A program made the translations under genes and the position numbers. Source: Acidobacteriota bacterium (GTDB lineage Bacteria; Acidobacteriota; UBA6911; JACQSX01). Taken from it: DNA of 43,245 nucleotides. Positions 1 through 43,245 of the stretch are shown here, one piece after another (positions within the stretch are counted from its first letter, which is position 1; the number at the start of each line of letters is the position of its first letter). Location of the stretch: positions 1 to 43,245 of the forward strand of contig DASXQR010000062.1 of the NCBI GenBank assembly GCA_036507075.1, given 5' to 3'. The notes beneath the pieces were generated by a model that searched no databases, was not told the origin of the DNA, and worked only from the letters and a program-made list of their open reading frames with translations.

Positions 1-603
1 CTGGAATTCTTCCTGCGACAGACTCTGGTCGGCCATCACGCCCACGACGGTAAACCAGGCGTTGTTTACCTTGAGCGATTTTCCCAGCGCGCTCTCGAAA
101 CCAAACAGTCCCTGCTTGGCCTTTGCCCCCAGCACGCACACCTGGCTGTAGACGGCCTCGTCCTGCTTGTCAAAAAACGCGCCGTCGAGCAGATCCAGAT
201 TTCCCATGCCGAAGTACGCTGCATCGACGGCGATCACACGCGACTCCACTTTATGATCGCCTGAGAAGACCTGGTACGTCTTGATGTTCTTTTTTCCAGA
301 ACCGCGCCTGATGTTCGGGGTCACCTGAAGCACAGCGTCGAAATCGCGGCGGGAGAGGCCAAGGGATTTCTCACGCACCTTGCGCAGATCCTCAGGATCA
401 AATTCCTTTCCCTCGACGATGACGTTGTGCAGTCCCATCTGGCGGATGATCTTCAGCGCCTGGTCCTGGGCGCCCGCTCCGATCGAGAGCATCGAAATGA
501 CCGCCCCCACGCCGAAGATGATTCCAATCATGGTCAGCAGTGACCGGAGCTTGCGCTTGGCCAGATTGTCCAGGGATTGTACGACGCTTTCCCGAATGTT
601 CAT
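1..603 (-). CDS. ABC transporter permease, MacB/FtsX family (runs off window start)
   Basis: Own translation from ATG at 603: MNIRESVVQSLDNLAKRKLRSLLTMIGIIFGVGAVISMLSIGAGAQ, the typical MacB permease N-terminus. ATGA overlap with the upstream adaptor stop (600-602). No N-terminal ATPase domain. Confidence 0.9.
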   Translation of the reverse strand, partial: MNIRESVVQSLDNLAKRKLRSLLTMIGIIFGVGAVISMLSIGAGAQDQALKIIRQMGLHNVIVEGKEFDPEDLRKVREKSLGLSRRDFDAVLQVTPNIRRGSGKKNIKTYQVFSGDHKVESRVIAVDAAYFGMGNLDLLDGAFFDKQDEAVYSQVCVLGAKAKQGLFGFESALGKSLKVNNAWFTVVGVMADQSLSQEEFQ

Positions 604-1910
604 TGCGCCCCGGGCCGGCTGTTTGAAACGGAAGGCGCTGCGCTGCCCGCCTTTTCTTTGGAACCCTGGTCCACCCTGGGAGGATTCAACAGCACAGCGT
701 CTCCTTCACGAACGCCCGACTGAAGCACTATGCGCGCCGAGTCACCGGTGCCGATTTCTACTTCCCTTCGTTCTGGCGCGTCCGCGCGCTGCACCCAGAC
801 TGAGAATTTTCGATTTTCTTCGACCAGCGCGCTTCGCGGCACTACCAGCGCTTCAGGAATGTGCGCCACCTGGATCTTTGCTCTCACCAGCTTTCCCGGC
901 CTTAGAATCTCGCTGCCCTTTGCCGGGACGTTGAGAAGCACTTCGAAGTATTTGACCGGCGAATCCTTCTCGACCGGTCGGGCCAGCGTTTCGATGCGCT
1001 CCACGGTCACGTCGAAGCGCATGCCGGGATGAGAGTCCACCACGATACGACCGCTCTGCCCGACCTTCAGGTTACCGGCGTCCGACTCGAGCACATAAAC
1101 GCGCGCCTTCATCGAAGTGATGTCGGGAATGGTGAGAATTACCATCCCCGGCCAGCGGGTGTCGCCCACGCTGGTGCCTTGCTCCATCCACCATCCTTCC
1201 TTCTGGTGAAGCACCAGGCCGTCGTGAGGAGAGAGGATCTTCAGAGAGCCGAGGCTCTGCTGGAGCATGTCGCGCTTGCTCTCGTGCTGCTTTCTTTCGA
1301 TCACCAGGATGCGCTGGGAGGTGTCATTGATCTTCTTTTTGGTGTCCACCTTCCCGCCAAGTTCGGTGACTTTTGTGGTGGACAAATTAACATCCAGCTC
1401 GCCTTCGATGATCTGATTGCGCGTGAAAATCTCCTGGTCCTTGGGAGCCTGCGTCTTGGCTTTGTCCAGTTCCATGGAAGCGATTTCCCGGTCGGCTGAA
1501 ACCTGGCCGGTATCGGAATTGCCGCGCAGCACGGTGACTTCAAGTTGTTTTAATGCGGACTCCAGACTGTTCTTTGTCTTGTCGGCCTGCATCAGAAGTT
1601 CCGACGCATCGAATTCCACCAGCACGTCCCCTTTCTTCACCATCGTTCCATTTTTTACGATGGCGAAGACTTTCAATCCACCGGTGCGAACCTGGGGGAC
1701 GGAAATAGGAGTGGACTTGGCGGTCTGCAATTCACCGAAGGCGGGTATTTCGATGGTAAAGGGCATTTTCTTCAGCGTGTAGATCACCGGCTGGTTTTGC
1801 GCCAGCGCGAAAAAATCGCTCCAGCTTGGAAACTGTCTGGTAGTGTACGCCCACACCCCGCCCACGATCAGAATCACGGAAAGGGAAGAAAGAAAAATCC
1901 ATTTCTTCAT
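600..1910 (-). CDS. Efflux periplasmic adaptor subunit (MacA/HlyD family) #3
   Basis: N-terminal TM, lipoyl half motifs (GTMVKKGDVLVEFD; SPHDGLV), coiled coil, beta-barrel (LKVGQ, LRPGKLV), C-terminal GVREGDAV. Confidence 0.9.
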   Translation of the reverse strand: MKKWIFLSSLSVILIVGGVWAYTTRQFPSWSDFFALAQNQPVIYTLKKMPFTIEIPAFGELQTAKSTPISVPQVRTGGLKVFAIVKNGTMVKKGDVLVEFDASELLMQADKTKNSLESALKQLEVTVLRGNSDTGQVSADREIASMELDKAKTQAPKDQEIFTRNQIIEGELDVNLSTTKVTELGGKVDTKKKINDTSQRILVIERKQHESKRDMLQQSLGSLKILSPHDGLVLHQKEGWWMEQGTSVGDTRWPGMVILTIPDITSMKARVYVLESDAGNLKVGQSGRIVVDSHPGMRFDVTVERIETLARPVEKDSPVKYFEVLLNVPAKGSEILRPGKLVRAKIQVAHIPEALVVPRSALVEENRKFSVWVQRADAPERREVEIGTGDSARIVLQSGVREGDAVLLNPPRVDQGSKEKAGSAAPSVSNSRPGAQ

Positions 1911-2040
1911 ATAGAAGTTTGAGCTAAACGGTTCATTAATGCCCAGGCACAGCGCTCAGAACCGCAACCAAAAAATCGTTCATGCTCTCCATCCAGGGCG
2001 CCTGAGCAAAAGCTCTTATATCCCCTAAACTCTGCCGGCG

Positions 2041-3273
2041 CTAAAGCACTGCCACCCGTTCCCCTTCTTTCAAACCTTCAATCACCTCAATCGATTCGGT
2101 GTTTCGGCGTCCCACGCGGATTTGTCTTTCGCTCTTCTTTCCATCGGCCCCCAACACGGTCACCACCGCCCGGCCCTGTCTTTCCCTCACCGTTCTGAGC
2201 GGTATCATCAGCACGCTGGGAATGCGCTGGACTTCTATCAGCGCCGTGGCCGTCATTCCGGGGAGCAGTTTGCCTTCGCGGCGATCCAGCGTGATGATCG
2301 CATCCACCACTTTTATGGGAATATCGAAGCGCTTCGTGCGCAGGACAGTTCCCACCGAAGCCACTCGCCCGCTAAGCTTCAGTTCCGGAAACGCATCCAG
2401 CCTTATTGTGACACGCTGCCCGGCACTCACACCCCCGGCGTTCACTTCTTCCACCATTGCTTCCAGGCGTAAAGAGGACAAGTCGGGAATCTGCATAATC
2501 GTTTCCAGGCGCCAGGCCGATTGGCCTACCTGTTTTTTCTCGCCGTTCCAGCTTCTTTTGTAAATCACCACGCCGCTGGATGGAGCCACAACCTTTAAAG
2601 CTTTTTGCTGCTCCTGAAGGCGGTTGACGCGGTTGCGCGTGTTCTGAAGGTTGTTCTGCAGGGCCGCCAGCTCGGCCTTCTGCATTCGCAGCGTCGCCTC
2701 AAGCTTTTCGTTCAACCGTTGTGACTCGGTCTGCGCCAGTTCCAGTTGAATCTGAGCCAGCTTGTAGTCCTGCATCGAGATAAGCGAGGCGTCGACTTCG
2801 GCCTTATGTTTTGCCTTTTCGAGATTAACCCTCGCTTCTTCAACGCGGATGCGCAGGTCGCGGAGCTGGATGTCGTATTCCAGCTTTCGCTTGTTCAGCT
2901 CCTCCTCGGTCTTCTGCATGTCGGCCTGCTGTTCGGTAAGCCGGCGGTTTACTTCCTGGCCGTCGAACTCGATCAGCATGTCCCCGGGCTTGACCTGCGT
3001 CCCCTCGTCAACCAGGCGCGCGATCTTGAAATCCCACATACCTTCCACAAACGGAGGACCGATGTCAGAAGCGCGCTGCGCCACCAGCGGACCGATGGCC
3101 GTGACTTCGATCTTCAGGTCACCGCGCCGCACAGTGGCAATTTCGTTGGCCGTCGAGGCAACCGAGTCAACCCCAGGTCGCACCGATACCAGCGAGACGG
3201 CGATCAGAATCACGGCGGCGATGGCCAGAATCCGCCAGTATTTACGCACACCAACGACAAGGCCCATTTTCAT
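2041..3273 (-). CDS. Efflux periplasmic adaptor subunit (MacA/HlyD family) #2
   Basis: EGTQVKPGDMLIEFD, APSSGVV, LLPGMTA, GLKEGERV motifs; ATGA overlap with upstream gene. Confidence 0.9.
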   Translation of the reverse strand: MKMGLVVGVRKYWRILAIAAVILIAVSLVSVRPGVDSVASTANEIATVRRGDLKIEVTAIGPLVAQRASDIGPPFVEGMWDFKIARLVDEGTQVKPGDMLIEFDGQEVNRRLTEQQADMQKTEEELNKRKLEYDIQLRDLRIRVEEARVNLEKAKHKAEVDASLISMQDYKLAQIQLELAQTESQRLNEKLEATLRMQKAELAALQNNLQNTRNRVNRLQEQQKALKVVAPSSGVVIYKRSWNGEKKQVGQSAWRLETIMQIPDLSSLRLEAMVEEVNAGGVSAGQRVTIRLDAFPELKLSGRVASVGTVLRTKRFDIPIKVVDAIITLDRREGKLLPGMTATALIEVQRIPSVLMIPLRTVRERQGRAVVTVLGADGKKSERQIRVGRRNTESIEVIEGLKEGERVAVL

Positions 3274-4493
3274 AGCTTCACGATCGTCCCTTCGGAAAGG
3301 CCTTCAATTAGAAAATGCTTTGAATTGCGGCCGAGAACACGAATCTCCTGGCGGCTTCCTGAGTCGAGCGTTACGTAGAACTTTCCCTGCTCTTCTTTTA
3401 CAGCTCTGCGCGGAAGCACCAGGCCCTGTCGCTCATCCAGAAAGATTTCCACCTGCACGGACATTCCCGGCCTCATGAACTTCTGGTCTGTCTTGTCCAG
3501 CCTGATCGTAGTGTTAAAAATTCGCACATTCGAGCTTCTGCCATAACGCTCCGCCAGTTCCGGAACATGCTCCACAGTTCCGTCAAACACCATGTCCGGT
3601 CGAGAATCGGTGATAATGCGCGCACGCTGGCCCGTTCGGAGCATCCCGCCGTCCACTTCGCTGACAAAGGCGCGGACCTCCATGTCCTGCAGATCCGGGA
3701 TACTCAGCACCGTCCAGCCGGAAAAAACCTGATCTCCAACCTGGAATTTTCGCGGCATCTCGTTGTTGTTCCACCGCGAGGGCGGGTAAATCTCGTAAAG
3801 CACGGTCCCCGGACGATCGGCACGCATTTCCATGGATTGGATGCCGGATTTAGTCAGCTCCATACCCGACTTTATCTGCTGGCGTTTGAGGCGCAGCAAA
3901 TCCACCTCCTCGGTGGATGCTTTCCTGGCGAGTTCCAGACTTTGAAGAGTCTTGTCGTACTCTTTTTTTGCTTTCTGATATGCGAACTGGTTGTCCTGAA
4001 AATCCCGCACGGAAATCAGTTCCTGACTGATGTCGGCCTTCAGTTTGGTCTGATCGAGTTGAAGTTTGTTCTGGGCGAGCTGCATTTCGAGATCTTTGAC
4101 CTGGATCTCCAACTCAGCCTGTTTTTTTACCAGGTCGTTTTCAGCCCGCTCCAGCTCCAGTTCTTCGGTGGACAGATTGTTGACCAGCACTGAATTGTCA
4201 ATCTGAAGCAGAAGATCGCCCGGGCGAACCGTTGAACCTTCAGGCGGCAACGCCTTGATGGAAAAGGGACCCTGGCTCCGGAAAGGAGGGGCAGTGATTC
4301 GAACTGCGCGCGACGCGGACAGCTCCCCGGACACAATCAGAGACCGGACAAACTTGTCCCGGCGGACCCTTGCGGAGGTCTCCTGGTTGTTCTGTTGGGC
4401 AGACGTAGGGCTGCCGGAATTCCAAAGGCTGACCGCGAGTGCTGCCAGCGCTATCAGAATCGTGGCCCATAGTCCGACTGAGCGCATTCTCAT
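3270..4493 (-). CDS. Efflux periplasmic adaptor subunit (MacA/HlyD family) #1
   Basis: EGSTVRPGDLLLQID, ADRPGTV, MRPGMSV, GLSEG motifs; N-terminal TM. Confidence 0.9.
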   Translation of the reverse strand: MRMRSVGLWATILIALAALAVSLWNSGSPTSAQQNNQETSARVRRDKFVRSLIVSGELSASRAVRITAPPFRSQGPFSIKALPPEGSTVRPGDLLLQIDNSVLVNNLSTEELELERAENDLVKKQAELEIQVKDLEMQLAQNKLQLDQTKLKADISQELISVRDFQDNQFAYQKAKKEYDKTLQSLELARKASTEEVDLLRLKRQQIKSGMELTKSGIQSMEMRADRPGTVLYEIYPPSRWNNNEMPRKFQVGDQVFSGWTVLSIPDLQDMEVRAFVSEVDGGMLRTGQRARIITDSRPDMVFDGTVEHVPELAERYGRSSNVRIFNTTIRLDKTDQKFMRPGMSVQVEIFLDERQGLVLPRRAVKEEQGKFYVTLDSGSRQEIRVLGRNSKHFLIEGLSEGTIVKL

Positions 4494-4517
4494 CTCTGAC
4501 CCTCAGATCCCTTTTTT

Positions 4518-4651
4518 GCCACAAAGACACGAAGACACGAAGTTCTGATGTTTATTCGAAGTGACACACTCCCGGCAATAACGTATAGAGATTGATGAAA
4601 AGTGTCACTTCGCGGTAAATCACGTCCTTCGTGTCTTCGTGTCTTCGTGGC
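4518..4651. repeat. ~130 bp palindromic element, family A (GCCACGAAGACACGAAG termini, inner GAAGTGACAC inverted repeat)
   Basis: 25 bp terminal inverted repeats of 8-mer units; inner IR cgaagtgacac (4557-4567) / gtgtcacttcg (4602-4612). Confidence 0.9.
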
Positions 4652-4732
4652 AAATTTCAGCTCCGACCAGCTGGACTGTTGTGAATTGAACGAAAATCAG
4701 CGAAATACCGCACCCGTTAGGATGCTGAAGAG

Positions 4733-4761
4733 TTAGACGCGGCCTGCATCAAAAGTGTTCC
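4733..4761 (-). promoter_or_regulatory. Putative ECF-sigma promoter for the export operon
   Basis: Minus strand GGAAC-N17-CGTCTAA. Immediately upstream is a 10-bp direct repeat taggaattta x2 (4762-4781). Confidence 0.45.
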
Positions 4762-4955
4762 TAGGAATTTATAGGAATTTATCAGATTTTACGGTTCTTC
4801 GCTGCCCGGCAGCCGGCTCTCTTACTGTAACTCATGATATAATTTAAGTTATGGTAAATCTCGCAGGCAGGCCGGTCCCCGTTTGGGGCATCGGATAGGC
4901 TGTTTGCGACATATCTCTCTGCTCACAGCTGTTTTTTTGAAGGAGGACGTAAACT

Positions 4956-5312
4956 ATGGCTAAAACACTTGCCTGGATTTTCGGAGTTGTTTTCCTGTTG
5001 GTGGCAATCCTCGGCTTCAGAATGGGGGAAGGCATGCTGCTGGGTTACTTTGCGGTCAATCAGATGCACAACCTGGTCCATCTACTGTCTGGCATAGCCG
5101 CCATCGGCGCGGCTCTGGCCGGCGAGCGGTACGCCCGCATGTACTTCCAGATTTTCGGCGTCGTGTACCTGCTGGTGACCATCATTGGATTTGCCACGGG
5201 AAACTTGCTCGGCATGACGCTTAACATGGCAGACAATATTCTCCATCTGGCCATTGCAGCCGTCGCGCTGATTGTCGGATTCGTAGGCCATAGGGCCCCG
5301 GCCGCCGCATAA
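4956..5312 (+). CDS. DUF4383-like small membrane protein
   Basis: Four hydrophobic segments, HNLVHLLSG and DNILHL motifs; AGGAGG RBS. Confidence 0.75.
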   Translation: MAKTLAWIFGVVFLLVAILGFRMGEGMLLGYFAVNQMHNLVHLLSGIAAIGAALAGERYARMYFQIFGVVYLLVTIIGFATGNLLGMTLNMADNILHLAIAAVALIVGFVGHRAPAAA

Positions 5313-5478
5313 GCCCACTCCAAAACTGCAGGAACTAGCCGCCGATTTACGCGGACAACGCTAATCCGTGTTTTCCGGGTAGATCAGCGGCCAATTCTTT
5401 TATTCCTTGCTCAACCAAGCTCAACTCTGAGAGATTATATGTAATTACCTCAGTGGAGAAAGCAAGTGGAGGATTTTT

Positions 5479-6060
5479 ATGAAACAGAAAGTCGCTGCGG
5501 CGGCTTTGCTGGGAATACTGACGACTCCTTTTTTGATCGGGCAGGAGAGAAACCGCCAATCTCATGATCGCCGAAACTCCGGCGAAATCTTCCGATTTTT
5601 CGACCATCCCGCGTTCGGCTCGAATTTCCTCTTTGGGCCCCGAATCCGGGCTTTTCCCATCCTACACGTTCCCCGAGAATGGCTGGCGTTTTCGTTTGCA
5701 GAGCATTTCGTATGGGGCAATCATCGACCCACGCGCGAAAGTGCGGGCGACCATTTTTTGCTGTTCAGGGGATATCCTGATGTCTATTATGCGGGCGCAT
5801 ACGGAGCGGAAACGACCGGTTCTTCCAGTTACGCTAGCCAGCCTTTCGTCGAAGAATGGAAAGGACGCGAGCCGATCATGAAGGGGCCGGCACCAGACTT
5901 GACGCAGTCGACACTTCTGGCAGAAGGAATGCAGGAGGAGGAGGTTGTCAAACGTCTGGGATCCCCGCTCCAGCGGATTCAACTGGGAGAGCGGCAGGTC
6001 TGGAAATACTCCGGCTTTTCACTTTTATTTGAAAGCGGCCTGCTCAAAGAAATCCGCTGA
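5479..6060 (+). CDS. Hypothetical secreted protein with C-terminal SmpA/BamE-like small domain
   Basis: GGAGG RBS, signal-peptide-like start, C-terminal GMQEEEVVKRLGSP...WKY...LLFESGLL. Confidence 0.65.
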   Translation: MKQKVAAAALLGILTTPFLIGQERNRQSHDRRNSGEIFRFFDHPAFGSNFLFGPRIRAFPILHVPREWLAFSFAEHFVWGNHRPTRESAGDHFLLFRGYPDVYYAGAYGAETTGSSSYASQPFVEEWKGREPIMKGPAPDLTQSTLLAEGMQEEEVVKRLGSPLQRIQLGERQVWKYSGFSLLFESGLLKEIR

Positions 6061-6090
6061 TCACGAAACTTAGTAAAATTGGGAGTGACA

Positions 6091-7047
6091 ATGAAGAAAA
6101 TTACTGTTGTGTTCATCCTGGTCATCAGTTTCACCGCACTAATTTTCCCGGCCTCGGATAAAAAGCGGGTGGCAATACTGAACTTTGATTTCGGCACTGT
6201 GCACCGGTGGTGGAGCGGCGACTGGGACATTGGAAAAGGAATTGCCGACCTGATTGTCACCGAGCTGGTCAAAGACGGCACCTACAGCGTGATTGAGCGC
6301 AAAGCATTGGACGCCGTCCTGGCGGAGCAGAATTTTTCCAACAGCAACCGCGCCGACGCCACCACTGCCGCAAGGATCGGGAAACTCCTGGGTGTTAACG
6401 TGATCCTGGTGGGAAGCATCACCCAGTTCGGCACCGAGGACAAGAGTCTCAATGTTGGAGGTATCGCCGGGAGGTTTGGCGGGTTTGGAGGAGGAAAGGT
6501 CGGGACATCGAAGGGGAAAGCAAACGTCGTGATAGATGCCCGCCTGGTCGATGTAAACACTGGTGAAATCCTGGCGGTGGCTACGGGAAAGGGGGAATCC
6601 TCACGCAGCGGATTGTTGCTCGGAGGAGGCGGAGCGGGTGGCGGAGGCTTCGGCGCCGGCGGGATAGACATGGGCAGCAGTAATTTCCAGGAGACGATCA
6701 TCGGCGAGGCCACGCGCCAGGCAGTCCAGGGAGCAGCAAAGGAGTTGATCAGCGCCAGCGGTAAAGTTTCTACCACAAAGGTGGAAATCCGTGGAATGGT
6801 TGCCGATGTCGATGGGAAAAATGTAATTCTCAACGTTGGTTCCTCACAAGGCGTGAAAGTCGGCGATCATCTAAAGATTTTGCGCGTCACCCGCACGGTT
6901 AAGGACCCTGCGACAGGCAAAGTTCTAAGAGAGATTACCGAAAGCGTAGCCGAGCTTGAAGTCACTCAGACCGATGAAGGATCATCTGTGGCCAAAGTTA
7001 TTTCCGGCGCAAGCACAAAGGTGGGCGATCTGGTAAGAAGCCAGTAA
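6091..7047 (+). CDS. CsgG/HfaB-family protein with C-terminal FlgT-like domain
   Basis: RVAILNF, VIERKALDAVLAEQ, IGKLLGV, GSITQFG, DARLVDVNTGEI; C-terminal ILNVGSSQGVKVGD. ATG 6091 follows GGGAG. Confidence 0.85.
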   Translation: MKKITVVFILVISFTALIFPASDKKRVAILNFDFGTVHRWWSGDWDIGKGIADLIVTELVKDGTYSVIERKALDAVLAEQNFSNSNRADATTAARIGKLLGVNVILVGSITQFGTEDKSLNVGGIAGRFGGFGGGKVGTSKGKANVVIDARLVDVNTGEILAVATGKGESSRSGLLLGGGGAGGGGFGAGGIDMGSSNFQETIIGEATRQAVQGAAKELISASGKVSTTKVEIRGMVADVDGKNVILNVGSSQGVKVGDHLKILRVTRTVKDPATGKVLREITESVAELEVTQTDEGSSVAKVISGASTKVGDLVRSQ

Positions 7048-7081
7048 TCGAAGGGACGGCCTAACCAAAGCGCGCGCAGCG

Positions 7082-8017
7082 CTAGATTTCCATAAGATCC
7101 CTGCCGACGATGATTGGGCCGTTGAAATGCTTGCGCACACCTTGCGCCCACTGCTCGTCGGTGATTGATGGATCATCGCCGGGAACAAAGTGAGAGAGCA
7201 CCAGCGTCTTGACTCCCGCCTCAGCCGCGACTCTGCCGACGTCTTCGGGGACGGTATGAGCCGCCAGCAGGTGCTTGCGCAACCGCGCGGCATTCGGGAC
7301 GCGCTTTAGTAAGGCCTCGACACCCGGCAGATACATTACTTCGTGCACGAGCACGTCGGCGCCCTTGGCGAAATCGGCAAGCTCGGGCGCGTAGGTCGTG
7401 TCTCCGGAAATAACCACGGAACGGTCCTTCGCGTCGAACCGGAAGGCGTAAGCCTGCTTGATCGGCGGGTGGCGCACCAAAGCGGCGCTTACTTTCACGT
7501 CATCGTTCTGCAACACGACACCCGGTCTCTCGAACTCGTGCGCGAAAACCAGCTTGCGCAAGTCGGGTCGGCCCTCGTCGTCGATCCGGGTTTCGATGTC
7601 GAAGTTCATATACCGGAAGAAAGCCTGGATCATCTTCTCCAATCCGGCTGGGCCATAGGCATCCACGCGCATTGGAAGGCCCGTGGCCCAGGCGTTATAG
7701 ATAACGGCGCCGTACTCCAGGTTGTGATCGGAGTGATGATGGGTGATGAAGATATAACGGAGCTTGTCAAGCGTCACGCCTGCGGCGAGCAGTTGCCTCG
7801 ATGACCCGTAGCCGCAGTCCACAAGGTAGGGAGTGCCGTTGATCAACAGCAGCGTCGAGGGATTGCTGCGGCCTTCGCCCAGGCGCGGCCCGCCTTTCGT
7901 TCCAAGCAGGATGAGCCGTGTGCCCTTCCTTTCCTGGCCGAAGGCAACGGGAGTTAATGCGCCCAAGGAAAATCCAAGACCTGCGGCGCCGATCAGGAAC
8001 TGTCTGCGACTGTGCAT
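7082..8017 (-). CDS. MBL-fold metallohydrolase (RNase Z/arylsulfatase-like), Tat-exported
   Basis: SRRQFL Tat motif; LLGTKGGP, THHHSDH, SGDT, LVHE, LSHFVP motifs. Confidence 0.88.
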   Translation of the reverse strand: MHSRRQFLIGAAGLGFSLGALTPVAFGQERKGTRLILLGTKGGPRLGEGRSNPSTLLLINGTPYLVDCGYGSSRQLLAAGVTLDKLRYIFITHHHSDHNLEYGAVIYNAWATGLPMRVDAYGPAGLEKMIQAFFRYMNFDIETRIDDEGRPDLRKLVFAHEFERPGVVLQNDDVKVSAALVRHPPIKQAYAFRFDAKDRSVVISGDTTYAPELADFAKGADVLVHEVMYLPGVEALLKRVPNAARLRKHLLAAHTVPEDVGRVAAEAGVKTLVLSHFVPGDDPSITDEQWAQGVRKHFNGPIIVGRDLMEI

Positions 8018-8105
8018 GATGACTCCTAATGTTCTCGAGCCCCCGAACTCACCCCGCGTTCGGGCGCTCGGTAGACTCTAGCACTGGAATCCCCAGCACC
8101 GATAA

Positions 8106-8363
8106 TCAGCTTTCAGCCCACTTGGCTCCGAGTTGCACGCGAAGCGCAGAGCCACGTCCCGCAAGGGTGTGGCGGGGTCAAAAGAAGTTGGGAATCATCG
8201 GCGGCAGCAGCGGTTTCTTGGTCGGCCCGCTGTCTTTGCCGCAGTCGCTGTCACCCGGTGGATCAATGGATATCCCCGTCACGTTTGCGCCCGTGGTGGC
8301 CGATGGCTGCGCCAGAACTTGAACCACTAAGACACAAAGCCAACGAAGGACGAGCGCCTTCAC
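8106..8363 (-). pseudogene. Possible remnant of a TonB-dependent receptor gene (N- and C-terminal fragments joined)
   Basis: AQPSATTGANVTGISIDPPG resembles a receptor N-terminus; in frame past one TGA, GSALRVQLGAKW resembles the final barrel strand. Confidence 0.35.
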
Positions 8364-8378
8364 TACTTCGTCTTCTTC

Positions 8379-8455
8379 CCCTTCATTCCCCCTTCATCCC
8401 CCTTCATAACCCTTCATTCCCCTTCATTCCCCTTCATAACCCTTCATCACCTTCC
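8379..8455. repeat. Tandem ~10-mer CCTTCATTCC/CCTTCATAAC array (about 7 units)
   Basis: Directly visible; ends in cagggttaaa, like a lone right arm of the palindromic elements. Confidence 0.85.
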
Positions 8456-8505
8456 TTCCACAGGGTTAAAATAGCCGCGGCAAGATTGGCGTCTCTATAG
8501 AGCTT

Positions 8506-10647
8506 ATGAAGAATCTCCAACACGCTCTGCCTTTCCTGATTGTCTTCCGTCTCATGCCTTTCCTCCACGCCGACGCTCTGTCCTGCGATATGACTGGCTA
8601 CAGCCCGCAGGCGGGGTTGGCGGCGTCAAGGGGTGAAAACACTCTGACGGTCACCTGGCAGGGGGAGCCGGGCACGCAGCTTCGCGCACAATTTGGCGTG
8701 CAATCGGGAAGTCCCGTGATCGCCACACTGTCGGTACAGAAGGCAAAAGCCGCCTGGCGCACGCTCGGCCGGAATCTGCAGCCGGAGTTTGGTGTTACCA
8801 CCGGCGTGCGGCGTTCCGGGCACGACCTGCCGGATGAAAAACGATGGGATGTTTACTGGGATGCGCCGCTCAGCATCCCGGGTGCTCCCACTGGAAATCC
8901 CAATCTTCCGCGGAAGCCGGAAGAGGTGCGGCGCTTCACAGCCTCTTACCACGCCACCGAATGCCGGGTGAAAACCGAAGGCGCGCGCCTGGAAATTCTC
9001 TTTAGCGGCGTCTCCATGGGCGTCTTCGCGGGAGATCTTCAATTCACGATTTATCGGGGAACGAACCTGATGCGAATGGAAGTGATTGCCAAAACGGAAG
9101 AGCCCTCGGTCGCCTACAAGTACTACGGAGGCCTGAAAGGATTTTCCACCGATATTTTCGATCGTGTAGAGTGGCGCGACACGGGAGGAAATGCGCAGCA
9201 GGTTCGCTTCGGCGGCGCGGCCAACAGCGATCCCGTTCCGTTGCGGGCGCGAAATCGGATTGCAATATTGTCGGGGCCAAACGGGTCGCTTGCGTTCTTT
9301 CCTCCGCCTCATCAGTTTTTCTTCGCGCGCCAGCTCGAAATCAATCTCGGTTTTGTCTGGTACCGCAAAGAAGCTGAGACAACGTTTTCGGCCGGGATTC
9401 GCCACGGTGAAAGCCATGAGGGCTACAACCCGGCGTGGATCCAGCAGGTGTTCGCGCTGTACAACGCCCCTCCCGGAACCTGGCAGCGCATGGCGGTTTA
9501 TTTTTATCCGAGTGCCGAGACATCGGATGCCTGCCGTGAATCTGCGCTCGCTTTTACGCATGGCGACAGGTTCAAACCCCTTCCCGGGTATAAGACTGTG
9601 GCGACTCACTTCCACACGGCATTCACGCAGGAGCTCATGGATTCAAAAAGCCTGGATACACAGCCGGGTTGGATTCCAAGCATGCGATCGCTGGGAGTGA
9701 ATATCGCGTTCATCTGCGACTTCCACGGCGACGGGCATCCGCGCGACCCGGGACCGGTCCGCCTCAGGGAACTCGAAAATTATTTTGCCGCCTGCCGCCG
9801 CCATTCCGATCGCGAGTTTCTGATTGTTCCCGGCGAAGAGCCGAATGAATACTTCGGGGGGCATTACAATCTTCTTTTTCCGAGGCCGGTCTACTGGACG
9901 CACGTGCGCCAGCCGGGTCAGCCGTTGGCGGAAAATGATCCGAAGCTGGGGACTGTTTACCACGCCGGAAGCACCGGCGACCTGCTTGAAATCCTCAAGA
10001 GAGAAAACGGGCTTGTGTGGCAAACGCATCCGCGCACCAAAGGGTCCACTTTTTACCCGGACCGGATCCGCGACAAAGATTATTTTTTGAGCGATCACTG
10101 GCTGGGCGCTGCGTTTAAGGCTCTGCCGGTTGACTTGTCGCAGAAACGGCTTTGCGAAGAACGCTGCTTCGGCACACTGGATGACATGAATAACTGGAAC
10201 GGCCGCAAATATCTTGTCGCCGAAGTGGACACCTACAAGAAATTCCCCGATTACGACCTGTACGGCGACTTCAACATTAACTATGTGAAGCTGGATCGCC
10301 TGCCGGACTTCAACGACTGGGGCGCGCTGGCCCGCGCTTTGCGGGCGGGAGATTTCTTTGTCTCGACGGGCGAAGTGCTGATTCGTAAATTTTCGCTGCA
10401 AGGAACCGGCCCAAAGCGAACTCTCAACGCCGATCTGGAATGGACTTTTCCGCTCGATTTTGTGGAAATGGTCTGGAGCGACGGGCAAAAAGTCGAGCGA
10501 CAGATAATTTCCACGACCGCTTATGCTCCTTTCGGCTCGCACCTGTTTCAAATTCCCTTTGATACGGCCGGCAAGAAATGGATTCGCTTTGCGGCCTGGG
10601 ATTCTGCGGGCAATGGAGCATTTACTCAGCCGGTGCACCTGAAGTAG
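8506..10647 (+). CDS. Secreted protein with C-terminal PHP-like metallohydrolase domain
   Basis: Signal peptide; THFHT, CDFH, GEE, GGHY, QTHP metal-ligand pattern; 713 aa open frame. Confidence 0.75.
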   Translation: MKNLQHALPFLIVFRLMPFLHADALSCDMTGYSPQAGLAASRGENTLTVTWQGEPGTQLRAQFGVQSGSPVIATLSVQKAKAAWRTLGRNLQPEFGVTTGVRRSGHDLPDEKRWDVYWDAPLSIPGAPTGNPNLPRKPEEVRRFTASYHATECRVKTEGARLEILFSGVSMGVFAGDLQFTIYRGTNLMRMEVIAKTEEPSVAYKYYGGLKGFSTDIFDRVEWRDTGGNAQQVRFGGAANSDPVPLRARNRIAILSGPNGSLAFFPPPHQFFFARQLEINLGFVWYRKEAETTFSAGIRHGESHEGYNPAWIQQVFALYNAPPGTWQRMAVYFYPSAETSDACRESALAFTHGDRFKPLPGYKTVATHFHTAFTQELMDSKSLDTQPGWIPSMRSLGVNIAFICDFHGDGHPRDPGPVRLRELENYFAACRRHSDREFLIVPGEEPNEYFGGHYNLLFPRPVYWTHVRQPGQPLAENDPKLGTVYHAGSTGDLLEILKRENGLVWQTHPRTKGSTFYPDRIRDKDYFLSDHWLGAAFKALPVDLSQKRLCEERCFGTLDDMNNWNGRKYLVAEVDTYKKFPDYDLYGDFNINYVKLDRLPDFNDWGALARALRAGDFFVSTGEVLIRKFSLQGTGPKRTLNADLEWTFPLDFVEMVWSDGQKVERQIISTTAYAPFGSHLFQIPFDTAGKKWIRFAAWDSAGNGAFTQPVHLK

Positions 10648-10649
10648 TC

Positions 10650-10782
10650 GCCACGATGACACGAAGGCACGAAGAATCAAGATTTATCCCCTAGTCACAC
10701 TCCTCACATCAACAATAAATTTATGCAGGAGTGACGCTTCCCACTGAATTGCTGAATCTTCGTGCCTTCGTGTGTTTGTGGC
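10650..10782. repeat. Palindromic element family A, copy 2
   Basis: gccacgatgacacgaaggcacgaag ... cttcgtgccttcgtgtgtttgtggc; inner gtcacactcct/aggagtgac; fills the gap between two convergent stops. Confidence 0.9.
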
Positions 10783-10785
10783 AGA

Positions 10786-13464
10786 TTAGTCTTTCGTCGC
10801 GGAATACAAAAGGCTGTTGAAGACCAGCGGATAAGTTCCCAGGCTTTGAGCGCGGTATTGAGGGCGGAAGCCGAAGAGGACGACCCGACCCTTTCCCAGT
10901 TTTACTTCCACGGCCGCATATCGGTTTGCGAGCTTGTCGCTGCCTAGAAGCCAGCCGCTGGCGAGAAGGCCGGAGGACGGATACTGCAGGAGTGGTTGAA
11001 TGTTGGGAGAGGGAATAAAGTCAAAGGCAGGCGACTCTTCAAACCAGATGTAAGACTTGTTGTCCATTCCCGCTGTGACCGGATGCTCCAGTTTCACGAT
11101 GGCGTTCAGGATGGATCCGGGCCCGTACAACTCGCGATTAGAGAGGCCGCGAGTGACATTGCTGACACCGATATTCCACGTCAGAGGCACCTCCGCGGCG
11201 CGGTTGAATGTTACCAGCGTGCCTCCGCTCTCCACGAACTCTCTCAGGTGCAAAAGGCCGGCCGGTGTGATTCCGCCGGTATACTCTTCGGGCATGGAGC
11301 CGCTCCGGTGTCCTTCTACCACGACGGAAACAACATCCCGGCCGCCTTCAGGATCCACGTCCGGAAGAATGACGGCATCAAACCGCCTTCTCAGATTGCC
11401 CTGGCGAAAGTCGCGATCCAGGATTGTTTCGTACGGAATCTGGTACTGGTCGAAAATCCAGCGGGTCCAACCTTCATCCATCGACGGCATATAGCTCTTG
11501 TAGAGCGCAATCCGGGGAACAACGGCTTTTACCGTCGACAACGGCGCCGGCGGCAAAGCGGTAAAAATAACTCCCAACTCGCGAGCCGGCAATTCCACTG
11601 CCTGCGCGATCCTTCGATCTCCGGAAATGAACGCCGCACCGTATGGAATTTCGCCCTGCGCTTTGGTGACAAACGAAACCTGAAAACCTTGCTTCATCAG
11701 TCGAAGCAGGGCCGGGGCGTCGTTTACGGCGGATCGTTTCAGAATATAGCCGGCCGCGTTGCCGATCCTTTCGACTCTTCCGGAAGGAGCGGCGATCTTC
11801 TCCACCAGTTTTCCGGCAAAGTCGAAGCGCTCCCGTACCGCCGCGGTTTTTACGCCCATCAGGAAAGGTAAAGTCTGGGCAGTGACGTCGTAGGGTCGCC
11901 TCGGTGGGCCTCCCGGATATTCACGCAGGTCCGGATAGTCCTGCCGTTCGAGCAGCGTCTTGGCCCAACTGCCGTAGGGCTGTGAATAGGGAATGATATA
12001 ACTGCCCGCCGGATACCGGACGCCCCCGGCAGAAAAAGGAGCGCTTGCCTGATAAATCTCCACCATCCCGAAGCGAAGCGTGTTCAGCATGCGCGCCATC
12101 GACTCCGGATCCTTCTGCTGCGGCGAAACCACGAAAGCGAACGGACCTTCGCTGCGTAAGACTGCCTTCTTTCCTATACGGTAGAAGTTAGCCAGAAACC
12201 TCTGCCGGTTGTTGGCCATGGTATGGAGCAGCGATTTGAAGGCGATCAACTGGTAGTCGACGATATCCCGCAGGCGCCAGTCGCCGCCGCGCCAAGGCTC
12301 GGGAAAATTCCAACTGCGTTGCTTCGGACTGTATCCACGACCTTGCACCGATAACTCATCGAAATTCAGGCGTACCGGAGTGGCGATGCGCGCGCTTGCC
12401 GATTCGGTCAGAATGCGAAACCCTCCGTGGTAGTTCTGATAGTGCCGGCTGGGCGTCCACAGATCATAGATGGCGTTCATTACCACGCCCGTCTTTCCGG
12501 CGGAAGTCAGATCAGTCGCCATCGAAGAGCCGACAAAGATGGTCTCCTGCTGAAGAATGGGATCAATGTTGGGATCGACAGGATCGAGCCAGGGCGGAAC
12601 AAAAATGCGCGCTCCCGTGCTGCTCATCTGGTGAACGTCATACACAACCTGTGGATGCCAGGCGTTGTGCAGCTTGCTGACAGCAAGCTGGGTTTCCACC
12701 TGCGTAAACATATACCAGTCACGGTTGTTGTCGTGTCCCAGATATCGGTGGTACAGAAAGGGCGGCGATGTTCCTTCGTAAGGCGTGCCAAGAGTCTTGT
12801 TGTACCAGTTGACTACCATCTCCTGCCCGTCGGGATTCAACGACGGCACCAGCAGCGTGATGGCATTGTGCAGGATCAGTCTCGTCTCGGTGTCCGATTG
12901 GGTGGCCATGTTATAGGCGAACTCCATCGACGTCTGGGCGCTGGCCACTTCCGTCGAATGGATATTGCAGGTGATCATGGCGATCACCTTGCTGTCGCCG
13001 TTGATCAACCTGAGCGCGTCCTGTTCGGAAGTAACTCTGGGGTCGGCCAACCGCTGGTTTAAGCGCTGGAAATAATCCAGCCGCTTCAGATTTTCCGGTT
13101 CCGACAGGAAGGCGACGATAAAGGGGCGGCCCTCGGTGCTTTTTCCCAGTTCCTGAACCAGCACACGGTCGGACTGGCGGTCCAGCAGGCGGAAATATTC
13201 CACAATTTTGGGCCAGGGCGCCAGTTTTCGGTCCGCCCCGACCTTGAAACCGAGGAAGGACTCCGGTGTGGTGACTTGCTGTGCGAGGGCGTTAAACGTG
13301 AAAAGGAGAATGGTTAACGCCGCAAAGGAGAAACGTTTGATGTTTTGGAGAGACGTCCCGCTGGACGTCTCAGGGTGGCTTCGGGGCTGGTCTGCAATCG
13401 ACTTCCCCTGAGACGGCCAGCGGGCCGTCTCTCCAAAAATATTCAAACACCGGGAGCGCGACAT
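10786..13464 (-). CDS. M14 family zinc carboxypeptidase, secreted
   Basis: HSTE zinc motif, PSLNPDG, HDNNRDW, DVHQM; C-terminal GATase-like domain. Start uncertain because a palindrome lies in the 5' end. Confidence 0.88.
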   Translation of the reverse strand: MSRSRCLNIFGETARWPSQGKSIADQPRSHPETSSGTSLQNIKRFSFAALTILLFTFNALAQQVTTPESFLGFKVGADRKLAPWPKIVEYFRLLDRQSDRVLVQELGKSTEGRPFIVAFLSEPENLKRLDYFQRLNQRLADPRVTSEQDALRLINGDSKVIAMITCNIHSTEVASAQTSMEFAYNMATQSDTETRLILHNAITLLVPSLNPDGQEMVVNWYNKTLGTPYEGTSPPFLYHRYLGHDNNRDWYMFTQVETQLAVSKLHNAWHPQVVYDVHQMSSTGARIFVPPWLDPVDPNIDPILQQETIFVGSSMATDLTSAGKTGVVMNAIYDLWTPSRHYQNYHGGFRILTESASARIATPVRLNFDELSVQGRGYSPKQRSWNFPEPWRGGDWRLRDIVDYQLIAFKSLLHTMANNRQRFLANFYRIGKKAVLRSEGPFAFVVSPQQKDPESMARMLNTLRFGMVEIYQASAPFSAGGVRYPAGSYIIPYSQPYGSWAKTLLERQDYPDLREYPGGPPRRPYDVTAQTLPFLMGVKTAAVRERFDFAGKLVEKIAAPSGRVERIGNAAGYILKRSAVNDAPALLRLMKQGFQVSFVTKAQGEIPYGAAFISGDRRIAQAVELPARELGVIFTALPPAPLSTVKAVVPRIALYKSYMPSMDEGWTRWIFDQYQIPYETILDRDFRQGNLRRRFDAVILPDVDPEGGRDVVSVVVEGHRSGSMPEEYTGGITPAGLLHLREFVESGGTLVTFNRAAEVPLTWNIGVSNVTRGLSNRELYGPGSILNAIVKLEHPVTAGMDNKSYIWFEESPAFDFIPSPNIQPLLQYPSSGLLASGWLLGSDKLANRYAAVEVKLGKGRVVLFGFRPQYRAQSLGTYPLVFNSLLYSATKD
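13347..13434. repeat. REP-like double-hairpin element (GGAGAGACG...CGTCTCTCC), copy 1
   Basis: Two GAGACG/CGTCTC hairpins within terminal IRs; inverted homologue at 39962-40050. Confidence 0.9.
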
Positions 13465-13562
13465 AAAAATTCTGCAAGGGACTCGCCCGGTATATTAACA
13501 TCGAAATTGGAACCTCCACCTGATCCCCGCTGGTGCTTAGTTGGATAAATTCGCGTTTGGGT

Positions 13563-13630
13563 TTCTCACCACCAAGGCACCAAGGCACCAAGCGATCTGA
13601 CTTTGTGTCTTGGTGCCTTGGTGGTGAGAA
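13563..13630. repeat. Short palindromic element (CACCAAGG 8-mer arms), family-A related
   Basis: ttctcaccaccaaggcaccaag ... cttggtgccttggtggtgagaa. Confidence 0.9.
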
Positions 13631-13667
13631 TGTTGTGACTAATTGCCAGCGGGATTTACGGAATAAG

Positions 13668-16600
13668 ATGAACAAGACTTATTACGCGGGTGACCTCGCT
13701 TCCATTGAAGCGCAATTTATCGCCTTTCTGACCGGCCAAACCGACCGCGATCCGCTGCAGGCGCGGGTAGTGCTGTGCGCCAGTCATCTGCTTGCCAACT
13801 ATCTGCGGCGACAGATCGCGCTGCTGGACTATCCCGCATTCAATCTGCGTTTTCACACCTTCGACACGCTGGCCGCCGAGTTGCTGCCGCTCGATTACCA
13901 GAAGAAAAAGCTGATCAGCCCGCTGGGAGAGCTCACGCTGTTGAAGGGCATCGTGCGAGCCCAACCCGGATACTTTTCTCCGGTTCGCGACAAGATCGGG
14001 TTCCTTTTTGCGCTGCTTGCGACGATTCAAGACCTGGTGGATGCAGGCATTGATGAAATCCCGGCTCCAGCCCGGAAGTCGGAGAAACTGAAAGATCTCG
14101 CGCGCATCTTCGCGGCCTTTCGCAAAGCGGCACAACCGTTTATTTCCCGAGCCGAGGCTTTGCGCATCGCCACCGGCAATGTGCATCGCTTCGCTGAAAT
14201 CTTCGGTTCCGATTCACTGACGGTGTACGGCTTCTACGACTTTACCGTGCTGCAGAAACTTTTTCTGATTGAAGCGTCTCGAAACCTTCATGCTTGCGCC
14301 TTTCTGCCTTCGGGAAAGGGAGAAGCCGCCGATTTTGCGCAACCGACACTCGATTTCCTGGCGGCGCAAGGCTTCAAGCAAGGTGATCCTGCCGGGAACC
14401 GGTCAAACAGAGAAGCCGGGAGCGGTCAAGATCTCGCGCGATTGCAGTCATCGCTGTTTGCCGTGCAGGGAATCACCACAGGGACACAGGGAGCGCAGAA
14501 ACTCAGTGTCCCCTGTGCCTCTGTGGTGATTTCGAGCCGGAGCGGCAAGGCTTCGACCAAGACAAGTCAAATTCCTGAACAAGGTTCTTTATTTGAAGAA
14601 CAAATCTCGACATCGGAAGAAGCGGACGGCTCTGTCCTGATTATTTCCGCGCGCGACGAACAGGAAGAAGTAATAGCGATAGGCCGTCAGATTCAGCGGC
14701 TGGCCCGTCAGGGGATCGATTTTTCCGAGATCGCCATTTTGCTCCGGAATCCGGAGGTCTATTCCCCGTTGATTGAAGATATTTTCCGGGCGAGCGAAAT
14801 TCCTTATTATCTGCAGTCCGGTACTCCACTGGCGCACTCTCACCCGGCAAAAGCGCTCCTTTTGCTGCTGGAGCTGCTTGACGGCGACTTTCCTCGCTTT
14901 GAAGTGGTCGAATTCGCCAGTTTTGCGCCGCTCAATTGGCGCGCCATTCTGCTGCCGGAAAAGCCTTCTGATTCTGATCTGCATGTCTCCCCGTCCGCGT
15001 GGAACAGGCTGAGTGCTGAAGCGGGCGTGGTCAGCGGGCTGCAGAGTTGGAACAGAAGATTGCGCGCTCTGGAGCGCAAACAGTTGGAGGATTTCACCCG
15101 CTCGGAAGCGGTTACCGAGGCGAAATCGCCCGCATCCGCGGCCGCGGCGGCGCGACAAGGGCGGGAATTTCACCTGCGCGTTAAGACCTTTCAGATTTCA
15201 AAACTGCTTGAATTTCTCGGCACATTGGATCAGTGGAGGCAAAAATTCCAGTCGTGCCGCACCTGGAGCGATTTTTCTGAAGCCACGAAAGAAGCCATCG
15301 AGCTGTTTTTTTATCGATCGCCCACCAGCCAGGCCGAGGATCCGCAAGTCTGGGACCAGTTGATTACGGTAATCGATGCCATCGCGACGCTCGAGCAGGT
15401 CGATGCCGACGCCTCCCTGACGCGATGGATTTCCGCCCTCCGTGAAACGTTGGAAAACGATCGGGTGCGCTCCGGCCGCTTTCAATCCGGGGGCGTGAGT
15501 GTGCTTAGCGTGATGGGTTCACGCGGGACGAGGCATCGAGTGGTTATTGTTCCAGGGATGGCGGAGCGAGGCTTCCCTCTGCTTTCGCGCCAGGATTCCG
15601 TCCTGCTGGATTGGGAACGGACGGCGCTTAACCAGGTTTCCTCGGCGGGGTTGCCGCTGAAATCAATGCGCGTCAAGGAAGAGAAGCTGCTGTTCCAGAC
15701 ATGCGCCTGCGCGGCGCGCGAGCGACTGGTTTTGACGCTGCCGCGATTGGAAGCTCAGGGCAGCCGCTCGCGCCTGCCATCACATTATTTGATCGGCGTC
15801 GCCGAAGCCCTTGCAGGCGCGCCACAGGACTTCGAGACGCTGGAAGAGCTGCCGCAGTTCGATCGGGTGGCACTGTCCGAGCTTGCTCCTGAGGAGTCCC
15901 AGGATGCGTTGACGGAAAATCAGTTTGCGCTGCGGGCGTTGCGAGATCCGTCAGAAGTTCCAGCCTCTTTGTATAAGAACGTATTGCAGCGCTCGCTCTC
16001 CGCCTATCGCGCCCGCTGGAGCGACCAGTTTACGCCGCACGATGGTCAGATTCAGTCCATCGATCTGATTGCGCGGATAGCCGCGTGGGCGGACACTCGC
16101 CGGATGTCGCCTTCCGCTCTGGAAATGTTCGCCACCTGTTCCTACAAGTTCTTTCTCAGACAACTGCTCGGCCTTGAGAAGACCGAAGAGCCGGAGGATA
16201 TTGAAACCCTGTCGGCGCTGGACAAAGGAACGCTGGTGCATCATGTTTTGGATACCTACATGCGCCGCGCGCATTCACTGGGTTGGTTTCCTCTGGCTCG
16301 CTCGCGCGCCGGCGAATTGCACCAGTTGATGGACGAAATTGCCGATAAGGATTTTGCTGAGACGGAAGAAAAGGGAATCACCGGTTACCGTCTTTTGTGG
16401 GAGCTTGCTTCCGAACGAATTCGCGCCGATCTGCACGCCTTCGTGGAACGGGAAATCGATCGCCAGCAGCAGTTCATTCCCGATCGATTCGAGGCCGGCT
16501 TCGGACGCGCAGAGTATCCGGTCGAACTGAAGCTGGCCGGCGGGCGCGCGTTGAATTTGAGTGGTCGCATCGATCGAATCGACCTCAACAACGCCCGGAC

Positions 16601-17024
16601 GGCAATCCGCGTGGTGGACTACAAGACAGGCAAAAATCGCCTGGACGAAAAAGCCGAATTTCAGGGCGGCAAGAAGCTGCAGCTTGCCATCTACCTGATG
16701 GCAGCCGCAAAAATTTATGGGCTGAAGGACCTGGAGGAAAGCCTGGCGGAATACTATTTTGTCTCTTCGGACGGCGAATTTGGCGTCCACTCCTTCACCG
16801 GCGAAGACTGGGAGGCGAAGCTTGAACGCCTGACACAACTCCTCTCCACGCTTCACGGCGCTATCTTGCAAGGCCTCTTTCCCGTCGATCCCGGTGTGAG
16901 CGGTGATCACTGCGATTGGTGCGACTACACACTGATTTGCGACAAAGCAGTGCAGCGCATTCACGGATTCAAGTCGCGGTCGCCGCTGCTTCAGTTCAAA
17001 CAGGAGCTGGGAAAATTCGAATGA
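13668..17024 (+). CDS. addB: ATP-dependent helicase/nuclease subunit B (AddB/RexB-like)
   Basis: Degenerate helicase body; SPSALE, C-x-YKFF plus CDWCDYTLIC (Fe-S ligands), GRIDRID, VVDYKTG, LQLAIY. Start moved to ATG 13668 because the ORF-track extension translates a repeat. Confidence 0.85.
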   Translation: MNKTYYAGDLASIEAQFIAFLTGQTDRDPLQARVVLCASHLLANYLRRQIALLDYPAFNLRFHTFDTLAAELLPLDYQKKKLISPLGELTLLKGIVRAQPGYFSPVRDKIGFLFALLATIQDLVDAGIDEIPAPARKSEKLKDLARIFAAFRKAAQPFISRAEALRIATGNVHRFAEIFGSDSLTVYGFYDFTVLQKLFLIEASRNLHACAFLPSGKGEAADFAQPTLDFLAAQGFKQGDPAGNRSNREAGSGQDLARLQSSLFAVQGITTGTQGAQKLSVPCASVVISSRSGKASTKTSQIPEQGSLFEEQISTSEEADGSVLIISARDEQEEVIAIGRQIQRLARQGIDFSEIAILLRNPEVYSPLIEDIFRASEIPYYLQSGTPLAHSHPAKALLLLLELLDGDFPRFEVVEFASFAPLNWRAILLPEKPSDSDLHVSPSAWNRLSAEAGVVSGLQSWNRRLRALERKQLEDFTRSEAVTEAKSPASAAAAARQGREFHLRVKTFQISKLLEFLGTLDQWRQKFQSCRTWSDFSEATKEAIELFFYRSPTSQAEDPQVWDQLITVIDAIATLEQVDADASLTRWISALRETLENDRVRSGRFQSGGVSVLSVMGSRGTRHRVVIVPGMAERGFPLLSRQDSVLLDWERTALNQVSSAGLPLKSMRVKEEKLLFQTCACAARERLVLTLPRLEAQGSRSRLPSHYLIGVAEALAGAPQDFETLEELPQFDRVALSELAPEESQDALTENQFALRALRDPSEVPASLYKNVLQRSLSAYRARWSDQFTPHDGQIQSIDLIARIAAWADTRRMSPSALEMFATCSYKFFLRQLLGLEKTEEPEDIETLSALDKGTLVHHVLDTYMRRAHSLGWFPLARSRAGELHQLMDEIADKDFAETEEKGITGYRLLWELASERIRADLHAFVEREIDRQQQFIPDRFEAGFGRAEYPVELKLAGGRALNLSGRIDRIDLNNARTAIRVVDYKTGKNRLDEKAEFQGGKKLQLAIYLMAAAKIYGLKDLEESLAEYYFVSSDGEFGVHSFTGEDWEAKLERLTQLLSTLHGAILQGLFPVDPGVSGDHCDWCDYTLICDKAVQRIHGFKSRSPLLQFKQELGKFE
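14471..14531. repeat. Palindromic element (CACCACAG arms) in frame inside addB
   Basis: aatcaccacagggacacaggg ... ccctgtgcctctgtggtgatt; encodes ITTGTQGAQKLSVPCASVVI. Confidence 0.85.
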
Positions 17025-20000
17025 CATATCTCGATCAGAAAGCCCGCGACCAGGTGACCGGCAACTTCGACGTTACGTTTTGTGTCGAGGCCGGAGCGGG
17101 GACGGGAAAAACCAGCCTGATGGTCAGGCGCGTGGTTGAGCAAGTCCGGGCGGGCGTGAGAGTCTCAGAGATTGTCGCCATCACGTTCACGGAAAAAGCG
17201 GCCGGAGAGTTGAAGCACCGGATCCGGCAGGCGCTGGAATCGCAAAGGCGTGAGCATCCTGAGTCTGCGACGGTATTCGCCAGAGCGCTTGCGGACCTCG
17301 ACAACGCCCAGATCTCCACGATTCACGGCTTTGCCGCATCGATTTTGAGAGAGCGGCCGGTGGAAGCGCGCGTCGATCCAAACTTCGTGCAACTGGACGA
17401 GCTAGGCTCCACGCTGCTGTTGGATGAAGTATGGCAAAAATGGCTGCAGAAGGCGCTGGGCGAGAGTAATCCGGTGCTCAAGAGAGCCTTGATATGTGGG
17501 TTGAAGATCTCCAAGATGTATGAGCTGTTCAAAAGCCTGCACGATCAGCGGCAGTACCTGGAGTGCCTGCCAACATCATCCGAAAAGGTGGAAGACAAGT
17601 GCCGCGAGCTTCTCGGTATTGTCGAAAGCGTCATGCCCCTGCTCCAACACTGCCATCGTGAGGACGACCCGGGTTTGCTGCAGTGGCAAAATGTGATTCG
17701 CGTCCTTGAGCAGCGCTACTACTCCACACTCTCAGGAGATCCCTCGCAGGTAGATCCTGACAACTTGATTCGCTGCTTGAGAGATCTCAAGATCAACCGC
17801 CGCAGCGGCAACAACAATAACTGGTTTGGCCATCACAACAGCGAGCAGAAGGAACTTGCCGAGAAATTTTTCCTGATCCGCAACTCTATTTACAGCCTCG
17901 TTCTCGAGCAACTGCTCCATCTGCTGGCCGGCGCCGTAAGAGCGGTGGAAGGGGCGAAGGAGGAGCGAAACAGCCTGGATTTTGACGACCTTCTCATCAA
18001 GACTCGAAACCTGCTGCGCGATGACAAGGGCGTTCGCGCGTATTTCCAGAAGAGGTTTCGCTCGGTGATCGTCGACGAATTTCAGGATACCGACCCGCTG
18101 CAGGTGGAGATTGTGTTCTTTCTCTGTGAACAAGACAGCGCCGCGGAGAACTGGGATGAAGTAATACTCCGTCCCGGCAAACTTTGCATCGTGGGAGATC
18201 CAAAGCAATCGATTTATCGTTTCCGCCGCGCCGACATCGAAATCTACATGAACGTTCAGGAGAGCATCAGGAGCCAGGGGAAGGTGCTGCAGATTCAACA
18301 GAATTTTCGATCAGCGCCGCTCCTGGTGGATTGGATCAATAAAATCTTTTCGCAGATGATCAAGCCGGAGGAGAAGTACCAACCTGAGTATCATCCTTTG
18401 CTGACTGCAGAACCGGAGCCCGGCCCGGAGAAGCCCTGTGTCACTGTGCTGTACAACGAACAGCCACTGAAGGGCGCCGACGAATACCGCGCCGCCGAAG
18501 GGAATGCGGTTGTCAGCGTGCTGCGTCGCATTCTCGATGAGGGTTGGCCTGTCAGAGAAAAGGGCAGCGGCCTTCTTCGGCCGGCGCGCTGGGGTGACAT
18601 CGCGGTCCTGTTTTTCAGCCTCACCAAGTCCTATCTGTACGAAGGGCCGCTTCGCGCCGCAGACATTCCGTATCGGCTCGACGGTGGAAAACAGTTCTTC
18701 AGCCGGCAGGAGATCCATTCACTGGTGGCGTGTCTGAAAGCGATCGACGATCCCTCCGATCAGATTGCTCTGGTGGCATGTCTCCATTCTCTGTTTTTCG
18801 GATTTTCAGATGAAGAGCTCTTCCGCTTTCGCAGTCTTCAGGGGTCGTTTTCCTATTACAAATCCGACGAAGCCTCTCCGGAATTGTCTTCCGCGCTGGC
18901 GTTGCTGCGGAGCCTGCATGAGGAAAGAAACCGGGTATCTTTCGCCTACACGCTGGAGCGCCTTTTTCGTGAAACCCACGCGCTGGAAAAACACCTGTTA
19001 ATCCGATACGGCAATCAGGCGATCGCCAACCTGCAGAAAGCCGTCGCGCGCGCCCGGGCATTCGAGCAGGCCGGAGCGACTACGTTCCGAAGATTCGTGC
19101 GCTGGATAAACCAACTGGAACAAGACACCAGACCGGAACCCGAATCCGCTCTGATTGAAGCGTACGACGATGCCGTGGAACTGCTGACAATTCATAAATC
19201 GAAGGGCTTGGAATTTCCGATTGTGATACTTGCCAATCTCAACGTGAAGGACAGTGACAGATTGAATGACGCATTCGATCGGGAGCGGCGCTCGCTGGAA
19301 TTTCACATTACCAATGAAGACAAATTGGTTCTGGAGACTTCAGGGTTTGAAGTCGCCAGGGCAATAGAGCAGAAGCGTCTCGACGCGGAGAAAAAACGCC
19401 TGCTGTATGTCGCGGCAACCCGAGCTCGGGACTATCTTCTCGTCTCCGGATTTCAATATGGCAGGCAGCCCAGTGGTTTGTGCGAGAAGCTGGAGGAGTA
19501 CCTTCCGGATCCTGGTCTTATTCCCGAAGGGGAGCAGGAGACGATCCATGATGGAATCGGGATCTGGAGAGTTCCGCCCACGGAGCTGCAGCGGGACCCC
19601 GAGCTGTCCACTTCAATTGGAATCGCTCCGGAAAAGGAATCGACCTGGACGGATCAACTTGAAAGCTGGAAAAAGGATCGGACGGAAGTATTACGCCGCG
19701 CGTCGATTTCCTGGGCGCCGGTAACCGCCAGTGAAGCAAAGCCGGAGCTGGCCGAGGCGTCCTTTGCGGCGCCTCGCGCGTTTGTTACGCGGGAGGCATC
19801 CGCGCTCGGATCCGCTTATCATCGGCTGATGTATAGAATTCCGCAGCCGGATCTGGTCGAAGGGTACCAGGCGGATCGATTTGTCGCGCTGGTCGAGCAG
19901 ACGGCGCTGGAGTACGGATTGAATGAGCCGGCAGGCCTCTTTGAGCTGGCGCGCCGGACTTTCCCCGAATCGCTGCACAAGCTGTTGCGTTCCTGCCGTC

Positions 20001-20353
20001 GGATTCAACGGGAGGTTCCGTTCCTGCTGCGCTGCAGCGGGCTTGAAGCGCGATTAGCGGGAGCCGCGGACGCTTTCAACAAAAAATTCCCGAACCTGTT
20101 TGAAGGCGTGATGGACCTGGTGGGAGAGGCCGCCGACGGACGCCTGTTCGTTCTCGACTACAAGACAGACAGCGTCACCGGGCGGGAAATTCCCGAACGT
20201 ATGACAGTCTACAGGCAACAAGGCGAAATCTACCGCGCAGCACTGGAGAAAGTAGCAGGGCGTCCGGTGCAGGATGTCTTCTTCTACTTCGTCCGCCCGG
20301 GTGTAATGGTGGGGTTGAGCACGAATTTCAACGAATTTCACGAAGTCATCTAA
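17021..20353 (+). CDS. addA: ATP-dependent helicase/nuclease subunit A (AddA, UvrD-type helicase + PD-(D/E)XK nuclease)
   Basis: AGAGTGKT, TFTEKAA, DEFQD, VGDPKQSIYRFR, QNFRS, TIHKSKGLEF, RLLYVAATRAR, LDYKT; ATGA coupling to addB. Confidence 0.92.
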   Translation: MTYLDQKARDQVTGNFDVTFCVEAGAGTGKTSLMVRRVVEQVRAGVRVSEIVAITFTEKAAGELKHRIRQALESQRREHPESATVFARALADLDNAQISTIHGFAASILRERPVEARVDPNFVQLDELGSTLLLDEVWQKWLQKALGESNPVLKRALICGLKISKMYELFKSLHDQRQYLECLPTSSEKVEDKCRELLGIVESVMPLLQHCHREDDPGLLQWQNVIRVLEQRYYSTLSGDPSQVDPDNLIRCLRDLKINRRSGNNNNWFGHHNSEQKELAEKFFLIRNSIYSLVLEQLLHLLAGAVRAVEGAKEERNSLDFDDLLIKTRNLLRDDKGVRAYFQKRFRSVIVDEFQDTDPLQVEIVFFLCEQDSAAENWDEVILRPGKLCIVGDPKQSIYRFRRADIEIYMNVQESIRSQGKVLQIQQNFRSAPLLVDWINKIFSQMIKPEEKYQPEYHPLLTAEPEPGPEKPCVTVLYNEQPLKGADEYRAAEGNAVVSVLRRILDEGWPVREKGSGLLRPARWGDIAVLFFSLTKSYLYEGPLRAADIPYRLDGGKQFFSRQEIHSLVACLKAIDDPSDQIALVACLHSLFFGFSDEELFRFRSLQGSFSYYKSDEASPELSSALALLRSLHEERNRVSFAYTLERLFRETHALEKHLLIRYGNQAIANLQKAVARARAFEQAGATTFRRFVRWINQLEQDTRPEPESALIEAYDDAVELLTIHKSKGLEFPIVILANLNVKDSDRLNDAFDRERRSLEFHITNEDKLVLETSGFEVARAIEQKRLDAEKKRLLYVAATRARDYLLVSGFQYGRQPSGLCEKLEEYLPDPGLIPEGEQETIHDGIGIWRVPPTELQRDPELSTSIGIAPEKESTWTDQLESWKKDRTEVLRRASISWAPVTASEAKPELAEASFAAPRAFVTREASALGSAYHRLMYRIPQPDLVEGYQADRFVALVEQTALEYGLNEPAGLFELARRTFPESLHKLLRSCRRIQREVPFLLRCSGLEARLAGAADAFNKKFPNLFEGVMDLVGEAADGRLFVLDYKTDSVTGREIPERMTVYRQQGEIYRAALEKVAGRPVQDVFFYFVRPGVMVGLSTNFNEFHEVI

Positions 20354-20396
20354 AGAGATTCGTGAAATTCGTGTGAATTCGTGAAAATTCGTGCTC
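20317..20396. repeat. Palindromic element (CACGAATTT 9-10-mer arms) overlapping the addA 3' end
   Basis: gagcacgaatttcaacgaatttcacgaa ... ttcgtgaaattcgtgtgaattcgtgaaaattcgtgctc. Confidence 0.9.
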
Positions 20397-20399
20397 CAC

Positions 20400-21134
20400 T
20401 TAATCCAGATTACTAGCCTCCAGGATCTTCTTGGCCTTGGCATCGCGGCGTATTTCGGCGGCCTGCTTCTTGCGCGCATAAAAAAGGCTGGCAACAAAGA
20501 TCACCCCGATCAGCGTGAGTGAAAACCACTTCGGAATCTCCCACTCGATCCAGTGGATCCCGTGCAGGTATTCAATCAGAAGTTTAATTGCCACCCAGCC
20601 CACGATCAGATAAGCGCCGTCGACAATCGCGGGATATTTTTCGATGATTCCCAGCAGTTTTCCAATCACAACACGGATGGCGATTACTCCCAGAATTCCG
20701 CCCGTGATCACAACCCAAAGTTTTTTGGAAACCGCCACGCCGACCAGAATGGAATCGATGGCAAAAACAATGTCGGTTAGTTCGACGCGCGTGACCACGC
20801 TCCAGAAGAGGCTCAGACCCAGCATTGCCTTGGCCGGAGGAATGTAGCGGTCCTTTTCCGACTCAACCTGGCGGAAGAAGTGCTTGATGGGAAGGTAAAA
20901 CAGATAGACCGAGCCAATCAGCTTGGCCAGATTGAACGCGATCAGATGTTTGGCAAAGAAGATGCATATGATTCGAAAGACAAAAGCGCCCAGGATTCCG
21001 TAACGGAGTGCTTTCTTCTGCTGGGCTCTCGGCAGCGGGAGCACCAGGACAGCCAGGACGAGCGCGTTGTCGGCGCTCAGCGCTCCTTCCAGAGCCACCA
21101 GCAGGAGAATGGTCGCTATGTCTGCAAGTTCCAC
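20400..21134 (-). CDS. TerC family integral membrane protein
   Basis: LEGALSADNALVLA, ALRYGILGAFVFR, DIVFAIDSI; GTG start. Confidence 0.9.
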   Translation of the reverse strand: MELADIATILLLVALEGALSADNALVLAVLVLPLPRAQQKKALRYGILGAFVFRIICIFFAKHLIAFNLAKLIGSVYLFYLPIKHFFRQVESEKDRYIPPAKAMLGLSLFWSVVTRVELTDIVFAIDSILVGVAVSKKLWVVITGGILGVIAIRVVIGKLLGIIEKYPAIVDGAYLIVGWVAIKLLIEYLHGIHWIEWEIPKWFSLTLIGVIFVASLFYARKKQAAEIRRDAKAKKILEASNLD

Positions 21135-21180
21135 TTCATGATTCTACACGAATCAATTTTATTCTCACTCAAGGTCGAAA

Positions 21181-21212
21181 GACGACGGACCACTGACAAC
21201 GGACCACGGACA
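21181..21212. repeat. Lone heptamer arm (GACCACG/GACAACG/GACCACT)
   Basis: gacgacggaccactgacaacggaccacggaca; same unit as 43066-43101. Confidence 0.7.
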
Positions 21213-21216
21213 GCTT

Positions 21217-23289
21217 TTACTTCGCCGCCAAATCCGTATTAAATCTCCATCGTGAAAACCGCAGTTGCTGGGCCGTTAAATCTTCGCGCGTTTCGAGCCG
21301 CACGTCAGTGATGTCACTGTTTTGGACTACCGGCACCAGTTGCGGAAAAACAAAGGCCGTCTCCTGCGGAATTTTCAGCCGGGCTGCGCGCTGCCTGATG
21401 TTGTTGCGCCAGGCTGGATTCACACGCGTTCCAAACCGGTCAAAGATGTGGGTGGCGCCCTCAGCGTCACCCGTAGACTTGATCACCTGAAGCCGGTCGA
21501 GAATCTCAGCCACTCCCTGGTGCGCTTTGGCCATGTCATTAATCTCGACAAAGTAGTTGCCGTTGACTTGAATCACTTTGACGCCGAAATCCTTGTTGCC
21601 ATTCTCGCCCCCGCTGACCAGATATTCCAGCACCAGCTCGCGCCCTTTGCGGTGCGCCTCGCGCACGATGTCGTCTTCCAGGGAGCGATACCGGGTCATC
21701 TGGTTCTGCAGGTATCCGATATATTGAGCCTCAGCCACCTGCTTTTGCTCCGCCGCTGTGAAAGCGCCGATTTCGACCAGCTTGGGATCAAATATGTGAT
21801 ACAGCGCCACCAGGTCGGCGCGACACTCCTCCAGCGCCGAGTAGGCGCGTCCAATGATGGTGCGCGGTTCGCCTTTTAACTTGTCGTCCGGCTTGCCCGC
21901 GCCATGTCCGATCACTTCATGCATGTAGACTTCCCACTGGCGGCCGAGCTTGCCGTACTTGCGAAAGAGGTCCTGATGCCTGGGAAGGAAAAACTCCTGG
22001 ATTGTCTGTTCCAGTATCTTCTCGGACTGCGCCTCCTCAATGTTCAACAGGATAATATTCTTGCTACCCACGTCACGCCTGATGTCCTCGTAGTTGGGGA
22101 GGTTGTAGGCGACCGGCGAAGTTGGGCCTGAATCTCCGGTTTCCACGATTACCTGCACCACATTGGCCACCGGCGGGGTGACATGAGAGCGCTTGTAAGC
22201 ATCCGGCCAGGGCATCCGCTTCTCAAAGTAATCGGCGTTGGCGGCCAGACGGGTAATCAGCGTCGAATCGGAGACATAGTTGACATTCCCTTCGAACTGG
22301 GAGATTACGCCGCGCGGATCATAATAGGATTCAATGAAGCCGTTCAGGTAATCGATGGTGGTGTTGGACTTGAGCCAGTCAACTGAATACTCGCGAAATT
22401 TGTTTTCGTCTCCTGTTTGATAGTAGGAGAGAAGCGCCTCCAGCCCTCTTCGCTGCTGATCTGATTCGGCCAGCGGCACGGCCGGTTTGAGCCAGTAGGA
22501 AATAGTCTCCAGATATTTCCCGTAAACACCCCCGATCTTATAAAGCTGCGGCGCAACCTTTCCATTTTGGAGCGCAAACCGAACATTGATGCGCTTTTTC
22601 CACTGCTCCGGAACAGAGTCAAACATGGCTTGCGTGATATCCGGGTCATACAGGTTCACGAAACTGGTGGCGATGATGTCTTCGCCCTTTTTCTGGTTGG
22701 TCTGCAGCGGCTCAAAACTGGCGTCAAAGATATAAGGGCGCAGTCTGGCGAGCTTCTTATCGAGGTCTTCTCCGGCCTGCAGTTCGAATTGAGCTCCTTT
22801 GGAAGCGGCCTGGCGGGCAGTTTTGGTGAGTATCTCAAAAGTGAGATAGTTCGGAACATATTTGACATGCGACTCGGAGCCGTACTGGCCGTGGTTGATC
22901 CAGATATATTTCAGGTAATCCTGCACTGCGTGGATCTCGTCGCGGGAAAGACCGTCGGAGTGAAGGAAAATCTGTTCCAGCAGGCGCTGAATCTCGACTG
23001 CGTAGCGGTGCGCCTGATCTGTGAAAATTTCATTTCCGGCGATGGCGGCCCGATAGAGATAGTAGGCGAGCTTTTTCTGATTGAGGGACAGCTTCTCAAA
23101 GCCGGTCGCTTCGACGCCCAGCACCAGGATGTCCTGGCCGTCTTTGCCCAGTCGCTCAAGTTCTCCAGTGTAAGAAGCGGGGGTATCTTTCGCCGGTTGA
23201 GGGGCGGATGCGCTCTTGTGCCCGGAACCGACATCCGAACCACAGGCGGCCAAAAGCGAGAAAAAGGGAATCAACAGCAGTCGTTTCAT
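21217..23289 (-). CDS. Dipeptidyl peptidase III (peptidase M49), predicted lipoprotein
   Basis: HEVIGH (HEXXGH) and EECRAD motifs, NLPNY; lipobox LLAAC; GGAG RBS before ATG 23289. Confidence 0.88.
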   Translation of the reverse strand: MKRLLLIPFFSLLAACGSDVGSGHKSASAPQPAKDTPASYTGELERLGKDGQDILVLGVEATGFEKLSLNQKKLAYYLYRAAIAGNEIFTDQAHRYAVEIQRLLEQIFLHSDGLSRDEIHAVQDYLKYIWINHGQYGSESHVKYVPNYLTFEILTKTARQAASKGAQFELQAGEDLDKKLARLRPYIFDASFEPLQTNQKKGEDIIATSFVNLYDPDITQAMFDSVPEQWKKRINVRFALQNGKVAPQLYKIGGVYGKYLETISYWLKPAVPLAESDQQRRGLEALLSYYQTGDENKFREYSVDWLKSNTTIDYLNGFIESYYDPRGVISQFEGNVNYVSDSTLITRLAANADYFEKRMPWPDAYKRSHVTPPVANVVQVIVETGDSGPTSPVAYNLPNYEDIRRDVGSKNIILLNIEEAQSEKILEQTIQEFFLPRHQDLFRKYGKLGRQWEVYMHEVIGHGAGKPDDKLKGEPRTIIGRAYSALEECRADLVALYHIFDPKLVEIGAFTAAEQKQVAEAQYIGYLQNQMTRYRSLEDDIVREAHRKGRELVLEYLVSGGENGNKDFGVKVIQVNGNYFVEINDMAKAHQGVAEILDRLQVIKSTGDAEGATHIFDRFGTRVNPAWRNNIRQRAARLKIPQETAFVFPQLVPVVQNSDITDVRLETREDLTAQQLRFSRWRFNTDLAAK

Positions 23290-23390
23290 AGGTTCATCTC
23301 CATTTTCAGGATAGCGTAAATCCAGCCTGAGCCAACGGAAGGCGTCGCGTATTGACCAAATCGAAGCGGGCCGGAGACGGACACGTTGCA

Positions 23391-23483
23391 TTCACCGCAG
23401 AGCCGCCAAGAACGCCGAGTTCCCGCAGAGATTCCATTGCTAACCTCTGCGAGGCTTGGCGTTCTCGGCGACTCTGCGGTGAA
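23391..23483. repeat. Palindromic element family B (TTCACCGCAGAG...CTCTGCGGTGAA)
   Basis: Long imperfect hairpin of 9-mer units; homologue at 26636-26741. Confidence 0.9.
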
Positions 23484-23552
23484 GCGATGTTCCGGTCAAT
23501 AGCCGGATTATGTGGATAACACGCCCCAAGGGGCTTATCGCCAGGCGATTCA

Positions 23553-23825
23553 TCATTCCAGGGCATCCAATACGATCGCCTCTAAAATCATGGCGGCTGC
23601 CTCTGATGGATTGCCTCCCACACCGAGCTGCTCCAGCTCTTGATAGTAATAGCTGTAGTCGGGGTCTTCCCGGACCCATTCGAGAAAATCCTTTGGCACC
23701 ACTGTTTTGAAAACCTTGCGCACCTTTTCCGGTATCAGGCGGTTTCGGATTTCATCCCTGCAAATGCCGGAACCGGCGGCATCTTCGCAAGTTTGAATGA
23801 GACGTAGAATCAGCTGGGGGAACAA
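23553..23825 (-). CDS. Small hypothetical protein (90 aa)
   Basis: Fills the gap divergent from gltA; protein-like helical composition; TTG start. Confidence 0.45.
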   Translation of the reverse strand: MFPQLILRLIQTCEDAAGSGICRDEIRNRLIPEKVRKVFKTVVPKDFLEWVREDPDYSYYYQELEQLGVGGNPSEAAAMILEAIVLDALE

Positions 23826-23919
23826 GATAACTCACTAAAATTTGCAGCTTAACGGTATCATATTTAAGGGCTTTGGGCCGCCAAGCCTAGGCCGGCAGTT
23901 CTTCTGGCCCAGGTGATCG

Positions 23920-25254
23920 ATGGAGCAACGTAAGATGGGTGACACACTCACAATTCTGGATAACAGGACCGGGAAGAAGTACGAAATTCCAATCAAAGAC
24001 GGCACCATCCGGGCGATGGATCTGCGCCAGATCAAGGTCTCCGACGACGACTTCGGGTTGATGAGTTATGACCCCGCGTTTACCAACACCGCCTCCTGCA
24101 TCAGCCGCATCACCTATATAGACGGTGATAAAGGAATCCTGCGATACCGCGGCTATCCCATCGAGCAACTGGCCGAAGACAGCACCTATCTTGAAACCGC
24201 TTATTTGATCGTTCATGGAGAACTGCCGGACGAAAAGGAACTTTCAGACTGGATGTGGAACATAACGCACCACACCATGCTCCACGAAAATATCAAAAAG
24301 TTTATCGATGGATTTCACTACGACGCGCACCCCATGGGGATGCTGATCAGCTCTGTGGCTGCTTTGTCCACCTTTTATCCTGAGGCGCGACAGATTCATA
24401 ACACGGCTTCCCGGCTCAAACAGACGTATCGTTTGATCGCCAAGATGCCCACGCTGTCCGCCTTCGCGTACCGTCACATGATCGGCATGCCGTATGCCTA
24501 CCCTGACAACGATCTAAGTTATCCGGGAAATCTGCTGAACATGATGTTCAAGATGACGGAAGTCAAGTACAAGCCCGATCCGGTGCTGGAGCGCGCCATC
24601 GATGTGCTGTTTATCCTGCACGCCGACCACGAGCAGAATTGCAGCACCAATGCTATGCGCAGTGTGGGCAGTTCAATGGTGGATCCTTATTCCTCCATCG
24701 CTGGCGCCATCGCGGCGTTATACGGGCCCCTGCATGGCGGCGCCAACGAAGCGGTGCTTCGCATGCTGAACGAGATCGGAACGATCGAGCATGTTCCCGC
24801 CTTCATCAAGAAAGTGAAGGCCGGAGAAGGACGGCTGATGGGTTTTGGCCATCGGGTTTACAAGAATTATGATCCGCGGGCCAAGATCATCAAGCGTCTG
24901 GCTGATGAGGTTTTTGAAGTTACCGGGCGAAATCCGCTGCTCGACCTGGCCCTGGAGCTGGAACGGATCGCCTTGCAGGACGACTATTTTGTGCAGCGAC
25001 AGCTTTATCCCAACGTCGACTTTTACTCCGGCCTGATTTATCAGGCTATGGGCCTGCCTATTGACATGTTTCCGGTGCTTTTTGCCATCGCCAGGACGGC
25101 AGGATGGATAGCCCAATGGGAGGAGATGCTGCAGGATCCGGAACAGAAAATCGCCCGGCCGCGCCAGATATATCGCGGCGAGGACCAGCGCGACTACACG
25201 CCCATGGATAAGCGAAAGTACCAACCGCCCGAGAGTCAGGCGGCCGAACGTTAG
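23920..25254 (+). CDS. gltA: Citrate synthase
   Basis: ITYIDGDKGILRYRGYPIEQL, HADHEQN, GPLHGGANE, LMGFGHRVYKNYDPRA, PNVDFYSG. Alternative start 23935. Confidence 0.97.
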   Translation: MEQRKMGDTLTILDNRTGKKYEIPIKDGTIRAMDLRQIKVSDDDFGLMSYDPAFTNTASCISRITYIDGDKGILRYRGYPIEQLAEDSTYLETAYLIVHGELPDEKELSDWMWNITHHTMLHENIKKFIDGFHYDAHPMGMLISSVAALSTFYPEARQIHNTASRLKQTYRLIAKMPTLSAFAYRHMIGMPYAYPDNDLSYPGNLLNMMFKMTEVKYKPDPVLERAIDVLFILHADHEQNCSTNAMRSVGSSMVDPYSSIAGAIAALYGPLHGGANEAVLRMLNEIGTIEHVPAFIKKVKAGEGRLMGFGHRVYKNYDPRAKIIKRLADEVFEVTGRNPLLDLALELERIALQDDYFVQRQLYPNVDFYSGLIYQAMGLPIDMFPVLFAIARTAGWIAQWEEMLQDPEQKIARPRQIYRGEDQRDYTPMDKRKYQPPESQAAER

Positions 25255-25283
25255 TATTTCCCGCGGTGGTCACTAAGACTCAT

Positions 25284-25386
25284 CAAATGCGGAATGTAGA
25301 ATGCGGAATATGTTCAAACTGGGTTTGCGAGGTCTGACACAAAGGACAAACCTATTCCGCATTCCACATTCCGAAATCCGCATTTG
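25284..25386. repeat. Palindromic heptamer element family C (AATGCGG / CCGCATT arms)
   Basis: caaatgcggaatgtagaatgcggaat - unique spacer - attccgcattccacattccgaaatccgcatttg. Confidence 0.9.
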
Positions 25387-25464
25387 GGAGTACGTCAGAA
25401 AATCTCCTCGAAAATTCCTGCTAATAACTTCTAATCTGAATCGTTAAGTAAGGGCTGGTGTCGT

Positions 25465-26283
25465 ATGTGCAAACCAAAGTTGTTCATGATTACCGCATTT
25501 CTGTTGCTGTTGCCTGCCGCGGTGTGCGGCCAGACCCAGGAATGGGTATTTCCGGTTGTCGTAACCGGTGTGATTGATAAACCGCTTCATTTTCGAACCA
25601 CTTTTAATATCCTGAATCTTTCTGCAGCCAATGCGGCCGGTGTCATCGAGGTATACGACAACAAGGGCGTTGTTCGCCCCGGTTTCTTTTGCACTCCGGT
25701 GGTTGTCTCCCCCTATCGGGTGTCGCTGGCATCAGGAGGCTTGTTTCATCAGGCGGGAACGACTGATGTCGGCCTTTTCGATGGTTGGGCCCGCTTGACG
25801 GTTGAAGGGGACGTCCCTGTGCAGTCCAGTGCAGAAATTGTTTTGAGCAAAGGGGAGCCAAAGCCGTGTCTTCTGATTTGCAGCGGGCCTTCAACGGAGG
25901 TGGTCAGCAGCGCTCAAGTGCATGCCGTGCGGCCCTCCAGGGAATTTCGCGCTCCCGCCACCATTACCGAGACGCGAGAGAGCGCTTACGCCATCGTCAA
26001 TCCTTCCGCTACGGAAACAGCCAAAGTCACCCTGCAGGCGCTCAAGTCCAACGGCGATCCGTTCGACGGCAATACTTACACCATTCCTCCCCGCGGGCGG
26101 CTGAGCAAGTTTGTCTGGGAATTACTGCTGTTGAACAAGGTTTTCATTGTCGCTCCGGTCCGGCCCACTGACTTTCATGGATCGGTGAAAATCACAAGCG
26201 ATATTCCAATCGCCGTCGGCGGCCTGCATGTGCTGTTTCCCGAAGGCAAGCTGGTGAATCTGGCGATCAGCTCGACGCCGTGA
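25465..26283 (+). CDS. Secreted hypothetical protein, two beta-rich repeat domains
   Basis: Signal peptide; FP...T.FNILN...G...GW and AIVNP...GSVKITSDIPI pattern shared with the next gene. Confidence 0.75.
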   Translation: MCKPKLFMITAFLLLLPAAVCGQTQEWVFPVVVTGVIDKPLHFRTTFNILNLSAANAAGVIEVYDNKGVVRPGFFCTPVVVSPYRVSLASGGLFHQAGTTDVGLFDGWARLTVEGDVPVQSSAEIVLSKGEPKPCLLICSGPSTEVVSSAQVHAVRPSREFRAPATITETRESAYAIVNPSATETAKVTLQALKSNGDPFDGNTYTIPPRGRLSKFVWELLLLNKVFIVAPVRPTDFHGSVKITSDIPIAVGGLHVLFPEGKLVNLAISSTP

Positions 26284-26288
26284 AGATA

Positions 26289-26412
26289 GCCACGAAGCCA
26301 CGAAGGTCGGAATTCAGTCTAAGGTGGAACTTCTCACAGATCTCGACGGTCATTGCCGGAGTGTCACTTCTCAGTGACCGGCTGGCTCTTAGTGCCTTCG
26401 TGTCTTCGTGGC
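26289..26412. repeat. Palindromic element family A, copy 3
   Basis: gccacgaagccacgaag ... agtgtcacttc ... cttagtgccttcgtgtcttcgtggc. Confidence 0.88.
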
Positions 26413-26548
26413 AAAGACCACGCTGCGGACCAGGCGGAAAAATGAAAGAAACGGCCGTCCGAACCAGGCGCGGATACGTGGCGCCCCTGGCGGGTGACAA
26501 GTAATACATGGCGGCAGTGCCAGGGCGTGAGAGGATAATGTTTTGGAT

Positions 26549-26806
26549 GTCATCGGTCATAATCGGTCATTGGTCATCAGTCATTGGTCATCGGTAGTTG
26601 GTTTCCGGTAACGGCAGGATTTCTGCCGAACGGTTGATCGCATTCACCGCAGAGTCGCCAAGAATGCCGAGCACTCGCAAAGAAAAGATAAGAAACTCGG
26701 CGAAACTTGGCGCACTTTGCGGCTCCGCGGTGAATGCAATCGAGGTCGTTCCCTGCCGATCCTTCCGATAACCGCTGGCTATGACCAATAATGACCAATG
26801 ACCGAT
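26549..26806. repeat. Nested element: GTCATTG/CAATGAC heptamer arms enclosing a family B palindrome (26636-26741)
   Basis: Outer arms at ~26549-26596 and ~26781-26806; inner gcattcaccgcagag...ctccgcggtgaatgc. Confidence 0.85.
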
Positions 26807-26811
26807 TGTAC

Positions 26812-29800
26812 ATGTTCCTTCATCCGCCCCGATTCTACCTGTTCATAGGCTTCGTTGTGACGTTCGGCGCGACGCTTCGAGGCGACAGTGTGCTGAACTT
26901 TCCCCGGTTATCCTTTGAGGAAAACACCCTTACTTCGCTGGCCATTGCTAATCCGACCGGGCAGAGCGCGGTTGTGCATTTCACCGCGTACGGAACCGAC
27001 GGAAAAATAATTTCAGCGACCGGCTTTCAGAATCCTTCCGACCTGACGGTGGCGCCATATCAACAGGTGGCCAAACTTGTCTCGGAAATCTTCGGCGGAA
27101 CGCTCCCCGCTTCCACCATCGGATGGTTCCAGGCGACCAGTTCCGTCGATGGACTGACAGGTTTTTTCGCTTACCTGGACAATCAATACCGCTTCTTCGA
27201 TGGAGCAGACCTTCCGCCGCCTGCAGCCAAAATCATTTTCAACCAGGCTCGCCTGGATTCCGGATATTCCACCGAGCTGAATATCATCAACGCGGGCGTT
27301 ACGGCGTCAAATCTTCAGTTGCAACTGGCGGGCAGCGGCTTGACTACAGTCAGCAAAAGCCTGGTCCTTCCCGCCAAGGGTGTGGCGCGGCTTGACGCTT
27401 CTTCCTTTTTTGGCTCAACCGCGGCCGGTCCTGCTTCCATCAGTGTCGCTTCCGATGCGGAAATCTCGGGATTCGAGCTGGTCAGAACCCCGGCCGGCGA
27501 CCTATTGGGATTAAACGCCCGTGATTCGGAAGAATTGCTGAGCAATATCTATTTTCCCCAGATGGCAGTGCTTGGATCCTGGACCACGGAAATCGGCTTG
27601 GTGAACTACTCGACTTCGCCGGTGATCCTTACCATTTCCGCCTACAAGCCGGATGGAACTCTTTACACCGCAGGCACCGTGAAGAACAATCCCGTCACAA
27701 GACCACTCGCGGCCGGAGGCCGGTTGCGGGAAGATGTCGCCTCGATGTTCGGTTTTTCGGGAACAGCCACGCTGGATGGCTGGATCCAGGTTCAGTCCAC
27801 ATCACCGGCCGTGAACGGCTACCTGAGTTACGGTTCTAATCGTTCCGTGGCGGCGATTGCTGCCGCGCCGCAGGGTCTTACCAACACACTTTTTTCTCAC
27901 ATCGGCACGACGTTGGGGTTCTACACCGGCGTCGCCGTTCTCAATTCAGGGGAGCAAGCGGCAAATGTGCGCATTCTGGCCTTGCAGGCCAATGGCCAGC
28001 TTCTGGGAAGTTTTAATACTGTGCTCGCGCCGCGCCAGCGTTTGAGCAACCTGATTGAGAATCTGATACCTCAAGCCGCGGGTCAGGGCGGCGGACTGAT
28101 CTGGGTAAAGAGTGACATTCCGGTTTATCCGATCGAGCTGTTTGGGACGGCAAATACGCTGGCCAATGTTCCTCCGCAGCCCGCGCCGGCCAGCTACGCT
28201 CCTGATGAAGGGCTGGTCACCTGGCGTCTCCTTCCTTCATTGGCTCCGGTACAAACGGGCAGCTCGCAGGCCTTTGTCGTTCAGTTTGGTACCGGGCCTT
28301 ATACGTGGAGGGTTAACGGTCTTCCGGGCGGTGATGCAGTTTTTGGCACGGTCACTACCGCTGGTGTTTACAAGGCTCCCACTGTGGAACCAGCGCAGGC
28401 TGTGACGGTAACAGCAGAAGGAAGCAACCAGGTAGCAGGCGCCTCGGTCGATGTGTTGCAGAAGGAGACGCTGATAACCGGGCTGGGAGCCGTTCAGTCG
28501 GTGGCCTATCTTGGTTCGCTTCAAAAAATCTATATTGCTGAATTGACGGCCGCCACCACGTCACAACCGACGGCCCAGGGTCCCACCAGCGGCGTTTCGG
28601 AAGTAACAACTGCGGGGATAAGAATTCCCATCATCAATTATTCCAACGAGACGGTCTCAAAGATGATCTCCTACGCCGCCTCCGACGGTAAGGAGTACCT
28701 CCTGCTTGCCGGCCAAACCAGCGGGCGGATTTTGAGGCTGAACCCAACCACGAAGGAATCGTTTGAAGTAGCCGCCGGGCTGAACCAGCCCAGTGCGATG
28801 GTAATCGACACGCTCTCGGGGGATCTTCTGGTAGCTGAAGCAGACACGATTTCCATTATCCCCAAGGCGGCGATTGACTCGGCCGGTCCCACAAAAGGTC
28901 CGCCGGGTCCGGCTCCACGGTTTGAGCGGGCATTGCTGTTCCCCGCCAATCGTCCGACCGGGATCAGCGCTGACCCGTGCACGGGCGATGTGTATTTTTC
29001 AGATGCAGTCAATTCTGCAGTTCAAGTCTACGTCCGGCGTACGGGAAATCTGCGTACCATTCCTTTCATCTCCGACCCAAGACAATTGATCGGTCTTTCG
29101 CGTAGCGGCGTGAGCTGCCCGCTGCCTCTTCACCTGCTCGTTGTTGAGCGAGGCCGGGACCGGATCCTCCTGGTGCTTCCCTTCGAGTCGAGTTTTCTGT
29201 CCTGGGTTCCGTCCCGTGGGACGACGGATATTGCTTTTCTGCCGAAAAACGGGAACTCATTCAAGACCGACAGTGTCCTGCTGGTTGAAGCGGGAGCCGG
29301 CGGCACGAACCAGATTTCGCTGGTTAGGGTCGGTGACAGCTACAAGACCGAGGTTTCCAATCCACCCTCGACGGCCACGGGGATCTCCGTTTCCATCACG
29401 CCCCCCAGCGCAACCGTGAACGTCGGGGCTCTGCAACAATTCAGCGCGTCCGTGCAAGGTGCCTCCAACAATCTGGTGATCTGGAGCGCTGCGGCCGGGT
29501 ATGTCAGCCGGACCGGTGTGTATCGGGCTCCGGCCAGGAGCGGAACTTATGCGGTGTCGGCAACGGCCGTCGCAGACCCGCGAAAATCAGCGCGCGCGCC
29601 CGTCAAAGTGGTGTGCCCGTCGACGGAATATACGGGCGCCAATCCGTTTCAAATCGTCACTTCGGTTTCGGGAAACGTCAGCGCCGGTCAGTCGGGCGTC
29701 CGGGCGGTGATTGTAGGAAGGGGGGACCTGACGAACTTTGCGCGTAACATTCCACTCCCGACGCGAATCAACGATCCGCTTTGCGGTATTGGAATTCTCT

Positions 29801-30072
29801 TCAGAGTGGAAGGGATTTCCGCGCAGCCTTTGCTTCTGACGCAGGCGCAGAGATTCGGAGATTTCAGCGGATGGCCGGCCCTGCTGGATCCGGCTACCGG
29901 AGCCCCCTTCACCGCCAATCGAATCCCGATTACGCGTTTGAACGATGTGATGGCCCTTCCCGTTCTGCTGGAGGCAGACGCCACGGTGCGCTCCGGAAAT
30001 TATGGGTTTAGTATCGTCGGTCCGGGTGGGGAGGTGATCGCATCCGGCACGGTGACGCTGGTGGTGAAATGA
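26812..30072 (+). CDS. Large secreted multidomain protein (3 repeat domains, Ig-like domains, NHL/SMP-30-like propeller)
   Basis: Signal peptide; GLNQPSAMVID and PTGISADP propeller motifs; VSITPPSATV...QQFSASV...GVYRAP Ig-like domain. ATG 26791 lies in the repeat, so 26812 is preferred. Confidence 0.8.
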   Translation: MFLHPPRFYLFIGFVVTFGATLRGDSVLNFPRLSFEENTLTSLAIANPTGQSAVVHFTAYGTDGKIISATGFQNPSDLTVAPYQQVAKLVSEIFGGTLPASTIGWFQATSSVDGLTGFFAYLDNQYRFFDGADLPPPAAKIIFNQARLDSGYSTELNIINAGVTASNLQLQLAGSGLTTVSKSLVLPAKGVARLDASSFFGSTAAGPASISVASDAEISGFELVRTPAGDLLGLNARDSEELLSNIYFPQMAVLGSWTTEIGLVNYSTSPVILTISAYKPDGTLYTAGTVKNNPVTRPLAAGGRLREDVASMFGFSGTATLDGWIQVQSTSPAVNGYLSYGSNRSVAAIAAAPQGLTNTLFSHIGTTLGFYTGVAVLNSGEQAANVRILALQANGQLLGSFNTVLAPRQRLSNLIENLIPQAAGQGGGLIWVKSDIPVYPIELFGTANTLANVPPQPAPASYAPDEGLVTWRLLPSLAPVQTGSSQAFVVQFGTGPYTWRVNGLPGGDAVFGTVTTAGVYKAPTVEPAQAVTVTAEGSNQVAGASVDVLQKETLITGLGAVQSVAYLGSLQKIYIAELTAATTSQPTAQGPTSGVSEVTTAGIRIPIINYSNETVSKMISYAASDGKEYLLLAGQTSGRILRLNPTTKESFEVAAGLNQPSAMVIDTLSGDLLVAEADTISIIPKAAIDSAGPTKGPPGPAPRFERALLFPANRPTGISADPCTGDVYFSDAVNSAVQVYVRRTGNLRTIPFISDPRQLIGLSRSGVSCPLPLHLLVVERGRDRILLVLPFESSFLSWVPSRGTTDIAFLPKNGNSFKTDSVLLVEAGAGGTNQISLVRVGDSYKTEVSNPPSTATGISVSITPPSATVNVGALQQFSASVQGASNNLVIWSAAAGYVSRTGVYRAPARSGTYAVSATAVADPRKSARAPVKVVCPSTEYTGANPFQIVTSVSGNVSAGQSGVRAVIVGRGDLTNFARNIPLPTRINDPLCGIGILFRVEGISAQPLLLTQAQRFGDFSGWPALLDPATGAPFTANRIPITRLNDVMALPVLLEADATVRSGNYGFSIVGPGGEVIASGTVTLVVK

Positions 30073-30467
30073 GCCTTACGGGGTTTCGGGTTACCGGGTT
30101 TCCCCGGGTTCCCGGGTTCCGGGTTCCGGGTTCCGGGTTCCGGGTTCCCGGGTTCCCGGTTCCGAGTTCCGGGTTGCGCGTTCCGAGGTTGCGGGTTCCG
30201 GGGTTGCGGGTTTCGAGGTTGCGGATCTCGAGGTTGCGGATTTCGGTTGCGGGTTCCCGCTGTGGTACTGAAAGCGTGATGGGCTGCCCTTGATCAATCT
30301 TCAGTGTAACGGATCATGGGACGCAGCTTCGACCAGGGAACCCAGCACATAACCGTGACTCGGAACTCTTAAACCCGCAACCCGGTAACCCTCAACCTGT
30401 GACCCGGAACCTGGAACCCGGGAACCCGGAACCCGGTAACCCGGTAACCCGCAACCCGTGAACGGCT
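30073..30467. repeat. Large heptamer inverted-repeat element (GGGTTCC/GGGTTGC vs GGAACCC/GCAACCC) with ~100 bp unique spacer
   Basis: Left array ~30078-30259, right array ~30358-30460; spans the gap between convergent stops. Confidence 0.92.
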
Positions 30468-31241
30468 TCAGTGCGTCATCGAGTAGACGATGTAATTGCT
30501 GGTGAGCTGAAACGCGAGTTTTCCGTATTCCTGGGCATATTGCCTCACTTCGGCCCACTCCCAGGCGTCACCCAGGTCCACGTTATGGTTGATCATGACC
30601 ATCAGGCGGCCCTTGCTGTCCTGAATTCCCATGTATCTGGCCCGATAGCCGTCTTTCTCCCATGTTCGCCCGCTGTACAGGTATTGAACGCCGGGAATCT
30701 GTATCAGCTTGTCGATGTCATAAAAGCAGTGAAAAATGGGGTGCGAAACGTCCAGGTCTACCGGTTCGTATTCGGGAAAGACTTTTTTTATCTGTTCGTA
30801 AAAGTTCTGCCACTCATAGGTACCGTGGAAATCGTCCACCACTAGAAAGCCGCCGCGCAGCAGATATTCTCGAAGATGCGCCGCGTCCTGATCGGAGAGT
30901 TCCATGTAGCCGACTTCCACGGCATAAAGAAACGGATATCGGAACAGCTCCGGATCGTTGAGCGTTACCACGCGCGGTTCAGGGTCGATAAAGAGCAGCT
31001 CGCTGAATTTGCGTAGCCCGTAAATCAACTGGTAATCGGCTTTGGGATAATCGGTCGCCCAGGAGTTCCCGCGCCAGCCGTTTCCGGAGTAGATAAGCCG
31101 GGCGAACGTGAATCGTGAGGCACGAGGAATATTGCTTCGTGGTCCCGCGACCGAATCAGTTATGGTCCGTTTTCGAGCCGGTTGATCCGCCGGAATTGCG
31201 GAAACAGCCATCAGTATCACGAGCAGAAACCGCTTAATCAT
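30468..31241 (-). CDS. DUF4159 domain protein, secreted
   Basis: FTFARLIY, WATDYPKAD, LFRYPFLY, LREYLLRGGFLVVDDF, HPIFH, DLGDAWE; MIKRFLL signal peptide. Confidence 0.85.
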   Translation of the reverse strand: MIKRFLLVILMAVSAIPADQPARKRTITDSVAGPRSNIPRASRFTFARLIYSGNGWRGNSWATDYPKADYQLIYGLRKFSELLFIDPEPRVVTLNDPELFRYPFLYAVEVGYMELSDQDAAHLREYLLRGGFLVVDDFHGTYEWQNFYEQIKKVFPEYEPVDLDVSHPIFHCFYDIDKLIQIPGVQYLYSGRTWEKDGYRARYMGIQDSKGRLMVMINHNVDLGDAWEWAEVRQYAQEYGKLAFQLTSNYIVYSMTH

Positions 31242-31368
31242 GGCCTGATGGGATATTATACTCGCGACAACAAAGCCCTGGGGGTCAGATCTTCGGAATG
31301 GAATTATTGAAGAAACGCAACCGGACTCCATTTCCGAACTCCCCAGACGCGTATCCATGGAGCTCATT

Positions 31369-32118
31369 ATGAAAAGATCCTTTTTTGCAGCTATGTTCGC
31401 CGTTGTCCTGCTCTCGTTTGCGCTTCTCTTTCCCGAGCCTCAGGATGCGCCACCGAAGGGATTTGTCTCGCTTTTCAACGGAAAGGATTTTTCCGGCTGG
31501 AAGGTCCCGCAGGGGGACAACGGGCACTGGAAGGTGGCTGCCGGGGCAATCGATTACGACGCCCAGAGCGAAGCTTCCAGCGACAAGAACCTGTGGAGCC
31601 AGAAGTCCTACAAGGATTTTGTGCTGCGCATCGACTGGCGAATCAAGGAAACACCTTACAAGAATCCGAATGTGCCGATCGTCAAGCCCGATGGAACCCA
31701 CAAGCTGGACGAAAACGGCAAGGAAATCACTATGGTGGTACCGGATTCAGACTCGGGAGTTTTCTTGAGGGGATCATCCAAGTCCCAGGTAAACATCTGG
31801 TGCTGGCCGCTCGGCTCGGGCGAAGTGTACGGCTACCGCATGGATACGAAGATGCCCAAAGAGGTGCGGGCCGGAGTAACTCCCAGGATAAACGCCGACA
31901 AAAACATCGGAGAATGGAATACATTCGAAATCACCATGAGAGGCGACCGGCTGACCGTGGTGCTCAATGGAATGACTGTGATTCAGAACGCGCAGTTGCC
32001 CGGCATTCCCGCCGAAGGAGCGATCGCACTGCAGCATCATGGAAGCAAGCGCGACGGACAATGGACCGCGCCGCCGGCTTTGGTGCAATTCCGGAATATC
32101 TATATCAAGGAGCTCTAG
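31369..32118 (+). CDS. DUF1080 / 3-keto-disaccharide hydrolase family protein
   Basis: GFVSLFNGKDFSGW, DSGVFLRG, GEWNTFEI, IALQHHG, QFRNIYIKEL; GGAG before ATG 31369. Confidence 0.88.
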   Translation: MKRSFFAAMFAVVLLSFALLFPEPQDAPPKGFVSLFNGKDFSGWKVPQGDNGHWKVAAGAIDYDAQSEASSDKNLWSQKSYKDFVLRIDWRIKETPYKNPNVPIVKPDGTHKLDENGKEITMVVPDSDSGVFLRGSSKSQVNIWCWPLGSGEVYGYRMDTKMPKEVRAGVTPRINADKNIGEWNTFEITMRGDRLTVVLNGMTVIQNAQLPGIPAEGAIALQHHGSKRDGQWTAPPALVQFRNIYIKEL

Positions 32119-32129
32119 AGCTCGCTCCC

Positions 32130-32158
32130 CTTTGTGTCCTTCGTGTCTTTGTGGTGAA
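32130..32158. repeat. Lone right arm of a family A-type element
   Basis: ctttgtgtccttcgtgtctttgtggtgaa between convergent genes. Confidence 0.7.
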
Positions 32159-32163
32159 AGGTA

Positions 32164-32931
32164 CTAGGCGTGAGAGCCGTTCGCCTGGCTCATGCGGTAC
32201 AGATTGACTCGTCGAGCGTAGTAGTTGGCGAGGGCCACGGGAATAACCGCGGCGATGATCAGGTAATTAGCGGGACTGAAGAAGGCAAAAATGATGGCCG
32301 CGGTCGATTCGTTCAGAATGTTGGCGGCCGAAAGCCAGGCGAAATTGCGGCTCCAGATCGTAAAGAACGGCCGGCCGAGCACCAGAGAGATTGCCAGCGC
32401 CACCATGGCCGTGTTGAGCGCGAAATAAAGCAGCCCGGCCACATTGACCAGCACGAGAAGTTTCAGGTTCAGCGCGATTTCCGAGGGATCGAGCGGGTAT
32501 GCTCGACCCATCATCCAGTAGAACACGCGCCCCACAACGTAGGTCGCCAGCGCCAGCTCGGCAACATTGAATAACTGCTTGTACGCCCGTTTGACGCGGA
32601 CTCTTAAGCTGCTGGCGATTCCTTCCAAGCCCGCCAGCGTCACGGCCACATGGAATCCGAAGAGAAGCAGCGCTGCGAAAACGAAAACGTCGCTCACCGA
32701 GATAGTCAGCGACTGGCCCTTGATCTTCATTAGAGGAACACGGACTGCCAGAACGCTTCCCACAACCGTGAAGGCCGCCAGGTAGAGCCACCGCACGTCT
32801 GTCACCTTCATCGTTTGATACGCGCTGAAGGCCAGCAGTGGCAACCCCGCCGCGATTACGATGCCGATGTAACCTTTGGCCGCCGCGGAGAGCGTCTGAT
32901 TGTTTGCCGTGTTACTAGAACCTTGAGACAA
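32164..32931 (-). CDS. Polytopic membrane protein resembling the N-terminal membrane sensor domain of HD-GYP/GGDEF proteins, no output domain
   Basis: About 7-8 TM segments; TISVSDVFVFAALLLFG, LFNVA, YFALNT motifs; TTG start after GAGG; 37 bp downstream of the S8 gene. Confidence 0.65.
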   Translation of the reverse strand: MSQGSSNTANNQTLSAAAKGYIGIVIAAGLPLLAFSAYQTMKVTDVRWLYLAAFTVVGSVLAVRVPLMKIKGQSLTISVSDVFVFAALLLFGFHVAVTLAGLEGIASSLRVRVKRAYKQLFNVAELALATYVVGRVFYWMMGRAYPLDPSEIALNLKLLVLVNVAGLLYFALNTAMVALAISLVLGRPFFTIWSRNFAWLSAANILNESTAAIIFAFFSPANYLIIAAVIPVALANYYARRVNLYRMSQANGSHA

Positions 32932-32968
32932 GATACCCTCTGATTTTAGTTAATCAGACCTTGGAAAG

Positions 32969-34804
32969 TTACCGCGGGTCCCCTGGGAATGAATCCGTCC
33001 AGATCACCCCGTCGAGGGGATCGAGGGGATCCCCAGCCCCTACGTCATCTGCCCAGATGACGCTGTCAGACCAGATGACACCATCGTCGCCACTGGGGGT
33101 GTCGTTCACCCAGAGAATTCCATCAGACCAGATCACGCCGTCGTCGCCAACGATGATGCCGTCATCCGACCAGAGTACGTCATCAGCCCAGACGACGCTG
33201 GTGGTGGAAAGGAATCCCTTGGTCCAATTCGTTCCGTCGGCCCAGACAATGGAGGTGCTCCACTGAACGCCGCTGCCCCATTTGCTGTTAACCGAAGCGT
33301 TGACCAGCGGGCTGAAGAAAGTCTTTTTGCCGCTGGAGAAAGCGCCGCCGGCCCAAACCTTTTCGCCGTCGATGTAGAGATAGGGAACGATGGTTCCGAT
33401 TTGAGTTTTGGATTTCGTGTCGAGCTGGCGGGCAAACTGTACCGACGTCAGCGCGTTAACCATTCCGTTGCCCTGCTCAAGCATGTGCAGGTTCTGCAGC
33501 TTGATCGCCGTGAGGCCGAGGATCAACTTCACCAGTTTCGGGTTGAGGCCCGAATTCGCCTGCAGCATCAACGCTACCGTTCCGGAAACATACGGGGTGG
33601 CCATGCTCGAACCGCTAAGGTTCAAATAGCCGTTACCCGCGATCAGATCGGGATGGAGCTGCGCAATCCGGCAGCCAGGCGACAGTAAAGAAACAATTCG
33701 GTTGCCCGGAGCAGAGATGTCGGGCTTGAACAAGTTGTCCAGATAGGTGGGGCCGCGCGAGCCATATGTGGTCGCGATATCGTCAGAGTGAGTAGCGGTG
33801 TCCCGAGTGTTGACCGGGTACACTGTAATCACCGCCGGGTCATTTCCGGGACTGTCGATGGCGCCCCAGATCTTCGCATGCGTCGCATCTTTTCCAAGGT
33901 TGCCGGAGGAAGCGATTACCGTTACACCGGCCGCGATCAATCTTTCAACGGCCTGGCAAACCGGATCGTTGCGATAGCCTTCAATCGGGGAATGACCCAG
34001 AGAGAAATTCGCTACGCGGACATTGTAAACATTCTTGTTCTGGACCACCCAGTCGATGGCATTGATCAAACTGCTGGACGTTCCCCCGCCCAAATCATCG
34101 ATCACCTTTACATCGAGGAGCCTGACGTTGCTGGCCACGCCGCGATTCAAACCGCCCGACACTGTACCGTTGCCGCCAATAATTCCGGCGACATGCGTTC
34201 CATGGCCATAGCCATCAATGTTGCTTGCAACCACGACAGGGACGCCTGAGGTCGCATCAACAGCACCCACAATCCTGCCGGCCAGATCCGGATGCGGATA
34301 AATCCCGGAATCAAACACGGCCACCGTTACACCCTGGCCCGTAAAGCCCTGGCTGTTTGCCTGGTCAGCGCCAATAGTAGTCAGTGAAACGTTCCGGGGA
34401 GGAGCCACCAGATCGGTTACTCCACCCAGTTGGTGCGGATTCAGCGCGGCGTCGATTGTGACGTACCGGACATTCTTGTCCTTCAGCAGATTCTTGATTT
34501 TTGCGCCGTTGTGCTTGGAGGCATACCCGTTGATGGAAGGCAACTTCTTTGCCTTGCTCGGGATGGCCTTATCTTTATCCTGCACGGTCGGGTAATACTG
34601 GACGATAACGGGAATATCTTTGGTATTTAAGAGAGCAGGACCGTAATAAATGATGAGCTGCCGTAAAACCGGCGAAATCTTATAAGAAAACTCGTCCAGC
34701 GGATCCTTATCGGCGAGTACCGGAATCGCCAGGGACCAGAACGTGAGCATCAGGATCACGCTGATCGTCAGTTTTCTTCGATTTATAACCCAATTCGTTC
34801 GCAT
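32969..34804 (-). CDS. Secreted S8 (subtilisin-like) serine peptidase with Trp/Asp-rich repeat tail
   Basis: Signal peptide, prodomain, triad VAVFDSG / GHGTHVAG / SGSSMATP, KPDISAPG; tail repeats such as GVIWSD and SVIWAD. Confidence 0.92.
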   Translation of the reverse strand: MRTNWVINRRKLTISVILMLTFWSLAIPVLADKDPLDEFSYKISPVLRQLIIYYGPALLNTKDIPVIVQYYPTVQDKDKAIPSKAKKLPSINGYASKHNGAKIKNLLKDKNVRYVTIDAALNPHQLGGVTDLVAPPRNVSLTTIGADQANSQGFTGQGVTVAVFDSGIYPHPDLAGRIVGAVDATSGVPVVVASNIDGYGHGTHVAGIIGGNGTVSGGLNRGVASNVRLLDVKVIDDLGGGTSSSLINAIDWVVQNKNVYNVRVANFSLGHSPIEGYRNDPVCQAVERLIAAGVTVIASSGNLGKDATHAKIWGAIDSPGNDPAVITVYPVNTRDTATHSDDIATTYGSRGPTYLDNLFKPDISAPGNRIVSLLSPGCRIAQLHPDLIAGNGYLNLSGSSMATPYVSGTVALMLQANSGLNPKLVKLILGLTAIKLQNLHMLEQGNGMVNALTSVQFARQLDTKSKTQIGTIVPYLYIDGEKVWAGGAFSSGKKTFFSPLVNASVNSKWGSGVQWSTSIVWADGTNWTKGFLSTTSVVWADDVLWSDDGIIVGDDGVIWSDGILWVNDTPSGDDGVIWSDSVIWADDVGAGDPLDPLDGVIWTDSFPGDPR

Positions 34805-34819
34805 TGCGGGCTGTATCAG

Positions 34820-34834
34820 GCAAGACCCATGCCA
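34820..34834 (-). promoter_or_regulatory. Sigma54 (-24/-12) promoter of the S8 gene
   Basis: Minus strand TGGCATGGGTCTTGC: GG-N10-GC, one mismatch from TGGCAC-N5-TTGC; AT-rich tract upstream. Confidence 0.7.
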
Positions 34835-35016
34835 CTTCCCCTACCCGACCGGTAAAAGCAGCCAGAAAACCCCTTAATATATGAAAACAAAACTGTTAAA
34901 GTTTGAGGGTCGAGGGTCTGAAAGGGGGGATGGAAAGAAGTGCGGTTAAAAAAGCGCCACAAATATGGCGAACACTGACGGATCCCTGTCGGATTGAAAG
35001 TTTTGCAGCGAAAACC

Positions 35017-36735
35017 CTAGGCCACGGCAGTCTGCGGCAGGTCACCGTTGTCAGGGCGCAGGTACTTCCAGTAGTGAGGCTTAACGGATGCCAGCAGGTC
35101 GGCTCGGGTTTTCAGCGCCAGCGGCCTGCCCTCGTAGAGTTTCCCCATGCGCTGCATCCACGTTTCTGGAAGCAAACCGGCGAACATCCAGAGCGGCCAG
35201 GTGAAGTTGGGACCATTGCTGCGGCGCAGGCGCGCCAGCCACAGTACCAGCGCGCCGACCTTGAAGACGGTAGGTCCCCACCAACTGTACAGGCCGGGCC
35301 TTAGATTCATCTTCCAGCATTTCAAAATCAACTGCCACTGCAGCGGTGAAAGATCCCTGGTCTGCGTCACACCGCGGTCCTTCTCCATCAATGTTCCTTC
35401 AAGCGGCGTAAACACGGAGGGAACCAGAAAACCAAATAACCGGCGCCGCTCCATTTCAAAAATCAAATCCAGCGTCGCTTTGACATCCTCGTCCGTTTCG
35501 CCCGGATTACCAACCATCAGAGTCAACATCGGAAACCAGTTGTTCCGGTTCAGAATCTCCAGCCCCCGGATTACGACGCTGGGCCAGTCTTCAATTCTGA
35601 ATGGAAGCCCTTTTCCTGCCATCACTCGTTTCGCCATGGGAACAGAGCCGGTCTCGAGGCCGATCAGCGGCACTAACGCCTTTTTCTCCGGATGCGTACT
35701 CAATGCGGGCAGGTGGATCGGGCTTTTTGGCAGCAGGATGTCTGAAAGCCTGCGAATCAGCTCGGGATCGACAACGGAGGGAGCCATAGTGGAATGGCTC
35801 AGGACGTGCTGCTCCACGCCAGGATAGGAAGCTATCCCGGAATAGAGATCCAGCAGCGCTTCGCGGTTGGGAAAAAAGAACGGAGTCTCGGTGCGCACCT
35901 GGCCCCAGATAAACATGTCCTCCGTTGCCAGAGAAATTTGCCCGTTTCCGTTTTCCACATTCGCCCGCACGGCTTTCATGATCTCGTTCTTGGGCAAGTC
36001 GATCTGCGGATTCAGATCGGGCATGCAAAACTGGCAACGTCTGCCGCAGCCGGTGGTCATCTCCACCACACCAAAAGTGGTCGGTTTGTCCGGAAACAGA
36101 ATTGCCTCCGGATTGTTCGGATGAGCCACATTGACCTGTTCGGGCAGCGCTTCGCAATTAATGGCCTTTCGAAACAGGTCCAGCGTGTCAGCCGACTCGC
36201 TCCGGCCGTCCACCACACAATCAATTCCAAGCGAAGCCGCCGAACCGGTTTTGTTGACCTGCCAGCCTCCGGATCCACCTACGATCACCTTGAAGTTTTC
36301 CCGGTAGGAGCTGCTCTGAACTCTTGAAAACAGAGCCTTGGCATAGTGCGCATTGATGGTTTCGCTTGAAGTGCCGAACAGCGAAGTGTAAACACCCGAG
36401 GCAAAAGTAACCCCCAACGGATTGTGTGTGGAGATGGCCACCACGCGTGTGGACGGACCGATGAACCGCTCCAGATCATGCGGATAGCAGACCGCCACGT
36501 TTTGGTCGCCGAATTCGCGCGCCAAAACTTTTTCCAGCACGCGCAAACCGGCGGGCGCGGACCGCGCAGAACCGTCTTCGAACCGTTTGACGGCCTGCCA
36601 CTCCGGGTACTTTTTGTTGAAGACGAATTCCATCCACACCGGCATCGACGCCATTCCCATCTGAATGAAATAGCCTGCGTGGTCGATCATCTCCGTGAAA
36701 GGCGCCGTCAGGACAATAAGCGTTCCGCTGTGCAT
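35017..36735 (-). CDS. Radical SAM protein with N-terminal B12-binding-like domain
   Basis: CGRRCQFC (CxxxCxxC); APAGLR, VVAISTHNPLG, VIVGGSGGWQ, IGLETGS, GNPGETDED; AGGAG RBS before ATG 36735. Confidence 0.85.
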   Translation of the reverse strand: MHSGTLIVLTAPFTEMIDHAGYFIQMGMASMPVWMEFVFNKKYPEWQAVKRFEDGSARSAPAGLRVLEKVLAREFGDQNVAVCYPHDLERFIGPSTRVVAISTHNPLGVTFASGVYTSLFGTSSETINAHYAKALFSRVQSSSYRENFKVIVGGSGGWQVNKTGSAASLGIDCVVDGRSESADTLDLFRKAINCEALPEQVNVAHPNNPEAILFPDKPTTFGVVEMTTGCGRRCQFCMPDLNPQIDLPKNEIMKAVRANVENGNGQISLATEDMFIWGQVRTETPFFFPNREALLDLYSGIASYPGVEQHVLSHSTMAPSVVDPELIRRLSDILLPKSPIHLPALSTHPEKKALVPLIGLETGSVPMAKRVMAGKGLPFRIEDWPSVVIRGLEILNRNNWFPMLTLMVGNPGETDEDVKATLDLIFEMERRRLFGFLVPSVFTPLEGTLMEKDRGVTQTRDLSPLQWQLILKCWKMNLRPGLYSWWGPTVFKVGALVLWLARLRRSNGPNFTWPLWMFAGLLPETWMQRMGKLYEGRPLALKTRADLLASVKPHYWKYLRPDNGDLPQTAVA

Positions 36736-36832
36736 CTTTTCTCCTGTGTGAAACTTCGGCAATGGCGAGGTCTGCGGTGGGAGCATAATGCGATCCCCGG
36801 GTGTTTTTCAATTCTTAAATACAGGATTTCCA

Positions 36833-36963
36833 GCCACGAAGACACGAAGGCACGAAGATCTGACGGTCAATCAGAAGTGACACTGGCGCAACTACCCCTG
36901 AACATCATTCAGACGCGTCACTCAAGCTTTATCGCCCCCTTCGTGTCTTCGTGTCTTCGTGGC
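36833..36963. repeat. Palindromic element family A, copy 4
   Basis: gccacgaagacacgaaggcacgaag ... gaagtgacact ... gcgtcactc ... cttcgtgtcttcgtgtcttcgtggc. Confidence 0.9.
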
Positions 36964-36979
36964 ACATTCTGCATTTCGG

Positions 36980-39841
36980 TTACTGCCGCTTCACCCAGAT
37001 GGCCGAGGACCATGCCATCATTTCGTTTTCCTGAATCACGCGCACGTAGTAATAGTTCCCGGAGGGCTGGACGTTTGTGTCCTGATCCAAATACGAAATC
37101 TCCGCTTCCCTTTTCCCCGGTTTGGCGGTGTAAACGAACTTGTTGTTGCGGACGATATCCACCTGGCGGATTGGTCCCGTTCCGAGCACCTTAACCGCCA
37201 GCCGGGGCGGCGCCGCAAGTGTCACCTCATCGCCCATGAACGCATCGCCGATCCTGAAATCAATGACGATGTTGTCTGTGGCCGCAAACGTGTGCCGATT
37301 ACGAATCGCCTCCACAATCGCCTCGCGGGTGAAGTCGGTTGCATACACTCCCGCATACGACTGGTGAGTGGATCCGTGATCGGAGCTGGCGATCACTCCA
37401 ATGCGATAACCGCGCTCCAATGCGTCCCAGAGAAAATTCCCTTTCTTTTCAAGTGCAGAACGGCCACGGCTTTCCTCCGGCTTTGCGCCCGCATATTCGT
37501 ATGAACTGCGCGCTCCCTGATACATTTCCATTACCGGAGAGCCCACCGGATCATGGTACTCCCAGCTTACGTTCGGCTGAGTCTTCTCGGCGATCGTATG
37601 AGGGATTGCAATTCCGCCGGTGCGGCGCAGGCGCTCCCACAATCCCAAAGGAATATTCTCCGAAGCGAGCCGGCGGTCTCCCGGGATCAGCTCATTTTTC
37701 CGGTTGGGCCAGATCACGTTGCGGTGGCCGCCTGGCGCTACCATGCTTCGTTCATATCCATACAGCGAGACAAATCGTCCCGGAAGCATATGCAGGTCTG
37801 CGTTCTTCTGCGTTACCCACCAGGCGTATTCATCCAGGCCATCCGACCAGGCATTGCCGGTGGTCAGATTGTGATCCGTTGTCGCCATGAAATCGAGTTC
37901 AGCGGCATCGAGCGCGTAGCGATACAAATCGGGAACCGAAGGATCCGTGCCACCGTGACCACGAATGTCTGTGTGGCGATGCAGATCGCCGTAGAACAAA
38001 CGGTATTTTGTTGAACCCGCCTGGGTCTGGTACCCCTTGTTGGGCGTAGGCGTGAATGTGGTCGATGGAGCGGAGACAGGCGCCTCGACAACACCCGACA
38101 GGGGCAACGTCGCGCTTGTGTCCTGCAGCCGCGCACAGTAAATATCCCACTGGCCCCGCCTTCCATTGCCCGCTCCGCGATAATCGGTGGAATATACAGC
38201 CCAGATGCTGCCGTCCGGGTGTGCCGCAAGCGAAAGCTCCTGAGTCAGGCGCCCGTCGCTGCGCGGCAACAGAACAGGCTCGGACCACTTAGCGCCGTCA
38301 TAAGAAACGGCATATTCATTCCAAACTTCGGGAGGGTTCTGGCGGCTGATCCACTGGCGGAAAACCAGCCACACTTTTCCTCCGGTATCGACTGCAAGCC
38401 TTGGCTGCTCCTGGAAATTCAACGGCATCTTCTGCAACGAAGAAGTGATTGTGTTTTGAAGCTGGAACCAGTGACCGTTTTGCCAGGAACGCAAGCCAAT
38501 CTGCCGGAAGGTATGCAGCATGGAGCCTTCATTGGTGCTTTCCTGACCGGTGTCCTTGCCCCATTTTGCGCCCGATTCCTCCCACGCGATCCAAAGCCGG
38601 TCGTGAGTGTCGAAGACGGCCGAGGCATGCGCCTCATAACTGGCGGTTGCGCTCACCGGAATCTCGCTTCCCAACTTCCCCTGCTGATCCACCGTTCGCA
38701 TATAAACGTCGTAATCGCCGTTGCGATACGTGTCCCACACCACCACGGCATTTCCGTTCTGATCCACTGCGATATCGGGATCCCAGTCGTTGGCTGGATG
38801 GCTGGTGACGCGAAACTCTCTGCCCGCTTTATCGAATCCAGGCGCCCGCCTGAGAAAGATATCGGAGTTGCCGTCGCGCAATCCCTGCCAGACCAGCCAG
38901 ATATTCCCCTGCCGGTCTGCGTGCGCGCGCGGGTGGATGTTGTTTCCCCCACCGTTGGTGAGACGCACCGCCTTTCCAATCGACGGAACCATTTGCCGAG
39001 CCCACAAATCAAATTGCCCGGCGTCAAGCTGGTTGTAAATCACCCACACGCGGCCTTTGCCATCGACTGCGACCAGCGTCGAGGCGCAAATTCCATTTCC
39101 CTCGGAAACTGCCAGCGGGCGGGAGAATCCGGATCTGTCCAGGGAACTGAATAAAACCTGGTCGCCCCCCTGTTGGTAGGAAATCCAGGCGGCGTGCAGC
39201 CGACCGTTCGGTCCCGCGGCTATTGACGGGTAATCCTCCTGCGCGGCCGTTTGAGTCACCGGAATATGGAGCGCCGCCGCTCTTTCAATTGAGGCTCTAC
39301 CGCTCAGAACAAGCGTCGGCTGTCGGTCGGAAATGGAGGAAAGCGCAGTCCGAAACTCGCCCTTAACCGTGTTTACGGTAAGGGTCGCATCCGCAGGGGC
39401 CCGAAGCTGCAGCCAGACCCCAACGGGTCGGGTGGGTGATGATCCGTAGCGATTGCGCCGCGGTCCCCCTCCGGCTTCCGGTTCGCCTCCCGCATTGCGG
39501 GACGTGTCGAAATTGGCGGCCTTACTTTTCACCTGCCAGGACACAGTGGGAAGATGGACCTGCTCGATCCCATCAAACACCCATCCCTGAATGTCGAGGA
39601 ATTCACCCCTATCAAGATGGGCCACGCCATCCCAGTCTGCCGGCTCGGCATCCTGGAGACCGAATGTAATTTTGAGAGTGAGCGGAACAGAAGCTACATC
39701 GAAGGGCTGCGCGACCGCCTCTGCGACCGGTGGAATAGCAACACCGGCTGCAACGAAGCGGTAGAGGTCTGGTTTTAACCAGAGGCCTGCAAACAGACCG
39801 AAAACCAAAAAGACGGCGGCGGCGAGAAATCTCCGGGTCAT
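36980..39841 (-). CDS. Large secreted protein: beta-propeller repeats + PHP-like (DUF3604-type) domain
   Basis: Signal/TM; repeated P.IAVD..G..WVVW blades; YGDLHRHT, TDHN, GYE, GHRN, IPHT, SSDH; GGAGG RBS. Confidence 0.8.
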   Translation of the reverse strand: MTRRFLAAAVFLVFGLFAGLWLKPDLYRFVAAGVAIPPVAEAVAQPFDVASVPLTLKITFGLQDAEPADWDGVAHLDRGEFLDIQGWVFDGIEQVHLPTVSWQVKSKAANFDTSRNAGGEPEAGGGPRRNRYGSSPTRPVGVWLQLRAPADATLTVNTVKGEFRTALSSISDRQPTLVLSGRASIERAAALHIPVTQTAAQEDYPSIAAGPNGRLHAAWISYQQGGDQVLFSSLDRSGFSRPLAVSEGNGICASTLVAVDGKGRVWVIYNQLDAGQFDLWARQMVPSIGKAVRLTNGGGNNIHPRAHADRQGNIWLVWQGLRDGNSDIFLRRAPGFDKAGREFRVTSHPANDWDPDIAVDQNGNAVVVWDTYRNGDYDVYMRTVDQQGKLGSEIPVSATASYEAHASAVFDTHDRLWIAWEESGAKWGKDTGQESTNEGSMLHTFRQIGLRSWQNGHWFQLQNTITSSLQKMPLNFQEQPRLAVDTGGKVWLVFRQWISRQNPPEVWNEYAVSYDGAKWSEPVLLPRSDGRLTQELSLAAHPDGSIWAVYSTDYRGAGNGRRGQWDIYCARLQDTSATLPLSGVVEAPVSAPSTTFTPTPNKGYQTQAGSTKYRLFYGDLHRHTDIRGHGGTDPSVPDLYRYALDAAELDFMATTDHNLTTGNAWSDGLDEYAWWVTQKNADLHMLPGRFVSLYGYERSMVAPGGHRNVIWPNRKNELIPGDRRLASENIPLGLWERLRRTGGIAIPHTIAEKTQPNVSWEYHDPVGSPVMEMYQGARSSYEYAGAKPEESRGRSALEKKGNFLWDALERGYRIGVIASSDHGSTHQSYAGVYATDFTREAIVEAIRNRHTFAATDNIVIDFRIGDAFMGDEVTLAAPPRLAVKVLGTGPIRQVDIVRNNKFVYTAKPGKREAEISYLDQDTNVQPSGNYYYVRVIQENEMMAWSSAIWVKRQ

Positions 39842-39884
39842 GGTGGGTGGCCTCCCGGCTGGAAGTTTTACCACGTTATTGCAG

Positions 39885-40160
39885 AAAATTTAACCGCCAA
39901 GAGTGCGGGGTAGTGGTTTAGTTTGGCTGCCATCGGCAAGCGTTTGGACATTTTTGAGAGTGGAGAGACGGCCCGATGGCCGTCTCGGGCGAAGTCGACG
40001 GCAGCGCAATCCCGCGACATTCCCTGAGACGTCCCTCAGGACGTCTCTCCGCGAGGCGAAGCCGCGCCGCCGTGAGCTCGGGAAAGTGCGACGTGGTCAA
40101 TTATCAGCCGGGCCTTTAGCGCTGTCCTGGCGCTCCGGGCGATCTTGGCGGTTAAGTTTT
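39885..40160. repeat. Nested element: TTAACCGCCAAGA arms enclosing REP-like copy 2 (39962-40050)
   Basis: aaaatttaaccgccaaga ... tcttggcggttaagtttt; inner ggagagacggcccgatggccgtctc...gagacgtccctcaggacgtctctcc. Confidence 0.8.
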
Positions 40161-40264
40161 TCGCCAGCCGACTCATCATTCATGGCCCAGAAGTAGACTG
40201 CCACCAGCAGGGTGATTACGATAATGGCCGAGAAGAGAAAAAAGAGGGCAAAGTAAAAATTCAT
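40097..40264 (-). CDS. Small single-pass membrane protein (55 aa), absent from the ORF track
   Basis: Own translation MNFYFALFFLFSAIIVITLLVAVYFWAMNDESAGEKLNRQDRPERQDSAKGPADN; GGAG 6 nt upstream. Confidence 0.55.
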   Translation of the reverse strand: MNFYFALFFLFSAIIVITLLVAVYFWAMNDESAGEKLNRQDRPERQDSAKGPADN

Positions 40265-40276
40265 TCTATGCTCCAA

Positions 40277-40309
40277 AACAAAAAAGGCGCCCTGGGGCGC
40301 CTTTTTGTT
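40277..40309 (-). terminator. Intrinsic (probably bidirectional) terminator
   Basis: aaaaaggcgccctggggcgccttttt GC stem with T-tracts on both strands, ~20 bp after the stop at 40328. Confidence 0.8.
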
Positions 40310-40327
40310 CGGACGTGAGCAAGATCT

Positions 40328-40852
40328 TTACGCGACGTCAAAAGCATCTTCCGCTTCCAAGGCATCTTCATCGGCGGGAGTGCTGTCTTTTTCCAATGCT
40401 TTGATATCCGCTTCGGAGTAGGAGCGTGTCTTTCGGTTGTACAGGCGGCCGTTCTTGGACTTCCGAATCAAGTACAGATCGTCCCAGCATTTCTGACAAC
40501 GGTCCAGGTGGTACAGGATGTCGAGCTTTTCGTCCAATTCCATCCGACCTTCTGCAAAAGCGATCAACTTGCGCCTGCTGCAACCATTCAATGCGGCGCG
40601 GGAACGGAAAGCTTTCTTCCTGCTTTGAATTCCGACAGGGGGCTTCATCGAGACCCTGGTTTTTTCTTTCGCTTTTTTGCCGGAAGCCTTTCTGGCACGA
40701 GCCTTGCTTAACCGCGGAGAGGTTCTGGCAGAGGTTCGGGAATATGCCTTCCGCGAGGATCGTGCTTTTACAATACGGGTTTTCCTCGCCGCCTTCTTGC
40801 GGAGCTTGGCGGCTTTCGCTCCTGCTCTCCTCGGTTTTCGAGCAGTTTTCAT
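40328..40852 (-). CDS. Basic histone-like N-terminus + zf-HC2 (anti-sigma type) zinc motif + acidic tail
   Basis: ~85 aa K/R/A/S-rich region; C...HLDRCQKC; acidic C-terminus; purine-rich RBS region and downstream terminator. Confidence 0.7.
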   Translation of the reverse strand: MKTARKPRRAGAKAAKLRKKAARKTRIVKARSSRKAYSRTSARTSPRLSKARARKASGKKAKEKTRVSMKPPVGIQSRKKAFRSRAALNGCSRRKLIAFAEGRMELDEKLDILYHLDRCQKCWDDLYLIRKSKNGRLYNRKTRSYSEADIKALEKDSTPADEDALEAEDAFDVA

Positions 40853-40954
40853 TTCGTTTGCTGTTCCTTTCCTCAGAAGAGAGGCAAGTTTGAACTATTT
40901 TGCCAAAAAGGCAAGAAAATTCATGTTGTCTCTTTGGTAGATTATACGAGAATC

Positions 40955-41087
40955 TGTGGAAAACCGGTCTGTTAAACTAGTTTTCCACAGGGGGGGCAAT
41001 CCTGCAACTTGCAGTTTAACCGCGGGTTATAGTCAGAAATAATTTTCACAGCCCATCCTGTGGAAAACCAGTGGAGATCTTTCCACC
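40955..41087. promoter_or_regulatory. Cluster of DnaA-box-like 9-mers
   Basis: TGTGGAAAA 40955-40963, TTTTCCACA 40981-40989 and TGTGGAAAA 41059-41067 match TTWTNCACA; near matches at 41042 and 41079. Confidence 0.55.
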
Positions 41088-41190
41088 CAGCGCATGCCGA
41101 ATTGGATCTCCAAAACGTAAAAGGACTGTTAAAATAACGCTTTCATACTGTTAACTAAGCACATCCGGATTTTTGCAACGATAAGAAACC

Positions 41191-41994
41191 ATGCCAAGAA
41201 GCCAAAAGTTGACTGATTTAGTAGGACTTCCATTAGAAGAGCTCAGGGAGGACATTACCTCGCTCCGAGATCTTCAGAATCGAATCATGCCCGCCTGCTG
41301 CGAAAGGGTCGTTTTCGGCGATTTTGACGTCTACGGAGCCACGCTGTCGCTGGCGATCGTCGGAGGTGATTTTTACGACTTCATTGAACTGGAAAAGCGA
41401 TTTGGGCTGAAAGGCCGGCTGGGCATCATCATCGCGGATGCTTCCGGACATGGTCTTTCGGCGGCCATGCTGATCCGGGATCTGAACACGGCTATTTATA
41501 CCGGCATTTCGTTTCAGTCACACTATGAAGGAGAAACCACTCCCCTGCTTTTCAAAAAGATCAACAAGCGCATGTTCAACTCGTCCCAACCAAACTCCTT
41601 TATCTCCTGTTTTTATGGGGAGCTCCATCAGGACGGCTTGCTCAAGTACATCAATGCGGGGCATCCGGCTCCGATTCTGGTAAAGGCCACCAATGAAGCG
41701 GTGGCCTTGAGCCAGGGAGGACCTGTGTTGGGAGCGGTATATGACTTTGGGGCCGACTACAAGGTTGGCGGCGTGACGATGAGCCCGGGAGATGTGCTTG
41801 CGGTTTTTACCGACGGCGTCCTTGAAGCGCGCAATAGGAAGGGAGAGGAGTTTGGCGCAACCCGGCTGGTCGAAAGCCTTATCAGGCACCGCCACAAGTC
41901 GTCGCTGGAAATCTTTCGGGCCATTGTCGCTCGCGTAAAACGGTTCCGGAGCGAAGTCGTCGATGACCTGACGCTGATCATTATTAAGCGCTAA
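41191..41994 (+). CDS. PP2C/SpoIIE (RsbU-like) serine phosphatase, stand-alone
   Basis: VGGDFYDF, IADASGHGLSAA, INAGHP, FTDGVLEA, DDLTLIII. Confidence 0.92.
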   Translation: MPRSQKLTDLVGLPLEELREDITSLRDLQNRIMPACCERVVFGDFDVYGATLSLAIVGGDFYDFIELEKRFGLKGRLGIIIADASGHGLSAAMLIRDLNTAIYTGISFQSHYEGETTPLLFKKINKRMFNSSQPNSFISCFYGELHQDGLLKYINAGHPAPILVKATNEAVALSQGGPVLGAVYDFGADYKVGGVTMSPGDVLAVFTDGVLEARNRKGEEFGATRLVESLIRHRHKSSLEIFRAIVARVKRFRSEVVDDLTLIIIKR

Positions 41995-42047
41995 GAAGTC
42001 CGATCGCGGAAAATCTCTGCCTTTCGCCATGATTTTCCAGCGTACTT

Positions 42048-42205
42048 CCAAATGCGGATTTCGGAATGCGGAATGCGGAATTAGTCTAAGGTCAGCCTTG
42101 GCCATTTAACTTTAAACTCCCTATTCCCTATTCCGCATTCCGCATTCCCCATTCCCCATTCCCCATTCCCCATTCCGCATTCCGCATTCCGAAATCCGCA
42201 TTTGG
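42048..42205. repeat. Palindromic heptamer element family C, copy 2
   Basis: ccaaatgcggatttcggaatgcgg... spacer agtctaaggtcagccttgg... ccgcattccgaaatccgcatttgg. Confidence 0.92.
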
Positions 42206-42339
42206 GTCAGGCTTCTCGCCTGTTCCAATTTGGGATATCCTTATTAGTTTCAGCCCTGTCGCTTAAGGCTGCTTTCGAGCGCCAAGGTGAGCTATTGAGT
42301 ATCGGCGGACTTAGCCGATTCTGAACGGAGTAAATCAAA

Positions 42340-42900
42340 ATGATCCCCGCGACACGAATTCGTAAAGGAATGATCCTGCTTTACGAGGGCACGCCGCACC
42401 GAGTCCTCGATTTTCATCATCATACCCCCGGCAATCTCCGCGCCATGGTACAGACCAAGCTTCGCAACCTGAAGAACGGATCCAGTCTTGATATCCGTTT
42501 CCGCGCCAGCGACGTGGTGGAAAAGGCGGCGCTCGAAGAGCATGAGATGGAATACCTCTACAGTGATGGAGACATGCACTACTTCATGAATTCTGAGAAT
42601 TATGAGCAGATCGCGCTAAACAGCGAAACACTTGGCGAAGCTGTCGATTATCTGATTCCCAACCTGAAAATCCAGGTGGAGTTCTTCGAAGGCCAGCCGA
42701 TTGGAATTGAGCTTCCCGCGGTTGTGGAACTGACCGTCGTGGAAACCGAACCAGAATTGAGAGGCGCCACGGTGAGCAATGTGATGAAGCCGGCCAAACT
42801 GGAAACAGGAGTGGTCGTGCAGGTTCCTCCTTTTATAAAGGAAGGAGAGCGCATCCGCGTCGACCCGAGCGAGGGCCGTTACGTCGAGCGAGCGCGCTAG
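42340..42900 (+). CDS. efp: Translation elongation factor P
   Basis: [50 protein letters not shown]. Confidence 0.96.
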
Positions 42901-42901
42901 T

Positions 42902-43100
42902 TTGTCCGTGGTCATTCAAGTGCGGAATGCAGAAATGTAGAATGCGGAATGCGGAATGCGGAATTAGTCTAAGGTCAGCCTTGGTGATTTAACCCTAAAC
43001 TCCCTATTCCGCATTTCGCATTCCGCATTCCGCGTTCCGCATTCCGCATTCCGAAATCCGCATTATGGACCACTGACCACTGACACGGACAACTGACCAC

Positions 43101-43101
<1 letters not shown>
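42902..43101. repeat. Nested element: GTGGTCA/TGACCAC arms enclosing family C copy 3 (42918-43064)
   Basis: ttgtccgtggtca ... [aatgcgg array, spacer, ccgcatt array] ... ggaccactgaccactgacacggacaa. Confidence 0.85.

Positions 43102-43245
<144 letters not shown>

Follow-up and report, generated by a model that had tools for sequence, protein, structure and literature searches.

The DNA analyzed here (the window, the full 43,245 nucleotides of contig DASXQR010000062.1 from an Acidobacteriota bacterium) carries on its minus strand a gene for an S8 subtilase (positions 32969..34804, 611 amino acids), followed by a gene for a stand-alone MASE9 membrane protein (32164..32931). The protease is made up of a signal peptide, a propeptide, a catalytic domain, a small folded post-catalytic part and a Trp-repeat tail. 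A Sec signal peptide was predicted by eye at residues 1 to 31 (34712..34804, minus strand) from a basic n-region, a hydrophobic core and a small-residue cleavage site; a helix covers residues 2 to 26 of this region in the structure model, and 102 of 117 Trp-tail relatives passed the hydrophobic-stretch threshold. Residues 156 to 439 (33488..34339, minus strand) matched the Pfam family Peptidase_S8 (PF00082; E = 1.9e-40; 139.5 bits versus a cut-off of 21.8), and the triad D165/H201/S400 and the oxyanion residue N302 were invariant in an alignment of 83 rows. No NCBIfam model scored over its own cut-off against either the protease or the MASE9 protein. The best structural matches of the protease model were pro-subtilisins; the signal peptide, propeptide and Asp-His-Ser triad are shared with these and with AprX-labelled S8A proteases, but the C-terminal Trp-repeat tail and the fixed linkage to MASE9 set the window protease apart. 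The PF00082 match, the intact triad and the by-eye signal peptide support the secreted S8 protease of the original prediction, and the enzyme is likely secreted.

The Trp-repeat region (32993..33289, minus strand; residues 506 to 604) is acidic and bears out the roughly 11 Trp-centered repeats that had been predicted for the protease end: 11 Trp residues lie within residues 509 to 602, in the last 112 residues of the protein, and about 8 of them fit the motif hydrophobic-hydrophobic-W-[S/T/A/V]-[D/N]. Residues 540 to 611 are 25% D/E with a single K/R. The first few of these Trp residues sit inside the folded post-catalytic part, pLDDT falls below 50 only at residues 548 to 605, and the model has no secondary structure from residue 548 onward. 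We consider it likely that the repeats are released by cleavage and serve as a peptide signal. Alternatively, the tail could be structural, serving as a surface anchor, a beta-solenoid or amyloid-like assembly or a substrate-binding arm. MASE9 would then respond to other cues, digestion products for instance, and the genes would be linked only as members of one c-di-GMP/sigma54 lifestyle regulon. Many relatives do have perfect 6-residue periods, and in two of them (L219 and L258) Ile or Val replaces Trp in a hexapeptide-like repeat. In the window protease, however, the Trp spacing is irregular (6, 6, 6, 12, 6, 14, 6, 13, 6, 18), Pro/Asp/Gly spacers interrupt the repeats, and the model shows no solenoid. 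As for a hexapeptide left-handed beta-helix, which would call for a regular 6-residue period, the tail had no Pfam match, irregular spacing and a pLDDT below 50; such low confidence is compatible with a fold acquired on assembly. Overall, a structural tail appears improbable. A complex prediction of stand-alone MASE9 (alignment A2) with tail residues 553 to 590 scored 0.01, in a run without folded controls for comparison, and carries no weight here.

A 37-bp gap (32932..32968, minus strand) separates the two genes; ahead of the TTG start of the MASE9 gene it has a purine run resembling a Shine-Dalgarno sequence, and its coding strand contains neither an ATG or GTG nor a micro-ORF. The 255-residue product belongs to the MASE9 family (PF20972), with eight predicted membrane helices and the conserved aromatic and Asn/Ser positions; MASE9 was its only domain (36.4 bits versus a cut-off of 24.3), and its neighbors in the Atlas were MASE9 clusters. 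The gap and the membrane protein were thus as first described, and the association of this membrane domain with HD-GYP/GGDEF or kinase proteins was also supported: the domain is MASE9, which in other proteins precedes HD-GYP/GGDEF or kinase parts. The MASE9 passages of the preprint by Galperin and Chou (10.1101/2021.11.05.467447) describe fusions to HD-GYP, GAF, GGDEF and EAL only, as opposed to the stand-alone protein seen here, and name no ligand; "protease" and "peptidase" had no match in its main text. The window protein has no C-terminal output domain, its ORF ending four residues past MASE9, and would therefore give no signal readout by itself. It is likely a decoy rather than the "dedicated membrane sensor" that had been proposed.

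Loss of the output domain through a frameshift or assembly error was rejected on the basis of contigs from two sequencing runs, the MASE9 tree and purifying selection. Contigs of runs X1 and X2 span the tail, the gap and the MASE9 stop without an indel (X1 is possibly the source of the window DNA); both agree with the window at the stop, and X2 differs in the tail by two changes, both synonymous. In a quick tree, with kinase and HD-GYP labels taken from rough motif matching, the window protein grouped next to MASE9 kinases (SH-aLRT of 95 to 98), and the stand-alone forms required 10 changes, at least 7 of them forced. These forms are under purifying selection (pN of 0.18 to 0.44; pS of 0.66 to 0.79) and retain S78, F121, N122, N173 and W193; the W199/Y204/G207 motif and the C-terminal linker are missing. 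The window MASE9 is a conserved truncated sister, probably a duplicate, of the sensor of a MASE9 kinase and is not transporter derived.

A sigma54 −24/−12 element (GG-N10-GC) lies upstream of the S8 gene at 34820..34834 (minus strand), in line with the sigma54-type promoter that had been predicted ahead of the protease. Alone, the site is weak, since the 4 matches in the window compare with an expectation of 1.21, and at least as many turn up in 4 of 100 shuffles, but it is backed by paralogs and relatives: each of the genome's two paralogous operons has the element, and among 156 Trp-tail S8 genes the motif lies ahead of 26, versus 3, 2 and 1 of 156 in spacing and strand controls. A perfect match at 40693-40707 was set aside, as it lies inside an ORF on the opposite strand. 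A caveat on this promoter is its closeness to the start codon: only 16 bp separate the end of the −12 element from the ATG, so that the leader would measure about 4 nucleotides. Farther upstream on the minus strand, an imperfect 5-6-5 palindrome (34976..34991), about 157 bp from the −24 element, is candidate enhancer (activator) site 1; 21 bp from it, a perfect 5-6-5 palindrome (34955..34970), also listed as a terminator-like hairpin plus T run, may be a second enhancer site (candidate site 2) or, instead, the intrinsic terminator for the radical SAM gene that lies upstream. The pattern YGNCR-N6-YGNCR, defined only after inspection of the same promoter regions, occurred 15 times in 26 of them versus 2.8 ± 1.7 (maximum of 10) in 200 shuffles. 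This pattern resembles the FleQ consensus GTCA-N6-TGAC cited in PMC6120874, a consensus that the authors of that paper regard as unreliable. The genome encodes one RpoN and 21 strong sigma54-activator matches, so that an element, RpoN, activators and candidate upstream sites, as a sigma54-dependent promoter calls for, are all discernible, and the two-gene unit is likely switched on by sigma54. We tentatively favor the explanation, to which we give slightly less than an even chance, that this unit is a sigma54-induced satellite of a loop of peptide autoinduction, with the tail as the likely signal source and the stand-alone MASE9 as a likely decoy. Against this explanation, the sigma54 motif was found ahead of only 9 of 31 stand-alone-MASE9 operons.

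Across genomes, Trp-tail S8 proteases are specifically linked to MASE9. Of 42 Trp-tailed S8 genes, 21 were immediately followed by a MASE9 gene, versus 1 of 15 tail-less ones, which confirms that W-repeat subtilases neighbor MASE9 genes. In two independently anchored sets of Trp-tail S8 loci, MASE9 was held by 23 of 35 and 25 of 38, and among genomes of the class it was present in 48 of 50 having the protease versus 43 of 87 without it. Of the enrichments proposed for the surroundings of these S8 genes, that of MASE9 was obtained, and that of sigma54 sites exceeded controls but extended to only the 26 genes given above. The linkage is incomplete in ways that count against the favored explanation: in the same two sets of Trp-tail S8 loci, 12 of 35 and 13 of 38 lack a nearby MASE9, and no S8 was seen in 25 of 49 MASE9-anchored regions; that the tail also occurs without MASE9 would suit a structural role. 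Three Trp-tail S8 loci adjoin beta-propeller (Reg_prop/Y_Y_Y) sensors instead of MASE9, and outside the Acidobacteriota, MASE9 was present in two of the five genomes to which pattern loci had led. A plasmid collection yielded no MASE9 match and only generic S8 matches, and hence no annotated, cultured example. The tail/sensor covariation that had been anticipated was not found beyond phylogeny: with protease relatedness removed, the partial r between tail motif and partner MASE9 was −0.01 (70 pairs) and, for stand-alone pairs, −0.15 (32 pairs), a result that counts against the favored explanation and again suits a structural tail.

Relatives encode the Trp motif also as stand-alone ORFs of 6 to 36 amino acids. 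Motif-ending micro-ORFs preceded 16 of 42 fused MASE9 genes that follow S8, versus 0 of 121 and 0 of 99 control windows, and in 34 of 37 micro-ORFs the W stands one or two residues before the stop. Their likeness to the neighboring tail scored 6.25 versus 2.84 ± 0.66 when shuffled (0 of 5,000), in a set whose kin are not independent. Because the repeat unit also occurs in these free micro-ORFs, the unit itself, rather than a fold, is likely the functional entity; conserved, tail-like one-unit ORFs of 6 to 10 residues would be unable to build the fold that a structural tail requires. An 8-codon ORF coupled to ftsL, conserved in 4 of 5 family genomes while varying at third positions and using all three stop codons, likewise speaks for the motif as the functional unit. 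Micro-peptides and tails are nevertheless systematically different, with H/Y ahead of W in the former, and so may not be the same ligand. Beyond the preprint defining MASE9, a literature search, with subscription papers outside its reach, found nothing on the S8-MASE9 module.

The MASE9 model (pLDDT of 89.8) shows the six helices of an ECF S-component fold, with an additional helix at either terminus; no EcfT or EcfA gene is present among the annotated ORFs of the window. Its top 15 structural matches were all S-component-type ligand binders (Z of 14.2 to 8.4), the best being the transporter subunit 4m5c (Z of 14.2; rmsd of 3.4 over 186 residues), and the Foldseek E value was only 0.025. As described in PMC11109136, in whose text "MASE" had no match, 5TMR-LYT receptors (BtsS, YpdA) and ECF S-components likewise involve a six-helix core as a sensor before kinase or GGDEF domains, with the pocket near the outside and helix 6 running into the cytoplasm. 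In 114 MASE9 sequences, K/R residues per loop numbered 1.9 in L1, 3.4 in L3 and 2.4 in L5 versus 0.07 to 0.9 in alternate loops, and the extra last helix gives a parity that matches an inside location of L1, L3 and L5. Thus, the placement of these loops and the pocket outside, as in S-components, does not appear to hold for MASE9, which is predicted to be inverted relative to both families, with its pocket facing the cytoplasm. The simple form of outside-in, quorum-sensing-like reading originally proposed does not fit this topology, and external peptides would need import. The absence of an import gene at the locus, with three family-5 solute-binding proteins elsewhere in the genome, counts against the favored explanation.

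This inferred topology is the footing of another reading, in which MASE9 reads the motif only from inside, through micro-peptides of the cell division operon and the unexported precursor tail; growth or secretion load would be reported, with the stand-alone MASE9 as a buffer for the tail of the precursor. Signal peptides are absent from the micro-ORFs, and the 8-codon one coupled to ftsL lies in the dcw cluster between ftsL and ftsI; furthermore, the paralogous C110 locus lies downstream of ftsZ. On the other hand, the multi-copy tail is borne by a protein with a signal peptide, and 0 of 29 stand-alone MASE9 genes were preceded by a micro-ORF. We regard such an intracellular gauge as unlikely. 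The S-component fold and the transporter subunit as best match also bring up a positive role for the stand-alone MASE9, as a co-receptor for MASE9 kinases or HD-GYP enzymes or as a solitary S-component-like peptide carrier. Ligand movement by toppling is described for S-components (PMC11109136), and the protein appears to be cotranscribed with the peptide source and arose repeatedly. Yet helices at both ends would restrain toppling, and the ancestry is that of signaling proteins, not transporters. Moreover, operons with a kinase and an activator exist without a stand-alone copy (genomes G252 and G015), so the loop does not need it, and a positive role seems quite unlikely.

No activator or kinase gene lies within the window, which counts against the favored explanation. 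In line with the expectation of an enhancer-binding protein near the module, however, the paralogous operon is bordered by a MASE9 kinase and an orthologous sigma54 activator: contig C133 encodes a MASE9-PAS-kinase and a receiver-type sigma54 activator, and the order MASE9-kinase, S8-W and receiver sigma54 activator is the same in four genomes, whose activators are 61 to 70% identical to the C133 protein (closest paralogs in G000, at most 44%). The window MASE9 is a truncated sister of the kinase flanking that operon, and hence the window looks like a satellite of that circuit. Together, the sequence observations and the genomic context of the original prediction were borne out; the dedicated sensor, the covariation and simple outside-in sensing were not.

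In the favored autoinduction loop, the secreted protease would trim its own disordered tail after an acidic or polar residue; the resulting peptides would end W-x-D, just as the free micro-peptides do. These would reach the cytoplasm-facing MASE9 pocket by Opp-type import or membrane partition. From the gene context, the C133 MASE9-PAS-kinase would phosphorylate the activator encoded beside it, which would then switch on the window operon together with the genome's two other sigma54 protease operons. The co-induced stand-alone MASE9 may then bind the same peptide or pair with the kinase and thereby set a threshold or shut the loop off; the likely effect is a weaker response of the full-length kinase encoded elsewhere in the genome, of which it is a stripped-down twin.

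In agr/Com-type loops, the precursor gene is controlled by a two-component system that senses the signal, maturation and export depend on AgrB or ComAB, and regulation involves LytTR. The proposed circuit is alike in having a signal precursor gene under a two-component system that likely senses the signal, but the annotated loci contain no dedicated maturation or export protein (AgrB, ComAB), a sigma54 activator stands in place of LytTR, and the peptides would be linear, acidic and Trp containing. With the Rap-Phr/RRNPP systems of Bacillota, as presented in PMC11343458, it would share a secreted multi-copy precursor, maturation by an extracellular protease and, provided that MASE9 has the predicted topology, a binding site accessible from the cytoplasmic side. 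The RRNPP-type precursor features at the locus are the signal peptide and the repeats, with three family-5 binding proteins found only elsewhere in the genome. Here, however, the precursor would be the protease itself, the receptor would be a membrane protein of S-component fold (without the outside pocket) rather than a soluble TPR protein, and the outputs would comprise a kinase/sigma54 branch and a c-di-GMP branch.

A broader picture, which we consider unlikely and which would amount to a class of peptide signaling in diderm bacteria unrelated to RRNPP or agr, is that MASE9, a vitamin-transporter fold turned upside down, responds to a single short Trp peptide supplied by two sources, the protease tail (reporting neighbor density or protease activity) and 8-residue peptides of the cell division operon (reporting the cell's own growth), with the kinase/sigma54 and c-di-GMP branches integrating both and repeatedly evolved output-less copies acting as inducible, threshold-setting decoys. 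If the proposed circuit is real, a protease bearing its own multi-copy signal, a membrane receptor with a cytoplasm-facing pocket and truncated receptor copies of many origins as likely decoys would all be unusual, and an 8-codon ORF hidden between ftsL and ftsI would connect it with cell division. MASE9, an orphan sensor family, gains a concrete candidate ligand that is cheap to synthesize, and Acidobacteriota, an abundant and poorly cultured phylum, would possess a peptide signaling circuit.

In the window, a Pfam search of the ORFs identified the protease as a 611-aa S8 protein (positions 32969 to 34804, minus strand), whose D165, H201, N302, and S400 were invariant in an alignment of 83 rows and whose predicted model had pro-subtilisins as structural matches. 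In that model, aa 548 to 605 showed a pLDDT below 50 and near-zero secondary structure. The acidic tail carries 11 irregularly spaced Trp residues at aa 509 to 602, the majority in hydrophobic-hydrophobic-W-small-acid units; two relatives (loci L219 and L258) have Ile or Val replacing Trp in their own tail repeats. A gap of 37 bp separates this ORF from that of a 255-aa protein, which is MASE9 from end to end according to the Pfam search. The sequence matched the original description of a Trp-tailed S8 protease, a 37-bp gap, and a membrane protein. Contigs of two runs, of which X1 is possibly the source, contained no indel across the tail, gap, and MASE9 stop. Past that stop, at 32128 to 32160, a short palindromic element was covered about 50-fold more deeply in three metagenome runs and had numerous loose ends there, resembling a dispersed repeat. 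The names of homologs and the Atlas taxa both indicate Acidobacteriota.

The sigma54 element of the window (34820 to 34834) is a weak match taken alone and would leave a leader of only about 4 nt. Both paralogous operons of the same genome (G000) are likewise preceded by such an element, and the motif was found upstream of 26 of 156 Trp-tail S8 genes versus 1 to 3 of 156 in controls. Upstream of the element, at 136 to 157 bp, are two 5-6-5 palindromes spaced 21 bp apart; the motif behind them was defined after the fact, and one of them could instead be a terminator. Elsewhere in the window, a perfect sigma54 match (40693 to 40707) lies inside an ORF (40328 to 40852) that, like those at 8506 to 10647, 5479 to 6060, and 25465 to 26283, had no Pfam match at an E value of 0.01.

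G000 contains four S8 genes with a Trp tail, each immediately followed by a MASE9 gene, and its MASE9 genes number six in total; four remoter S8 matches are all on contigs that lack MASE9. The layout of the window is found again on contig C210. Contig C133 carries a long form, in the order MASE9-PAS-kinase-receiver, sigma54 site, protease, stand-alone MASE9, receiver-HD-GYP, and receiver sigma54 activator. On contig C110, two c-di-GMP-I riboswitches are followed by the protease, then by two very short ORFs encoding the tail motif, each with a ribosome-binding site, and finally by MASE9-HD-GYP-GAF-GGDEF. The membrane domain does head kinase and HD-GYP/GGDEF proteins, as originally proposed. The C110 riboswitches are in tandem (L009, 8479 to 8656, minus strand), and the protease is just downstream of ftsA-ftsZ.

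Linkage was then counted across genomes; all counts include kin, which are not independent. Among 49 MASE9-anchored regions from 31 other genomes of the phylum, 24 had an S8 gene, with a Trp tail visible in 23. When 4 of the 64 parts of GTDB were scanned with a DNA pattern matching four Trp units, 122 loci emerged, of which 80 had flanks; among the 35 with a complete Trp-tail S8 gene and at least 1.2 kb downstream, MASE9 was present in 23 and on the same strand within 1 kb in 19. The corresponding metagenome values were 25 and 23 of 38 qualifying loci (79 in all). In seven hand-chosen MASE9-positive genomes (60 of 68 S8 matches fetched, 57 with enough flank), MASE9 came next after 21 of 42 tailed S8 genes versus 1 of 15 tail-less ones, supporting the predicted linkage; the sole tail-less case was an S8-MASE9 fusion, and after 9 more tailed genes the next gene was another S8. 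At L388 (contig C6 of G241), a tail-less S8 ORF continues straight into the C-terminal half of MASE9, by deletion or genuine fusion. Within the class, MASE9 occurred in 48 of 50 protease-bearing genomes versus 43 of 87 that lack the protease. In a phylum sample, Pfam matched MASE9 in 16 of 25 repeat-positive versus 16 of 176 repeat-negative genomes; a more sensitive model added 4 of the other 9 positives, the negatives having been searched with Pfam only. Genomes G241, G242, and G244 show large expansions, often as tandem protease pairs, with 25 S8 matches (18 Trp-tailed by our own count) and 18 MASE9 matches in G241.

The association with MASE9 is not exclusive: some of the tailed proteases adjoin Reg_prop/Y_Y_Y sensors or unrelated genes (72 of 125 neighboring ORFs scanned), and these beta-propeller sensors are a possible second receptor type. 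Loci L097, L114, and L137 have such sensor genes beside Trp-tail subtilases without MASE9, and several tails in this branch share one short acidic terminal motif. At L082, L213, and L217, the gene adjoining the protease encodes a GNAT acetyltransferase (Acetyltransf_3); the end of an ORF resembling it lies between protease and MASE9 at L038.

The motif also occurs in free micro-ORFs (6 to 36 codons, a ribosome-binding site, and the motif at the end, a pattern set after examples had been seen). These lay upstream of 16 of 42 fused MASE9 genes located downstream of a protease, versus 0 of 29 stand-alone MASE9 genes, 0 of 43 fused genes without a protease, and 0 of 121 and 0 of 99 control windows. 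With the end position left free, W was one or two residues from the stop in 34 of 37. The micro-peptides were closer to the neighboring tail than to shuffled tails, yet H or Y often precedes W. A genome-wide scan of G000 revealed a further motif micro-ORF in the dcw cluster, where it lies between ftsL and ftsI (contig C176, L291, about 5200 to 5330, minus strand). Such micro-ORFs are present at this place in four of five family genomes (also L316, L317, and L318), the first overlapping the ftsL stop; this is an 8-codon ORF in three of the four family genomes other than G000, whereas in G000 a 17-codon ORF with the motif at its start overlaps the stop and the 8-codon ORF comes after. Third positions vary, all three stop codons are used, and G206 retains only a 4-codon remnant; outside the family, no ftsL-coupled motif ORF was found at 25 loci (one without upstream DNA). 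No micro-peptide examined, including those between ftsL and ftsI, had a signal sequence. A purely intracellular gauge is a doubtful alternative.

For the predicted MASE9 structure (pLDDT, 89.8), the 15 best matches among 48,161 chains were all of the ECF S-component type (highest Z, 14.2), and Foldseek again ranked this family first, but with an E value of 0.025. Loops L1, L3, and L5, equivalent to those of S-components, are rich in K/R, unlike the alternate loops, and an additional C-terminal helix runs into cytoplasmic enzymes. Because of these loops and the parity that the helix demands, an inward orientation is predicted for the pocket and its lining of conserved residues (S78, N122, N173, and W193), whereas in S-components and 5TMR-LYT receptors the pocket is near the outside, according to PMC11109136. 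Stand-alone copies are under purifying selection and retain the four residues but have lost the helix-6 motif and linker; such forms arose several times, and a quick tree placed that of the window in a clade next to C133-type MASE9 kinases. That they act as a positive co-receptor or carrier appears unlikely.

The order MASE9-kinase, protease, and receiver sigma54 activator recurs in G000, G205, G252, and G015 (three families); between protease and activator, the first two also have the stand-alone MASE9 and receiver-HD-GYP genes, which G252 and G015 lack. These activators share 61 to 70% identity with the C133 protein, whose closest paralogs in G000 reach no more than 44%. They retain the phospho-acceptor Asp and, in a comparison with solved structures, fall close to NtrC1 and FleQ. 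Enhancer-binding proteins do accompany the protease in these genomes as predicted, but the window has neither a kinase nor an activator gene and therefore would be driven in trans. The expected tail/sensor covariation failed to appear, since tail motifs do not track the partner MASE9 beyond shared ancestry. A broadly shared signal fits this better than private lock-and-key pairs. A structural tail also predicts this absence, although we regard such a role as quite unlikely.

The anatomy, linkage, conservation, and micro-ORFs of the module are established. The chances are close to even that it works by autoinduction, in which tail peptides would be cleaved off, imported, and bound by full-length MASE9 proteins as readers; the stand-alone copy would be an induced decoy. 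MASE9 was defined without a ligand in the available text of 10.1101/2021.11.05.467447. The module is real and conserved, and no paper on it was found in the open literature. Its logic resembles that of agr-type loops, but its receptor and precursor lack the defining features of the agr-type and Rap-Phr families. Rap-Phr systems with multi-copy propeptides have a similar logic (PMC11343458). If the two-source, inward-facing reading is true, the module would represent a categorically new form of peptide signaling; otherwise, it would be a variation on peptide signaling.
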